From: a virus
Taxonomy: Duplodnaviria; Heunggongvirae; Uroviricota; Caudoviricetes
IMG/VR virus record: IMGVR_UViG_2537561670_000005
Reading direction: 5' to 3' (one strand)
Length of the DNA stretch: 11,526 bases
Shown here: one piece after another, positions 1 through 11,526 of the stretch
Numbering within the stretch: the first letter of the stretch is position 1
Layout of the letters: every line of letters begins with the position of its first letter
The notes under the pieces: model-generated
Database searches by the model: none
What the model saw: the letters and a program-made list of their open reading frames with translations, nothing else
Told to the model about the DNA's origin: nothing
Position numbers and translations under genes: made by a program

Positions 1-1242
1 ATGGCGAGAAAAACACACCCATTAACCACAGTGCAGATCAAAGCAGCCAGACCAGCGCAAAAGGAGTACACCCTGCAGGACGGCGGAGGGCTTTTTCTCC
101 TGGTCAAACCGTCTGGATCAAAACTCTGGAGATTTTCCTACTACCGACCATCGGACAAAAAAAGAATATTGCTGAGTTTTGGATCGCTTGAAGATGTTTC
201 CCTGGCTGATGCCAGAAAACGCCGTAGCGAGTACAGGACGTTAATCAGTGCCGGAACTGACCCGCAGGACCACGAGAGGCAAAAAAGAGAGACAGAGGCC
301 CGAAGACAAGGGAACACGTTCGAAAATGTGGCGGCGGCATGGTACCAGGTGAAAATCAGCCAGAATCTGGCCCCCAACACGATTAAAGACATCTGGCGTT
401 CGCTGGATAAATATGTATTCCCGTTCATCGGCAACACGCCAATAGATACCCTCACCGCCCGAAGGTTCGTTGAAGTGCTTACACCCATCAAGGAGCGCGG
501 CAACCTGGAAACACTCAAGCGGGTTTTACAGCGCGTTAATGAGGTAATGGATTACGCCGCCAACAGTGGGCTGATTGATGCCAATCCGGCTATGAATGTG
601 CGTAAGGCGTTTCCCTCACCTGTAAAAAAACATATGCCAACAATCCGCCCCGAACAGCTGCCGGAGCTTATGCAGGCTTTATCAGTATCGGCAACAGAAC
701 GGCAGACCAGATTACTGATTGAATGGCAGTTACTGACCGTAACCCGTCCCGCCGAAGCGTCATCAACGCGGTGGGATGAAATCAACCTGGACGCGAAGCA
801 ATGGACGATACCTGCCGGACGCATGAAGATGCGCAGGGATCACGTTATCCCGCTTTCCGGTCAGGCTATGGCGGTGCTGGAGGCCATGAAACCAATCAGC
901 CACCACCGCAATTACGTTTTCCCAAGTCTGAAAGACCCACAGCAGCCGATGAACAGCCAGACAGCTAACGCAGCATTGCGGCGTATGGGATTCGCTGGCG
1001 TGCTGGTGTCTCATGGATTACGCGCCATATTCAGCACAGCAGCGAACGAGGAAGGATTCGAGCCGGACGTAATAGAGGCGGCACTTGCCCACGTCGACAC
1101 CAACGAAGTTAGACGGGCATACAACCGGAGCAACTACATAGAAAAACGCATCGTGCTGATGCGCTGGTGGGGCGAATTTGTCGAGGCTGCGGCGACGGGC
1201 GTAACCCTCGCCAGTGGTAAAAGGGGTATCCGAGCCGTGTAG
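1..1242 (+). CDS. int: Tyrosine recombinase, P4-type integrase (site-specific integrase of a satellite/island)
   Basis: 413-aa ORF starting at the window edge. N-terminus (AARP..Y.L.DGGGL.LLVKPSGSK.WRF.Y) is typical of the P4 integrase arm-binding domain; C-terminal catalytic signature HGLRA and the tyrosine in RRAYNRSNY are present. True start could lie upstream of the window. Confidence 0.93.
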   Translation: MARKTHPLTTVQIKAARPAQKEYTLQDGGGLFLLVKPSGSKLWRFSYYRPSDKKRILLSFGSLEDVSLADARKRRSEYRTLISAGTDPQDHERQKRETEARRQGNTFENVAAAWYQVKISQNLAPNTIKDIWRSLDKYVFPFIGNTPIDTLTARRFVEVLTPIKERGNLETLKRVLQRVNEVMDYAANSGLIDANPAMNVRKAFPSPVKKHMPTIRPEQLPELMQALSVSATERQTRLLIEWQLLTVTRPAEASSTRWDEINLDAKQWTIPAGRMKMRRDHVIPLSGQAMAVLEAMKPISHHRNYVFPSLKDPQQPMNSQTANAALRRMGFAGVLVSHGLRAIFSTAANEEGFEPDVIEAALAHVDTNEVRRAYNRSNYIEKRIVLMRWWGEFVEAAATGVTLASGKRGIRAV

Positions 1243-1319
1243 CTGTACAGAAAACCAGTAAAAACTACGAAAACCATGTAAAACCGTCGTATAATTGCAT
1301 CAAATTTAACGACAAGGCC

Positions 1320-1571
1320 GTGAAACATGAAACCGTTAAGATGCAAAAAAATATCAGATGCAATTGCGACGGGCTGCAACTGGCCCTGATGGTTCAGCAT
1401 GAATTTTGGTCAACCTACGATCCGGAGGACAGAACGACGGCCCCATCAAAAAAACAGGTAGTAGATTTTCTGGTATCCCGTGGCGCTTCCAGAAATCTGG
1501 CGGTAAGTATTGATAAGGTCGTACGTCCGGCATCTATGAAGATCGGAGGCAGGCCCAAAAAATGGCGGTAA
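1320..1571 (+). CDS. Hypothetical small protein (83 aa as drawn; start uncertain, GTG at 1320 or ATG at 1341)
   Basis: Open frame preceded by TATAAT at 1290-1295 and AAGG at 1314-1317, and followed by a strong intrinsic terminator. No recognisable family; basic C-terminus GGRPKKWR. Could equally be non-coding leader. Confidence 0.33.
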   Translation: MKHETVKMQKNIRCNCDGLQLALMVQHEFWSTYDPEDRTTAPSKKQVVDFLVSRGASRNLAVSIDKVVRPASMKIGGRPKKWR

Positions 1572-1582
1572 CAATCCTGGAA

Positions 1583-1605
1583 GCGGCAGAAATGCCGCTT
1601 TTTTT
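1583..1605 (+). terminator. Rho-independent terminator
   Basis: Stem GCGGCA / TGCCGC with GAAA loop followed by a 7-T run (aagcggcagaaatgccgcttttttt). Confidence 0.7.
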
Positions 1606-1631
1606 ATAATTCCATTTCAAATCATCAATAT

Positions 1632-1719
1632 AAAAACGGTGTATACCGTTTAAAAACGGTGGGAACTGTTTTTACCCATATCCGATGATTTACCGTATTT
1701 GTCACCGGAATACACCGGA
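1632..1719. promoter_or_regulatory. Operator-like repeats upstream of alpA
   Basis: Inverted repeat AAACGGT-gtat-ACCGTTT (1634-1651) plus a third direct AAACGGT half-site at 1654-1660 (20 bp from the first); direct repeat CACCGGA at 1703-1709 and 1713-1719. Confidence 0.4.
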
Positions 1720-1737
1720 TTCACAAGGTAAATCACG

Positions 1738-1944
1738 ATGGAAGCAATCAGAAAAATTATCTTTCGCCAGGAAGTAAAAAAAATTATCCACATCAAGGCA
1801 GACAGCACGCTGCAAAGCATGATCAACGCCGGAGAATTTCCGCAGGGTTTTCGCGTTGGTTTACGCCGTCGCGGATGGTATGAGGATGATGTGTTGGCCT
1901 GGCAGAAAGAACGCGAACAGGAAGCACGCGGAACGGCTGCTTAA
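1738..1944 (+). CDS. alpA: AlpA-family (Vis/excisionase-like, MerR-type HTH) transcriptional regulator
   Basis: 68-aa ORF with AAGG RBS at 1725-1728. The pattern ...AGEFPQGFRVGLRRRGWYEDDVLAWQ matches the AlpA signature (FP..., G.R..GW.E.DV..W); its position directly after int is typical of P4-like and PICI elements. Confidence 0.85.
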   Translation: MEAIRKIIFRQEVKKIIHIKADSTLQSMINAGEFPQGFRVGLRRRGWYEDDVLAWQKEREQEARGTAA

Positions 1945-2092
1945 CGGGTATCACAGATATGACAAACACGAAAAAAGCGGCCCCGATATGGAGCCGCCTT
2001 TCTGAACAATTAACCCGCTGCGCCTTATGTGTATATGATCCCAAACATAAGCACGGGGATGATAGCCGCTATCAGGCTGGTGGGCAATGCAA

Positions 2093-2266
2093 TCAGTCTG
2101 GTTCAGTTCGTTGCCATACCTGCAATGAGCGCTTTTCCCTGTATTCTTTAAGGAATTGCTCAAGGGCAAAAGCACATGGCGCGAATCTTTCTGATTCATG
2201 CTCTATCTTTCTGCGCCGTCTTTTCCGTGCCGGTGATAATGTTTTGGTCAATTCTTTATCGGTCAT
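2093..2266 (-). CDS. Hypothetical small basic protein (57 aa from internal ATG; 62 aa from ATG at 2281)
   Basis: ORF 42 nt downstream of the RHH gene on the same strand; AGGA 10-13 nt upstream of the ATG at 2266; contains a KRRRRK stretch. Weak support, overlaps an antisense open frame. Confidence 0.25.
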   Translation of the reverse strand: MTDKELTKTLSPARKRRRRKIEHESERFAPCAFALEQFLKEYREKRSLQVWQRTEPD

Positions 2267-2323
2267 TGTGTTGTCCTGCATAGCAATGCGCCGTAATACC
2301 TTACACCACGGCGCTGATGGTGA

Positions 2324-2629
2324 TTACTCTGGTTCTTTGGTCTTGCGGCGCTGGAGTTCTTCACGTGCGACAGTGACGAGCTGCCCGATCTCCTCGGCGG
2401 CTTTGATTCCGAGTTTTTCCACCTGCGCCAGTGCATCGTGCGAAGAAATCAGGGGGTTTTCTCCGCTTCCTTCTGCCTGGCGGCGGGCGATTTCACCGCG
2501 CATGGCGGTTACTATGAATCCGGCGTTGCTTTCACCGTCCAGTTTTACGGATTCCATGCCTTCAATAACATCATGCGGGATCCGAGCTGTCAGTGATTGT
2601 GATTTTGCGTTTTTTGAACCTGTAGCCAT
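2324..2629 (-). CDS. Ribbon-helix-helix (Arc/CopG-like) DNA-binding protein, putative repressor of the early operon
   Basis: ATG at 2629 with GAGAGGA RBS 7 nt upstream (101 aa; the track start at 2644 is a TTG). N-terminal beta-strand/helix/helix pattern SLTARIPHDVIEGMESVKLDGESNAGFIVTAMRGEIARR. Divergent from the early operon with palindromes in between. Confidence 0.75.
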   Translation of the reverse strand: MATGSKNAKSQSLTARIPHDVIEGMESVKLDGESNAGFIVTAMRGEIARRQAEGSGENPLISSHDALAQVEKLGIKAAEEIGQLVTVAREELQRRKTKEPE

Positions 2630-2650
2630 CTGTAATCCTCTCAATGAAAG

Positions 2651-2745
2651 TGTAAGACAATATACACATAAAAAGTCTTACATAAAAGCATTGACATGTA
2701 AGCCACCTATAAATAAAGTTACTTACACCTTGTTAATGCAAGGTG
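2651..2745. promoter_or_regulatory. Divergent promoter/operator region between RHH regulator and early operon
   Basis: Inverted repeats TGTAAGAC (2651-2658) / GTCTTACA (2675-2682) and CACCTTG (2726-2732) / CAAGGTG (2739-2745); a further TGTAAG half-site at 2697; candidate rightward promoter TTGACA (2691-2696)-N17-TAAAGT (2714-2719). Confidence 0.5.
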
Positions 2746-2825
2746 CAGAAACGACGAAACCCCGCACTGTAGGAGCAGTAACGGGGCTTCTAACCACCAA
2801 CGATAGCAAGATTATCGAGGCAGCT

Positions 2826-3026
2826 ATGAGAAATTATACCATACACCCGCAAGGGCGGGACTCGTACAACCTGAATAAATACATCTGGCGTTTTATCGCC
2901 CTGAGCACGGCACAACCGCGCGTGATTACCATCGAGGCCACCAGCGAACAGGAAGCGCGTCAGCAATCTCCGGCTGGCTGCGTGATGGTATTTGCTGCCC
3001 GTATTCGTCAGGGGGTAGGCTTATGA
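2826..3026 (+). CDS. Small protein (66 aa), possibly Icd-like host cell-division inhibitor family
   Basis: ATG at 2826 with GAGG RBS at 2817-2820; stop overlaps the next start (ATGA). The motif pattern ...YIWRFIAL...SEQEARQ...VMVFAARIRQ resembles what I recall of Icd-like proteins found next to AlpA/primase in P4-like islands; family assignment unverified. Confidence 0.6.
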   Translation: MRNYTIHPQGRDSYNLNKYIWRFIALSTAQPRVITIEATSEQEARQQSPAGCVMVFAARIRQGVGL

Positions 3027-3253
3027 GCCAGGAAATCACACTACAACAGGCAGCAGAACGCGCCCACCAAATCGAAGTTATTTGCGCACTGGCAGAGGAT
3101 TACCCTGGCATGATGACCGACAGCGAATCAGGGGCAATCATCGGCTTACTTAAACGCCTTAGCGGTGAGGTCTGCGTATTCCTGAGCGATGAACAGGAAA
3201 GAAGAACGCTTATTTCTAACGAAAAAAAATGCGGAGGGGTACATGTGCAATAA
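3023..3253 (+). CDS. Hypothetical protein (76 aa), early operon
   Basis: ATG at 3023 overlapping the upstream stop (ATGA), G-rich RBS at 3011-3019; no recognisable family. Confidence 0.62.
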   Translation: MSQEITLQQAAERAHQIEVICALAEDYPGMMTDSESGAIIGLLKRLSGEVCVFLSDEQERRTLISNEKKCGGVHVQ

Positions 3254-3464
3254 AACCACACCGGACGCAGCAGCCGCCGCGCTCACTACGCTGATGCACG
3301 CGCTTATCGATATTGAATGCACTGCAGAGCTTGCGCAGGGAGAAGAACAGAAAGACCGGACACAGTTCGCCCTGGAATGTATCCGATACATCGCAACACG
3401 GTCGCTGAATGACGCTAAAAATATTCTTGTTGCTGATTGTGAAAATGGGGGGGGTTATGCGTGA
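3243..3464 (+). CDS. Hypothetical protein (73 aa), early operon
   Basis: ATG at 3243 with GGAGGGG RBS at 3233-3239 (the track ORF 3189..3464 trimmed to the RBS-supported start); stop overlaps the next start. Confidence 0.6.
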   Translation: MCNKTTPDAAAAALTTLMHALIDIECTAELAQGEEQKDRTQFALECIRYIATRSLNDAKNILVADCENGGGYA

Positions 3465-3678
3465 TGATCGTTTTAATTCCCTGAAACAGGAATTTTCCGG
3501 CGTTCCTGATGATGCGGCTGATGCGCTTTCGTCAATGCCAGAACTTATTAGAGCGGCTTTTTTCTTACTTTCCACGAGAGAATATAAATCAACGGGGCTT
3601 GATGTACTGAATATCGCCGCCGATTATGCTGATTTCGTGACAGAGGTTATTTTAAGAAAAACGACGGACGGGGATTAA
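3457..3678 (+). CDS. Hypothetical protein (73 aa), early operon
   Basis: ATG at 3457 preceded by a G8 run (RBS) and overlapping the upstream stop (ATGCGTGA); an alternative in-frame ATG at 3445 lacks an RBS. Confidence 0.58.
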   Translation: MRDDRFNSLKQEFSGVPDDAADALSSMPELIRAAFFLLSTREYKSTGLDVLNIAADYADFVTEVILRKTTDGD

Positions 3679-3679
3679 T

Positions 3680-3913
3680 ATGCGTGATATTTACCACGAA
3701 ACAATAGACCGCGCATTTCTTGCACTTTCTCACAGTGAAAACATGCTGGAAATATTGCGCATATGGCTTGAAACACTTGGCGACAATGAACGCGACAAAC
3801 AAAAATCAAGAATTGCCACGGCATTAATAACGCTTCTTGAGCCTGTAATAATGGAACTGCAAGAAATAGATCTATTGCACGATAGATATAAAGAACAGCA
3901 CACCGGAGAATAA
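3680..3913 (+). CDS. Hypothetical protein (77 aa), early operon
   Basis: ATG at 3680, 1 nt after the upstream stop, GGGGA RBS at 3669-3673; predicted helical, no recognisable family. Confidence 0.62.
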   Translation: MRDIYHETIDRAFLALSHSENMLEILRIWLETLGDNERDKQKSRIATALITLLEPVIMELQEIDLLHDRYKEQHTGE

Positions 3914-3918
3914 AAATA

Positions 3919-4218
3919 ATGAAACTTAAATATTCTGGCTTAACTGCCAGTGGCAACACTCACCCTAAATTTACGCGCGGCGATATTTACCGCGACCAGT
4001 ACGGCGGCACGGTAATGATTAAGGGCGTGGCGGGACGGTGCGTAACTTACCGCCGTGAAGGTTACGAATATGATTGCGTGATGCCTGTTTATCAGTTCCG
4101 GCGTGATTTTTCTCTGGTACAGACCGCGCCGCATAACGTGCCCACCAGCAACGCCAGGGCACGGGCAAACATCCAGAAGCTGAAAACCATGATTAACGGA
4201 TTCAGGGGTAAAAAATGA
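3919..4218 (+). CDS. Hypothetical protein (99 aa), early operon, immediately upstream of and coupled to primase
   Basis: ATG at 3919 with GGAGA RBS at 3905-3909; stop overlaps the primase start (ATGA at 4215-4218). Confidence 0.65.
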   Translation: MKLKYSGLTASGNTHPKFTRGDIYRDQYGGTVMIKGVAGRCVTYRREGYEYDCVMPVYQFRRDFSLVQTAPHNVPTSNARARANIQKLKTMINGFRGKK

Positions 4219-5969
4219 AACTGGCACCGAACGTAAAACAGCAGTCACGCGGCATAAAACACAAAGGAACAGAAGTCATTATTTTTGCGGGTAGTGATGC
4301 CTGGGCACACGCGAAACAATGGCAGGAACATGATGCGCGTATGGCCGGAGATAATGAGCCTCCTGTGTGGCTTGGGGAGCAGCAGTTATCAGAACTGGAT
4401 AAGCTGCAAATTGTGCCGGAAGGCAGAAAATCCGTGCGCATATTCAGGGCCGGATATCTTGCGCCAGTAATGATAAAGGCGATTGGTCAGAAGCTGGCGG
4501 CGGCAGGCGTACAGGATGCAAATTTTTACCCTGATGGTATGCACGGTCAGAAGGTGGAGAACTGGCGCGAATATCTGGCCCGTGAGCGCCAGAATCTTTC
4601 TGATGGTCTGGTCATTGAGCTTCCGGTAAAGCAAAAGGCGCAACTTTCGCAGATGGCGGACAGTGAGCGCGCGCAGCTGCTTGCCGATCGCTTTGATGGC
4701 GTTTGCGTACATCCTGAAAGTGAAATCGTTCACGTATGGCGCGGCGGGGTATGGTGTCCGGTCAGCACAATGGAACTTAGCCGCGAAATGGTGGCGATCT
4801 ATTCAGAGCACAGGGCCACTTTCAGCAAGCGCGTAATCAATAACGCCGTGGAAGCGTTAAAAGTTATTGCCGAACCAATGGGCGAGCCGTCCGGCGATTT
4901 GCTGCCGTTCGCCAATGGTGCGCTTGACCTGAAAACGGGGGAATTTTCCCCGCACACGCCGGAGAACTGGATCACCACGCACAACGGCATTGAGTACACG
5001 CCACCAGCACCAGGGGAGAACATCCGCGATAACGCGCCAAACTTTCATAAATGGCTTGAGCACGCAGCCGGAAAAGACCCGCGCAAGATGATGCGTATAT
5101 GTGCCGCGCTGTACATGATTATGGCGAACCGGTACGACTGGCAGATGTTTATTGAGGCCACCGGAGACGGCGGGAGCGGTAAAAGTACATTCACACACAT
5201 AGCCAGCCTTCTGGCAGGGAAACAAAACACGGTAAGCGCTGAAATGACATCGCTTGATGATGCTGGTGGGCGTGCGCAGGTTGTCGGGAGTCGTCTTATC
5301 GTCCTGGCAGACCAGCCGAAATATACAGGCGAAGGAACGGGCATCAAGAAAATCACGGGCGGCGACCCCGTGGAAATTAACCCGAAATATGAAAAGCGTT
5401 TTACGGCGGTAATCAGGGCGGTGGTGCTGGCAACCAATAACAATCCGATGATATTCACCGAACGGGCCGGAGGTGTGGCACGTCGTCGGGTGATATTCCG
5501 GTTCGATAACATCGTAAGCGAGGCAGAAAAAGACAGGGAGCTACCGGAAAAGATCGCGGCTGAAATCCCTGTCATTATCCGCCGCTTGCTGGCGAACTTT
5601 GCCGACCCTGAAAAGGCACGGGCTTTACTCATTGAACAGCGTGACGGTGATGAAGCACTGGCAATAAAGCAACAGACGGATCCGGTTATTGAGTTTTGCC
5701 AGTTCCTGAATTTTCTGGAGGAAGCACGCGGCCTGATGATGGGCGGCGGTGGCGATTCAGTGAAGTACACGACCAGAAACAGCCTTTACCGCGTCTATCT
5801 GGCGTTTATGGCGTACGCAGGCAGGAGCAAACCGCTAAACGTAAATGACTTTGGCAAGGCTATGAAGCCAGCCGCGAAAGTTTACGGACATGAATATATT
5901 ACGCGGAAAGTTAAAGGAGTAACGCAGACTAACGCAATAACAACAGACGATTGCGACGCGTTTTTATAA
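4215..5969 (+). CDS. P4-family phage/plasmid primase-helicase (D5_N-like region plus SF3-type NTPase), replication initiator
   Basis: 584-aa ORF; Walker A GDGGSGKST (nt ~5163-5189), Walker B-like RLIVLADQP, and a D5-N-like stretch (FANGALDLKTGEFSPHTPENWITTHNGIEY). Followed directly by an iteron array, as for PICI pri-rep/ori. Confidence 0.93.
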   Translation: MKLAPNVKQQSRGIKHKGTEVIIFAGSDAWAHAKQWQEHDARMAGDNEPPVWLGEQQLSELDKLQIVPEGRKSVRIFRAGYLAPVMIKAIGQKLAAAGVQDANFYPDGMHGQKVENWREYLARERQNLSDGLVIELPVKQKAQLSQMADSERAQLLADRFDGVCVHPESEIVHVWRGGVWCPVSTMELSREMVAIYSEHRATFSKRVINNAVEALKVIAEPMGEPSGDLLPFANGALDLKTGEFSPHTPENWITTHNGIEYTPPAPGENIRDNAPNFHKWLEHAAGKDPRKMMRICAALYMIMANRYDWQMFIEATGDGGSGKSTFTHIASLLAGKQNTVSAEMTSLDDAGGRAQVVGSRLIVLADQPKYTGEGTGIKKITGGDPVEINPKYEKRFTAVIRAVVLATNNNPMIFTERAGGVARRRVIFRFDNIVSEAEKDRELPEKIAAEIPVIIRRLLANFADPEKARALLIEQRDGDEALAIKQQTDPVIEFCQFLNFLEEARGLMMGGGGDSVKYTTRNSLYRVYLAFMAYAGRSKPLNVNDFGKAMKPAAKVYGHEYITRKVKGVTQTNAITTDDCDAFL

Positions 5970-5982
5970 TTTGTTGCAATGG

Positions 5983-6208
5983 CTGTCTACCCTGTCTACC
6001 TGAGTAAAGAAAAATACATTTAATTCAGTGCATTAAGTTAGGTAGATAGCCTTTTTTTACTGTCTACCCACTATCTACCCTCTCTACCTGATTTTACCTG
6101 AATCAGACAGGGAGGTAGACACGGGGTAGATAGTGGATAAAAGCACTCTACCCCGCTGAAAGCCGCGCCATTACTGGCATGAGGGCCACTAAGGTAGATA
6201 GGTAGACA
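5983..6208. repeat. Iteron-type replication origin (about 12 copies of YCTACC / GGTAGA in both orientations flanking an AT-rich stretch)
   Basis: Tandem CTGTCTACC at 5983-5991 and 5992-6000; CTGTCTACCC 6060-6069; CTATCTACCC 6071-6080; TCTCTACC 6081-6088; CTCTACCCC 6146-6154; inverted GGTAGATAG 6041-6049, GGTAGACA 6114-6121, GGTAGATAG 6125-6133, GGTAGATAGGTAGACA 6193-6208; AT-rich 6001-6040. Confidence 0.75.
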
Positions 6209-6256
6209 AGGGGAGGCACAACTCAAAACTTTTTAAACGAGGGGGTAAAAATAAAT

Positions 6257-6535
6257 ATGCACACTTCAGGGAAATTTAATAAATCACTCAAAAAACGCAG
6301 AGACAGAACAGAACCGAAATATCGCGCGTTAGACATGACAGAGCACGCTTTAAAGGTGGCAATCAGAACGATAGACCGACACGTAGGGGAAGGATACGCG
6401 AAGGAACATCCCGACCTGATAAGCGCATTCATGACCACAGCAGCGGCAAACTTTGCCACGCTGACAGAACGGGAGATTGCCGAAGCGGAACAGGTAACAA
6501 CCATCAACGTTAAAACCGGAGAGGTGGAATCATGA
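6257..6535 (+). CDS. Hypothetical protein (92 aa), translationally coupled to ssb
   Basis: ATG at 6257 with GAGGGGG RBS at 6239-6245; stop overlaps the ssb start (ATGA at 6532-6535). No recognisable family. Confidence 0.55.
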   Translation: MHTSGKFNKSLKKRRDRTEPKYRALDMTEHALKVAIRTIDRHVGEGYAKEHPDLISAFMTTAAANFATLTEREIAEAEQVTTINVKTGEVES

Positions 6536-6954
6536 CAGCACAGATAGCCGCTTACGGGCGGCTGGTGGACGACCCGCAGGTAAAACAGACCAGCAAGGGC
6601 ACACCGATGACGCTGGCGCGTATGGCGGTCCCCCTTCCGTGCAGCCAGGCAGATGACGGAACGGCGACGATGTGGTTATCCGTCCTGGCATTTGGCAGAC
6701 AGGCCGAAGCACTGGAAAGGCACCGCAAGGGTGAACTCCTGAGCGTGGCGGGTAACATGCAGATCAGCCAGTGGACTGGGCAGAACGGAGAAACGCGGCA
6801 GGGCTGGCAGGTTATCGCAGACAGTGTAATCAGTGCGCGAACGGCGCGACTGGGCGGCAAAAAAGGTCAACAGGGCCAGGCTACTGACGCGCTGAACAGG
6901 GCAAAACAACAGGCGGGGAATGATGATCCGTACGGGGATAACATACCGTTTTAA
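6532..6954 (+). CDS. ssb: Single-stranded DNA-binding protein (short phage/plasmid-type SSB)
   Basis: 140-aa ORF with GGAGAGGTGG RBS; OB-fold pattern comparable to E. coli SSB (G.L..DP..., W..V.AFG..AE......KG....V.G.......W); Gly/Gln-rich linker and canonical acidic C-terminal tail ...DDPYGDNIPF. Confidence 0.9.
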   Translation: MTAQIAAYGRLVDDPQVKQTSKGTPMTLARMAVPLPCSQADDGTATMWLSVLAFGRQAEALERHRKGELLSVAGNMQISQWTGQNGETRQGWQVIADSVISARTARLGGKKGQQGQATDALNRAKQQAGNDDPYGDNIPF

Positions 6955-6970
6955 GCGACGAGTGACAGAA

Positions 6971-6992
6971 GCCGGAGCAATCCGGCTTTTTT
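6971..6992 (+). terminator. Rho-independent terminator after ssb
   Basis: GCCGGA-gcaa-TCCGGC hairpin followed by TTTTTT. Confidence 0.75.
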
Positions 6993-7140
6993 ACGGGTCC
7001 TCCTGGCGGGGTGGGCCTGAACACGGGGCGGGAGGCGCGGAAAAAAGCGCATTTTTGTGATTTTATCGTCATCATCATCATGAGCGTAATTTATTGTTTT
7101 TAATTGTTTTGATGCAAAAAAGATGATGGTTGTGGTTAAT
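6993..7140 (+). other. Degenerate lambda-like cos-derived segment (cos-like site 1)
   Basis: acgggtcctcctgg (cosQ-like) ... acggggcgggaggcgcgg (cosN-like, GGGCGGGAGGCG in place of the lambda GGGCGGCGACCT) ... cgtcatcatcatcatgagcgtaatttattgtttttaatt, resembling the lambda cosB skeleton (cgtcataacttaatgtttttatttaaaa). The terminator plus cosQ module (6971-7006) is about 90% identical to 9411-9447. Confidence 0.45.
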
Positions 7141-7173
7141 TTTCGTTCGACATCTTTGCAGGCAGATAAAAAA

Positions 7174-7208
7174 GCCCGATAAGGTCAGAGGTGGCTTATC
7201 GGGCTTTT
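7174..7208. terminator. Bidirectional intrinsic terminator-like hairpin
   Basis: Perfect 10-bp stem GCCCGATAAG / CTTATCGGGC with an 11-nt loop, flanked by AAAAAA (5') and TTTT (3'). Confidence 0.5.
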
Positions 7209-7264
7209 GCATATGAGGCTTTTTGGTGCACTGACACACATGATCGGGATAATCATTTCATAAT

Positions 7265-7334
7265 TTGCAACGCAACTCAACATCATTGCACAAAATGCAA
7301 TCATGATTATAATCAGAGCTGGATGAACATCCAG
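7265..7334 (+). promoter_or_regulatory. Putative promoter/operator of the capsid operon
   Basis: TTGCAC (7286-7291)-N16-TATAAT (7308-7313); palindromes ATTGCA-caaaa-TGCAAT (7285-7301), TTGC-aac-GCAA (7265-7275) and CTGGATG-aa-CATCCAG (7319-7334) between the -10 and the RBS. Confidence 0.4.
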
Positions 7335-7369
7335 TTATGATTTTTTAAGTCAAAGAGGAATTTCTTACT

Positions 7370-7576
7370 ATGGCTGAAGAGAAAAAAGGCGGTGTTTCGG
7401 TGTACATAAGCCCCGACATCGTGAAGGCGCTCAAGGAACGCCACCAGCAGAACGTAAAAGCAGGCATTGCGGCAGGACTTGATCCGCTGGCGATGGTTGA
7501 GCCGTCAACAGGCTGGCAGGTACGCTCCTATTTACGCGCGGCGCTGGGCATAAATCAGACTCATGGGGGTGAATAA
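7370..7576 (+). CDS. Small protein (68 aa), possibly ribbon-helix-helix-like; first gene of the capsid operon
   Basis: ATG at 7370 with GAGGA RBS at 7355-7359; stop overlaps the capsid gene start (TAATG). GGVSVYISPDIVKALKERHQQ resembles a CopG/Arc-type strand-helix motif; assignment tentative. Confidence 0.55.
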   Translation: MAEEKKGGVSVYISPDIVKALKERHQQNVKAGIAAGLDPLAMVEPSTGWQVRSYLRAALGINQTHGGE

Positions 7577-8631
7577 TGGCAGTCAAAGCAATGGCACTTA
7601 ACACACACCAGCTTTTCGCGTACCTGAATCGCGAGGATATTGCGGAATTTAAATTTAGTCCGCTGTTTACCGCGCTGTTTTTCCCGAACGTGGCGACATT
7701 CAACACGCAAAACATCATGCTGGATACCCTGGACATTGAAGAAGTCACCATGTCGGCGTTTTGTTCGCCTATGGTGGGTAGCCAGGTTCAGCGCGATAAA
7801 GGGTACGAAACCAGCACGATTAAACCTGGCTACATGAAGCCAAAGCACGAAATCGATCCAACGAAAACCATCATGCGCATGGCTGGAGAAGATCCGGCAC
7901 AGCTTAACGACCCTACCTATCGCCGTATGCGCCTGATTACTGGCAATATGCGCCGCCAGATAAACGCCATAAAAGCGCGCGTGGAATGGCTGGCGGTAAA
8001 TGCGGTAACGACCGGAAAAAACATCATTGAGGGCGAAGGCATAGAGCGCTATGAAATCGACTGGAAGATACCGGAAAAAAACATCATAGAGCAGGCCGAC
8101 GGGAAAAAATGGTCAGAGCAGGACAAAGAAACCCACGATCCAATCTATGATATCGAACTATACGCCGATCAGGCTGGTTGCCCCGCAAACGTCATGATTA
8201 TGGGCGTTGAGGTATGGCGAACGTTACGCAGCTTTAAAAAATTCCGTGAGCTGTACGATCTTTCCCGTGGTTCAGAGTCCGCCGCAGAGCTGGCCTGTAA
8301 AAACCTGGGCGAAGTGGTGAGCTTTAAAGGCTATCTGGGCGATATTGCCCTTATCGTCTATTCCGGCAAATACACTGACAGCGACGGCACAGAAAAATAT
8401 TTCCTTGATCCTGATTTGCTGGTCCTGGGCAACACCAACAACAAAGGGCTGGTGGCCTATGGTGCGATTATGGATCAGGAAGCGGTAAGAACAGGCGCAA
8501 CGCAAAACATGTACTACCCGAAAAACTGGATTGAGGACGGCGATCCGGCGATTGAGTACGTGCAGACGCACAGCGCACCGCAGCCGGTTCCGGCAGATAT
8601 TCGCAAATTTGTTACCGTCAAAATTGCTTAA
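7576..8631 (+). CDS. Major capsid protein, lambda gpE-like
   Basis: 351-aa ORF alignable along its length to recalled lambda gpE (341 aa): FKFSPLF..LFF, KPGYMKPKHE, DP.YRR.R.I..NMR, W...DK.T.DP..DIE.YA, FRSFK, SYKG..GD.A..VYSG.Y, VLGNT...GL..YG, YPKNW...GDPA.E....SAP. Confidence 0.93.
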   Translation: MAVKAMALNTHQLFAYLNREDIAEFKFSPLFTALFFPNVATFNTQNIMLDTLDIEEVTMSAFCSPMVGSQVQRDKGYETSTIKPGYMKPKHEIDPTKTIMRMAGEDPAQLNDPTYRRMRLITGNMRRQINAIKARVEWLAVNAVTTGKNIIEGEGIERYEIDWKIPEKNIIEQADGKKWSEQDKETHDPIYDIELYADQAGCPANVMIMGVEVWRTLRSFKKFRELYDLSRGSESAAELACKNLGEVVSFKGYLGDIALIVYSGKYTDSDGTEKYFLDPDLLVLGNTNNKGLVAYGAIMDQEAVRTGATQNMYYPKNWIEDGDPAIEYVQTHSAPQPVPADIRKFVTVKIA

Positions 8632-8642
8632 CGGGGGATTCT

Positions 8643-8978
8643 ATGGACACTCCATACATTGAGTTATTTGCAGGCAGTCAGCAGGTATCCACGACGCTGG
8701 TACATTTTGCCGCTGATGCTGGCGTTATTCAGGAATTTACCCCGCTGATGCTGGCGGACAATGGCGAGTTTAAGCCGTGGGATGGTCAGGAATCTGGCAA
8801 GGCTGTTTATCTGACTTCGTACCTCGTGGACACGTCAAAGCAGAAATCAGCACAGTGTTACAAGACGGGGATATTCAATATTGCCGCCGTTAACTGGCCT
8901 GAGAGCGTCGACACCGATGCGAAAAAATGCGCCGCCTTTGCGGGTTCTGGCGTATCCGTTCAGCCGCTGGCCCGATAA
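8643..8978 (+). CDS. Head decoration protein, lambda gpD-like
   Basis: 111-aa ORF, GGGGGA RBS; aligns with recalled lambda gpD (110 aa): TPLMLD/TPLMLA, WDG, YKSG.F/YKTGIF, WPE, KK..AFAG..(I/V)S. Confidence 0.82.
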   Translation: MDTPYIELFAGSQQVSTTLVHFAADAGVIQEFTPLMLADNGEFKPWDGQESGKAVYLTSYLVDTSKQKSAQCYKTGIFNIAAVNWPESVDTDAKKCAAFAGSGVSVQPLAR

Positions 8979-8990
8979 GCAGGGGGAACG

Positions 8991-9404
8991 ATGGCAACGA
9001 ATGAAAGCATCATGGCGCTACCGCTGGCGAGTAAATTTAAAGCCGAAGCGCGGGCAATGGCTGACAGAGGTTTATCAACCTACGAGGCCGTATATCAACT
9101 CAACAAACTGGAAGAGCAGGACAAGCCGCGCGCTGATGCGATTATGGCGCTTCATGAGCATAAAGACTATCAGCCGCTGTTGCGTGCAATGGCAAACGTG
9201 CCTTGTATCGATGTTGATACGGCTAAAAACATCCTGAACATGACCATAGAGCAGGAACGCCCGAAGGTTGCACCAGAGCTTACCGCAGCCTTTGAAAACT
9301 TTATGGACATGCACAGCCCACAAACCGTATCAGCTGGCATGGCATACGATGGCAGAAACCCAGGCGATGACGGCGACATCGATCGCATACTGAAAACCAT
9401 CTGA
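8991..9404 (+). CDS. Hypothetical acidic protein (137 aa), last gene of the capsid operon; candidate scaffold/assembly factor
   Basis: ATG at 8991 with AGGGGGA RBS at 8981-8987; followed by a terminator; no recognisable family. Confidence 0.62.
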   Translation: MATNESIMALPLASKFKAEARAMADRGLSTYEAVYQLNKLEEQDKPRADAIMALHEHKDYQPLLRAMANVPCIDVDTAKNILNMTIEQERPKVAPELTAAFENFMDMHSPQTVSAGMAYDGRNPGDDGDIDRILKTI

Positions 9405-9410
9405 GACAAG

Positions 9411-9432
9411 GCCGGAGAAATCCGGCTTTTTT
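9411..9432 (+). terminator. Rho-independent terminator after the capsid operon
   Basis: GCCGGA-gaaa-TCCGGC hairpin followed by TTTTTT; near-identical to the terminator at 6971-6992. Confidence 0.75.
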
Positions 9433-9510
9433 GCGGGTCCTTCCTGGAATTATGGCCCGTTACGGGGCGGCGACCTCGCGGTTTTTCGCTATTTATGAGC
9501 TTTTTCAGGG
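9433..9510 (+). other. Lambda-type cos site 2 (cosQ + cosN, plus orientation, cosB truncated)
   Basis: gcgggtccttcctgg ... ttacGGGCGGCGACCTcgcggtttttcgctatttatgag matches the recalled lambda right-end/left-end junction (cgggtcctttccgg...ttacg|GGGCGGCGACCTcgcgggttttcgctatttatgaaaa); the 12-nt cohesive-end sequence is at 9465-9476. Downstream sequence diverges from lambda R sites. Confidence 0.8.
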
Positions 9511-9609
9511 GGGTGGTGGTGGTTTTGTTGTTTGCTCTATCTTTATGAATGAAAAGGGAAAGATGCAAACAATACACCAACCTGAAGCAGTAATTAAGTT
9601 GGTGTATTA

Positions 9610-10152
9610 ATGAAATCGCACCTGATGAACAAAAAAAACATGGCGAAAAGCTGCCGTGTAAGTGCGACAGCGTTCGACAAGTGGGGAGTGACTCCCGTTG
9701 AACGTAAAGGCCGTGAGGCGTTTTACGATGTTGCCAGCGTGATAGACAATAGGGTTAACAATGCAATTAGCCAGCTTACAAACGACAAAGGCGATATTGA
9801 TGATGATGAACTCTTACGAGTCAGGATCAGATTACTGACAGCACAGGCGGAGGCGCAGGAACTTAAAAACGAGCGCGATCGCGGTGACGTGATTGATACT
9901 GAGTTTTGCCTGTACGCGCTTTCAAAGCTGGCGAGTCAGATTTCATCAATCATGGACAGCCTCCCGCTTACTATGCAAAGGAGCTTCCCACAGATTACCC
10001 CCGCCATGCTGGATAGGCTTAAAAGGGAAGTGGTTAAAGCCTGTAATGCCAGTGCCAGAGTTGCCGACAACCTCCCACAGATACTGGCTGATTACTTGAA
10101 AGAAACAACCGGAAACGTACCGGAAAAGTTGCTACAGAAGAAAGGCGAGTAA
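9610..10152 (+). CDS. Terminase small subunit, lambda Nu1-like (start uncertain: 9610, 9625 or 9640)
   Basis: 180-aa ORF; strong similarity to recalled lambda Nu1: LTAQAEAQELKNERDRGDVIDTEFCLYALSKLASQISSIMDSLPLTMQRSFP vs RLTRAQADAQELKNARDSAEVVETAFCTFVLSRIAGEIASILDGLPLSVQRRFP; the N-terminus MNKKNMAK... (from 9625) parallels MEVNKKQLA..., and FYDVASVI parallels LYDSAAVI. Weak RBS at all candidate starts. Confidence 0.9.
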   Translation: MKSHLMNKKNMAKSCRVSATAFDKWGVTPVERKGREAFYDVASVIDNRVNNAISQLTNDKGDIDDDELLRVRIRLLTAQAEAQELKNERDRGDVIDTEFCLYALSKLASQISSIMDSLPLTMQRSFPQITPAMLDRLKREVVKACNASARVADNLPQILADYLKETTGNVPEKLLQKKGE

Positions 10153-10169
10153 CAGACGCGCAATTATTG

Positions 10170-10378
10170 AACAAAACTGAGAAACGACATGAAAGCGTCA
10201 TAAATCGCCATTTTAGATGATTACCGTGTCGTTTCTTTTTATTGTGTATCTATTTAAAAACAAATAGTTATGTTCGAGAAGTACCGACATGCTTTTTCCA
10301 GAAAAATTTTCATAAACAGATAAAAACCGCGAGGTCGCCGCCCCGTAACGGGTCCATAATTCCAGGAAGGACCCGACG
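10170..10378 (-). other. Lambda-type cos site 3 (cosQ + cosN + cosB-like R elements), minus orientation
   Basis: The reverse complement reads cgggtccttcctggaattatggacccgttacGGGCGGCGACCTcgcggtttttatctgtttatgaaaatttttctgg...ataactatttgtttttaaatag...aaaagaaacgacacgg...tgtcgtttctcagttttg, colinear with recalled lambda cosQ-cosN-cosB (tttatgaaaattttccgg, ataacttaatgtttttatttaaaa, aaaggaaacgacagg, tgtcgtttcctttctctgtttttg). Confidence 0.8.
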
Positions 10379-10408
10379 ACACCAGACAATCAGAACGATG
10401 GGTGCACA

Positions 10409-10690
10409 ATGACAGAAGCCGAAATACTGGGATTAATCCGCCGTGCTGGTGGAATCAGCCAGCAGACTGACGAACAGGCCACGCAGCCGGACAGCGTGAC
10501 AGCCGAAAATTATGCGCGTGTTGTTGCTGAGGTGATGCGCCGTGATGGTATCCAGCTTAATGATGTGGATATGCGCAACATACGGATCCGCGTTCTTGAA
10601 ATGCTGGCCTACAATCGCCGCGTGGCACTGTATCGGGAAACGGAGAAAATTACATACCACTGGAAGAAGCCGGAGCGGTTGCGGCGGTAA
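10409..10690 (+). CDS. Hypothetical protein (93 aa) between inverted cos site 3 and the terminal repeat array
   Basis: ATG at 10409 with weak RBS; basic C-terminus; no recognisable family. Confidence 0.5.
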   Translation: MTEAEILGLIRRAGGISQQTDEQATQPDSVTAENYARVVAEVMRRDGIQLNDVDMRNIRIRVLEMLAYNRRVALYRETEKITYHWKKPERLRR

Positions 10691-10863
10691 CTGGTTGATA
10701 TTTTCGAAATTCGCCAGCGGCGAACATCGGGGAAACCAGCCTAACCCGTTGATATTTTCGGGAACCTCAAATTGAGGAGGTCGGAAACATAACCCGTCAT
10801 ATTCTGGATGCTGATAATTACCACGCAGCCCATTAAGGCCTAACCCGTTGATTCTTTCGGAAA
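10688..10863 (+). repeat. Array of four ~21-bp direct repeats (consensus TAACCCGTTGATATTTTCGG) at ~50-bp spacing
   Basis: taactggttgatattttcgaaa (10688-10709), taacccgttgatattttcgggaa (10742-10764), taacccgtcatattctggatg (10790-10810), taacccgttgattctttcggaaa (10841-10863); a palindrome CCTCAA-a-TTGAGG lies at 10765-10777. Confidence 0.7.
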
Positions 10864-11283
10864 CAGCCATTGGCGTAATCCGGCGCGGTAACTTGCTGAA
10901 CTTAAAGCAAAGCGCAAAATTGCGCTGGCTGGTGGGCATGATGCCGATATGGTGATCCCCATAACGGAAATATCCACCAGCACGGCAACGGCAGAATAGC
11001 CACAACACAGAAAAACCACGAATATGGGGTTTTTGTTATGGCATGGGCATGATGACCGCCCCTGCTCTGAATGGTGGAAATCACCACGCAGATCATCCAC
11101 CAGCTTCGTTTTTATAAATTAAACATCCGGGAAAATCCGACCCTGAATTGTGCATTTTTTCAGCAAATCATTTTAGTTATACGTTTGGTTATACGGTTTA
11201 AAAGTTGAATCATATACATTATTTTAAATCATGAAGTTACACGCTCAATTAAACTACTCTCGTGGACCAAAAATCCCAAGAAA

Positions 11284-11310
11284 ACCAACCTATTGCGGTT
11301 GGTTTTTTTA
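11284..11310. terminator. Intrinsic terminator-like hairpin near the right junction (probably bidirectional)
   Basis: AACCAACC-tattgc-GGTTGGTT followed by a T-run on the plus strand and preceded by AAAA (a T-run on the minus strand); lies between the element and the convergent flanking gene. Confidence 0.5.
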
Positions 11311-11370
11311 TATCTGCATTTAATTCGATAAACAGACAGCGACACATCACGGCCTGTTTATTTTCTGTTA

Positions 11371-11526
11371 TCAGAACGTCCAGACTACACCCGCCTGAGT
11401 TGTGCTGCTTTCTTCACGGGAGAAACGGCTGTCGATACCAAGCGTTAGCCCCGTCAATGTTTGCTCAAAGCCAGCGCCTGCATCAGTGGTCACGTTGTTG
11501 CGGCTGTTAATTGCCGAACTCCACAT
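11371..11526 (-). CDS. 3' end of a flanking chromosomal gene (partial, continues beyond window); C-terminus ...GIDSRFSREESSTTQAGVVWTF suggests an outer-membrane beta-barrel-type protein
   Basis: Minus-strand frame open from the window edge to TGA at 11373-11371 (51 codons); the terminal aromatic residue (…VVWTF) is a common feature of OMP C-termini. Not in the ORF track because it is under 60 aa and truncated. Confidence 0.35.
   Translation of the reverse strand: MWSSAINSRNNVTTDAGAGFEQTLTGLTLGIDSRFSREESSTTQAGVVWTF

Follow-up and report, generated by a model that had tools for sequence, protein, structure and literature searches.

The control region between the divergent repressor-like and Icd-like genes of the window (the whole stretch of 11,526 nt that was analysed) contains a hairpin, HP2, that is conserved in pairing as an RNA of the minus strand, opposite the early operon. 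On that strand it is followed by a U-rich tail, and a -10 motif lies upstream, within the first codons of the Icd-like gene. These features suggest that HP2 is the intrinsic terminator of a short cis-antisense RNA that would cover the start codon and the Shine-Dalgarno sequence of the Icd-like gene and block its translation. We give this reading a probability of about 0.62; the production of the RNA, its start and end positions and its function are predictions from sequence throughout.

A divergent control module in a phage satellite

The window is a PICI-like, capsid-forming phage satellite of E. coli Nissle 1917, whose chromosome is 100% identical over 801 bases around the control region. 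It shows the hallmarks of Gram-negative PICIs and cf-PICIs: int, an alpA-like gene and a primase gene in the same orientation, its own capsid and terS genes, and insertion at a tRNA gene (in the RefSeq annotation, a tRNA-Pro gene adjoins the island holding the window). The genes for SSB, the major capsid protein, the head-decoration protein and the small terminase (terS) are also on the plus strand, and the gene of the YlcI/YnfO family is the sole minus-strand gene of the island. Several small ORFs lie on the plus strand among the island genes. The genes used below are as follows.

1-1242, plus strand: integrase gene (RefSeq)
1738-1944, plus strand: small helix-turn-helix gene, AlpA-like (weak AlpA match, E = 0.0035, below the Pfam cut-off)
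2324-2629, minus strand: putative repressor gene of the YlcI/YnfO family, 101 aa (NCBIfam NF041551, E = 1.9e-20; RefSeq; pN/pS 0.35)
2826-3026, plus strand: Icd-like gene, 66 aa, heading the early operon (NCBIfam NF033153, E = 3e-19; RefSeq; pN/pS 0.30)
4215-5969, plus strand: P4-family primase gene (RefSeq and family searches)

The control region sits between the YlcI-like gene (minus) and the Icd-like gene (plus). The putative repressor matches YlcI_YnfO_N of NCBIfam only, with no match in Pfam even at E = 10 and no relative found among PDB sequences. A ribbon-helix-helix (RHH) fold is plausible for it; a single-sequence structure model, of low confidence (pLDDT 60), has helices at residues 19-25, 32-53 and 63-97. 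The elements between the two genes are listed here.

2650-2660, plus strand: operator-like site S1 (GTGTAAGACAA) of a TGTAAG array, adjoining the start of the repressor gene
2659-2664, minus strand: predicted -10 of the repressor gene (TATATT), within the conserved motif CA(G/A)TATAC(A/G)C, with no notable -35
2673-2683, minus strand: operator-like site S2 (ATGTAAGACTT on this strand), 23 bp from S1
2691-2719, plus strand: candidate early promoter (TTGACA 2691-2696, 17-bp spacer, TAAAGT 2714-2719), start at about 2726
2696-2706, plus strand: operator-like site S3 (ATGTAAGCCAC), directly 3' of the early -35
2718-2728, minus strand: operator-like site S4 (GTGTAAGTAAC on this strand), overlapping the early -10 and start
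2726-2745, no strand assigned: palindrome/hairpin HP1, CACCTTG-N6-CAAGGTG, at the predicted 5' end of the early mRNA

A first-pass annotation of this DNA had described two inverted repeats here, overlapping the early promoter and likely to be operators. Both repeats are present, TGTAAGAC at 2651-2658 with GTCTTACA at 2675-2682, and CACCTTG at 2726-2732 with CAAGGTG at 2739-2745; with arms of 7-8 nt in an AT-rich stretch of 340 nt, they do not by themselves exceed chance. The clustering of TGTAAG does: four of the window's eight copies fall within 77 bp, where about four would be expected per whole 11.5 kb. These four copies alternate in orientation, with centres at 2655, 2678, 2701 and 2723 (spacing 23, 23 and 22 bp), and the TGTAAGAC/GTCTTACA pair is one half of this four-site array. 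The overlap with the early promoter does not hold for that pair, which lies upstream of it and over the likely repressor promoter; the CACCTTG/CAAGGTG repeat lies at about +1 to +20 of the predicted early transcript. The other half of the array (2696-2706 and 2718-2728), absent from the first-pass annotation, brackets the early -10. The early promoter was the one sigma-70-type site found by a promoter scan, with 10 of 12 matches.

The same architecture is shared by elements of other genera and by many E. coli elements: a site beside the repressor start is followed by CA(G/A)TATAC, an A-rich run, the CTTGAC(G/A) -35, and two further sites flanking the early -10. The -35 is kept across related control regions, and CA(G/A)TATAC(A/G)C holds its position in otherwise dissimilar ones, where we infer that it serves as the minus-strand -10 of the repressor gene (TATACT or TATATT). 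The operator cores vary from element to element (GTGTAAGAC, GGTGGCATTCA, GTGCTATTCAC, GTGTGGCCGCAC and others) while their positions relative to the conserved -35 and -10 motifs are constant; the equivalent of S1 (O_L), for example, is shared in position and differs in core sequence. Because related elements keep the layout and change the site sequences, the putative operator role of the TGTAAG sites is supported, and the variation in the cores is the pattern that would be expected for repressor-operator pairs of differing immunity specificity.

The arms of HP1 are kept, with variable loops, across elements whose operator cores differ. The operator reading is thus supported for the TGTAAG sites and not for CACCTTG/CAAGGTG with its constant arms; if HP1 is an operator, it would be one of another kind. 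Its fold has no clear strand bias (minus favoured in 30 variants, plus in 21), and a few arm substitutions, in loci L055, L071 and L011, retain pairing only as G.U on the minus strand. HP1 may be a 5'-terminal stem-loop of the early mRNA, a conserved protein site, or a piece of a minus-strand transcript. Taken together, the data support a divergent control region with repressor-operator-like repeats, as had been proposed, and the best explanation of this region is that it is the immunity/control module of the satellite.

A conserved hairpin on the strand opposite the early operon

The elements downstream of HP1 are listed here.

2743-2755, minus strand: U-rich tail (UUUCGUCGUUUCU) with which the predicted antisense RNA would end, corresponding to a plus-strand flank that is A-rich in every variant
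About 2745-2827, minus strand: predicted cis-antisense RNA of about 80 nt, with inferred ends, consisting of a 5' hairpin, a conserved connector and a terminator
2756-2790, minus strand: HP2, predicted intrinsic-terminator stem-loop of the antisense RNA (covariation, wobble asymmetry, fold energy)
2791-2800, no strand assigned: near-invariant core (UAACCACCAA on plus, UUGGUGGUUA on minus; columns of alignment A2), on the plus-strand 3' side of HP2
2797-2819, no strand assigned: HP3, holding the icd Shine-Dalgarno sequence GAGG (2816-2819); the complementary sequence forms the 5' hairpin of the predicted antisense RNA
2833-2841, minus strand: extended -10 TGGTATAAT of the predicted antisense promoter, within codons 3-6 of icd

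The first-pass annotation had described HP2 as a hairpin of the early-operon leader that presents AGGAG in its loop and lacks a T-run, and had proposed it as an RNA-level regulatory element. The hairpin does fold in this way on the plus strand, with an outer stem CCCCG/CGGGG, an inner stem ACUGU/GCAGU and a loop AGGA (-16.6 kcal/mol, z = -3.45 against shuffles), and its outer stem is lengthened by GAA/UUC past an A.C mismatch. No T-run follows it on the plus strand. Icd-like loci were gathered from species-representative genomes, IMG/VR and metagenomes, and a hairpin is found at the same place in every one of them with upstream sequence; all variants fold. The sequence of HP2 is highly variable and its pairing is kept, with 66 distinct versions including a wholly different GAGGCUG.../...CAGCCUC form. 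The AGGAG loop is restricted to the window's variant and its closest relatives and is replaced elsewhere by unrelated loops (CGCUAA, CUCGCAA, UCGUUAC, UUGCCG and others), so that it is specific to a variant and not a feature of the element.

Three independent features, namely fold energy, wobble pairs and the tail, place the selected RNA on the minus strand. In 34 of 35 distinct variants the more stable fold is that of the reverse complement, with a mean of -23.8 kcal/mol versus -17.5 kcal/mol for the plus strand. In alignment A2, made on the minus strand from 74 sequences with 66 distinct HP2 variants, 99.8% of the cells form standard pairs. Compensatory changes occur there in 10 of the 17 pairs of the two-hairpin structure and in 7 of the 11 pairs within HP2, values reached by none of 500 shuffles. 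When three alignments were pooled (151 distinct rows), the paired positions held 2197 Watson-Crick pairs, 222 G.U pairs and no A.C on the minus strand, and the plus-strand reading of the same rows gave 222 A.C mismatches and no G.U; many of the aligned sequences are close relatives, and such cell counts overstate the number of independent events. Since each minus-strand G.U corresponds to an A.C mismatch on the plus strand, neither a plus-strand RNA nor a DNA structure is expected to yield this one-sided wobble pattern. The plus-strand 5' flank of HP2 is always A-rich, which gives a U-rich tail on the minus strand only. The proposal of an RNA-level element thus survives, since HP2 is a real and selected one, whereas its assignment to the plus-strand leader does not.

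Two other explanations of the conserved pairing were considered and set aside. An N-terminally extended Icd that includes the hairpin (in-frame ATG at 2736) does not fit, because the reading frame differs between loci and the pairing, not a peptide, is conserved. For a tRNA-like substrate of RNase P, suggested by a conserved ACCA after the stem, the strand evidence points the other way.

On the antisense strand, HP2 has the makeup of an intrinsic terminator, a GC-rich stem-loop followed by a U-rich tail; the tails, which read UUUGCUUUUU, GUUGUUUUUU and similar in other loci, have a mean T content of 53%. A Lesnik-type terminator score, which is a rough guide only, exceeded 0 in 93% of 129 distinct contexts when applied to the minus strand and in none when applied to the plus strand, with a minus-strand mean of +14.3. 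The window itself scores weakly, at +4.6 versus 43-48 for two strong terminators, the trp attenuator and an rrnB T1-like sequence. Because the U-tract of the window is interrupted, read-through toward the repressor gene is possible. HP1 was rejected as a second terminator: its tail is too U-poor (d of about -17, a hand estimate by the same formula), and one locus (L009) has no U-tract there.

Because all downstream genes are on the plus strand, a minus-strand terminator needs a nearby minus-strand promoter. In the window, TGGTATAAT is a perfect extended -10 on the minus strand. Among 68 distinct 5'-coding contexts, 66 carry a hexamer TA[TG][AG][ACG]T whose distance from the start-codon complement is either 4 or 10 nt. 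The more diverse class, of 27 sequences, keeps -12T, -11A and -7T without exception and varies at -10 to -8 and in the surrounding codons. Within the class of the window, TG and TA...T are invariant and the adjacent codon positions 1 and 2 change the amino acid (R/L/K, Y/H/N, T/I, I/T/R). This pattern fits a promoter constraint; a constraint on the protein could contribute, as the hexamer coincides with conserved His-Thr/Ile codons. No good minus-strand -35 was found for this promoter. With a start about 7 nt downstream of the -10, the 5' end of the RNA is predicted to coincide with the start codon to within a few bases.

The predicted RNA of about 80 nt folds into two hairpins at -34.5 kcal/mol (z = -4.94). 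In the collected loci, HP2 is followed in plus-strand order by the near-invariant UCUAACCACCAAC and then by a small hairpin with the icd Shine-Dalgarno sequence; in the window, the last positions of the 2791-2800 core overlap the base of that hairpin, HP3. HP3 shows compensatory changes too, from CGAUA/UAUCG to CGUUA/UAACG. A covariance model of the minus-strand RNA (R1) gave a minus-strand match immediately 5' of the Icd-like gene in every further locus with upstream sequence (66 and 86 matches in two further locus sets, at 38-99 bits); on the plus strand it gave only two weak partial matches.

Proposed mechanism and competing explanations

In the mechanism that we propose, the YlcI/YnfO repressor would bind the four TGTAAG sites, which bracket both the early promoter and the promoter of the repressor gene itself. 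The extended -10 promoter inside the first icd codons, which looks constitutive, would fire toward the early promoter and give an antisense RNA (about 2826 to 2745) fully complementary to the start codon, the Shine-Dalgarno sequence and about 80 nt of the 100-nt leader. Its pairing would block initiation on the Icd-like gene, the first and probably toxic early gene. P1 Icd is a small protein that inhibits division by targeting FtsZ (PMC11897509), which makes it plausible that leaky expression of the Icd-like product does harm. Pairing may also trigger duplex cleavage by RNase III or Rho polarity and so lower the products of the downstream replication genes: because the Icd-like gene heads the operon, loss of its translation could leave the C-rich leader open to Rho, or the RNA duplex open to RNase III. 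Leaky or low-level early transcription would thereby be silenced until the promoter is fully derepressed, and the terminator would keep antisense polymerases off the early promoter, the operators and the repressor gene.

The main rival also takes HP2 as a minus-strand element, as an attenuator in a longer transcript from the icd-internal promoter, whose read-through would mainly express the repressor in the manner of lambda P_RE. A weak terminator score in the window (+4.6) and a mean score that is no more than modest (+14.3) agree with this, as do the position of the repressor gene directly downstream on the same strand and the HP1 arm substitutions that pair only as minus-strand G.U. The retention of a U-rich tail after the GC-rich stem in 93% of contexts argues for termination instead, HP1 is without an overall strand bias, and the repressor gene has its own conserved -10 motif beside O_L; we consider the attenuator unlikely. 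That HP2 terminates the mRNA of a small minus-strand protein has the least to recommend it, and we give it almost no credence. The 58-aa ORF in question (2966-2790) does end at the foot of the hairpin, but the position of its stop is not conserved (36, 2, none, 12 and 18 nt, and others), several divergent loci have a short frame, and purifying selection acts on the plus-strand Icd frame (pN/pS 0.30).

Readings that place the function on the plus strand or in the DNA have to meet the wobble asymmetry. The first-pass reading, a leader hairpin that presents AGGAG and acts in an RNA-based immunity like that of P4, here widened to one like that of P4 CI or P1 c4, can draw on the fold of the leader itself (three hairpins, z = -3.33) and on the position of the hairpin upstream of an Icd-like gene, as P1 c4 is upstream of icd (PMC8198154). 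It is nevertheless very improbable: 222 wobbles turn into A.C mismatches with no G.U gained on the plus strand, 34 of 35 variants fold less stably on the plus strand, AGGAG is not kept in the loop, and the C4/isrK models of Rfam are unmatched at E up to 10. A Nus/boxA-type or rut site on the plus strand, with a boxB-like hairpin followed by the C-rich, G-poor UCUAACCACCAAC and a role in early antitermination or Rho termination, would account for the near-invariance of that stretch, in which GCUUCUAACCAC loosely resembles the rrn boxA, GCUCUUUAACAA. That likeness needs a gap and extends to about 7 of 12 positions, there is no Rfam match, and the minus-strand wobble asymmetry is left unexplained, which makes such a site a poor candidate. 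A DNA-level palindrome, be it a protein-binding or recombination site or a cruciform, has hardly anything in its favour beyond the inverted repeat within a regulatory region and the mosaic module boundaries near the hairpin. The sequence varies freely with its pairing kept (66 variants), and mismatches of the G.T type on one strand only are explained neither by DNA pairing nor by a sequence-specific protein.

A long open frame adds a further observation on this region.

1959-3026, plus strand: 355-codon open frame that overlaps the repressor gene in antisense and continues across the control region into icd

In the window, the icd frame is open from 1890, with an ATG at 1959. Stops upstream of the icd ATG were counted in 49 mutually dissimilar control-region clusters. 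From -210 to -90, the 120-nt promoter/operator part, the icd frame is free of stops in 80% of them versus 16% and 6% for the other frames; over the 700 nt from -700 to -1 the values are 53% versus 6% and 0%, and loci with a closed icd frame have another of the frames open in its place. The product of the long frame is hardly constrained (pN/pS 0.69 for 1959-2323 and 0.88 for the intergenic part, compared with 0.30 for Icd and, when its own frame is read, 0.35 for the repressor). PGAP calls such frames as "Icd-like" proteins of 320-600 aa, which explains the odd partial "Icd-like" pseudogene annotated at 1959-2438. In one locus (L300), a first copy of the leader/antisense module lies behind a different small repressor, and it is there that the long frame begins; before reaching the Icd domain, the frame crosses two genes of the minus strand and a second control region. 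A tentative and on balance doubtful account is that AlpA-activated upstream transcripts need continuous translation of this "spacer ORF" to escape Rho while running antisense to the repressor gene and its operators; such transcripts would flip the switch and carry ribosomes into the Icd domain, and the antisense RNA would act as a gate on this route too. Alternatively, the long frame is possibly a real fusion protein with an unconstrained linker.

Distribution and relation to known systems

Of 5426 complete E. coli genomes, 1328 (about 24%) have matches to the 99-bp locus, at up to six places per genome, and the annotated features under the matches listed are Icd-like protein calls or none, never an RNA gene. 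The locus further occurs in Escherichia ruysiae, Shigella, Cedecea, Rahnella, Enterobacter, Superficieibacter, Rosenbergiella, Intestinirhabdus and Tenebrionibacter. Literature searches on the core sequence, on Icd-like/YlcI proteins in satellites and on antisense RNA in PICIs found no description of the element. Cis-antisense RNAs of the sar/OOP/SymR type, with a promoter and an intrinsic terminator of their own, are a well-known kind of regulator, and the present one would be a new family of that kind. Regulation of Gram-negative PICIs has been described to act via the activator AlpA, and the existence of a repressor was called unclear (PMC6092414). The locus would add two control layers, a divergent repressor-operator module and a probable antisense RNA. 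If the RNA is made, it represents an unannotated regulatory RNA family at the entry of the replication operon of PICI, cf-PICI and P4-like satellites, in a region that current annotation hides under "Icd-like" ORF calls of 320-600 aa. Its near-invariant core suggests that co-resident satellites may cross-talk.

C4-family RNAs, such as P1 c4 and P4 CI, are sense-encoded and processed. An analogy to this family, of which the first-pass annotation had loosely invoked the P4 immunity, is not supported: cmscan against Rfam (the whole window at the gathering score, and 2300-3300 on both strands at E up to 10) gave no C4/isrK match, the permissive search returning chance-level matches only (snoZ168, SprD), and, to judge by the wobble asymmetry and the U-tail, the RNA is encoded opposite to the operon. 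In P4, the CI RNA in the leader of the early/replication operon limits that operon through seqA/seqC pairing, which leads to premature termination. The satellite host and the location in the leader region of an early/replication operon are common to both; unlike CI, which is sense-encoded and processed, the RNA predicted here leaves the C4/CI model unmatched, and a protein repressor with putative operators is present in addition. The c4 RNA, encoded in sense upstream of icd, arises by processing of the operon transcript and pairs via loop sequences, whereas the RNA predicted here is on the opposite strand and fully complementary to its target, with the C4 model unmatched. The target itself is similar, as c4 of P1/P7 blocks expression at the start of icd, the gene that heads its operon (PMC8198154). 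The Icd-like protein of the window showed no detectable similarity to P1 at E <= 1e-3; in a phage collection it matched one induced satellite-like record only, and the leader DNA matched nothing there.

In the SymR/SymE type I toxin-antitoxin system, a constitutive small antisense RNA covers the translation start of a small toxic protein (PMC5415839, a review in which the P22 sar RNA also appears). The predicted RNA likewise covers the translation start of a small, potentially toxic protein, but here this is the first gene of a long mobile-element operon and not a stand-alone toxin. The closest functional parallel appears to be the P22 sar RNA, rather than P4 CI or P1 c4. In the immI region of P22, sar is a short cis-antisense RNA whose promoter faces the main regulated promoter and which covers the ribosome-binding site of an early gene, as a secondary layer beneath protein repressors. 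The two RNAs differ in several respects: they have no similarity in sequence or structure (no Rfam match), the target is the antirepressor gene ant in P22 and an Icd-like gene here, and the present RNA is predicted from sequence and belongs to a phage satellite. What they would share is the arrangement, in which a short cis-antisense RNA from an opposing promoter covers the ribosome-binding site of an early gene beneath a protein repressor.

Variation of candidate operators and possible exchange in the leader

We compared the operator region of the window with those of related loci (L003, L008, L009, L011, L012, L015, L020, L027, L068 and others). The positions of the operator-like sites (window 2640-2730 and equivalents) are common to related satellites, and the promoter motifs CAGTATAC and CTTGAC are conserved among them, whereas the 9-11-bp cores of the sites differ. 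This combination of fixed positions and differing cores suggests many immunity specificities among the satellites, a situation known from lambdoid phages. Homology between elements begins or ends at about 2725, 2757 and 2781-2784, breakpoints pointing to the leader (the 5' UTR of the Icd-like mRNA) as a place of mosaic exchange. A fifth TGTAAG copy was found on the minus strand at 2300-2305, just beyond the 3' end of the putative repressor gene and about 350 bp away from the operator array; it could be a distal site or a chance occurrence.

Two further features concern the region upstream of the Icd-like gene:

Window 2726-2745: palindrome CACCTTG/CAAGGTG, arms conserved, loop variable
L005 2869-2997: Icd-like gene with a different upstream region, Escherichia albertii

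The palindrome arms, but not the loop, are kept across elements whose operator cores differ. Three arm substitutions were observed (L055, L071 and L011), and in each the arms still pair on the minus strand alone, as G.U, but the palindrome showed no clear strand bias overall. Upstream of the Icd-like gene, the E. albertii locus keeps CTTACCAC and the Shine-Dalgarno context AACGTTACAGGAGG. This upstream region had no recognisable copy of the hairpin, and L005 was not matched in the search with the covariance model of the predicted antisense RNA.

Tandem modules

The module of predicted antisense RNA and leader occurs twice in locus L300 (251-336 and 1118-1203), and eight other elements also carry two copies (L225, L275, L277, L297, L298, L315, L318 and L319). 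Paired copies lie on the same strand with 750-870 bp between them, and each is preceded by a different small divergent repressor, Arc-like or YlcI-like; they are therefore immunity modules in tandem. In these elements a long open frame connects the leader of the first copy with the second Icd domain.

The long open frame of the window

1890-3026, plus strand: long open frame, same phase as the Icd-like gene, ATG at 1959

This frame runs without stop codons across the control region and antisense over the repressor gene, and a similar one is present in L002, L003, L006, L008-L012 and most IMG/VR loci. Among 49 dissimilar clusters, the operator region had zero stops in the Icd-like frame in 80%, versus 16% and 6% in the other frames. 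The pN/pS of 0.69-0.88 indicated weak amino-acid constraint. PGAP labels such frames as 'Icd-like' proteins of 320-600 aa, which accounts for the partial pseudogene annotated at 1959-2438. At its start (1959-2080) the frame codes for a conserved N-terminal motif, M-x-x-KTKAA-x-x-GR ... AGGQ, also found at the equivalent ORF starts of L006, L009, L010 and L011. Pfam and NCBIfam models gave no match to the window's own sequence there; among the relatives that the long ORF has in databases, some bear the name Ash family (PF10554 on P0112).

Identity of the island

In Nissle 1917 (L001; window 1-11526) the island lies beside tRNA-Pro, downstream of yejM. Its major capsid, head-decoration and small-terminase genes are its own, so it is a capsid-forming satellite of the PICI type. 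It differs from Gram-negative PICIs as published by having a divergent repressor-like gene.

Follow-up and report, generated by a model that had tools for sequence, protein, structure and literature searches.

The Early Operon of an EcCICFT073-Type PICI from Escherichia coli Nissle 1917: Icd and RgdR Bookends, a Cargo Slot and a Candidate Antisense RNA over the First Gene

Introduction

EcCICFT073 serves as the model Gram-negative PICI (Fillol-Salom et al. 2018, PMC6092414; 2019, PMC6739421). A helper phage brings about its induction, replication and high-frequency transfer; its operon is activated by AlpA, with overexpression resulting in uncontrolled replication and a loss of viability (PMC6092414). 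As to the individual functions, pri-rep alone has been named as required for the replication of this island (PMC6092414), and interference with the helper has been assigned to Rpp (PMC6739421). At the same time, the repression layer in Gram-negative islands was called unclear in the 2018 PICI paper (PMC6092414).

Two proteins described in other elements are pertinent to the operon considered here. Icd of phage P1 binds FtsZ, leading to filamentation, and is toxic on expression, the core inhibiting FtsZ corresponding to residues 12–51 (PMC11897509). RgdR is ECs1581 of E. coli O157 O-island 51 (PMC3378721; for further RgdR literature, see PMC10877973), and its activity has been tied to an RGD motif (PMC3378721). 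Flockhart et al. 2012 made both a deletion and an expression construct of the CFT073 gene c1493, documenting the repression of motility and the activation of LEE1/type III secretion (PMC3378721). The RgdR phenotypes come from plasmid expression, and the reported DNA binding is non-specific (PMC3378721).

Here, we consider an 11,526-nt stretch of DNA (hereafter the window) from the IMG/VR virus record IMGVR_UViG_2537561670_000005 and, in particular, its six small ORFs situated upstream of a primase gene. The account that we regard as rather likely is that they constitute the early operon of an EcCICFT073-type PICI, bounded by Icd and RgdR, with ORF2–5 as cargo and with an antisense RNA acting as a gate over ORF1.

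Identity of the Island and Its Closest Relative

The window is a 100% match to the tRNA-Pro island of E. coli Nissle 1917 and also to ATCC 25922. In Nissle, the island is ~11 kb long, is flanked by tRNA-Pro and narP, and harbors the genes of an integrase, an AlpA-like HTH protein, a primase, SSB, capsid E/D and a Nu1-like TerS. Gram-negative PICIs are recognized by a size of ~10–15 kb, an attachment site of their own, the gene order int, alpA-type regulator, pri-rep, and the absence of lysis or tail genes; the Nissle island possesses int, an alpA-type regulator and pri-rep and carries no lysis or tail genes. The match of its AlpA-like protein to Pfam Phage_AlpA is weak (17.6 bits, cut-off 21). 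Judged from its sequence, the element is of a known kind, an EcCICFT073-type PICI (PMC6092414) and a sister of EcCICFT073 itself.

The two islands are syntenic and have in common the integrase, the AlpA-type gene, the YlcI/YnfO-family gene, the operon, SSB and the capsid E/D homologs. In EcCICFT073, a six-gene operon of identical order precedes a primase 99.7% identical to that of the window; the proteins encoded by ORF2, ORF3 and ORF4 are identical, and those of ORF1, ORF5 and ORF6 are 90–94% identical. Unlike the window, EcCICFT073 has a different integrase and an attachment site near phoQ (tRNA-Pro in the window), a different AlpA allele and different operator repeats, a YlcI/YnfO protein of 59 aa (vs. 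101 aa) and a PerC gene. Where the window carries the Nu1-like TerS, other late genes are found in CFT073.

Overall, the operon as such is ordinary for EcCICFT073-type satellites, and the record is corrected here for two of its six genes (Icd and RgdR). Nissle 1917 is a probiotic that also serves as a chassis for engineered therapeutics, and delivery vehicles are being developed from EcCICFT073-type islands; hence, the on/off control of the early operon is of practical value.

Organization and Control Region of the Early Operon

The sequence-only reading had proposed six ORFs. All of them exist on the plus strand, but two of the starts were off by one base: ORF3 begins with the ATG at 3243, not 3244, and ORF4 with the ATG at 3457. 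The genes follow one another as ORF1 (2826–3026, plus strand; 66 aa, pI 10.0), ORF2 (3023–3253, plus; 76 aa, pI 4.8), ORF3 (3243–3464, plus; 73 aa, pI 4.5), ORF4 (3457–3678, plus; 73 aa, pI 4.4), ORF5 (3680–3913, plus; 77 aa, pI 5.0) and ORF6 (3919–4218, plus; 99 aa). The coupled unit closes with the gene of a P4-family primase/helicase (4215–5969, plus; 584 aa) with the matches D5_N, DUF5906, Pox_D5 and TIGR01613.

The stop and start codons overlap or abut all the way from ORF1 to the primase, which bears out the view of a single coupled operon running into the replication gene. The overlaps are ATGA at the ORF1/ORF2 and ORF6/primase junctions, 11 nt at ORF2/ORF3 and ATGCGTGA at ORF3/ORF4, and the gaps amount to 1 nt between ORF4 and ORF5 and to 5 nt between ORF5 and ORF6. 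As had also been read from the sequence, each ORF is provided with a G-rich ribosome-binding site: a Shine-Dalgarno sequence stands ahead of every start, primase included (GAGG, GGGGG, GGAGGGG, G8, GGGG, GGAG and GGGG, from ORF1 to ORF6 and then the primase).

The same six CDS are annotated by NCBI PGAP in Nissle 1917 and in CFT073, and all six ORFs match PHROG families. No terminator-like site was seen on the plus strand within 2826–4218. Purifying selection, which had been named earlier as a check on these genes, is evident from the comparison with 13 other loci, the pairwise dN/dS being below 1 for all six ORFs and mostly 0.15–0.5. Considering the PGAP calls in two genomes, the PHROG matches, the dN/dS values and the lack of an internal terminator, the arrangement is not a product of chance. 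A 355-codon open frame in frame with ORF1 (1959–3026), in which PGAP calls a partial ‘Icd-like’ pseudogene at 1959–2438, was rejected as a gene, since hypervariability and indels of lengths not divisible by three mark the segment 2645–2745, whereas every locus retains the ATG at 2826 together with its Shine-Dalgarno sequence.

A divergent promoter region had been placed upstream of the ORFs, and it was indeed found there. The operator/promoter region (2651–2727) comprises four TGTAAG half-sites arranged as two inverted repeats. The first (2651–2682) is made up of TGTAAGAC (2651–2658) and GTCTTACA (2675–2682), and the second (2697–2727) of TGTAAGCC (2697–2704) and ACTTACA (2721–2727). The operon promoter (2691–2719, plus strand) consists of a TTGACA −35 element (2691–2696), a 17-nt spacer and a TAAAGT −10 element (2714–2719). 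It faces a YlcI/YnfO-family gene on the other strand (2324–2629, minus; 101 aa by the PGAP start; NF041551, 72.4 bits), which is divergent from the operon and codes for a putative repressor; a −10 element TATATT (2664→2659, minus) marks a possible promoter of this gene. The operator region is regarded as non-coding, since it is hypervariable across alleles, with indel lengths that would break a reading frame (not divisible by three). The alleles of the YlcI/YnfO gene and the operator repeats change together between loci. The promoter of the early operon would sit among allele-specific operators opposite a YlcI/YnfO-type repressor gene, and this one promoter would give rise to one mRNA whose seven genes are linked through their overlapping or abutting stop and start codons.

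ORF1, a Homolog of P1 Icd

The likeness of ORF1 to Icd, tentative in the sequence-only reading, is firm: residues 19–62 match NF033153 with 69.9 bits (cut-off 25), and residues 18–60 align with residues 11–50 of P1 Icd at 35% identity (BLASTP, E = 1e-6). P1 Icd itself matches the same model with 52.6 bits over residues 12–51. The gene layout conforms to the family as well, since ORF1, as P1 icd, is the first gene of its operon, is coupled to the next gene by ATGA and ends in G-rich codons. A PDB sequence search with ORF1 gave no match. In terms of sequence homology, ORF1 is a true homolog of P1 Icd that spans its FtsZ-inhibiting core, and most likely it would block FtsZ upon the induction of the island.

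A Variable Cargo Slot between Conserved Bookends

Across the related loci, ORF1 (104/107) and ORF6 (105/107) are nearly always present. The slot between them is variable and is filled from a small repertoire of interchangeable families: ORF2 was found in 14, ORF3 in 56 and ORF5 in 42 of the 107 loci, and the commonest architecture (‘16P’, 33/107) is devoid of ORF2–5. This diversity was drawn from E. coli genomes and IMG/VR; a scan of GTDB genomes with ORF6 yielded two loci. Going by the loci compared, ORF1 and ORF6 are conserved bookends, and ORF2–5 are optional cargo in a variable slot.

The products of ORF2–5 are acidic proteins of 73–77 aa restricted to Escherichia/Shigella satellites, with the exception of the homologs of ORF2 (38–41% identity) that Fels-1 and Klebsiella prophages carry in their early-left operons. 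A tblastn search of 50,697 phage genomes gave no match for ORF3, ORF4 or ORF5, and ORF1 and ORF6 were met there in only two small, satellite-sized records. With regard to PHROG, ORF2 belongs to phrog_1478, ORF3 to phrog_5146 and the N-terminal half of phrog_2512, ORF4 to phrog_24341 and the C-terminal half of phrog_2512, and ORF5 to phrog_2196. The family of ORF5 is very narrow: an exhaustive HMMER search retrieved 9 representatives among 1.84 billion proteins, with no fusions and no known domains. ORF4 is predicted to be all-helical, with three to four helices in an AlphaFold2 model of moderate confidence (pLDDT 75), and a fold search with this model returned no match with E < 3. Pfam, NCBIfam and PADLOC gave nothing for ORF2–5. 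Known anti-phage defense genes were rejected, since the PADLOC models detected no family at E ≤ 1 for the six ORFs and two minus-strand ORFs. The possibility that ORF2–5 are tandem paralogs was likewise rejected (hhalign probabilities all <2%).

At the junction of ORF3 and ORF4 lies a poly-G tract (G8; 3447–3454, plus strand) that doubles as the Shine-Dalgarno sequence of ORF4. Among 25 unique ORF3/ORF4 junctions, the tract occurs as G7, G8, G9 or G10; 11 of the junctions fuse the two genes, 9 split them as in the window and 5 have them in the third frame. Since they form a single protein in many relatives, ORF3 and ORF4 presumably work as a pair. Neither the splitting or fusing of ORF3/ORF4 by a poly-G tract nor an antisense RNA over the start of ORF1 (see below) was part of the sequence-only reading.

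That ORF2–5 are small effectors acting on the helper phage or on host defenses (by derepression, interference or anti-defense), as suggested earlier, is a plausible but rather unlikely explanation. It is in line with their place in a slot of interchangeable families, their acidic and satellite-restricted products, the identity between alleles, which drops to 35–55% where the neighbors keep ~90%, and the occurrence of ORF2 relatives in prophage early-left operons, where host-modulating accessory genes are common. The placement also resembles that of epsilon, the derepressor of P4, which is encoded upstream of the primase. However, no homology to characterized effectors was revealed in Pfam, NCBIfam and PADLOC, in the ORF4 fold search or, for ORF1 and ORF6 only, in the PDB, and dN/dS is below 1 throughout, diversifying selection not being seen in the pairwise estimates. 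Moreover, in EcCICFT073 interference was traced to Rpp (PMC6739421) and induction to AlpA (PMC6092414), not to ORF2–5. Regarded as optional cargo, ORF2–5 define a slot that directs experimenters where to seek satellite-specific functions.

A Predicted Antisense RNA over the Start of ORF1

A cis-antisense RNA of 83 nt, composed of two hairpins and a U-rich tail, is predicted on the minus strand (2745–2827). Its stem-loop 1 (minus strand) covers the start codon and the Shine-Dalgarno sequence of ORF1, which lie within 2811–2828. Stem-loop 2 (2757–2789, minus) is followed by the U-rich tail (2756→2745), moderate in the window's own allele (UUUCGUCGUUUCU) and strong in several other alleles, e.g., GGGGCUUUGCUUUUUU. 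The candidate promoter of this RNA is an extended −10 element, TGGTATAAT (2833–2841, minus), within codons 3–6 of ORF1. Either TGGTATGAT or TGGTATAAT occurs in ~105 of 111 unique related sequences, although, since the element lies within a coding sequence, its conservation may be due in part to protein constraint or to a recent shared ancestry.

The antisense RNA has an MFE of −34.5 kcal/mol (z = −5.0), and in 71 of 71 variants the sense strand folds less stably than the antisense strand. Covariation is apparent from 9 pairs changed on both sides, a number reached by 0 of 500 shuffles; in the main data set, stem-loop 1 shows no variation, a consequence of the retrieval of these loci with a 17-mer located within it. 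The covariance model matches the minus strand only, also in alleles on which it was not trained. Hence, the features hallmarking a cis-antisense RNA, i.e., a predicted promoter of its own, a conserved strand-specific structure, a hairpin with a U-rich tail and an overlap with the start of the target, are all present in the sequence.

Other identities of this element were considered. The Rfam C4/isrK models gave no match at E ≤ 1 in the whole window or at E ≤ 10 within 2640–2960, and a C4, CI or isrK immunity RNA as in P1/P4 was rejected on this basis; no Rfam family was found for the 83-nt RNA. The hairpin at 2757–2789 was rejected as a plus-strand terminator, since on the plus strand it has no trailing U-tract and folds much more weakly. 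A search of the literature on small RNA in CP-933C, OI-51 or PICIs returned nothing relevant.

Given its structure and position, the conserved minus-strand RNA probably gates the whole operon. Produced constitutively from a start inside ORF1, it would most likely keep ORF1 untranslated; translational coupling and polarity would then keep the entire operon, with the primase, silent until a strong rise in sense transcription. It is quite conceivable, though we would place it slightly below an even call, that E. coli PICIs of the EcCICFT073 family in general are held silent in this way, i.e., by a conserved cis-antisense sRNA absent from Rfam that blocks the translation of ORF1 and, via coupling and polarity, the whole operon including the primase. 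If so, the predicted RNA would supply the repression layer described as unclear in Gram-negative PICIs; at any rate, it is a concrete and cheaply testable candidate for the cause of island silence. Since islands sharing a cell hardly differ in the RNA and its target, cross-immunity between such islands would follow should the RNA act as a gate.

Less probably, and on balance doubtfully, the RNA and ORF1 form a module akin to a type I toxin–antitoxin system, with the geometry of SymE/SymR or hok/sok, which stabilizes the island or guards it against leak toxicity instead of exerting operon-wide control. The toxicity of P1 Icd on expression (PMC11897509) is consistent with such a module, and so are the position of a predicted cis-encoded RNA of ~80 nt over the Shine-Dalgarno sequence and start of a toxic-protein homolog and the retention of the RNA–ORF1 pair across both icd alleles, even in islands without the YlcI/YnfO gene (e.g., L006 and L011). 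Still, ORF1 heads a chain of six further genes to which it is tied by ATGA, and a block of ORF1 should therefore spread down the operon; moreover, P1 icd-ant, which has the same layout, is a regulatory device.

It is improbable that the minus-strand structure is not a free small RNA but an insulator or attenuator operating between the convergent and divergent promoters at the DNA or RNA level, or else the 5′ leader of a longer transcript into the YlcI/YnfO gene. In favor of this view are the imperfect U-tail of the window's allele, the downstream position of the repressor gene on the minus strand and a precedent in the 186/P2-type switches, in which face-to-face promoters are subject to transcriptional interference. 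However, a separate −10 element, the TATATT at 2664→2659, adjoins the repressor gene, the RNA element is retained in islands lacking the YlcI/YnfO gene, and in several alleles, e.g., those with GGGGCUUUGCUUUUUU, the U-tail is strong.

ORF6, an RgdR Protein Linked to the Replication Gene

The earlier statement that all five ORFs downstream of ORF1 are unassigned does not hold for ORF6, a member of the DUF4222/RgdR family. Its residues 16–68 match PF13973 with 82.1 bits (cut-off 27), and the protein is 91% identical to CFT073 c1493 and 78% identical to O157 RgdR. Like both of them, ORF6 is a basic protein (pI 10.2) of 99 aa with RGD at residues 20–22, encoded just before the replication gene. 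Across 66 relatives, invariance is limited to G21 and D22 and does not extend to the R of RGD. The LEE island is absent from Nissle, and with it the published target of RgdR.

The gene that directly follows the relatives of ORF6 codes, depending on the island, for a primase, a RepA helicase or a DUF927 protein; RgdR would seem always to be translationally linked to whichever replication gene an island carries. The structure model of ORF6 features a Tudor/SH3-like barrel and a C-terminal helix. A PDB sequence search gave no match, and the identity of ORF6 to the CarD RID and the UvrD/PcrA C-terminal domain is 10–17%, with many unrelated SH3/Tudor proteins scoring equally. Most likely, RgdR acts generally on transcription or DNA, perhaps by binding RNA polymerase in the manner of CarD and the UvrD C-terminal domain. 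A small Tudor-like and possibly polymerase-binding protein, made by every island of the family alongside its replication protein, is suggested as the cause of the global effects of RgdR on host genes.

Least probable of the alternatives is a role of ORF2–5 and RgdR as accessory replication factors (loaders, origin remodeling proteins or regulators of primase expression) and not as effectors: their translation goes together with that of the replication gene, RgdR always directly precedes a replication initiator of whatever type and it binds DNA non-specifically (PMC3378721), but ORF2–5 are absent from most related islands with the same primase, hence are not needed for replication, and the EcCICFT073 work names pri-rep alone as needed (PMC6092414).

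Comparison with Known Systems

Apart from EcCICFT073, the immI region of P1 (C4 RNA, icd, ant1/ant2, kilA, repL) offers a parallel to the operon. According to the P1 sequence record, icd is ‘apparently required for expression of ant’. In both cases, an Icd-family gene comes first; P1 icd overlaps ant1 by ATGA, and its final codons are equally G-rich, as at the ORF1/ORF2 junction. In P1, an RNA acts at the translation start of icd, with a replication gene further downstream, and the same is proposed for the operon of the island. The two regions differ in that C4 is encoded on the same strand and pairs via short loop sequences, whereas the RNA predicted here is cis-encoded and fully complementary to its target. 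The P1 genes ant and kilA are unrelated to the genes downstream of ORF1.

The RNA itself can be compared with those of P22 sar/ant and E. coli SymR/symE, antisense RNAs of ~70–80 nt that cover the ribosome-binding site of their target. Like the predicted RNA, P22 sar and SymR are made from a promoter that adjoins the target gene or lies barely within it, and end in a hairpin terminator; they bear no sequence relation to it. Furthermore, unlike in P22 sar/ant and SymR/symE, the target of the predicted RNA heads a coupled operon of seven genes in a phage satellite.

Operon Organization

Six small ORFs do precede the primase gene, as the sequence-only reading had proposed, and PGAP calls the same genes. 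ORF1 (2826–3026), ORF2 (3023–3253), ORF3 (3243–3464), ORF4 (3457–3678), ORF5 (3680–3913), ORF6 (3919–4218) and the primase gene (4215–5969), all on the plus strand, are translationally coupled through overlapping or closely abutting stop and start codons: ATGA overlaps at ORF1/ORF2 and ORF6/primase, an 11-nt overlap at ORF2/ORF3, the overlap ATGCGTGA at ORF3/ORF4, and gaps of 1 nt and 5 nt at ORF4/ORF5 and ORF5/ORF6, respectively. Every start is preceded by a G-rich Shine–Dalgarno sequence, and no terminator-like sites were found on the plus strand inside the six-ORF block. All six ORFs match PHROG families; they are conserved, and dN/dS is below 1 for each of them (pairwise against 13 other loci), a sign of purifying selection. 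The earlier observation is therefore confirmed. Its interpretation, a set of candidate small effectors with five members unassigned, is right in part. The operon resides in an element of known kind, and two of the genes belong to studied families.

An open frame of 355 codons (1959–3026, +), in frame with ORF1 and antisense to the YlcI/YnfO gene (2324–2629, −), crosses the promoter region; its first part (1959–2438) is annotated by PGAP as a partial “Icd-like” pseudogene. Because coding conservation is lacking in the promoter part, the frame probably combines what is left of a larger Bro-zone gene with a chance open frame.

The Conserved Bookends: ORF1 and ORF6

The tentative placement of the first ORF among Icd-like proteins holds: ORF1 scores 69.9 bits against the NCBIfam Icd-like domain (cut-off 25), a model that P1 Icd matches as well, and its residues 18–60 align with residues 11–50 of P1 Icd at 35% identity, showing homology at the sequence level. 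P1 Icd binds FtsZ, residues 12–51 being sufficient for activity (2025 study, PMC11897509), so by analogy ORF1 may target FtsZ. The likeness extends to gene layout: in P1, icd and ant1 share an ATGA overlap with G-rich final codons, as do ORF1 and ORF2 in the window, and the P1 record describes icd as apparently required for ant to be expressed.

ORF6, counted earlier among the unassigned genes, belongs to the studied RgdR family: it is a DUF4222 protein (82 bits) 91% identical to CFT073 c1493, with RGD at residues 20–22, and its O157 orthologue is named RgdR in RefSeq. RgdR (ECs1581, O-island 51) increases LEE1 expression and type III secretion and decreases motility, the CFT073 variant c1493 has the same effects when expressed, and purified RgdR binds DNA non-specifically (Flockhart et al. 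2012, PMC3378721; reviewed in PMC10877973). RgdR is encoded by all analysed E. coli PICIs (phage-inducible chromosomal islands; 2018 PICI paper, PMC6092414). The name-giving motif is not conserved: the ORF6-family alignment contains RGD, PGD, CGD, NGD, SGD and IGD, and only G21 and D22 are invariant. A replication gene always adjoins ORF6, be it a primase, a RepA-type helicase or a DUF927 protein.

The Variable Slot: ORF2–ORF5

A 17-mer taken from the ORF1 leader, used to fish related islands out of IMG/VR, gave 107 unique loci, with ORF1 present in 104 and ORF6 in 105 of them. The genes in between are patchy (ORF2 in 14, ORF3 in 56, ORF4 in 43 and ORF5 in 42 loci), the full six-gene layout occurs in 8/107, and the ORF1-to-ORF6 distance ranges from 402 to 1,911 nt, the slot drawing on a repertoire of about eight small gene families. 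Because most related islands do without them, ORF2–ORF5 are not needed for replication. Their products are acidic (pI 4.4–5.0), are not paralogues of each other and have no match in Pfam, NCBIfam or PADLOC. Fels-1 and Klebsiella prophages carry relatives of ORF2 (38–41% identity) in their early-left operons; ORF3, ORF4 and ORF5 found no match among 50,697 phage genomes, and an exhaustive search of 1.84 billion proteins returned nine representatives of ORF5. The predicted ORF4 model is helical, and a fold search with it gave no match.

A single family, phrog_2512 (154 positions), spans both ORF3 and ORF4: the former corresponds to its first half, the latter to its second. At their junction lies a poly-G tract (3447–3454), doubling as the ORF4 Shine–Dalgarno sequence, whose length varies from G7 to G8, G9 or G10 over 25 unique junctions from different strains: the two genes are fused in 11 of these, split in the manner of the window in 9 and in the third frame in 5. 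Tract length also alters the spacing ahead of the ORF4 start. The fusion in relatives argues that the two proteins act together. Hypermutable contingency behaviour of the tract is one possible source of this variation, homopolymer sequencing error a possible partial one, and some of the differences in length could stem from assembly error. Several database relatives of ORF4 end differently (..AAFSYFPRENINQRGLMY) because a second homopolymer, a T-run (window 3550–3556), has changed by one base; these frameshift variants are likely artefactual in part.

Upstream Control Region

A good match to an operon promoter, TTGACA-17-TAAAGT (2691–2719, +), sits among four TGTAAG half-sites forming two inverted repeats (2651–2682 and 2697–2727), and a -10-like TATATT (2664→2659, minus strand) lies upstream of the divergent YlcI/YnfO gene. 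This 100-bp control stretch is hypervariable across alleles: in the comparison of window 2645–2745 with related loci L002–L013, the repeats differ entirely, reading TGTAAG.. in the window, GTGGGCCACAC in CFT073 and GTGTT[CT]AACAC elsewhere, and the motif switches in step with the YlcI/YnfO allele. Such co-change fits specific repressor–operator pairs, and the variation across islands looks like a set of immunity types; the putative repressor would bind the operator through a ribbon-helix-helix fold. In EcCICFT073, the PICI of E. coli CFT073, AlpA activates the early operon, and when AlpA is overexpressed replication becomes uncontrolled and viability is lost (PMC6092414). The zone of the window that separates the AlpA-like gene from the putative repressor gene holds two further small ORFs, at 2093–2281 (−) and 1320–1571 (+), the latter region annotated as a hypothetical protein by PGAP; neither ORF has a family match.

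A Predicted RNA Antisense to the ORF1 Start

The ORF1 leader and opening codons, which lie downstream of the variable promoter region, are much better conserved than the proteins, and a conserved hairpin with a C-rich tail recurs even in a second icd allele with only ~50% protein identity. In the hairpin (2757–2789), 7/11 pairs show compensatory changes, a level reached by 0/500 shuffles. The conserved structure belongs to the minus strand, which folds better than the plus strand in 71/71 unique variants (mean −37.1 vs. −22.7 kcal/mol) because many of the pairs are G-U. The 83-nt version of the window (2827→2745, −) folds at −34.5 kcal/mol (z = −5.0); in minus orientation, 95.3% of alignment cells pair and 9 pairs are changed on both sides, again reached by 0/500 shuffles. 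Stem-loop 1 shows no variation in the main data set, as the 17-mer used for fishing falls inside it.

Directly upstream of the predicted RNA, within coding sequence, there is a perfect extended -10, TGGTATAAT (2841→2833, −), and either it or TGGTATGAT occurs in ~105/111 unique sequences. The second hairpin is followed by a U-rich tail of moderate quality in the window; other alleles, O157 OI-51 among them, have a strong one. Trained on 31 variants, a covariance model finds one site per island, always on the minus strand, and recovers the four diverged-allele loci absent from training (40–49 bits); it has no match in P1, Fels-1 or the Klebsiella phage. No Rfam family matches the RNA, and a literature search turned up no description of it. 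Three related islands hold a weaker second copy of the motif elsewhere (37–56 bits; L003, 1732–1814, −; L026, 10475–10551; L077, 6323–6404), perhaps what is left of another icd leader.

The predicted RNA is complementary to the ORF1 Shine–Dalgarno sequence and start codon. By analogy with P22 sar/ant, SymR/symE and P1 C4/icd-ant, it would block ORF1 translation, and the block would spread along the coupled gene chain and silence the operon. Overall, this conserved candidate is the most useful new lead and could explain how the islands stay silent.

Relation to Known Islands

E. coli Nissle 1917, ATCC 25922 and related strains match the 2.1 kb around the operon at 100% identity, and 1,812 of 5,426 complete E. 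coli genomes contain parts of this stretch. The Nissle island (~11 kb, between tRNA-Pro, adjoining yejM, and narP) encodes an integrase and an HTH/AlpA-like protein and has a YlcI/YnfO-family gene on the opposite strand; its further content comprises the six small genes, a P4-type primase and SSB, together with a Nu1-like small terminase and homologues of the lambda capsid proteins E and D. In the window, the small terminase homologue lies at 9610–10152 and those of capsid protein E and decoration protein D at 7576–8978; no portal, protease or large terminase is present there. A near-perfect long palindrome with repeated CTACC-type motifs (6056–6137), which gives spurious mir-135 matches on both strands in Rfam, lies ~90 nt past the primase stop and is probably the island replication origin; the EcCICFT073 papers place the origin downstream of pri.

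EcCICFT073, the model Gram-negative PICI, differs from the window in its integrase and attachment site and has a different gene in place of the terminase gene. At the same time, it shares all six small genes, in unchanged order and with three of the six proteins identical, and these likewise precede a primase, 99.7% identical to that of the window. Thus, given the shared gene order and near-identical primase, the window represents a sister of this studied satellite.

Follow-up and report, generated by a model that had tools for sequence, protein, structure and literature searches.

The iteron array directly 3' of the pri-rep gene, at positions 5983–6209 of the 11,526-nt stretch of viral DNA analysed here (referred to as the window), is, taken as a whole, very probably the vegetative origin of a lambda-dependent E. 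coli PICI of the EcCICFT073 family. The origin call itself is already known. The island has been catalogued, and an origin that is 98 % identical to this one, with an initiator that is 99.7 % identical, has been tested by others in cis and in trans, which bears out the likely origin proposed in an earlier sequence-only reading of this DNA. The only possibly new item is a conserved 23-nt box that is embedded in the array.

Eleven iterons form a single imperfect dyad 3' of pri-rep

TCTACC/GGTAGA was found in 11 exact copies when both strands of the window were counted, none of them outside 5986–6206. Six are on the plus strand (5986, 5995, 6063, 6074, 6083 and 6147), and the minus strand has the other five (6041, 6114, 6125, 6193 and 6201). 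Dinucleotide-preserving shuffles of the whole window contained 2.46 copies on average and at most 7, compared with the 11 observed. When the shuffle mean was scaled to 221 nt, 0.047 copies were expected, and the Poisson probability of finding 11 or more was 6e-23. The sequence-only reading had described about a dozen copies of a YCTACC core in both orientations, and this number is reached with the 11 exact copies and two one-mismatch copies (TTTACC at 6093 on the plus strand and at 6244 on the minus strand). Its coordinates were accurate, with the array directly 3' of the 4215–5969 gene, and its two perfect tandem units (CTGTCTACC at 5983–5991 and 5992–6000) and AT-rich core (6002–6040, 77 % AT) were both recovered. 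Only the degenerate first base has to be given up: all 11 copies have the T form, while the C form was found just twice in the window (CCTACC at 3014 and 7912), on both occasions outside the array. As YCTACC adds no copies inside the array, the real core is TCTACC. In their own orientation the copies mostly read CT(G/A)TCTACC(C/T), giving an extended form of CTRTCTACC.

The array starts 14 nt past the Pri-Rep stop codon (5967–5969) and is, as a whole, one large imperfect dyad (inverted repeats I1 and I2; Table 1) with its centre near 6100. Start-to-start spacings of the cores are symmetric, being 9, 46, 22, 11 and 9 nt in the left arm, 31 nt across the centre and 11, 22, 46 and 8 nt in the right arm, and the orientations of the cores are + + - + + + and - - + - -, respectively. 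In the left arm, the AT-rich tract makes up the 46-nt spacer; its AT content compares with 50 % for the whole window, and a T-run follows further on. The corresponding right-arm spacer is GC-rich (41 % AT) and holds the conserved box. Iterons at 5983–6001 and 6041–6089 flank the AT-rich tract, with more sets extending up to 6209.

Table 1. Features of the initiator gene, the array and its surroundings (positions are those of the window)
Feature	Position	Strand	Remarks
Pri-Rep initiator gene, 584 aa	4215–5969	+	Pfam, PHROGs; TIGR01613 'phage/plasmid primase, P4 family'
Pri-Rep domains: N-terminal, aa 1–150; D5_N, 153–282; DUF5906 SF3-type P-loop helicase, 316–417; Pox_D5, 487–575			
Predicted winged-helix origin-binding domain, likely iteron reader, codons 488–576	5676–5942	+	phmmer to PDB 1KA8
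Segment removed in EcCICFT073 pri-delta-ori, window equivalent	5974–6279		Mapped primers; 306 nt
Iteron pair 1: two tandem CTGTCTACC units, cores 5986–5991 and 5995–6000	5983–6001	+	Cores invariant in 8 alleles
AT-rich tract, candidate DNA-unwinding element	6002–6040		77 % AT; sequence drifts among alleles, AT-richness kept
Single inverted iteron GGTAGATAG, then T-run 6050–6059	6041–6049	-	
Three direct iterons, cores 6063, 6074 and 6083, spacing 11 and 9	6060–6089	+	
Central spacer, dyad centre; short inverted repeat CCTCTCTACCTGATT / AATCAGACAGGGAGG	6090–6112		Inverted repeats I1, I2 and I8
Two inverted iterons, cores 6114 and 6125	6113–6133	-	
Single direct iteron CACTCTACCC	6144–6153	+	
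Non-iteron box GCTGAAAGCCGCGCCATTACTGG, core 16-mer GCCGCGCCATTACTGG at 6162–6177	6155–6177	+	In 46-nt spacer mirroring AT-rich spacer
Terminal inverted iteron pair GGTAGATAGGTAGACAA, cores 6193 and 6201	6193–6209	-	
Leader and Shine-Dalgarno AAAACTTTTTAAACGAGGGGGTAAAAATAAAT of next gene, conserved	6224–6256	+	Probably translational; inside tested ori segment
Small conserved ORF (92 aa, phrog_1231) and SSB (140 aa), rest of replication module	6257–6954	+	

The window is a catalogued chromosomal island

A chromosomal island of ~11.3 kb, present in two E. coli strains (Nissle 1917 and ATCC 25922), was 100 % identical to the window; its insertion site is a tRNA-Pro gene, with yejM and narP on either side. 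This island is EcCIATCC25922 (CP009072.1:106749–118031; Table S1 of PMC6092414), and the match found in CP009072.1, at 112735–113135, falls within it. Related gap sequence was found in about 507 of 5,426 complete E. coli genomes.

The genes are arranged in the order integrase, small alpA-like HTH regulator, Icd-like genes, DUF4222, pri-rep, gap and small ORF, followed by SSB, lambda-E-type capsid, lambda-D-type decoration and Nu1-type small terminase genes. A unidirectional int–alpA–pri-rep order, no tail or lysis genes and a size of ~10–20 kb are the marks of Gram-negative PICIs and were all found here; the organisation is that described for these elements by Fillol-Salom et al. 2018 (PMC6092414). 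The pair formed by the 92-aa ORF and SSB is also located 3' of the origin in EcCICFT073 and in most alleles. Two exact lambda cosN-like 12-mers, GGGCGGCGACCT, are present in opposite orientation at 9465–9476 (+) and 10332–10343 (-), flanking the Nu1-like TerS gene, in agreement with the two cos sites that have been published for EcCICFT073.

Elsewhere in the island, a mechanically listed 355-aa ORF (1959–3026, +) is probably not one gene. RefSeq annotates this region as an Icd-like pseudogene fragment, an opposite-strand YlcI/YnfO gene (2324–2644, -) and a short Icd-like gene, and the AT skew changes sign over 2100–2600.

A near-identical origin has been tested in EcCICFT073

The initiator of EcCICFT073 (strain CFT073, locus L003) and that of the window were identical at 582 of 584 residues. 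The 288-nt gap of EcCICFT073 was 98 % identical to that of the window (304 columns), differing by six substitutions and one 1-nt indel, and all 11 TCTACC cores were kept in register. Gene order is the same in the two islands, as are the number of iterons and the places of the AT-rich tract and the box.

Replication of this twin element has been examined by others. A pri-ori fragment of EcCICFT073 kept a thermosensitive plasmid at 44 °C while its delta-pri derivative did not, and the delta-ori derivative gave 'significantly reduced' colony numbers, a result that is not stated as abolition (PMC6092414). The ends of the constructs were mapped here from the primers in the supplementary table of that paper. 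Both constructs begin at L003:9198, with the pri-ori fragment corresponding to L003:9198–11307. Primer rep-3c matches window positions 5953–5973 (L003 10980–11000), and the delta-ori clone ends at L003:11000, equivalent to window position 5973; primer rep-2c, whose stored text is 1 base off the genome, matches L003 ~11287–11307, the end of the full clone. The deleted 'ori' (Table 1) is larger than the array: it holds the entire array together with the conserved box and the leader of the next gene. A later preprint describes a cosmid in which the p15A origin was swapped for 'that of a PICI' and which was kept only when the CFT073 primase (AAN79964), supplied in trans from a second plasmid, was induced (bioRxiv 10.1101/2022.09.30.509847). 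This is the very replication test that had been put forward from the sequence, carried out by others on a near-identical pair.

The two islands differ outside the replicon. EcCICFT073 is located in the roxA-phoQ region, in contrast to the tRNA-Pro site of the island of the window, which also lacks the PerC gene of EcCICFT073. At the place where the window encodes a 180-aa Nu1-like TerS (9610–10152), EcCICFT073 encodes the 144-aa RppA (L003:14660–15094), and no BLASTP similarity was detected between these two proteins (E 1.4). This indicates that the packaging-redirection module differs despite a near-identical replicon.

The iteron word covaries with the C-terminal domain of the initiator

Residues 488–576 of Pri-Rep matched PDB 1KA8, the C-terminal domain of P4 alpha (phmmer, E 1.1e-6), which we take to be the winged-helix origin-binding domain that binds P4 type-1 iterons. 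The helicase core matched PDB 7OLA/7OM0 (E 4e-15), presumably the Pri-Rep of SaPI5. In contrast to this clear helicase, no primase domain was detectable, so that only the second half of the earlier term 'primase-helicase' stands. Residues 1–160 had no Pfam matches even at E <= 10, and no significant fold was obtained for the N-terminus, where the best Foldseek match in the PDB (E 0.026, generic alpha/beta folds) came from a poor single-sequence AlphaFold model with a pLDDT of 61. Judged by these searches, the 'primase' label is an annotation that is neither demonstrated nor detectable as a domain. Among alleles, the N-terminal domain (window 4215–4664) varied more than any other part of the protein, with 47–78 % identity compared with 94–98 % for the helicase. 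It recurs in contig L061, fused to an AAA_25 ATPase in place of the SF3 helicase, and this indicates that it is a separable module.

A phylogenetic footprint was obtained from eight alleles, among them seven that were added to EcCICFT073, with gaps that were 77–95 % identical and primases that were 80–98 % identical. TCTACC was the top 6-mer of the gap in each allele (9–11 copies) and was hardly found elsewhere in the loci. In the 8-allele alignment, identity to the window was 94 % in iteron-core columns and 73 % in the remainder of the gap. Immediately 5' of the core, three bases vary in concert, being CTG/CTA in the window and CCC/CCT in three of the alleles (L007–L009). The C-terminal domains were 93–97 % identical among alleles whose 5' bases differ, which suggests that the hexamer is the constrained part, the length of the recognised word being only approximate. 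In two of the alleles (L007 and L008), the array is still attached to the primase gene, although neither small ORF nor SSB is annotated there and the next gene is ~970 nt away. The array thus stays with the primase gene even when the genes that follow are different, which supports its reading as an origin.

A homologue search with the window primase returned only E. coli copies of at least 99 % identity and was replaced by a scan of species-representative genomes, in which 34 Pri-Rep relatives were found. A close relative in Shigella (L011) has kept 11 copies of TCTACC. Three distant relatives have an array of like layout directly after the gene but with other words, namely a TGTTCACC-type word in Pectobacterium (L013:4270–4560), 11 copies of TGTTCAT in Morganella (L012:3862–4160) and seven copies of GCACTG in Aeromonas (L014). 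The Pectobacterium protein (617 aa) aligned to the window initiator over its full length with 42 % identity. The helicase core of the Morganella protein was the nearest to that of the window (59 %), while its C-terminal domain grouped with those of P4 and Pectobacterium (50 % identity to P4 and 32 % to the window) and its word is the P4-like TGTTCA. A window-like helicase is therefore combined with a P4-like C-terminal domain and a P4-like word, indicating that the word follows the C-terminal domain. In most of the P4 alpha-like relatives (770–800 aa, L015–L036), no array follows the gene directly, which would be expected of an ori located elsewhere, as in P4, and these relatives are uninformative for covariation.

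The C-terminal domain had been proposed from the sequence as the binding module, and this proposal is supported by the match to 1KA8 and by the covariation of word and domain, which encompasses only four word classes. From the phylogenetic footprint, the homology to the P4 alpha domain and this covariation, we infer that TCTACC is the word read by the initiator. A search of the literature on EcCICFT073 and on this sequence found no published binding assay, footprinting or start-site mapping.

A conserved box is shared with origins of other initiator types

The box in the right-arm spacer (Table 1) was nearly invariant across alleles, and its 16-nt core starts 196 nt past the primase stop in every primase-bearing viral contig among the matches listed. 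Exact matches to the 16-mer were found in at least 120 IMG/VR contigs (L045–L164), compared with 19 matches for a composition-matched control 16-mer. About 28 of the box matches were without surrounding repeats, a number that agrees with the 19 of the control. In the other matches the box lies between two repeat sets, and these sets represent at least ten iteron classes. For example, three copies of TTGGACAAC are present on each side of the box in one contig (L105:5070), while five copies of CATGTGCGG precede and four follow the box in another (L058:4154), with an adjoining AT-rich tract in both. The origin in these two classes is inside a Phage_rep_O-type or O-like gene that is followed by a DnaB-like helicase gene, and the same origins are found in the named phages HK75, mEp234, HK106, HK629, CUS-3 and JEP4 and in Stx2a-converting phages. 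Box-bearing arrays were also located after a Prim-Pol/PriCT_2 protein (L104) and after an AAA_25 protein (L061, in which a 467-aa ORF ends ~100 nt before the box), and the exact 16-mer is present in the Aeromonas relative (L014:4103), whose array is built from another iteron word. The box is therefore associated with at least five initiator architectures (SF3/P4-winged-helix Pri-Rep, P4 alpha-like, Prim-Pol/PriCT_2, AAA_25 ATPase and Phage_rep_O with DnaB-like helicase). It is found in coding as well as non-coding sequence, and at least two orders are represented (Enterobacterales and Aeromonadales). The orientation of the box relative to the initiator gene varies, and the AT-rich tract is 5' of the box in most but not all classes.

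The box was looked for in the lambda and P22 origins and was absent from both, indicating that it is facultative; the vicinity of P4 ori and crr had no box within 3 mismatches. No mention of the box sequence, on either strand, was found in the searchable literature, and a paper on the O protein and iterons of Stx phages concerns lambda-type iterons. Inside O genes the box reads ASNGAA and may there be subject to protein-level constraint, while the PICI and Aeromonas copies lie in non-coding DNA. We tentatively suggest that the box is an undescribed initiator-independent origin module, a proposal that we rate as possible but somewhat short of an even chance. From its distribution over initiators, contexts and orders, the simplest idea for its role would be that these origins share a host factor or have a step of initiation in common (e.g. 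priming or polymerase entry).

The 3' end of the box and the bases downstream (6172–6191) form a small palindrome, CTGGC-N5/6-GCCAG. The equivalent in EcCICFT073 (L003 ~11199–11218) reads TACTGGCATGGTGGCCAGTA, that is CTG-N10-CAG, with LexA-box-like outer bases and a GC-rich centre, while the window has CAC for CAG and the phage classes are without the palindrome. The possibility, considered by eye, that the box ends in a sigma-54 or LexA site was set aside because CTG-N10-CAG is present in EcCICFT073 and not in the window or the phage classes.

Alternative explanations for the array

Repeats of this kind could also be operators through which a transcriptional regulator controls the downstream operon (small ORF, SSB and capsid genes), since the array directly precedes the gene that starts at 6257, and the final 30 nt of the gap show conservation. 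However, a consensus scan of 5850–6350 found no sigma-70-like promoter or terminator, and the array is beside the primase gene in the two alleles (L007 and L008) that have no annotated small ORF or SSB. The finding of the same layout, with other words, after related initiator genes in other genera and the replication data for a near-identical segment make this explanation extremely unlikely, although the array may have a secondary regulatory role. P4 provides the model for another explanation, as its crr, with type-1 repeats in both orientations, is immediately 3' of alpha at a distance of 4.5 kb from ori proper, and P4 alpha shares its C-terminal domain with Pri-Rep. The array of the window would on this model be a crr-like cis enhancer or copy-control (handcuffing) element, with initiation occurring at a second site. 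This is very unlikely given that all 11 TCTACC copies of the window are in one array with no second cluster, that the array has its own AT-rich tract and that the pri-ori fragment (L003:9198–11307) supports replication alone.

A packaging (cos/pac) signal has to be considered because lambdoid helpers package the island and a cos site is needed, but the cosN-like 12-mers are at 9465–9476 and 10332–10343 and not in the array. A chance low-complexity repeat is excluded by the probability of ~6e-23, and the repeats are conserved across alleles, so that neither of these two explanations has any appreciable probability.

Several smaller candidates in the array were rejected. The sole Rfam signal for a structured RNA was a sub-threshold match to mir-135 on both strands of 6056–6137 (26.6 and 23.9 bits against a gathering threshold of 59.2), explained as an artefact of the hairpin-like iteron dyad. 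A DnaA-like box, TTATCCACT (8 of 9 positions; 6132–6140, -), is located between iterons and is probably not functional, as it was not conserved in four diverged alleles (L004, L005, L007 and L009). Neither an IHF consensus nor GATC was found in the array. An antisense ORF of 51 aa (6071–6226, TTG start) reads the box in the ASNGAAFS frame of the O genes, with no other support as a gene.

A model for initiation and comparison with other replicons

With the array as the origin, the most probable sequence of events is the one described for PICI and P4 replicons. Upon induction of the island, the C-terminal winged-helix domain of Pri-Rep would bind the eleven iterons with TCTACC cores and, as the iterons form one imperfect dyad, the protein would assemble and oligomerise on both arms of the dyad. 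The protein would then melt the AT-rich tract at 6002–6040 and self-load its SF3-type helicase there. The exposed single strands would be covered by the SSB that the island itself encodes a short distance downstream, and a host polymerase would copy the element, with host priming being possible in view of the lack of a detectable primase domain. The box at 6155–6177, in the arm opposite the AT-rich tract, is part of the origin. The pairing of the reader domain with its word, the melting site and the source of primers are what we infer here, while the need for the segment and for the protein, and the action of the protein in trans, have been shown by others on the twin element.

The C-terminal origin-binding domain of P4 alpha is homologous to that of Pri-Rep, the SF3/D5-type helicase cores are 42 % identical, and both systems have short words in both orientations immediately 3' of the initiator gene, in crr and in the array, respectively. 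However, the P4 word is TGTTCACC (annotated as type-1 repeats), whereas that of the window is (TG)TCTACC and not a type-1 iteron, and the bipartite ori and crr of P4, 4.5 kb apart, contrast with the single array of the window. P4 alpha is also longer than Pri-Rep (777 versus 584 aa); its N-terminal region is a primase domain, of which no recognisable counterpart was found in Pri-Rep. SaPI origins are similarly located immediately 3' of pri-rep, with iteron sets around an AT-rich region and an initiator that is a self-loading helicase, but they have no sequence relation to the origin of the window and the transcriptional organisation of the islands differs (PMC6092414). Lambdoid O-gene origins (HK75, mEp234, etc.) share the box core GCCGCGCCATTACTGG, which is between two phage-specific iteron sets and by an AT-rich tract. 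These origins are inside the gene, have unrelated words (TTGGACAAC and CATGTGCGG) and use Phage_rep_O with a DnaB-like helicase, while the array of the window is intergenic and its initiator is of the D5/SF3 type, so that only the box is common. The array is also unlike the DnaA-dependent iteron plasmids in the style of pSC101, R6K or P1, having one 8/9 DnaA box that is not conserved.

Implications

The primase/ori pair is already in use as a conditional replicon for non-replicating DNA payloads. To this the present analysis adds a base-level map of the origin, consisting of eleven cores in one dyad with an AT arm and a box arm, and a caution on the 'primase' label. It also supports, in silico, the view that specificity is determined by the C-terminal winged helix, which may aid the design of orthogonal primase/ori pairs, and provides the conserved box as a lead. 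If functional, the box would be a common element linking the origins of satellites and helper phages that have unrelated initiators, and could be the route by which satellites and their lambdoid helpers use one host resource.

Follow-up and report, generated by a model that had tools for sequence, protein, structure and literature searches.

The island and its lambda-type cos sites

The window, by which the whole 11,526-nt stretch of DNA analysed here is meant, is 100% identical to the chromosome of E. coli Nissle 1917 beside tRNA-Pro/yejM, as located by the RefSeq annotation of that chromosome. The island has been listed as EcCIATCC25922 (CP009072.1, 106749-118031), with a length of 11.3 kb and the location yejM-luxR (Table S1 of Fillol-Salom 2018, PMC6092414). 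Islands of the EcCI type are recognized by an integrase at one end, an alpA-type regulator, a primase/replication gene with ori, a size of 10-12 kb, cos sites or a terS-like gene and a specific att site. The window is a Gram-negative phage-inducible chromosomal island of this type, in which the integrase (1-1242), a D5-type primase (4215-5969), an SSB (6532-6954), homologues of capsid proteins E and D and a Nu1-like gene are seen. The capsid operon (7370-9404) encodes a 68-aa protein, a lambda E-like capsid protein, a D-like decoration protein and a 137-aa protein; a 93-aa protein (p93) is also encoded in the island. The Nu1-like "terminase small subunit" of 180 aa is encoded at 9610-10152, and a search of the PDB at E-values up to 0.01 gave no match for it, so that no sequence link to a solved structure was obtained.

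Two lambda-type cos sites form an inverted pair on either side of the Nu1-like gene. The site directly upstream of the gene, cos1 (9411..9505, plus strand), consists of a hairpin, cosQ (9435-9441), an exact lambda cosN (9465-9476) and an island-specific cosB. The site downstream of the gene, cos2 (10303..10375, minus strand), is inverted, has an exact cosN on the minus strand and is related to 9434-9505 by inverted repeats (I1/I2) that are 88-96% complementary. The exact lambda cosN, GGGCGGCGACCT, occurs in the window only at 9465-9476 on the plus strand and at 10332-10343 on the minus strand. Both sites were equated with cos1 and cos2 of the related island EcCICFT073 by means of the deletion primers given for the latter (supplementary table, PMC6092414). 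EcCICFT073 is described as having two lambda-type cos sites (Fillol-Salom 2018, PMC6092414; Fillol-Salom 2019, PMC6739421; Murialdo and Feiss 2022, PMC9026076); it transfers well with cos1 and cos2 only, loss of both abolishes lambda- or phi80-mediated transfer, and a plasmid-transduction assay has been applied earlier to each (PMC6092414).

Layout of the third cos site

The third site, cos3, is a cosQ-cosN-cosB unit on the plus strand (6993-7157) located between the ssb terminator and the capsid module. It is preceded by hairpin 1 (6969..6992, plus strand), an intrinsic terminator that ends the replication/ssb module and has the stem AAGCCGGA / TCCGGCTT, a GCAA loop and a T run. This hairpin includes a perfect 8-bp inverted repeat (I5), folds as RNA at -18.3 kcal/mol (z = -4.1), has a twin preceding cos1 at 9409-9432 and was found 3' of ssb or perC in every related island examined. 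A terminator scan missed it because its stem takes in part of the T run; folding and an inverted-repeat search reveal it clearly. Hairpin and cosQ together make up a two-copy direct repeat (D7), 6971-7001 and 9411-9441 agreeing at 29/31 bases (94%); in 11.5 kb, chance would not be expected to produce a 31-mer repeat with two or fewer mismatches.

The cosQ element, GGGTCCT (6995..7001, plus strand), lies 31 nt, counted from its first base, from base 1 of cosN, compared with 30 nt in lambda (NC_001416) and in cos1, and is unchanged across ten phage-context copies of the VT1-Sakai lineage, to which cos3 is compared below. The variant cosN core, GGGCGGGAGGCG (7026..7037, plus strand), occurs a single time in the window. 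Its bases 1-6 (GGGCGG) are those of lambda, with five differences at bases 7, 8, 9, 10 and 12, and the CG dinucleotides beside both presumed nicks, the positions of which are placed by homology to lambda, are retained (ACACG-GGGCGGGAGGCG-CGG).

A phage-type cosB follows (7038..7157, plus strand), which is 86-90% identical to cosB of the VT1-Sakai lineage. Within it are found an A-run/GCGC palindrome (7038-7053), one or more left putative TerS sites of the form CATCATC (7070-7079), an IHF-like site on the minus strand (7087-7099) with a 12/13 match and an offset of 62 from cosN, an inverted right putative TerS site GATGATG (7122-7128) and a conserved distal block, TTTTCGTTCGACATCTTT (7140-7157). 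The phage likewise keeps the inverted CATCATC and GATGATG elements, with a separation of 42-45 nt, and a perfect IHF consensus is present 61-64 nt from cosN in 44/101 unique sites of the family and nowhere else in those sites. Counted over the entire window, IHF-like matches number 10 against an expectation of 11 and show no enrichment. The phage homology stops at 7157/7158, just before hairpin 2 (7163..7215), a strong, bidirectional-looking terminator formed by a 21-nt inverted repeat (I6/I1; -25.1 kcal/mol, z = -3.8), which is the start of the lambda-type capsid-operon leader common to the window and EcCICFT073.

As cos3 and cos1 are in direct orientation, the capsid operon (7370-9404) lies between two direct cos-type repeats whose starts are 2,440 bp apart, the two cosN starts being 2,439 bp apart. 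An initial annotation of this DNA had reported the terminator and cosQ repeat upstream of the capsid operon, a third cos-derived site with a variant cosN, and the bracketing of the operon by direct repeats, all of which hold: the repeat at 29/31, GGGCGGGAGGCG at 7026-7037 in place of the lambda core, and the spacing of about 2,440 bp.

Other readings of the segment were considered. There are minus-strand ORFs (6881-7081; 7078-7239), and some records draw a hypothetical CDS over the phage cos; a protein-coding reading was rejected because variation of the cosN core among 12, 13 and 14 nt would shift the frame and because one of the ORFs runs antisense into ssb. A structured RNA was likewise set aside, as Rfam at E-values up to 1 gave sub-threshold noise only; the segment sits between two terminators.

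Homology to a phage packaging site

When 6800-7400 was searched by megablast, only 6988-7157 matched O157:H7 and other genomes, at 88-89%. In a blastn comparison with phages the same interval matched nine records of Stx-converting phages at 87-91% identity across 169-170 nt, namely VT1-Sakai and eight Stx2a/Stx2d-converting phage records, and it also matches hundreds of E. coli prophages. The phage counterpart occupies the position of the lambda cos: on one side of it is Rz, and on the other come a DUF1441 small terminase, a gpA-type large terminase, portal and a ClpP-capsid fusion. The homology begins no more than about 8 nt from cosQ and stops some 70 nt short of the phage terS, so the shared stretch is precisely one cos unit. 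Within it, cosB (7038-7157) shares 86% identity with its counterpart in an Stx1 prophage, with 0/300 shuffles scoring as well, and cos3 is almost certainly homologous to the cos of the VT1-Sakai lineage.

Comparison with the lambda-type sites gives a different picture. In alignments of 7038-7157 with lambda cosB, 262/300 shuffles score at least as well, and with the cosB of the window's own cos1 98/300 do; lambda is also absent from the blastn phage matches, and a lambda-derived cosB was rejected. In terms of specificity for lambda, phi80 or 21, the core of cos3 is not the lambda cosN, and its cosB is of neither the lambda R-site nor the cos1 type. Dependence on an Rpp/TerS-like protein, as at cos1, also does not fit a phage-type cosB, and cos3 is 2.4 kb upstream of the Nu1-like gene with the capsid operon and cos1 intervening. 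The initial annotation had seen a degenerate lambda cosB skeleton here and, more broadly, a diverged or decayed lambda cos. Since 6988-7157 is the cos of the VT1-Sakai lineage, the third site is not a diverged lambda cos, and the supposed skeleton aligns with lambda and cos1 cosB no better than shuffles do. The segment had also been ended at 7140, where the real unit runs to about 7157, and the suggestion of a satellite-specific site does not agree with a cosB of the phage type, unlike the island-specific cosB beside the Nu1-like gene.

At the phage locus a DUF1441 terS and a gpA-type terL follow cos; in the window hairpin 2 and the capsid operon follow cos3, and no DUF1441 gene is present. 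The missing terS-terL is what would be expected of a captured site: cos3 is a homologue of the phage site and not part of a phage. The literature searched contained no mapped cohesive ends for the VT1-Sakai lineage. Lys8385Vzw, the one Stx1 phage with mapped ends, has 3' ends whose sequence is unrelated. A scan of species-representative genomes returned nine matches, all in phage or unrelated contexts, and nothing on islands outside E. coli.

Intactness of the site

To judge decay, 120 viral contigs that carry the family's cosQ-cosN pattern were collected and the context of each site was typed by tblastn. The ten phage-context copies that share the cosB lineage of cos3 served as the reference set, giving 136 invariant and 34 variable columns out of 170. 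The window differs from the phage consensus at 21/170 columns, and 19/21 of these differences fall in phage-variable columns (binomial P = 7e-12); identity between window and phage is 87-90%, inside the phage-phage range of 84-100%. The two private changes at phage-invariant positions are 7105 T, which is also present in 4/9 copies from helper-embedded islands, and 7144 C, where the island copies L134, L131 and L109 carry the phage T and L133 and L130 carry the C of the window.

In cosN of the VT1-Sakai lineage bases 1-6 are fixed, bases 7-11 occur as six alleles in 21 sites, and cores are 12-13 nt long. Base 8 of the cos3 core is A, a state seen in 0/10 phage copies. Lambda cosN is functionally asymmetric, the half with bases 7-12 tolerating change (PMC4669245), and the variability in the VT1-Sakai lineage agrees with this published asymmetry. 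Judged by these comparisons, cos3 belongs to another lambdoid lineage and is a cos in a good state of preservation, with nothing missing between cosQ and the far end of cosB.

The position after ssb in related islands

In related islands the position right after the ssb terminator regularly holds a cos. Islands of the DUF1441 type have the order ssb - cos - ClpP/capsid - cos - DUF1441 - p93, and helper-embedded islands, which lie within the TerL gene of a VT1-Sakai-lineage prophage, have ssb - cos - ClpP/capsid - cos - p93. Hybrids of the window type read ssb - cos3 - lambda-type capsid operon - cos1 - Nu1-like - cos2 - p93. Post-ssb sites carry full phage-type cosB from at least four phage lineages, 89-99% identical to the best phage, and in four islands (L005, L032, L076, L103) the site has a cosB of other phage lineages at 93-99% identity; cos sites beside an island's own DUF1441 gene are mostly just 76-80% like any phage. 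The closest copies of cos3 are the downstream cos sites of helper-embedded islands, which are 92% identical overall and whose cosB is 92-95% identical to phage. In those islands the cos3-like copy is the only intact cos and there is no TerS-like gene. Such TerS-less islands, embedded in this very phage lineage, are the best comparative argument that helper-embedded satellites may be packaged from a site of the cos3 type.

The slot is not kept everywhere. In EcCICFT073 perC follows ssb, after which hairpin 1 and hairpin 2 are parted by GCGCCCA only, with no cos between them, and for this reason only two cos sites are reported there; 7168-7400 is 97% identical to that island, and the junction of the two hairpins may be a deletion scar. 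Among the helper-embedded islands, several have a post-ssb site with a decayed cosQ or a mutated left half of cosN, and one has no site. The cosQ of SW4848 (L131) reads GGGGCCT instead of GGGTCCT, cosQ is also mutated in L004, L059, L118 and L026, the cosN left half is mutated in L024, and the site is lost in L127; the slot is therefore dispensable in some contexts.

The island family is highly mosaic, with cos sequences at the module borders. In one island (L029) the capsid gene is missing, the deletion running precisely from one direct cos copy to the next, and another (L076) encodes an ssb protein 100% identical to that of the window, followed by a cos, a ClpP-capsid gene and a cos with window-type cosB. 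Recombination between cos regions, proposed at the outset as part of the history of the site, gains support from the loss in L029 and from the possible scar in EcCICFT073.

Conservation and helper co-residence

Conservation was assessed in EcCIDi14, EcCIIHE3034, 2011C-3911, SW4848 and L109, which have unrelated integrases and different replication genes. Identity to the window is 98.2-100% for cos3, 94-96% for the capsid gene, 93-96% for p137 and 85-97% for cos1, and ssb of 2011C-3911 is 86% identical. Among islands that differ in integrase and replication genes, cos3 is thus the best-conserved stretch. High identity across mosaic islands could also come from recent recombinational spread instead of selection.

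In the 60 best-matching island-bearing genomes, a second copy of the cos3-type cos was absent in 58/60, so that the cognate prophage is rarely resident. Co-residence with the cognate prophage thus lends no support to current use of cos3 in these 58/60 genomes; many of the 60 are clonal (Nissle 1917, ATCC 25922), which weakens the conservation argument too.

Proposed function of cos3

Homology to a phage site, intactness, a conserved slot and high conservation are the observed properties of cos3, from which we infer cleavage and packaging by an unmodified phage terminase. The interpretation that we favor, and consider somewhat probable on the strength of these sequence comparisons, is that cos3 is a working, helper-mimicking cos of a second specificity which needs no island factor and was acquired by recombination. 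A phage of the VT1-Sakai lineage would grow in a cell where the island replicates, and its unmodified terminase would bind the phage-type cosB of cos3 and nick the neighboring cosN, no island-encoded specificity factor being required at this site. Island concatemers would then be packaged rightwards, with termination at the next cos3 when the head is nearly full; four 11.3-kb units would amount to about 45 kb, near the 46-48 kb of VT1-Sakai-lineage phages. By this proposal cos1, whose island-specific cosB lies by the Nu1-like gene, would serve helpers of the lambda/phi80/21 type through the TerS-like protein of the island, and the island would possess two independent packaging specificities and thereby a wider helper range. 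The most likely origin of cos3 is homologous recombination in the conserved cosQ-cosN and distal cosB blocks, which are common to phages, helper-embedded islands and other islands; the capsid-gene loss in L029 shows that such events take place.

The principal alternative is that cos3 is an inert recombination relic, intact only through recent acquisition, unused and bound to decay. It would have originated when the cassette of lambda-type capsid genes, cos1, Nu1-like gene and cos2 was joined to the ssb-cos end of an island of the DUF1441 or helper-embedded type, which suits a mosaic family with cos at its module borders, the arrangement in L076 with its identical ssb and its second cos of window-type cosB, and the deletion between direct cos copies in L029. 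The decaying copies (cosQ in L131, L004, L059, L118 and L026, cosN in L024, loss in L127) and the near absence of co-resident cognate prophages speak for it as well, as does the efficient transfer of EcCICFT073 on cos1 and cos2 only (PMC6092414). A relic, however, would not be expected to be the most conserved stretch while capsid genes diverged by 4-6%, nor to have differences from phage copies that avoid the phage-invariant columns; moreover, independent islands hold phage-type cosB of at least four lineages in the post-ssb slot, and a single accidental relic is therefore hard to accept. On balance this explanation is regarded as unlikely, while retaining real weight.

Two further explanations give cos3 a role other than the packaging of the island by a VT1-Sakai-type phage. 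As an interference decoy it would titrate or misdirect the VT1-Sakai-type terminase, for example through unproductive cleavage or the packaging of island or chromosomal DNA, thereby protecting the host population rather than spreading the island. Helper interference is general among these islands (PMC6739421), cos3 is of phage type and needs no island factor, and strains with the island, being mostly without the cognate prophage, would meet it only as an infecting phage; yet one extra cos is weak against hundreds of replicating phage genomes unless the island replicates, in which case packaging follows anyway and the decoy becomes a by-product of the main explanation. The decoy is regarded as improbable. 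The auxiliary use of cos3, either as a termination site for a lambda/phi80/21-type terminase coming from cos1 or as a site for the Nu1-like protein, is very improbable. Its cosQ and cosN bases 1-6 are identical to lambda, its cosQ-cosN spacing is 1 nt longer and it retains the CG flanks; terminases of the lambda type lack specificity for cosN and do not need cosB for termination (PMC4669245); and the strong variability of the right cosN half in copies that are otherwise nearly identical could reflect repaired mismatched cohesive ends. Against this, the cosB of cos3 is unlike that of cos1 beside the Nu1-like gene, which makes it unlikely that the island's own factor initiates here; a cohesive end from cos1 and one from cos3 would be mismatched at 5/12 bases, where two mismatches cost about fourfold in yield (PMC4669245), and EcCICFT073 transfers efficiently without cos3.

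Building on cos3 as a working helper-type cos, a broader and more tentative reading, which we rate as less likely than not, is that the post-ssb slot is a swappable helper-range cassette in a two-tier packaging system. The first tier may be an exact mimic of a helper site, used by unmodified phage terminase and swapped through recombination, with the conserved cosQ-cosN block at one end of the exchange and the distal TTTTTTGTTCGACATC block at the other. The second tier may be a second cos read via the island's Rpp/TerS-like protein, the two tiers here targeting different phage lineages. [quoted passage not shown]

Implications

If cos3 works, helper choice would also depend on a separate, exchangeable copy of a helper cos, beyond the Rpp-TerS route of EcCICFT073, and one island would have two unrelated helper ranges. 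The island carried by the probiotic strain Nissle 1917 and by ATCC 25922 would then be mobilisable by lambdoid phages of the Shiga-toxin type besides those of the lambda/phi80 type, meaning that an island of widely used strains and uropathogenic lineages could be packaged by phages of the Stx-converting type, which bears on gene flow among commensal, probiotic and STEC populations. The comparison also outlines what is likely to be the cos of a phage lineage that is large and of medical importance, consisting of cosQ, a cosN of 12-13 nt whose right half is free to vary, and a cosB with an IHF site at +62; the packaging site of that lineage seems to have been previously unmapped.

Comparison with known packaging sites

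Relative to the cos of VT1-Sakai and other Stx phages, cos3 shares cosQ, the 31-nt spacing, the left half of cosN, the CATCATC/GATGATG pair and the distal block, with 87-91% identity over the 170-bp unit. The surroundings differ: the phage site has terS-terL downstream and Rz upstream, whereas cos3 has a terminator and the lambda-type capsid operon downstream and the ssb terminator upstream.

In further comparing the site to lambda, whose cosB has the order R3-I1-R2-R1, both have a 7-bp cosQ some 30 nt ahead of the nick, a core of 12 nt with a constrained left half, and inverted putative TerS sites around an IHF-like site in cosB. With regard to the definition of a lambda-like cos with 12-nt 5' cohesive ends (PMC4669245), cos3 has the cosQ spacing, the cosN left half and the CG flanks. 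That definition also calls for a cosB in which small-terminase sites accompany an IHF site set at a constant distance from cosN, for which the CATCATC/GATGATG elements and the 12/13 IHF-like match of cos3 are candidates. The two nevertheless differ at 5/12 cosN bases, and their cosB regions are without sequence similarity. The small terminase of lambda is Phage_Nu1, whereas the cognate small terminase of cos3 is DUF1441, a different Pfam family.

EcCICFT073 cos1 is, like cos3, an island-borne cos, and the two share the block of terminator hairpin and cosQ as well as the orientation. Its cos1 and cos2 have the exact lambda cosN, in contrast to the variant core of cos3, and its cos1 has an island-specific cosB read by the Rpp-TerS complex, where cos3 has a helper-phage-type cosB of another lineage. 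EcCICFT073 has perC in the place that cos3 holds upstream of the capsid operon in the window.

In the literature searched, nothing relevant was found on a third cos in such islands or on DUF1441 terminases. An island with both kinds of cos, belonging to different phage lineages and with the mimic in a dedicated, exchangeable slot, is likewise not described there. Satellites that carry the helper's cos are already known, as is an island-specific cos read by Rpp-TerS. SaPIbov5 is a satellite carrying its helper's cos, and it combines two packaging routes. The helper-embedded island 11capE shares 258 bp at 90% with the cos region of its helper (PMC10111431). As is proposed for cos3, both hold a copy of the helper's packaging site for which no satellite specificity factor is needed. 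Unlike them, the present island has, besides its phage-mimicking cos, a factor-dependent cos that belongs to another phage lineage, and its mimic occupies a separate conserved slot in which cosB varies from island to island.

Exchange and loss at the cos positions

An IMG/VR contig (L103) carries cos sites at 6481, 9018 and 307 (minus strand), and it runs from ssb through a cos of the DUF1441 type, named for the small-terminase family of the VT1-Sakai phage lineage, to a ClpP/capsid fusion. The core of its second cos reads GGGCGGCAGACG, followed by a lambda-like right flank and a Nu1-like gene (83%); after this gene, the island continues with an inverted DUF1441-type cos and then the gene for the 93-aa protein p93. 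L103 is thus built as a reciprocal hybrid, which shows capsid and terS-like modules shuffling independently with cos sites at the joints.

The post-ssb cos position, which in the window lies between the terminator after ssb (hairpin 1) and the start of the capsid-operon leader (hairpin 2), differs among relatives. In L029 (6347) the capsid gene is lost between two direct cos copies, leaving ssb-cos-DUF1441, while SW4848 has a T-to-G change in cosQ; the post-ssb cosQ is degraded to AGGTACT in several helper-embedded islands (L004, L059, L118 and L026), and the post-ssb site is gone from the L127 island. These cases together illustrate turnover of the slot. In EcCICFT073 (L009 8231-8270, compared with window 6969-7180), perC is followed by hairpin 1, GCGCCCA only, and hairpin 2; the GCG behind the T run of hairpin 1 comprises the same bases as the start of GCGGGTCCT, and the junction looks like a scar from loss of a window-like cos.

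[quoted passage not shown] Their core alleles are GGGCGGGAGGCG, GGGCGGGAAGCG and the 13-nt GGGCGGAGGGGCG, and six alleles of the right half are present within the phage lineage. Repair of mismatched ends might have left this clustering of variation at the cohesive-end bases.

Other repeats and reading frames

Three direct GCCTAACCCGTTGATATTTTCGG-like repeats (10685-10711, 10739-10765 and 10838-10864) lie downstream of the 93-aa gene near the island right end, and in each of them the minus strand matches the IHF consensus perfectly (at 10688, 10742 and 10841); they may be a component of the recombination (att) apparatus. Directly downstream of the primase gene, two copies of CTGTCTACCCTGTCTACCTGA (5983-6003 and 6071-6091; 90% identical) look like iterons of the island replication origin, which was located 3' of pri in a 2018 paper (PMC6092414). 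The 355-aa ORF at 1959-3026 has no Pfam match and is probably not a real gene, because RefSeq annotates a truncated Icd-like pseudogene (1959-2438) and an opposite-strand YlcI/YnfO gene (2324-2629) there instead.

The lambda-type pair and its enclosed gene

The lambda-type sites cos1 and cos2 form a 72-nt inverted repeat (9434-9505, plus strand, and 10303-10375, minus strand; 88-96% complementary) with an exact lambda cosN in each arm. Between them lies a Nu1-like gene (9610-10152) encoding 180 aa, of which residues 33-148 match Pfam Phage_Nu1; a PDB sequence search with this protein gave no match at E up to 0.01. The published cos1 and cos2 of EcCICFT073 are counterparts of these two arms; however, where that island has the 144-aa RppA, the gene enclosed here encodes the 180-aa Phage_Nu1 protein.

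Follow-up and report, generated by a model that had tools for sequence, protein, structure and literature searches.

What drives expression of the capsid genes of an Escherichia coli phage-inducible chromosomal island (PICI), and is that control shared with the rest of the island? We examined this question in a window of 11,526 nucleotides (IMG/VR record IMGVR_UViG_2537561670_000005). An earlier note, made from the sequence of the window, had read the region ahead of its capsid genes as a strong bidirectional hairpin terminator followed by a promoter embedded in TTGCA-type palindromes, and had proposed that a dimeric regulator, encoded by the helper or the island, gates late expression, as opposed to constitutive read-through from ssb. 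Studies of Gram-negative PICIs have so far explained induction (AlpA) and the redirection of packaging (Rpp). In the PICI papers that we searched, we found nothing on the expression of the island's own capsid and decoration genes, and the capsid promoter and LexA were not discussed. Because c1498 to c1501, the CFT073 equivalents of the capsid genes and their two neighbors, have been swapped for a reporter cassette in an engineered EcCICFT073 (PMC10460865), control of this locus also matters for such designs.

The window is a PICI of the EcCICFT073 family from E. coli Nissle 1917/ATCC 25922. It was 100% identical to both genomes, with the insertion between tRNA-Pro/yejM and narP, and its gene content includes int, alpA, a primase gene, ssb, the capsid and decoration protein genes, and a Nu1-like gene. 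The copy in strain CFT073 is EcCICFT073 (c1498 to c1503), whose control region is 97% identical to that of the window. We compared two classes of islands, a main class and a divergent E9 class, which are roughly 75% identical. No DNA homologue of positions 7160 to 7580 was detected among 50,697 phage records. A genome-contig collection gave no match when scanned with the capsid protein and, with the promoter-core pattern, chance matches only, in AT-rich genomes. The hairpin and box sequences appeared in no paper in a literature search. The Rfam 15 covariance models, which include those of Esr41, AgvB, AsxR, and C4/CI, had no match on either strand of positions 6955 to 7370 at E values up to 1, and the single Rfam match in the window was a false one (mir-135) at the ori inverted repeat.

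The capsid unit and the terminators ahead of it

The capsid and decoration genes lie between two small genes in a four-gene unit (Table 1). The first, orf68, belongs to PHROG 3255, a family of unknown function; only E. coli, Salmonella, and Pluralibacter have homologues of it, and its protein had no homologue in the phage database. In published RNA-seq data for CFT073 grown at 37°C versus 23°C, c1498 to c1501, the equivalents of orf68, capsid, decoration protein, and orf137, were up by 2.24, 2.05, 1.45, and 1.17 log2 units, respectively, compared with 0.24 for ssb and 0.33 for rpp (PMC12890032). The four genes thus shift jointly and apart from ssb and rpp, which makes read-through from ssb unlikely, as the earlier note had supposed; they behave as a separate transcription unit. 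Rpp-mediated interference acts on plain lambda infection, but rpp lies outside this unit.

Table 1. Features of the capsid locus and its control region, in window coordinates
Feature	Position	Strand	Description
T1, intrinsic terminator at the end of the replication module (ssb)	6969-6994	+	Stem AAGCCGGA/TCCGGCTT, then T6
T2 hairpin	7168-7209	none	A6 (7168-7173); arms GCCCGATAAG (7174-7183) and CTTATCGGGC (7195-7204); T4 (7205-7208)
P_anti, candidate divergent promoter	7252-7280	-	-35 TTGAGT (7280-7275), 17-nt spacer, extended -10 TGa-AATGAT (7260-7252)
Near-invariant block ATTTCATAATTTGCAA	7255-7270	none	16 nt; contains TTTCA-N5-TGCAA
TTGCA palindrome	7285-7301	none	ATTGCA-N5-TGCAAT, perfect; overlaps -35 hexamer and spacer of P_cap
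P_cap, sigma-70-like promoter	7286-7313	+	TTGCAC (7286-7291), 16-nt spacer, TATAAT (7308-7313)
T3, terminator-like hairpin	7311-7346	+	15-nt arms (7311-7325 and 7328-7342), then T6
Predicted LexA box AGCTGGATGAACATCCAGTT	7317-7336	none	CTG 7319-7321, CAG 7332-7334; core 7319-7334
orf68, first gene of the unit	7370-7576	+	Shine-Dalgarno AAGAGGA (7353-7359); stop overlaps capsid start codon
Lambda E-like major capsid protein	7576-8631	+	Pfam Phage_cap_E 3e-52; RefSeq annotation
gpD-like decoration protein	8643-8978	+	HDPD 6e-17; RefSeq annotation
orf137	8991-9404	+	Last gene of the four-gene unit

Two hairpins, T1 and T2, stand between ssb and the capsid promoter. The stem of T1 is a perfect 8-bp inverted repeat with a folding energy of −18.3 kcal/mol (z = −4.1), and a T1 hairpin immediately before T2 is also found in the CFT073 and O157 islands. 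T2 has the build of an intrinsic terminator, with a 10-bp stem containing six G-C pairs (14 bp including the A:U extension), and was missed by our terminator scan only because the scan allows loops of up to 8 nt and that of T2 has 11 nt. As RNA, it has a folding energy of −23.4 kcal/mol (z = −4.4) for the plus strand and −19.6 kcal/mol (z = −5.2) for the minus strand; none of 200 shuffled sequences folded as well. T2 is not evenly "bidirectional," however, as the earlier note had it. Its U-tract is six residues long on the minus strand (seven in most relatives) and only four on the plus strand, so that T2 should be the stronger terminator for leftward transcripts. The asymmetry extends to the E9 class, in which the stem is unrelated (ATCCCCCGG/CCGGGGGAT) but A7 is retained on the left, with only TTT on the right. 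Homology between islands starts precisely at T2 (query position 29, corresponding to 7168), which indicates that T2 travels with the capsid module.

A putative capsid promoter and a predicted LexA operator

The hairpin, promoter, and both palindromes of the earlier note were all found where it had placed them. The putative promoter, P_cap, matches the sigma-70 consensus at 9 of 12 hexamer positions (6/6 in the −10 and 3/6, with TTG kept, in the −35) and was absent from our promoter scan because the scan required at least 4/6 per hexamer. With an approximate weight matrix, it was the top sigma-70 match in positions 7150 to 7400 and the fifth in the whole window, although promoter-like sites show no overall enrichment there (9 found versus 13.8 expected). 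TTGC, the 16-nt spacing, and TATAAT or TAAAAT are kept in about 70 unique sequences from both classes. Transcription from P_cap is predicted to start at about 7319 to 7322.

The second palindrome has the perfect core CTGGATG-aa-CATCCAG; the 20-bp box around this core begins 4 nt past the predicted −10 hexamer and covers this predicted start site. E. coli LexA boxes are defined by a 16-bp dyad, CTG-N10-CAG, within the 20-bp consensus TACTG(TA)5CAGTA; AGCTGGATGAACATCCAGTT has both the dyad and the fit to the consensus, and neither CTG nor CAG varies within the main class. We calculated its heterology index with a matrix built from 18 published boxes of E. coli that lie upstream of UV-induced genes, for which leave-one-out values ranged from 0.6 to 12.6. 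The index was 8.1 in Nissle and 7.0 in CFT073 (5.9 to 9.2 across natural variants), inside the range of boxes functional in vivo, and a matrix of 28 boxes gave 5.5 to 6.4. Sites this good are expected 0.0025 times per 11.5 kb. To check specificity, we ran the matrix over Sakai DNA: it picked out the true dinI box and one integrase-adjacent site in 118 kb, and the true dinI box with no other match in 94 kb of chromosome plus prophage. The box was kept in 84 of 85 main-class loci, and the variants in this class hit LexA-tolerant positions only: the center (GAAC, GTTC, GTAC, or AAAC) and a change of CCAG to ACAG, which is nearer the LexA consensus. The E9 class lacks the box (index above 17) and keeps the promoter, which suggests that LexA control would be clade specific and could not be the sole control. 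As a general PICI trait, LexA control was rejected: Sp7, a capsid-forming PICI of strain Sakai, has no LexA box before its capsid operon.

The box forms the inner stem of a longer terminator-like hairpin, T3, which the terminator scan did list. The earlier note had overlooked both the 15-nt arms and T6 run of this palindrome and the match of its core to the LexA consensus. T3 folds at −13.4 kcal/mol in Nissle and −17.7 kcal/mol in CFT073 (z = −3.6 to −6.0). The outer stem carries compensatory changes (CG to UA, UA to GC or CG, and AU to GC, in six cells) as well as nine G-U cells in two variable A-U pairs, a level of covariation reached in 0 of 500 shuffles. The inner stem has no compensatory change, and its sole variation, seen in 4 of 25 sequences, is C to A at base 4 of the right arm. 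A sequence-constrained inner stem within a covarying outer stem is the pattern expected of a protein-binding site set inside a structure. Because the outer stem reaches into the end of the −10 hexamer, the full RNA hairpin would be possible only in transcripts that start upstream of 7311.

We consider it probable, on these sequence features, that the capsid operon is repressed by LexA, as is operon I of the staphylococcal SaPIs, and is subject to further control that includes thermoregulation; the position of the start site, LexA binding, and SOS inducibility are what we infer here. Under this model, (i) T1, and partly T2, would stop rightward transcription out of the replication module; (ii) the capsid unit would initiate at its own sigma-70 promoter, P_cap; (iii) the 20-bp palindrome would serve as an operator for a dimer of host LexA over the predicted start site, keeping P_cap down in undamaged cells; and (iv) DNA damage, which also induces lambdoid helper prophages, would lead to LexA cleavage and free the capsid unit, independently of the excision and replication genes that AlpA drives. 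There are further layers of control: temperature has a 4-fold effect, an invariant AT-rich block lies upstream, and the longer hairpin and T-run in which the operator is nested would terminate any transcript arriving from upstream.

Competing readings of the control region

The regulator of the earlier note, a helper- or island-encoded dimer gating P_cap through TTGCA-type palindromes (7256 to 7270 and 7285 to 7301), would have to be sought among the orf68 product (as a ribbon-helix-helix autoregulator), AlpA, PerC, or a phage protein, and we regard it as unlikely. The region does contain two TTkCA-N5-TGCAA elements 30 bp apart, with half-sites separated by one helical turn, and both the 16-nt block and AAAATGCAAT are conserved past promoter needs, even in the E9 class. 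In the block, the sole change among 61 unique main-class sequences is T to C at 7261 (in three of them), and the E9 class differs by one substitution; such conservation exceeds the needs of a promoter spacer and may mark a site for a regulator or H-NS. The conservation of AAAATGCAAT, however, is owed in part to the way the loci were collected, and the symmetry of the TTGCA palindrome is lost in natural variants: invariance is limited to the TTGC of the −35, position 6 of the left arm is A, T, or G, and, in loci that were retrieved without use of the motif, the right arm becomes TGAAAT, TGCGAT, CGCAAT, or TGCAAC. A single 6-bp inverted repeat is also what chance provides (about 0.9 per 161 nt), and the motif is not enriched in the rest of the island. 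Overall, 6-bp inverted repeats were enriched in the region (five observed, P ~0.02), and two repeats with 7-bp arms were observed versus 0.24 expected (P ~0.05). For orf68, the structure prediction (pLDDT 74) shows one extended strand and two helices, the secondary-structure order of a ribbon-helix-helix protein, and its faint Pfam matches are all to that fold (BrnA 0.017, RHH_1 0.26), but Foldseek, PDB, and sequence matches were below significance. Similarity to the AlpA-activated alpA promoter was likewise not significant (P = 0.26), and a motif shared with that promoter or with the int-orf76 spacer was rejected (P = 0.26 to 0.57). Sites for sigma-54 (−24/−12), lambda CII (TTGC-N6-TTGC), Fur, IHF, P2 Ogr/P4 Delta (TGT-N12-ACA), CRP/FNR, and LacI-family proteins were dismissed by eye for wrong spacing or a poor match. 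What also survives of the earlier proposal is that the palindrome between the −10 and the ribosome binding site is best read as the site of a dimeric repressor; the regulator it points to is host LexA. That same palindrome could instead be mainly an RNA element, an intrinsic terminator or attenuator whose likeness to a LexA box is incidental and which would block upstream transcription or attenuate promoter-proximal RNA until an antiterminator such as helper Q acts. We find this distinctly improbable. A stem of 14 to 15 bp followed by U6, flagged by the terminator scan, with folding energies of −13 to −18 kcal/mol and z scores down to −6, speaks for it, as do outer-stem changes beyond all 500 shuffles that include G-U pairs, which function solely in plus-strand RNA. 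Against these stand the absence of the left outer arm from transcripts of the sole conserved promoter and an inner stem that tolerates a pair-breaking C to A improving the LexA match. In addition, the hairpin is not kept in the E9 class, which folds differently (−7.9 kcal/mol, z = −2.4), the covariation could be mimicked by quasi-palindrome correction, the region has neither likeness to lambda pR'/QBE nor a phage homologue, and a LexA match this good would arise by chance with a probability of about 0.0025.

Two further readings concern what surrounds the operator and leave room for it. Back-to-back divergent promoters are possible, though we hold this view only tentatively: P_anti would direct a minus-strand RNA of about 80 nt, predicted to run from about 7245 to T2, and T2 would belong to this small transcript and not to ssb. 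Such an arrangement is compatible with LexA control of P_cap. The invariant bases in both classes coincide with TTGA, a 17-nt spacer, TG, A-11, and T-7 on the minus strand (7252, 7256, 7259 to 7260, and 7277 to 7280, the key positions of an extended −10 promoter), and the E9 class has TTGACT-17-TGaAATGAT. T2 retains U6 to U7 on the minus strand in both classes despite unrelated stems, it marks the exact onset of homology as part of the traveling module, and folding of the predicted RNA gives a stem-loop at the 5' end and a terminator. On the other hand, the promoter score of P_anti is modest (8.4), the body of the RNA (7210 to 7245) is the least conserved part of the region, no Rfam family matched, and the sequence was absent from the literature searched. 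Among translation start regions of the island, no base-pairing target of the hypothetical RNA scored better than shuffled controls. The known small RNAs Esr41 and EcOnc were rejected as counterparts; Esr41 sits in SpLE1 and has its own Rfam model, which had no match here. It is more doubtful that the module of about 150 bp is as a whole a compact bidirectional unit, with a LexA-operated capsid promoter to the right and, to the left, an extended −10 promoter for a satellite-specific RNA of about 80 nt; if so, the P_anti RNA, with a body that varies between island types, would represent a kind of regulatory RNA not described before in Gram-negative PICIs. In spirit, such an RNA would be akin to lambda OOP RNA and P4 CI RNA. 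The transcriptome data raise a different point. At 37°C, c1498 to c1501 were about 4-fold higher, alongside hlyE, while sulA, dinI, and umuD were unchanged (PMC12890032); this rise without a change in SOS genes indicates that the capsid operon is not fully silent under LexA and answers another signal. The late, helper-gated expression of the earlier note finds no support in uninduced CFT073, where the operon is already on and responds to temperature. The dominant control could be an H-NS-type nucleoid protein that silences an AT-rich promoter of horizontal origin until relieved at 37°C, with LexA in a minor role, and the GC content of the control region (31%, inside DNA of 55 to 60% GC) agrees with this. 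We nevertheless judge such dominance improbable, because thermoregulation leaves a high-scoring, clade-wide LexA box on the predicted start site unexplained; control by H-NS and control by LexA are, moreover, mutually compatible.

Relation to known systems

The lambda late cassette (pR'/tR'/Q) resembles this locus in its order, with a promoter, a hairpin and U-run within a few tens of nucleotides, and then head genes, and the helper phages of the island are lambdoid. However, the island hairpin overlaps the predicted start site of its own promoter, the four genes are expressed without helper induction, and the region has neither sequence similarity to pR'/QBE nor a phage homologue. A pR'/Q antitermination cassette was rejected, with no resemblance and 0 matches in 50,697 phage records, and chance most likely accounts for an identity of 12 nt to the lambda 6S/tR' region (CAAAATGCAATC). 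The AlpA-activated early promoter of EcCICFT073 (Fillol-Salom et al. 2018, PMC6092414) belongs to the same island family and, like P_cap, heads plus-strand genes. The two differ in that no motif is common to the capsid promoter and the alpA upstream region and in that the capsid unit is set apart by terminators and separately regulated; alpA is reported to be SOS independent and helper dependent (PMC6092414).

Among chromosomal SOS genes, ruvAB (box CGCTGGATATCTATCCAGCA) and cho (CACTGGATAGATAACCAGCA) share with the island the CTGG...CCAG variant of the LexA box. The arms of the ruvAB box, CTGGAT/ATCCAG, are identical to those of the island box (verified in MG1655), and the heterology indices are alike (8.5 for ruvA, 7.9 for cho, and 7.0 to 8.1 for the island). 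As at chromosomal SOS promoters, the box lies at or adjoining the core promoter (here a predicted one), but in the island it is carried by a mobile satellite ahead of virion genes and makes up the middle of a 32-bp palindrome that runs into a T-run. If the LexA operator is genuine, E. coli satellites would tie their virion genes directly to the SOS response, in parallel to the helper-specific switch, and capsid expression that is SOS dependent and helper independent would be predicted in Nissle 1917, ATCC 25922, CFT073, and O157:H7.

The closest parallel is operon I of the SaPIs (Staphylococcus aureus pathogenicity islands), which serves morphogenesis and packaging and is under LexA repression (Ubeda et al. 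2007, Mol Microbiol 65:41, as cited in PMC6092414 and PMC6739421). The SaPI operon has a Gram-positive Cheo box and encodes cpm/terS, and the main SaPI switch is the repressor Stl; the island, in a Gram-negative host, has an E. coli-type box (CTG-N10-CAG), a lambda E/D-like capsid and decoration protein, and the activator AlpA as its main switch. LexA control of the island is, furthermore, deduced from sequence alone and is missing in one island clade. In both systems, satellite capsid or packaging genes occupy a separate transcription unit, the promoter of this unit bears a host LexA operator (here a predicted one) that ties it to the SOS signal inducing the helper, and the excision and replication genes answer to a different, helper-specific switch. 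Should the operator prove genuine, this regulatory logic would be convergent across phyla between E. coli satellites and the staphylococcal SaPIs.

The predicted capsid promoter and its transcription unit

The gene layout matches the Gram-negative phage-inducible chromosomal islands (PICIs) that Fillol-Salom et al. (PMC6092414, PMC6739421) described. A 701-base stretch spanning the capsid control region has 100% identity to E. coli Nissle 1917, ATCC 25922, and relatives. Nissle carries the window as an ~11-kb island, integrated at tRNA-Pro with yejM and narP on either side. The control region of the prototype island EcCICFT073 (c1495-c1503) is 97% identical. BLAST gave matches to the region in 619 of the 5,426 complete E. 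coli genomes, and the homology begins exactly at the T2 hairpin (query base 29 = 7168) in most. About 70 unique versions were gathered from E. coli genomes, from IMG/VR contigs retrieved with a promoter-core pattern (with motif ascertainment), and from IMG/VR contigs retrieved through the orf68 protein (without it). These relatives fall into two classes that are ~75% identical, the main class and the divergent one, E9. Both share a hairpin where T2 lies, the block ATCATTTCATrATTTGCAAC, TCAA, ATTGC, AAAATGCAAT, TGATTAwAATCA (which holds the -10 hexamer), a T-run, and the bases AGTCAAAGAGGA around the ribosome-binding site.

Features of the island in and around the capsid control region, with log2 changes of CFT073 counterparts between 23 and 37 C (PMC12890032 supplementary table)
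Feature	Position	Description	CFT073 gene and log2 change
Integrase (int)		first in gene order	
Int-end LexA-like box	1241-1260	AGCTGTACAGAAAACCAGTA, index 7.7	
76-aa ORF	1341-1571	without annotated function	
Repeats upstream of alpA	1634-1665	AAACGGTG motifs (AAACGGTGTATACCGTTTAAAAACGGTGGG)	
AlpA-like regulator		after integrase	
Icd-like genes and small ORFs		after AlpA-like regulator	
Primase		D5/P4 type	c1495, 0.31, not significant
Iteron field	5985-6215	directly after primase gene	
Long inverted repeat	6056-6137	within iteron field	
orf92		before ssb	
ssb	6532-6954	after orf92	c1497, 0.24, not significant
Noncoding gap		415 bp, between ssb and orf68	
T1	6969-6994	terminator after ssb, -18.3 kcal/mol + U6	
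AT-rich insert	6995-7165	~180 bp, between T1 and T2	
T2	7168-7209	hairpin GCCCGATAAG/CTTATCGGGC at 7174-7204	
Candidate divergent promoter		minus strand; TTGAGT or TTGACT, 17-nt spacer, TGaAATGAT; from conservation pattern	
Conserved block	7255-7270	16 nt, nearly invariant	
TTGCA palindrome	7285-7301	ATTGCA-N5-TGCAAT	
P_cap (capsid promoter)	7286-7313	TTGCAC-16-TATAAT	
T3	7311-7346	15-nt arms 7311-7325 and 7328-7342, then T6	
LexA box	7317-7336	CTG-N10-CAG at 7319-7334	
orf68	7370-7576		c1498, 2.24, significant
Major capsid protein	7576-8631	lambda E-like	c1499, 2.05, significant
Decoration protein		gpD-like	c1500, 1.45, significant
orf137		after decoration protein	c1501, 1.17, significant
Cohesive-end copy	9465-9476 (+)	GGGCGGCGACCT	
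Nu1-like protein		Rpp type	c1503 (rpp), 0.33, not significant
Cohesive-end copy	10332-10343 (-)	GGGCGGCGACCT, inverted	
orf93		after Nu1-like protein	

In RNA-seq of CFT073, the PICI genes c1498-c1501 (window 7370-9404) are upregulated when the temperature is raised from 23 to 37 C (PMC12890032), and the response falls in a 5' to 3' gradient. Compared with ssb and rpp, the log2 changes therefore mark c1498-c1501 as a unit controlled apart from both neighbors, and a promoter in the gap predicts such separate, graded behavior. The proposal in the earlier note that the capsid genes have their own promoter, rather than depending on read-through from ssb, is thus supported, since c1498-c1501 change without ssb and transcripts from ssb also face T1 and T2. 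The same note had suggested late expression gated by a helper- or island-encoded regulator; the temperature response shows that the operon is not strictly late or helper-dependent.

The proposed promoter, P_cap, is present and is the top sigma-70 match in the region (approximate matrix), with 9 of 12 consensus matches; it is missing from the consensus scan list because its -35 hexamer matches at just 3 of 6 positions. Its -35 TTGC, 16-nt spacer, and -10 TATAAT/TAAAAT are unchanged across both classes (~70 unique versions). The TTGCA palindrome is present as described in the note, which took it and the palindrome downstream of the -10 hexamer as pointing to a dimeric regulator. Inverted repeats are enriched over the control segment as a whole (P ~0.02); a lone 6-bp repeat is expected ~0.9 times per 161 nt by chance. 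Among relatives, the left arm has A, T, or G as its sixth base, and loci that were not motif-selected show TGAAAT, TGCGAT, CGCAAT, or TGCAAC as the right arm. Given conserved promoter elements but varying arms, P_cap is supported and the TTGCA palindrome as operator is not; the palindrome is weak evidence.

By eye, five TGCA tetramers lie in 7207-7300 (centers ~7208, 7228, 7267, 7288, and 7298), spaced ~20, 39, 21, and 10 bp apart, near multiples of the helical repeat. The promoter spacer (7291-7302) and lambda 44716-44727, in 6S RNA just before tR', have 12 nt in common (CAAAATGCAATC); this identity is probably due to chance, though located in an analogous late-control region.

A probable LexA operator at the capsid promoter

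The palindrome CTGGATG-aa-CATCCAG, also described in the earlier note, is present, and its CTG-N10-CAG spacing is that of E. coli SOS boxes. The ruvAB operator has identical arms, CTGGAT...ATCCAG; it was confirmed in MG1655 and is among 18 published boxes that precede UV-induced genes (PMC3009722, Table 4). On a LexA matrix built from these 18 boxes, the heterology index is 8.1 for the window's box, 7.0 for the CFT073 variant, and 5.9 to 9.2 for other variants; the 18 boxes themselves score 0.6 to 12.6 when left out one at a time (ruvA, 8.5; cho, 7.9; uvrD, 7.8). Sites as good as the window's are expected 0.0025 times per 11.5 kb of Markov-simulated sequence. A larger matrix of 28 boxes gave 5.5 to 6.4. 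As a specificity check, the 18-box matrix was applied to 118 kb of O157 Sakai DNA and found two sites, the genuine dinI box and a site adjoining the integrase of another PICI.

Of 85 main-class loci, 84 have the box at this position, with no variation in CTG and CAG; variants affect just the center and CCAG (to ACAG, nearer the consensus), positions that LexA tolerates. It begins 4 nt past the -10 hexamer and lies over the predicted start site, a position typical for repression. On this sequence evidence, the capsid operator is most likely the palindrome adjoining the -10 hexamer, with host LexA as repressor. The E9 class has no LexA box at the capsid promoter, so the LexA layer belongs to one clade only. 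The earlier note's interpretation is partly supported: P_cap is read as insulated and repressor-gated, with host LexA as the likely repressor at the palindrome near the -10 hexamer in place of a helper- or island-encoded protein.

The SOS genes sulA, dinI, and umuD were unchanged in the 23/37 C experiment, which makes temperature a second layer of control. The CFT073 satellite capsid genes are thermoregulated, which would be consistent with silencing of the AT-rich promoter region (31% GC).

A second LexA-like box lies just after int, overlapping its stop codon, upstream of alpA and the 76-aa ORF; many related islands have this box, or a stronger one (AACTGTACAAAAAACCAGTA, index 4.1, 28-box matrix), at that place. 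Sp7 of O157 Sakai (1594711-1610171), a capsid-forming PICI adjoining phoQ that carries pchE and the full head module, has no LexA box before its capsid operon; its sole LexA-like site is just after int.

Hairpins and a possible divergent transcript

The palindrome at the LexA box is longer than was noted and, as T3, is listed by the terminator scan; with its T6 tail it is terminator-like (-13 to -18 kcal/mol). Compensatory change was never seen in the inner stem (the LexA box). The outer stem (7311-7318 with 7335-7342) shows exchanges of CG to UA, UA to GC or CG, and AU to GC, and nine G-U cells in two variable A-U pairs, a pairing that works in plus-strand RNA only; none of 500 shuffles covaried to this extent. 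Quasi-palindrome correction templated by the hairpin could also have given rise to the pattern. The left arm reaches into the end of the -10 hexamer, so only RNA from upstream can fold into the full hairpin; in folding, transcripts started at P_cap could form just the inner 7- to 8-bp stem, at their extreme 5' end. We read T3 as a putative third insulator before the capsid operon, with the LexA operator nested within it.

T2, described as a bidirectional terminator, is a strong hairpin (-23.4 kcal/mol, z = -4.4) whose U-tract is U6 for the minus strand (mostly U7 among relatives) and just U4 for the plus strand; the E9-class hairpin has only U3 on the plus strand and an entirely different stem sequence. 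The conserved module starts at T2, not T1. Upstream of P_cap, the invariant bases (plus-strand 7252, 7256, 7259-7260, and 7277-7280) fall where an extended -10 promoter on the minus strand has its critical positions; the less critical -10 positions vary. This pattern would fit a divergent transcript of ~80 nt from ~7245 to T2, but no part of the region is less conserved than its RNA body, and we consider such a transcript rather unlikely. No matching family was found in Rfam and no outstanding target for the RNA. Conservation of the 7255-7270 block exceeds the need of either promoter model, and the block may also be protein bound. The orf68 product has a strand-helix-helix layout, with faint ribbon-helix-helix matches, none significant.

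Elsewhere in Nissle-type islands, the insert between T1 and T2 carries a CATCATCATCAT run and is a module junction marker; T1 and T2 abut in the CFT073 and O157 islands, where a PerC-family regulator gene precedes T1. The iteron field (CTGTCTACC, CTATCTACC, and GGTAGAyAG repeats) is probably the island replication origin, and its long inverted repeat is the source of a false mir-135 Rfam match. The lambda cohesive-end sequence stands on each side of the Nu1-like gene, in opposite orientations; the two copies correspond to the known cos1 and cos2 of EcCICFT073. AlpA may regulate its own gene through the repeats upstream of alpA, which have no relation to the capsid control region.

Comparison with known control systems

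A lambdoid pR'/Q cassette was rejected for the capsid control region, which has no pR' resemblance and no phage-database homologue, and no motif was common to it and the AlpA-activated promoter. We found no mention of LexA control or of this capsid promoter in the Gram-negative PICI literature searched. As read from sequence, the E. coli capsid promoter resembles chromosomal SOS promoters such as that of ruvAB. The closest precedent for the capsid unit and its putative LexA control is operon I of the staphylococcal counterparts of PICIs (SaPIs), a satellite morphogenesis and packaging operon controlled by LexA (Ubeda 2007, as cited in PMC6092414 and PMC6739421).

Follow-up and report, generated by a model that had tools for sequence, protein, structure and literature searches.

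A Nu3/gpC-related protein and a possible small regulator bracket the capsid and decoration genes of a PICI satellite of Escherichia coli

Introduction

The capsid-forming PICIs (cf-PICIs) are satellites that possess their own capsid shell proteins and, according to their published description, encode everything required for capsid formation and packaging. In the SaPIs, CpmB (and CpmA) are small helical satellite proteins related to the C-terminal, capsid-binding end of the helper scaffold, which for CpmB is gp46 of phage 80alpha; CpmB acts on the helper capsid protein, demonstrably yields small capsids and reportedly competes with the 80alpha scaffold. A studied relative of the system described here is EcCICFT073, the model PICI of Gram-negative bacteria, an element with an integrase/AlpA/primase backbone and a lambda-type cosN. 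Capsid genes are present in 21 of the 29 reference Gram-negative PICIs surveyed (PMC10111431), and their purpose is an acknowledged puzzle, since deletion had no detected effect: the loss of c1499 or c1500 from EcCICFT073 left both transfer and interference with lambda unchanged, a c1501::tetA-marked element was still transferred, and, with lambda as the helper, every packaged DNA was phage-sized (PMC6092414). When the late-region genes of EcCICFT073 were expressed singly, only c1503 (RppA) inhibited lambda (PMC6739421).

Here, we analyze the late region of a related island, contained in a stretch of 11,526 nucleotides (hereafter, the window; IMG/VR record IMGVR_UViG_2537561670_000005), where two small genes accompany the capsid and decoration genes.

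The island and its late operon

The window is a 100% match to the PICI satellite of E. coli Nissle 1917, placed between tRNA-Pro and narP. Its organization is that of Gram-negative PICIs of the EcCICFT073 type, with an integrase, AlpA, and a primase/replication module followed by a late packaging region, co-oriented genes, a size in the class of about 10-15 kb, and a non-prophage att site. The backbone and the lambda-type cosN are of the same kind as in EcCICFT073, and the proteins of the late operon (ORF68, E, D, and ORF137) are 93-97% identical to those of the EcCICFT073 operon (c1499-c1501), with the same gene order. The two elements differ in that the present island resides at tRNA-Pro (yejM-narP) in the Nissle/ATCC 25922 lineage, encodes a full-length, 180-aa, Nu1-like TerS in place of the 144-aa RppA of EcCICFT073, and has an SSB gene 5' of the operon where EcCICFT073 has a PerC gene. 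The late region comprises the following features.

7370-7576, + strand: ORF68, a 68-aa satellite-specific protein, the first gene of the operon, translationally coupled to the capsid gene
7576-8631, + strand: major capsid protein of the lambda gpE family, 351 aa (Pfam Phage_cap_E, 3.4e-52)
8643-8978, + strand: head decoration protein of the lambda gpD family, 111 aa (Pfam HDPD, 5.7e-17)
8991-9404, + strand: ORF137, an acidic 137-aa protein, truncated homologue of the lambda Nu3 / gpC C-terminal domain
9410-9437, + strand: intrinsic terminator at the end of the operon, GGCCGGAGAAATCCGGC followed by TTTTTT (from the sequence and RNA fold)
9465-9476: lambda-type cosN (from the sequence)

As the preliminary description had it, two small open reading frames bracket the capsid and decoration genes, with exactly these coordinates. 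Together, the four genes make up a single operon that has a conserved promoter region at its head and ends in an intrinsic terminator. Its boundaries are indicated by overlapping or closely spaced genes that all have strong Shine-Dalgarno sequences (AAAGAGGAA for ORF68 and GGGGGA-type for E, D, and ORF137), by the terminator (a 9-bp, G+C-rich stem followed by U6, with a predicted RNA fold of -20.1 kcal/mol), and by the upstream module, which is conserved although the flanking genes vary between elements. The stop codon of ORF68 overlaps the capsid start codon (TAATG, 7574-7578). The order ORF68-E-D-ORF137 was found in about 100 of the approximately 130 fetched loci, and the 2.7-kb block is present in 1437 of 5426 complete E. 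coli genomes. Pairwise dN/dS values are 0.1-0.3 for all four genes in diverged copies, where synonymous sites are saturated across lineages, the exception being a value of 0.76 for ORF68 in the near-identical pair of the window and EcCICFT073, which differ by very few substitutions. Given the recurrent gene order, the dN/dS values, and the genome matches, ORF68 and ORF137 are real genes rather than chance open reading frames. Scans of species-representative genomes with the two families gave no true match; both families are strain-variable. PADLOC and NCBIfam yielded zero matches, and so did Rfam over the whole window.

The island capsid protein is 44% identical to lambda gpE and 45% identical to gpE of the CFT073 lambdoid prophage, and the decoration protein is 36% identical to lambda gpD. 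At 36-45% identity to the helper versions, the proteins are not recent captures, and this bears on the view that the cassette is an evolutionary relic, or a spare set, of helper head genes that plays no part in the satellite cycle. One version of this view, suggested for helper-embedded PICIs, makes it a backup for the helper capsid genes (PMC10111431). The deletions of c1499 and c1500 without a phenotype (PMC6092414), the frameshifted capsid gene of the Pluralibacter element, and the loss of ORF137 from some elements are all compatible with such a fate. However, besides the divergence from the helper versions, purifying selection on all four genes and the retention of gene order and promoter module across E. 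coli, Salmonella, and Pluralibacter elements point the other way, and we find this explanation quite unlikely.

Instead, it seems somewhat probable, when taken jointly with the proposals developed below for ORF137 as a scaffold and ORF68 as a regulator, that the segment 7250-9437 serves a lambda-dependent PICI satellite, one like EcCICFT073, as its late 'shell' operon. The operon would then amount to a lambdoid head cassette that has been reduced and rearranged to the order promoter, ORF68, gpE-like, gpD-like, and Nu3-like genes, and terminator, with the portal, protease, terminase large subunit, and tail provided by the helper phage. The late-region proteins that were scanned contain no recognizable peptidase domain of the S49 family, to which the lambda prohead protease gpC belongs, nor is a peptidase listed in the RefSeq annotation of the island. 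Like the cf-PICIs, the island has its own capsid shell proteins, but its late region encodes only a shell protein, a decoration protein, a scaffold fragment, and TerS, and its capsid protein belongs to Phage_cap_E, the lambda gpE type, a further difference from the cf-PICIs.

In the Pluralibacter element, a frameshift splits the capsid gene.

ORF137 is a truncated relative of Nu3 and gpC

Both small proteins had been described as unknown, and the two part ways in this respect: the label holds for ORF68, whereas ORF137 is homologous to lambda Nu3/gpC. It matches phrog_1999 (4.4e-65) as well as phrog_53, the family of gpC-type proteases (2.7e-9; positions 494-567 of 583), and residues 117-200 of lambda Nu3 themselves match phrog_1999, the ORF137 family, at 2.7e-26. 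In an hhalign comparison, ORF137 residues 44-121 correspond to Nu3 residues 119-191 with 96.6% probability (E 5e-10). The homologous stretch is the C-terminal portion of about 75 residues common to Nu3 and the prohead protease gpC. BLASTP aligned ORF137 with the last repeat and tail of gpC from the CFT073 helper-type prophage (36% identity, E 6e-10), and a whole-library phmmer search recovered P0078, a three-repeat Nu3-like protein (2.4e-5), which in pairwise comparisons is linked to ORF137 at 4e-11 and to Nu3 at 2e-16. Identity to the lambda proteins is only 22-23%. Two segments of the protein carry the shared motifs.

9129-9236, + strand: ORF137 residues 47-82, one clear Nu3/gpC repeat unit (IMxLxEAxGRExLAxxLAxxPGMTxxxAKxIL)
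9288-9401, + strand: ORF137 C-terminal tail FENFMDMHSPQTVSAG ... DIDRILKTI, common to gpC/Nu3 tails (from the alignment)

An HMM built from seven phage repeat units matched residues 47-82 (domain E 1.9e-5), and a degenerate first copy of the repeat was recognized, by eye only, at residues 5-40. The tail aligns with FEHFMANHSPAAVQGG of the CFT073 prophage gpC and FEQFMQQHSPAPVQAG of P0078, so that both the repeat unit and the tail motif FExFMxxHSP are present in ORF137; no variation was seen across the family in the last 8 residues. Thus, ORF137 and the lambda Nu3/gpC tail share the same helical repeat, a tail of the form FExFMxxHSPxxVxxG, and a short conserved C-terminal helix. Homology shows that ORF137 descends from the C-terminal part common to Nu3 and gpC, and it lacks the first 115 or so residues of Nu3.

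Other properties fit this relationship. ORF137 (pI 4.9, net charge -7) and lambda Nu3 are both acidic, poorly ordered, and encoded near gpD and gpE homologues, but, unlike Nu3, which is read in frame from the 3' third of the protease gene C ahead of D and E, ORF137 is a free-standing gene that follows E and D rather than preceding them and is not nested in a protease gene. The AlphaFold model is all-helical and of low confidence (pLDDT 47.7), too poor for a fold search. Divergence is faster than that of the structural genes: for the same pair of loci, identity is 42% for ORF137 versus 84-85% for E and D. A tblastn search of 50,697 phage genomes with ORF137 and a sequence search of the PDB with the family profile yielded no match and nothing meaningful, respectively.

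The homology also corrects a misleading database name. Some homologues are called 'head-tail connector' by NCBI, and no match to a connector or adaptor family, such as Phage_connect_1, gpW, or gpFII, supports that name: there were zero matches to Pfam/NCBIfam at E up to 1, and the direct comparison, which covered lambda FI, showed no similarity. Some sources name members of the ORF137 cluster 'head-tail preconnector protein', an old name for gpC-type proteins, from which the NCBI name may have arisen in corrupted form.

A few natural elements are devoid of ORF137 or carry a 93-aa variant in which residues 21-64 are deleted. In relatives from Salmonella and Pluralibacter, the position of ORF137 is occupied by an unrelated 77-79-aa open reading frame; its resemblance to Nu3 is visible by eye only, with no support from PHROGs or the repeat HMM, and no homology is claimed.

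The homology to the C-terminal part of Nu3/gpC supports a scaffold role for ORF137, as far as sequence can. The preliminary description had likewise proposed scaffolding, by an analogy to Sid or CpmB said to be one of role and not of sequence; the role gains ground, but the second half of the phrase has to be given up, at least with respect to Nu3/gpC. Lambda Nu3 is reported to bind gpE, Nu3 itself, gpC, and the portal (PMC3224144). By extension, ORF137 might be the internal scaffold, or an assembly chaperone, cognate to the island gpE-like protein, binding it through the Nu3-type C-terminal region and self-associating via the helical repeats. With a cut-down Nu3 encoded next to the decoration gene, on its 3' side, the cassette becomes a coherent set of shell, cement, and scaffold rather than two stray structural genes.

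The same truncation could be given a competitive meaning, namely, that ORF137 is a decoy that mimics the C-terminal domain of helper Nu3/gpC and competes for the capsid protein, with exclusion of the protease or scaffold, or a shift in shell size, as possible outcomes. Satellite proteins with the C-terminus of a scaffold provide a precedent, and the reported competition of CpmB with the 80alpha scaffold a parallel; ORF137 retains only the part common to Nu3 and gpC, without the N-terminal region of Nu3, and is closest to the last gpC repeat and tail of a co-resident lambdoid prophage. Nevertheless, a pure decoy would have no use for the capsid and decoration genes that the island also carries, none of the singly expressed EcCICFT073 late-region genes except c1503 reduced lambda plaquing (PMC6739421), and all DNA packaged with lambda as the helper was phage-sized (PMC6092414). 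A decoy therefore appears unlikely, and we favor the cognate scaffold.

Capsid size

The preliminary description also considered the small open reading frames as candidates for capsid size determination. This part finds no support, because in EcCICFT073, where the copies are 93-94% identical, the capsid and decoration genes (c1499 and c1500) could be deleted without a phenotype and only phage-sized DNA was packaged. The correspondence of c1501 to ORF137 is based on gene order only. In contrast to the SaPI CpmB system, the present island specifies a capsid and a decoration protein of its own, and EcCICFT073 showed no change in size.

The scaffold-set view does, however, direct attention to chimeric or satellite-specific capsids. 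One can imagine that, given a suitable helper, the ORF68-E-D-Nu3C cassette assembles shells specified by the satellite on the portals of the helper. ORF137, as a truncated scaffold and perhaps assisted by ORF68, would lower the T number to a size that accommodates one or two copies of the ~11.5-kb island, and the island would be an intermediate between classical PICIs and capsid-forming PICIs. Such a smaller-shell phenotype would have escaped notice because lambda, phi80, and a single resident prophage served as helpers in the published tests; even so, we hold this scenario to be very unlikely.

The region upstream of the operon

The palindromes that the preliminary description placed at 7285-7334, and through which it suggested ORF68 might autoregulate the operon, do exist, with arms at 7281-7290/7296-7305 and 7311-7325/7328-7342. 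They form part of an upstream module with the following features.

7252-7270, + strand: distal 19-bp box ATCATTTCATAATTTGCAA, the first of two direct repeats 30 bp apart (direct repeat family D3)
7282-7300, + strand: proximal 19-bp box ATCATTGCACAAAATGCAA with the inverted core TTGCA-N5-TGCAA, overlapping the -35 position
7286-7313, + strand: putative sigma-70 promoter, TTGCAC, 16-nt spacer, TATAAT (predicted from the sequence)
7311-7346, + strand: hairpin with arms 7311-7325 / 7328-7342 followed by a T-run (inverted repeat I4, terminator-like site)

The core of the distal box, ATTTCATnAnnTnCAA, is kept in E. coli, Salmonella, and Pluralibacter elements, and TTGC...AAATGCAA is nearly invariant in 65 distinct upstream sequences. 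The putative promoter has a perfect -10 element and a weak -35 element that matches the consensus at only 3 of 6 positions, which is why a consensus scan omitted it; TATAAT and the spacing are conserved in all lineages, with TAAAAT in one of them. Such a conserved, probably regulated late promoter could explain the timing of cassette expression. The 19-bp box pattern was not found elsewhere in the island when the whole window was scanned, nor in a 45-kb CFT073 stretch that includes the prophage Q gene and the region following it (L003), nor in a head-gene stretch (L009), and given this absence there is no evidence of control by the helper Q or of a shared regulon.

The second palindrome is of a different nature. 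Its RNA fold is predicted at -13.4 kcal/mol (z -3.97), 94.7% of the cells are paired across 29 distinct sequences, compared with 23-40% in slid controls, and compensatory changes occur at 3 pairs, with G-U intermediates seen. Judging from this covariation, 7311-7342 behaves as a base-paired hairpin followed by a T-run, that is, a terminator-like element or a 5'-leader stem-loop. The left arm overlaps the -10 box in E. coli-type sequences, where the full stem would therefore form only in read-through transcripts; a promoter-proximal terminator with antitermination is one reading that we considered. The hairpin is missing in the L008-type lineage, where the invariant N-terminus of ORF68 persists, and this absence, along with the base-paired behavior, argues against the palindrome as an operator for ORF68. 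The two conserved 19-bp direct repeats are better candidate operators.

ORF68, a possible regulator

ORF68 is slightly basic (pI 8.1), belongs to phrog_3255 (1e-36), a family with the function label 'unknown', and matched no family in Pfam or NCBIfam. The N-terminus GGV[ST]VYISP is invariant, and the AlphaFold model (pLDDT 75.7) has helices at residues 15-34 and 47-59. The resemblance to ribbon-helix-helix (RHH) proteins noted in the preliminary description is genuine in so far as the strand-helix likeness goes, but it is confined to residues 4-24 and sub-threshold, with no significant RHH profile: against Pfam, BrnA_antitoxin scored E 0.017 (15.9 bits, cutoff 26.1) and RHH_1 scored E 0.15 (12.5 bits, cutoff 20.5), and RHH-type Pfam matches were seen in 3 of 18 ORF68 homologues. 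Fold searches with the ORF68 model found no RHH structure and nothing else, a PDB sequence search with the family profile found nothing meaningful, and tblastn against 50,697 phage genomes gave no match.

Like the RHH autoregulators CopG, Arc, and antitoxins such as BrnA, ORF68 is small, and its gene stands at the head of the operon and runs into the one that follows; its N-terminus shows the pattern of an alternating hydrophobic strand, a proline, and then an amphipathic helix. Unlike those proteins, it has a predicted first helix of 20 residues followed by a 12-residue insertion, and its model matched no RHH structure in the fold searches. The weak RHH-type matches in the strand and first helix, together with the position as the first gene behind a conserved promoter with repeated boxes, suggest that ORF68, a satellite-specific protein, is possibly a small regulator, perhaps one that binds DNA and autoregulates the operon.

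An assembly role could be envisaged as well, with ORF68 serving as a cofactor or chaperone for the island capsid protein, for instance, in size determination or nucleation. Translational coupling would keep the synthesis of the two proteins in step. Such a role would fit the TAATG stop/start overlap, which recurs in EcCICFT073, L008, and Pluralibacter, the strict linkage of ORF68 to E in about 120 loci regardless of the replication module, the lack of a significant match to a DNA-binding family, and a divergence faster than that of E and D, as for ORF137. Yet, the ORF68 profile shows no similarity to any of the lambda and CFT073-prophage head proteins, and a direct comparison with the equally sized gpW gave none either; the sole sequence hints are those of the RHH strand-helix motif. 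Moreover, in operons headed by RHH proteins, the small autoregulator in the first position is often coupled to the next gene. We are inclined to doubt the cofactor role, and if ORF68 is, instead, the DNA-binding regulator, its site would more likely be the two 19-bp boxes over the -35 region than the hairpin palindrome.

Identity of the island

The element belongs to the type of Gram-negative phage-inducible chromosomal island (PICI) that Fillol-Salom et al. described (PMC6092414, PMC6739421). Judging from the ORF map and Pfam annotation, the following genes run in one orientation:

1-1242, integrase
1738-1944, AlpA-like gene
4215-5969, primase-family gene
6532-6954, SSB
7370-9404, block studied: ORF68 (68 aa), gpE-like capsid gene E, gpD-like decoration gene D and ORF137 (137 aa)
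9610-10152, Nu1-like small terminase, TerS (180 aa; Pfam Phage_Nu1, 2.3e-23 over residues 33-148)
10409-10690, 93-aa ORF

The 2.7 kb around the operon are 100% identical to Escherichia coli Nissle 1917, ATCC 25922 and related genomes, and parts of this region are matched in 1437 of 5426 complete E. coli genomes. The Nissle copy lies between tRNA-Pro/yejM and narP, with ORF68 and ORF137 labelled 'hypothetical protein'. The model island EcCICFT073 carries the same four genes in the same order (protein identity 94% for ORF68, 97% for capsid, 97% for decoration protein, 93% for ORF137); by gene order, E, D and ORF137 correspond to c1499, c1500 and c1501, and ORF68 to the unnamed gene before c1499. 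The next EcCICFT073 gene encodes 144 aa, in agreement with the stated length of RppA (c1503), whereas the window encodes a full-length 180-aa Nu1-like TerS which places it among the 'TerS-encoding' E. coli PICIs, a group with poor transfer in the 2018 study.

The lambda cohesive-end sequence GGGCGGCGACCT occurs in two exact, inverted copies, 9465-9476 (+) and 10332-10343 (-), one on either side of the small-terminase gene; adjacent bases are repeated as well, and both copies translate as RYGAATSRF. Two cos sites have been reported in EcCICFT073. A mechanically listed 355-aa ORF at 1959-3026 without an annotated gene in Nissle is probably spurious because RefSeq annotates other genes there (an Icd-like pseudogene, an antisense YlcI/YnfO gene and a short Icd-like gene).

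A conserved four-gene operon

Two small ORFs had been described as bracketing the capsid and decoration genes, and both are found exactly where claimed, ORF68 at 7370-7576 and ORF137 at 8991-9404; the latter is acidic, as claimed (pI 4.9, net charge -7), and the former slightly basic (pI 8.1). Between them, E (7576-8631) encodes a lambda gpE family protein (Pfam 3.4e-52, 44% identity to gpE) and D (8643-8978) a gpD family protein (Pfam 5.7e-17, 36% identity to gpD). Each of the four genes is preceded by a strong ribosome-binding site, the stop codon of ORF68 and the capsid start overlap (TAATG), and a G+C-rich hairpin followed by U6 (9410-9437) lies directly 3' of ORF137, so the four make up a single transcription unit.

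Viral and metagenome collections supplied some 120 further loci with an ORF68 homologue; the ORF68-E-D-ORF137 order is kept in about 100 of those analysed, the exceptions being mostly truncated contigs. Pairwise dN/dS between diverged copies is 0.1-0.3 for all four genes; the value of 0.76 for ORF68 in the near-identical window/EcCICFT073 pair comes from very few substitutions. The recurrent order and dN/dS indicate that ORF68 and ORF137 are real, selected genes. Compared with L008, which represents a diverged lineage of the operon, the small genes diverge faster (identity 63% for ORF68, 42% for ORF137) than the structural ones (84% for E, 85% for D). The operon is mosaic, and the candidate operator DNA does not mirror ORF68 divergence; 27 loci (among L064-L090 and L113-L130) combine an ORF68 allele 65-69% identical to that of the window with an ORF137 allele at least 90% identical and an almost unchanged upstream promoter region. 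In a Pluralibacter gergoviae element (L005:7207-8260), what looks like a frameshift splits the gpE-like gene into two ORFs (179 and 170 aa), beside an intact ORF68 and decoration gene.

ORF137 and the Nu3/gpC family

ORF137 has no match in Pfam or NCBIfam. In PHROGs, it matches phrog_1999 ('unknown function'; 4.4e-65) over its full length and, at 2.7e-9, positions 494-567 at the C-terminal end of phrog_53 (583 positions), which is the family of head maturation proteases of the lambda gpC type. The last third of lambda gene C, translated in frame, is the scaffold protein Nu3, and phrog_1999 is itself matched by Nu3 residues 117-200 (2.7e-26) and gpC residues 355-438 (1.5e-25). Few relatives emerged when 1.8 billion representatives were searched exhaustively with phmmer, among them the 195-aa P0078 (E 2.4e-5, whole library), in which the motif IMxLxEAxGRExLAxxLxxxPGMTxxxAKxLL occurs three times; compared pairwise, P0078 gives E 4e-11 with ORF137 and 2e-16 with Nu3. 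Three such repeats, followed by a tail FEHFMANHSPAAVQGG...DADVKMLMAMP, are present in the 501-aa S49 peptidase of the CFT073 lambdoid prophage adjoining icd, residues 416-493 of which are 36% identical to ORF137 residues 49-131 (E 6e-10). Alignment by hhalign of the ORF137 family with eight phage Nu3/gpC C-termini (96.6% probability, E 5e-10) pairs Nu3 residues 119-191 with ORF137 residues 44-121. The phage repeat-unit HMM matches residues 47-82 (domain E 1.9e-5), and residues 5-40 resemble a degenerate first repeat (ESIMALPLA...ARAMADRGLSTYEAVYQLN against DAIMALHEH...LRAMANVPCIDVDTAKNILN). Natural 93-aa variants (P0028, P0030, P0031) lack residues 21-64 in frame, the product that recombination between two repeats would be expected to yield.

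On this sequence evidence, ORF137 is a truncated, free-standing homologue of the Nu3/gpC C-terminus and, apparently, a new member of that family in a satellite; its relation to Nu3/gpC parallels that of SaPI CpmB to the helper scaffold. The candidacy of the downstream ORF as a scaffold, proposed by analogy of role and not of sequence, thus gains a sequence resemblance, and the restriction to role falls away. The AlphaFold model is all-helical and of low confidence (pLDDT 47.7), so a fold search would be pointless; such a model fits a flexible scaffold.

Some ORF137 homologues are named 'phage head-tail connector protein' at NCBI, a name that lacks profile support in Pfam, NCBIfam or PDB. One source name within the cluster is 'head-tail preconnector protein', an old name of gpC-type proteins, so the 'connector' label may derive, in garbled form, from the Nu3/gpC homology. 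In four elements (L018, L040, L075, L108), ORF137 is absent and D is followed directly by TerS. Salmonella and Pluralibacter relatives have an acidic 77-79-aa ORF in its place (L006:8727-8966; L004:8639-8872) whose C-terminal ...D-I-x-x-I/L-L... recalls, by eye, the Nu3 and ORF137 tails; PHROGs and the repeat HMM detect no relationship.

A candidate scaffold

Three of lambda's head proteins have homologues in the operon (E, D and the Nu3/gpC C-terminal part), which stand in rearranged order downstream of a conserved promoter module. The interaction partners of Nu3 in lambda are gpC, the portal, gpE and Nu3 itself, and packaging begins only after Nu3 has been removed (PMC3224144). By analogy, ORF137 would help the island's own capsid protein to assemble, as its internal scaffold or as an assembly chaperone, and would bind it via the conserved C-terminal region; portal, protease, TerL and tail would come from the helper, and packaging would then be directed by the island's Nu1-like TerS and the cos site at 9465-9476. 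Rpp-directed packaging has been demonstrated in a related island (PMC6739421).

Capsid size determination, the other role proposed for the small ORFs, is unsupported: with a lambda helper, packaged EcCICFT073 DNA was all phage-sized, and deletion of c1499 or c1500 left transfer and interference unchanged (PMC6092414). The c1501::tetA-marked island was still transferred (PMC6092414). That ORF137 instead acts as a decoy against lambda is disfavoured both by the phage-sized DNA packaged with lambda (PMC6092414) and by the finding that, among EcCICFT073 late genes expressed singly, only c1503 inhibited lambda (PMC6739421). A productive scaffold is a candidate role, against which count the EcCICFT073 results, the natural elements that lack ORF137 and the different ORF in its place in Salmonella and Pluralibacter.

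The island type, capsid gene and decoration gene have already been published (PMC6092414, PMC6739421); the literature searched contains no paper linking these satellites to Nu3 or characterising ORF68 or ORF137. Nothing in the operon contradicts current understanding, and two genes for which no phenotype has been detected become part of a coherent, testable shell-plus-scaffold cassette.

ORF68 and the upstream DNA

No function can be assigned to ORF68, a conserved protein specific to satellites. Its family is phrog_3255 (unknown function); searches of Pfam, NCBIfam, PADLOC and PDB sequences gave no match, nor did tblastn against 50,697 phage genomes, and none of the lambda and CFT073-prophage head proteins compared is similar to it. 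Homologues occur in E. coli, Salmonella and Pluralibacter, always immediately 5' of the gpE-like gene, while the replication module upstream varies (a primase-family gene in the window, a DUF927 protein in Pluralibacter, an AAA_25 protein in Salmonella). The N-terminus GGV[ST]VYISP is invariant in an alignment of six diverse homologues. The proposed likeness to ribbon-helix-helix (RHH) proteins survives as a strand-helix resemblance over residues 4-24, where 3 of 18 homologues give RHH-type Pfam matches, all below threshold; the best family matches (BrnA_antitoxin, E 0.017; RHH_1, E 0.15) are not significant. A small autoregulator would be the most likely, if weakly supported, role.

Among 65 distinct upstream sequences, conservation begins abruptly at about 7250, exceeds that of the coding regions and includes the Shine-Dalgarno sequence and the following:

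7252-7270 and 7282-7300, two 19-bp direct repeats (ATCATTnCAnAAnnTGCAA), 30 bp apart
7308-7313, perfect TATAAT, 16 nt after TTGCAC
7311-7342, hairpin, then T-run

The palindromes reported at 7285-7334 exist. The first is the proximal 19-bp box, symmetric and conserved only in its core TTGCA-N5-TGCAA. The second, the hairpin at 7311-7342, behaves as a base-paired element: pairing holds in 94.7% of cells across 29 distinct sequences, against 23-40% with the partner slid, and three pairs show compensatory double changes, with G-U intermediates present. Pluralibacter has the same stem about 20 nt further downstream, with another loop and U6. In the L008-type lineage, the CTGGAT palindrome is absent and the ORF68 N-terminus unchanged. 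The covariation and this loss favour, for the second palindrome, an RNA or DNA hairpin, for example, a terminator acting on read-through transcripts or a 5' stem-loop, over an ORF68 operator. If ORF68 binds DNA, the two 19-bp boxes are better candidate operators. Their pattern has no further occurrence in the window, and they are absent from a 45-kb CFT073 stretch comprising the prophage Q gene together with its downstream region, which gives no hint of control by the helper late regulator. At 7163-7215, after SSB and ahead of the operon promoter, lies a strong terminator-like hairpin (AAAAAAGCCCGATAAG ... CTTATCGGGCTTTT), separated from the 7311-7342 hairpin by about 100 bp; the two stem-loops in succession would insulate the late operon from early transcription.

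Follow-up and report, generated by a model that had tools for sequence, protein, structure and literature searches.

Two convergent cos sites flank terS in an Escherichia coli phage-inducible chromosomal island, and the segment between them is inverted in some related islands

The DNA analysed here (the window) is a stretch of 11,526 nt, IMG/VR record IMGVR_UViG_2537561670_000005. Near its right end, two lambda-type cos sites face each other across a small terminase gene, terS. By sequence and gene order, this region is the DNA-packaging module of a phage-inducible chromosomal island (PICI) of the EcCICFT073 family. Comparison of related islands shows recombination between the two cos sites, in a core of 25 to ~50 bp with cosN at its centre, by which the module is flipped. 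The cosB region of the second, minus-strand site resembles that of phages and most likely belongs to helper phages and not to the island TerS. The two-site layout has already been published for the sister island EcCICFT073; the presence of both orientations of the segment between the cosN sites seems to be unreported. It is considered somewhat probable that the module is a convergent cos pair of dual specificity that recombines at cosN, a reading in which we infer the purpose of the second site (cos2) and the mechanism of the flip.

The island and its packaging module

A chromosomal island in E. coli Nissle 1917 and ATCC 25922 is identical to the window (100% identity). The gene order at the Nissle locus is int, an alpA-like HTH gene, an icd-like gene, a P4-type primase gene, ssb and genes for an E-like capsid protein and a D-like decoration protein, followed by a 137-aa gene, terS and a 93-aa gene. 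In the RefSeq annotation of this identical locus, tRNA-Pro lies beside int, and tail and lysis genes are absent, as is characteristic of Gram-negative PICIs. The island belongs to the TerS-encoding type, named the IHE3034 island in the literature, and the packaging module of the IHE3034 island is ~99.7% identical to that of the window. EcCICFT073 and the window island show synteny, and several of their proteins are identical. EcCICFT073 replicates once induced and is transferred at high frequency; the IHE3034 island is transferred poorly, its own strain yielding ≤40 transductants per ml (Fillol-Salom et al. 2018, ISME J, PMC6092414, Table 1).

The coordinates of the module and of its two conserved flanking genes are given in Table 1. 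Residues 45–119 of the 137-aa gene product match the C-terminal end of the head maturation protease phrog_53. This gene was used as the anchor with which 80 related loci were fetched. The 93-aa gene forms the right flank of the module and is inverted in no relative. The CFT073 homologue of the terminator-like hairpin at 9410–9432 was picked up by a terminator scan. A 94% copy of the hairpin is also present at positions 6971–7001.

Table 1. Features of the packaging module and its flanks (window positions)
Feature	Position	Strand	Basis or remark
137-aa gene, conserved	8991..9404	+	directly upstream of module; phrog_1999 match
Terminator-like hairpin GCCGGAGAAATCCGGCTTTTTT	9410..9432	+	read from sequence; closes capsid operon, abuts cosQ
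Plus-copy outer arm: cosQ (GGGTCCT) and spacer to cosN	9434..9464	+	alignment with lambda, PhiR5_1 and phi4 cos
Plus-copy cosN, homologue of EcCICFT073 cos1	9465..9476	+	exact GGGCGGCGACCT; positional homologue at L005 11559-11570
Island-specific cosB (T-type)	9477..9609	+	conservation and repeat analysis; predicted TerS site
terS, Nu1-family TerS, 180 aa	9610..10152	+	Pfam Phage_Nu1, 83 bits vs. cutoff 30
Helper-phage-type cosB (P1)	10160..10331	-	alignment to lambda, PhiR5_1 and phi4 cosB
R1-like TGTCGTTTC (gaaacgaca in window)	10181-10189	-	P1 cosB
R2-like GAAACGACA (tgtcgtttc in window)	10227-10235	-	P1 cosB
R3-like GCATGTCGGTACTTCTCG	10275-10292	-	P1 cosB
Minus-copy cosN, homologue of EcCICFT073 cos2	10332..10343	-	exact match; homologue at L005 12298-12309
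Minus-copy outer arm: spacer and cosQ	10344..10375	-	alpha variant with one extra A, hybrid-looking
93-aa gene, conserved	10409..10690	+	directly downstream of module; phrog_1561 match
Invertible unit, both cosN included	9465..10343	.	found inverted in related islands

The two cos copies and their cosB regions

A first-pass annotation of the window had noted two near-identical lambda-type cosQ/cosN copies, inverted, around a Nu1-like terS, and global alignment confirms this. Positions 9434–9486 and the reverse complement of 10322–10375 match at 53 positions with one indel, and the sole difference is an extra A in the minus copy (ATGG-CCCG vs. ATGGACCCG). Similarity between the copies goes on, more weakly, to ~9508. 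A repeat search displays inverted arms at 9456–9505/10303–10352 (50 nt, 88%) and at 9434–9458/10351–10375 (25 nt, 96%), and the plus-copy outer arm was typed as the “alpha” sequence variant. The 12-nt lambda cohesive end is present in exactly two copies, one on each strand, as had been stated. A cosN search that includes a site with one mismatch gives 3 matches vs. 0.06 expected by chance, and none of 200 shuffles reaches 3.

The earlier reading allowed that the copies might prove unrelated to cos. Alignment shows that they are cos sequences: the minus copy matches the cosQ-cosN-cosB of lambda, PhiR5_1 and CFT073 phage 4 (phi4), with cosQ, spacer and cosN in place, to ~10 nt before the point where Nu1 starts. 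The P1 cosB and PhiR5_1 cos have 83.6% identity over 151 nt. An IHF-like site (consensus with one mismatch) lies between R3 and R2, and R2 and R1 form an inverted pair, which gives the complete R3-IHF-R2-R1 order. The claim of a full phage-like cosB on the minus copy is thus borne out by the alignment, and the R-like motifs that had been quoted were found. This cosB does point into the 3′ end of terS; it ends ~8 nt from the stop codon, in convergent orientation, and is not followed by a colinear small terminase gene.

The plus copy consists of cosQ and cosN, downstream of which lies a small terminase gene in colinear orientation, and departs from phage cos about 30–40 nt after cosN. It had been described as followed by ~25 bp of lambda-like sequence and then the Nu1-like gene. 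terS is indeed downstream, but ~130 bp of conserved, island-specific cosB (termed T-type) lie between. The T-type cosB does not have the lambda- or 21-type R elements and displays conserved blocks of its own instead. Counting from the first base of cosN, GGTGGTGGTTTTGTT at +50..+66 (9514–9530) is invariant and occupies the R3 position, ACACCAACCTGA at +110..+121 (9574–9585) is also invariant, and terS starts at +146. An imperfect inverted partner, GTTGGTGTAT, is at 9598–9607; the right half of the inverted repeat is not conserved.

The island TerS matches phrog_57 over residues 1–174 (3e-53) and is 35% identical in aa sequence to the Nu1 of lambda and 41% to that of PhiR5_1, with the strongest similarity in the well conserved C-terminal two thirds. 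The N-terminal ~50 residues align weakly to Nu1, with a 19-residue gap. In the Nu1 family, the N-terminal winged-helix domain of TerS binds cosB and the C-terminal segment binds TerL. RppA, RppB and RppC proteins are about 135–153 aa in length and are without the TerL-binding tail. A BLASTP comparison of TerS with RppA shows no similarity (E = 1.4); TerS is thus not an Rpp protein. No sigma-70-like promoter was predicted in the window segment upstream of terS, and expression may therefore rely on read-through from upstream. In CFT073, a promoter scan gave weak promoter-like sites upstream of rppA.

The first-pass annotation considered terS to be inverted relative to its cognate cosB, i.e. the phage-like one. 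The comparative data contradict this. The T-type cosB is linked to and colinear with terS in 40 of 40 copies, whichever the orientation. The type of the minus-copy cosB varies between islands, with at least three P classes that retain the R3/R2/R1 layout with differing R sequences, and the TerS N-terminal region, which is predicted to bind DNA, is constant across partners P1, P2 and P3, and where the partner is deleted, absent or has an alternative cosN. The phage-like cosB was therefore rejected as the cognate site of the island TerS. Since TerS stays constant as the partner cosB varies, the phage-like cosB is most likely that of helper phages. TerS is predicted to recognise the T-type cosB.

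EcCICFT073 displays the same geometry, with cosN(+) at 11559, rppA, and cosN(–) at 12298, and a 77-nt inverted repeat. cosN(+) is the published cos1 and cosN(–) the published cos2, whose published sequence falls on the minus strand. Papers on EcCICFT073 reported that no phage cosB was found there (Fillol-Salom et al. 2018; Fillol-Salom et al. 2019, Mol Cell, PMC6739421; Murialdo and Feiss 2022, PMC9026076). CFT073 cos2 (type X) shares 97.3% identity over 147 nt with the cos of PhiR12 phages, a genuine cos located between Rz and Nu1. Either cos1 or cos2, cloned alone, makes a plasmid transferable; transfer of the island needs cos1, cos2 supports residual transfer when cos1 is deleted, and the double cos deletion abolishes transfer (Fillol-Salom et al. 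2018). The suggestion of two cleavage sites in the window fits these results on the homologous sites. Rpp-TerS recognises the cosB of cos1 (Fillol-Salom et al. 2018, 2019). Deletion of cos2 raised transfer by lambda and phi80 (Fillol-Salom et al. 2018), and thus cos2 brings no benefit with these helpers. The cosB sequences of lambda and phi80 do not match type X.

Orientation of the segment in related islands

The convergent cos pair is present in 50 of 65 complete related IMG/VR loci and is retained in islands that carry terS, rppA or no gene between the sites (the gene-less class). Relatives therefore do not uniformly carry a single colinear cos; most have the pair. The 20-nt cosN core is exact or has at most one mismatch in both copies in all 53 pair-carrying loci. 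A lambda-type cos2 on the minus strand is absent in 8 of the 65 complete relatives (six without cos2, one with a cos2 truncated inside cosN and one with a cos2 that has a different cosN), so that cos2 is dispensable.

In two related loci (L006 and L007), window positions 9434–10375 align reversed, with both flanks forward (blastn). Clean flips are also found in the rppA and gene-less classes. One pair of loci (L089 and L090) has no mismatch in the flipped 727 bp or in flanks of 2083 and 927 bp, together ~3.7 kb. HM670 and WP4-S17-ESBL-08 are an example of a natural isomer pair. Both orientations thus occur in near-identical elements, with breakpoints inside the repeats, and the proposal that the repeat might mark an invertible segment is upheld by the comparison.

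The numbers of complete E. coli genomes with the native vs. the flipped form are 486 vs. 6 (terS), 68 vs. 15 (rppA) and 44 vs. 3 (gene-less), where clonal sampling affects the genome numbers and the queries for the two orientations were slightly different in design. The flipped form is therefore rare in terS islands, about 1%. Among the full-length matches listed, Nissle 1917 and ATCC 25922 have one orientation, as have all four CFT073 assemblies, which argues against frequent switching in ordinary culture. Strong selection for a gene codirectional with the operon was considered from the ratios 486 vs. 6 and 42 vs. 0. This reading is weakened by the 15 flipped among 83 rppA-type islands and by the uneven 44 vs. 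3 in the gene-less class, and clonal sampling bars a clean test.

The arm polymorphisms were used to tell homologous recombination from cutting with re-ligation, and they point both ways. In islands with differing alpha and beta arms, exchange is confined to positions –9..+16 (25 bp) around cosN. On the other side, one flipped pair has sequence changes beside the junction, at +17/+18, which point to heteroduplex repair, and homogenised or hybrid arms are seen among relatives. An invertase-type switch was rejected, as there is no recombinase nearby: the only recombinase of the island is a tyrosine integrase ~8 kb away, and the repeats are cos sites.

Possible roles of the second cos site and comparison with known systems

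In the reading held to be somewhat probable, the island TerS, with its divergent, presumably DNA-binding N-terminal region and conserved C-terminal part, would recruit the helper large terminase subunit to the plus site, and island concatemers would be cut, with packaging running to the right from 9465. The minus site would most likely be read by the helper's own unmodified terminase, with packaging leftwards from 10343. It may thus represent a second way into capsids for the island, with a specificity that is exchanged from one island to another. Packaging in lambda has a polarity, and to terminate it cosQ must come before cosN. From this textbook polarity, an inverted second cos should be unable to end a run begun at the other site. 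The island could then have two sites for initiation and still avoid the packaging out of an 870-bp deletion, to which direct repeats would lead. Flips may come about in the course of helper-driven cycles, through recombination that cleavage at cos stimulates or because a doubly cut fragment is re-joined; the two identical overhangs of this fragment could ligate back either way. For RecA, an identical core of 25 bp is short.

It is rather unlikely that cos2 is a neutral relic or recombination scar, i.e. helper cos DNA picked up at the shared cosQ-cosN, with inversions as occasional accidents. Such a relic would fit the six of 65 complete relatives in which terS directly precedes the 93-aa gene without cos2, the cos2 truncated in cosN, and the gene-less class, which with nothing between its two cos sites looks like decay. 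It would also fit the raised, not reduced, transfer of EcCICFT073 after cos2 deletion (Fillol-Salom et al. 2018). However, the cosN core is intact in both copies of every pair, the pair is kept across all three classes, and the cos2 cosB has the full R3-I1-R2-R1 layout in several specificity classes, with up to 97% identity to living phages; in addition, cloned cos2 is functional and carries residual transfer without cos1 (Fillol-Salom et al. 2018). That cos2 is a decoy directed at the helper appears improbable. A multicopy helper-type cos would here soak up or misdirect helper terminase and so add to interference. The apparently authentic helper-type TerS binding sites in cos2 and the replication of the island after induction are in keeping with this, and the rise in island transfer on deletion of cos2 would follow if cuts made at cos2 were of no use to the island (Fillol-Salom et al. 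2018). The productive transfer given by cloned cos2 goes beyond titration, however, and the interference by EcCICFT073 has been attributed to the binding of TerS by Rpp, without a reported role for cos2 (Fillol-Salom et al. 2019).

The flips themselves could have a function, although this is judged unlikely. The convergent pair would then be a DNA switch operated by terminase: during a helper cycle both cosN sites are cut, the released 0.5–0.9 kb fragment is re-joined either way, and a flip silences terS or rpp, which then points against the capsid operon, and puts the helper-type cos colinear, thus setting both terS/rpp expression and the cos that leads packaging. If this were true, the satellite would keep two options open, to hijack its helper and interfere with it or to be carried along passively by the helper's terminase. 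After a double cut, both ends of the fragment would carry the same 5′-GGGCGGCGACCT overhang and the backbone would have two complementary overhangs, so that ligation either way is chemically possible. The presence of both orientations in all three classes, including the pair otherwise identical over ~3.7 kb, the restriction of exchange to 25 bp around cosN where the arms differ, and the lack of a predicted sigma-70-like promoter upstream of terS in the window segment are consistent with such a switch. The single orientation in the listed Nissle 1917 and ATCC 25922 matches and the four CFT073 assemblies, the ~1% of flipped terS islands and the weak promoter-like sites upstream of rppA in CFT073 are not, and the +17/+18 changes and the homogenised or hybrid arms fit homologous exchange better than precise re-ligation. 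An inverted duplicate or alternative orientation caused by repeats during assembly is hardly credible and was rejected. Inverted repeats can blur the orientation of a segment in short-read assemblies, and many IMG/VR loci are from drafts. However, the window arrangement is found identically in more than 30 independent complete genomes, and flipped forms occur in complete chromosomes. In the gene-less class the identical core is 25 bp with differing arms, far below read or k-mer length, so that single reads fix the orientation.

The role of the second cos has been unexplained since 2018. The alignments indicate that it is a genuine helper-type cos that always faces the first and whose specificity is exchanged between islands, which leads to the testable idea of two independent routes into helper capsids. 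The gain in EcCICFT073 transfer on cos2 deletion would be explained by helpers that did not match cos2. Clean flips between cosN sites are a natural example of recombination at a site that terminase cleaves. Virulence and defence genes are spread by PICIs, and delivery vehicles derived from EcCICFT073 are under construction; in practice, synthetic PICIs or cosmids in which the two sites are combined may rearrange. As both the probiotic Nissle 1917 and the reference strain ATCC 25922 carry the island, these points are easy to test.

The first-pass annotation had not seen the arrangement described. Two cos sites have in fact been published for EcCICFT073, but the main texts searched among the papers on its cos sites (PMC6092414, PMC6739421, PMC9026076) mention neither an inverted orientation nor inversion, and there the word “opposite” is used only in an unrelated sentence on gene direction. 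In the literature searched, no relevant report of inversion at PICI cos sites or of inversion mediated by terminase turned up, although such absence is not proof.

The invertible segments of Gin/Hin/Cin and the fim switch, and inversions between inverted repeats in lambda, which are RecA-dependent (Ennis et al. 1987, as cited in PMC12315714), resemble the module in that a short stretch between inverted repeats occurs in either orientation. The module differs in that there is no invertase gene and the repeats are terminase cleavage sites. The flip also appears to be rare and tied to lineages, unlike phase variation within a culture.

In SaPI1 and SaPIbov1, as proposed here, a satellite-encoded TerS together with the helper TerL packages satellite DNA, but these SaPI TerS systems are headful (pac) and not cos. 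To our knowledge, no SaPI has been described with its own TerS-specific cos and a helper-type cos in convergent orientation. The cos-SaPIs SaPIbov5 and SaPIbov4 carry a helper cos instead of their own TerS, and SaPIbov4 was reported to have two putative cos sites (Fillol-Salom et al. 2018).

The 12-nt cohesive end and cosQ are identical to those of lambda and phage 21, TerS is of the same Nu1 family, and the minus copy has R3, the IHF site, R2 and R1 with lambda-like spacing. The phages have one cos, colinear with Nu1. In the window, by contrast, the phage-type cosB and terS converge, with the cosB heading into the 3′ end of the gene, and the cosB next to the start of terS has unrelated repeats of the GGTGGTGG / ACACCAAC type.

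EcCICFT073 shares the position of the module between the 137-aa and 93-aa genes, the gene order, the two cosQ/cosN copies and their convergent geometry; in both islands, an island-specific cosB comes after the plus site, and the specificity gene is colinear with it. The cos2 of the window has an obvious phage-21/PhiR5_1-like cosB, whereas that of EcCICFT073 matches PhiR12 phages at 97%. The specificity gene encodes a 144-aa Rpp in EcCICFT073 and a 180-aa Nu1-family TerS in the window, and there is no similarity between them. With a full-length TerS instead of Rpp, retargeting would replace the helper TerS and not proceed by heterodimer formation with it.

The EcCICFT073-family island and its inverted cos pair

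In Escherichia coli Nissle 1917 the sequence of the window adjoins tRNA-Pro, between yejM and narP. The Nissle annotation gives the order integrase, HTH regulator, Icd-like proteins, P4-family primase and SSB, followed by genes for the major capsid protein, head decoration protein, a 137-aa protein, the terminase small subunit and a 93-aa protein. Pfam searches confirm the lambda E-like capsid protein, the D-like decoration protein and the Nu1-family TerS. EcCICFT073, the prototype of the phage-inducible chromosomal islands of Gram-negative bacteria, has the same gene order, and several of its small proteins have the same accession numbers as those of the window. A TerS-encoding island has been listed for strain IHE3034 (Fillol-Salom et al. 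2018, PMC6092414); its module displays 99.7% identity with that of the window.

In the 137-aa protein, residues 45–119 match the C-terminus of the head maturation protease phrog_53, and the protein may thus be scaffold-like, as is lambda Nu3. Its gene, together with the capsid and decoration genes, looks like a capsid-remodelling set. EcCICFT073 derivatives deleted for their capsid and decoration homologues showed no phenotype (PMC6092414). Near the right end of the island, 3′ of the 93-aa gene, are direct repeats that could be iterons or be related to an attachment site.

The first-pass annotation described two near-identical cosQ/cosN copies in inverted orientation around terS. Global alignment bears this out: the reverse complement of positions 10322–10375 is the same as positions 9434–9486 save for one extra A, and both copies carry an exact cosN. 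The window has three cosN matches, including one with a single mismatch in the primase gene, against a chance expectation of 0.06. More than 30 independent complete assemblies, from E. coli Nissle 1917, ATCC 25922 and relatives, match the window at 100% identity over its whole length, thus the repeat is not an assembly accident, a possibility raised earlier.

The primase-gene site has a 17-nt inverted match to the minus cosN and is conserved in the CFT073 island (L005, positions 7384–7395). It is the sole further cosN-like sequence of the island and probably a chance match within coding sequence. The terminator hairpin and cosQ start recur in a third copy just 3′ of ssb, with no cosN after it, and two related islands (L006 and L007) also have this copy. 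It may have been left by another cos or may represent a terminator module that is shared.

Features of the cos module and related sequences in the window
Feature	Position	Strand	Remark
cosN-like site, primase gene	5357–5368		GGGCGGCGACCC, 11/12 match to cosN
Hairpin + cosQ start, third copy	6971–7001		GCCGGAGCAATCCGGCTTTTTTACGGGTCCT, 94% identical to 9411–9441
E-like capsid gene	7576–8631
D-like decoration gene	8643–8978
137-aa protein gene	8991–9404
Inverted repeat	9434–9458/10351–10375		25 nt, 96% (repeat search)
Inverted repeat	9456–9505/10303–10352		50 nt, 88% (repeat search)
cosN, plus copy	9465–9476	+	exact GGGCGGCGACCT
terS	9610–10152	+
cosN, minus copy	10332–10343	−	exact GGGCGGCGACCT
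Direct repeats	10739–10765 and 10838–10864 (also 10685–10711)		GCCTAACCCGTTGATATTTTCGG, 89% identical, 99 bp apart

Two types of cosB around terS

Two cos sites have been described in EcCICFT073. A plasmid with either one cloned singly can be transferred by lambda and phi80; deletion of cos1 strongly lowers transfer of the island, deletion of cos2 raises it, and loss of both abolishes it (PMC6092414). RppA, encoded between the sites, binds the TerS of the helper and redirects this protein to the cos1 cosB (PMC6739421), and the cos-rpp layout has been likened to cos-terS by Murialdo and Feiss (PMC9026076). The CFT073 sequence (L005) shows cosN(+) at 11559, rppA at 11660–12094 and cosN(−) at 12298. 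The two sites form a 77-nt inverted repeat, the published cos2 sequence is on the minus strand, and the flanks of the window module align with the CFT073 flanks right to the repeat edges. The inverted pair of the window therefore corresponds to cos1 plus cos2, and the sites to which it is homologous have both been shown by experiment to function. In the running text of the main articles searched on cos1 and cos2, the words “inverted” and “orientation” are absent and “opposite” appears solely in one unrelated sentence on gene direction.

Unlike EcCICFT073, where rpp lies between the sites, the window has a true Nu1 homologue. TerS scores 83 bits with Pfam Phage_Nu1 (cutoff 30), matches phrog_57 over residues 1–174, and has 35% identity to lambda Nu1 and 41% to PhiR5_1 Nu1. 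Conservation is best in the C-terminal two thirds, the part that in lambda is responsible for binding gpA and for oligomerisation; the first ~50 residues diverge. Sequence comparison of TerS with RppA did not reveal similarity. RppA (L005 11660–12094) has, at residues 7–47, a match to the N-terminal region of phrog_57, a small-terminase family, in agreement with the published structural likeness between the DNA-binding domains of Rpp and TerS.

Alignment of the minus copy with phage cos extends through R3, the IHF-like site, R2 and R1. It ends ~10 nt short of where Nu1 would begin, and this end abuts the stop codon of the convergent terS. Identity with the PhiR5_1 cos is 83.6%, and judged by sequence cos2 is a helper-phage-type cos. 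The CFT073 cos2 (class X, L005 12110–12309) has 97.3% identity over 147 nt to the genuine cos of PhiR12_1 to PhiR12_5 (L088 is PhiR12_1), which lies between Rz and Nu1. The original EcCICFT073 papers noted no recognisable phage cosB in the island; the PhiR12 match qualifies this remark, since the comparison there covered lambda, phi80 and phage 4.

Eighty related IMG/VR loci, anchored on the conserved 137-aa gene, were classified, and the inner-side sequences of cosN fall into seven classes: T, which adjoins terS in 40 of 40 copies, both flipped islands included; a class linked to rppA (21 copies); X, to which the CFT073 cos2 belongs; Y, a gene-less T-like relic; and the phage-like P1 (the class in the window), P2 and P3, whose R sequences differ among the three. 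P1 resembles the cos of PhiR5_1 and 21-like phages, and P2 is more distantly related to lambdoid cos regions. The site pairs seen are T+P1, T+P2, T+P3, RppA+X, RppA+Y and X+Y, i.e. facing sites differ in specificity class in every observed pair.

TerS shows 94%–100% identity across related islands, and its N-terminus stays practically the same with a P1, P2 or P3 partner site, with a truncated or missing one, and with one on a different cosN. The T class has two invariant blocks, GGTGGTGGTTTTGTT at +50 to +66, exactly at the R3 position, and ACACCAACCTGA at +110 to +121. This constancy, together with the strict linkage, points to the colinear T-type cosB as the most likely cognate site of the island TerS. 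The view of the first-pass annotation, that terS and its cognate cosB have opposite orientations, is not upheld; the invariant N-terminus makes the phage-like P1 cosB an unlikely cognate site.

Conservation of the layout and inversion of the segment

The convergent pair is present in 50 of 65 complete IMG/VR loci (22 with terS, 20 with rppA and 8 gene-less between the sites), thus the layout is conserved in the island family and is not a one-off rearrangement. Six loci have terS with a single colinear cos, one has cos2 truncated inside cosN, one has cos2 with a different cosN, and seven have another cosN altogether. Since some complete loci have such single, truncated or altered arrangements, cos2 is not indispensable.

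Several variant islands may be described. Seven loci (L076–L078 and L084–L087, about 3440–3800) have another cohesive-end sequence, GGGCGGGAGCGG, and an X-like cosB; the site is single, in plus orientation, and is followed by an apparent remnant of a TerS/Rpp-type helix-turn-helix start. L083 (about 4330–4400) has a lambda-type plus site together with a minus site of the GGGCGGGAGCGG cosN type. In L063 (4160–4200) cos2 is deleted from the terS stop codon to mid-cosN. The cosQ and the cosQ-proximal half of cosN are retained, thus the deletion endpoint is inside the cleavage site.

An invertible segment had been offered as a possibility, and genome comparison shows that the cos module inverts. 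A query consisting of the left junction of the window with positions 9487–10321 inverted detected the flipped terS-type junction in six complete E. coli genomes. Over the full query, two of them match at 97.8% and three at 84%; the sixth matches at 83% over 81% of the query length. In 486 genomes both junctions have the native form. In two of the six (L006 and L007), window positions 9434–10375 align in reverse with both flanks forward (blastn), and terS is annotated on the opposite strand. By the same test the CFT073 (rppA) type gives 68 native versus 15 flipped, and the gene-less X/Y class 44 versus 3. In IMG/VR the gene-less class is divided 4 (5 with the truncated locus L037) to 6 between orientations, with left flanks 99%–100% identical in isomer pairs. 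The cleanest case is WP4-S17-ESBL-08 versus HM670, whose islands share one chromosomal site: after flipping there are no mismatches in the 727-bp segment, and none in 2083 nt of left and 927 nt of right flank. Strain GF4 (NZ_CP172217.1) has two gene-less X/Y islands, at about 1,062,772 and about 5,149,008, in opposite orientations. Orientation is uniform in the full-length Nissle and ATCC 25922 matches among those listed and in four of four CFT073 assemblies, which argues against rapid phase variation in ordinary culture.

The outer arms occur as two variants, alpha and beta. In beta-left/alpha-right islands the outer arms stay with the flanks while the inner cosB sequences swap, which places the exchange within the 25 bp CCCGTTACG/GGGCGGCGACCTCGCG around cosN. 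Homogenised arms are found in other lineages, as alpha/alpha in the HM670 group and as alpha with alpha-plus-one-A in the window. In one isomer pair, differences within the segment are confined to positions 5–6 nt beyond each cosN. Such arms and junction-adjacent changes resemble what heteroduplex repair or gene conversion would leave behind. The flip may occur by homologous exchange, which could plausibly be stimulated by cos cleavage or by the Red functions of the helper, or by simple re-ligation after double cleavage. Re-ligation would be chemically possible, since both ends of the excised fragment would have the same 5′-GGGCGGCGACCT overhang, to which both ends of the backbone would be complementary.

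A proposed packaging model and comparison with known islands

In the window, two complete cos sites with different cosB types face each other around a Nu1-family terS. The island TerS may bind the T-type cosB and bring the helper TerL to the plus cosN, and the helper's own terminase may be able to use the minus site. Packaging in lambda is polar, and termination requires cosQ ahead of cosN; thus an inverted site would be unable to end a run begun at the other. The role of cosQ is also stated in PMC6092414. Direct cos repeats would package out a deletion, and the inverted orientation may be what permits two initiation sites to coexist.

Alternatively, cos2 may be a relic or a decoy. The main argument for both is the rise in transfer when cos2 is deleted. 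The rise also fits the model of two initiation sites, provided that cos2 brings no benefit, or a slight cost, when the helper does not match.

The two cos sites, the island family and its TerS-encoding members are known already. Relative to the literature found, as far as its searched texts extend, four points appear to be new: the convergent geometry, made explicit and shown to be conserved; the recognition of cos2 as a genuine helper-type cos exchanged between islands; a separate cosB strictly linked to the island TerS; and recurrent clean inversion between the two cosN sites.
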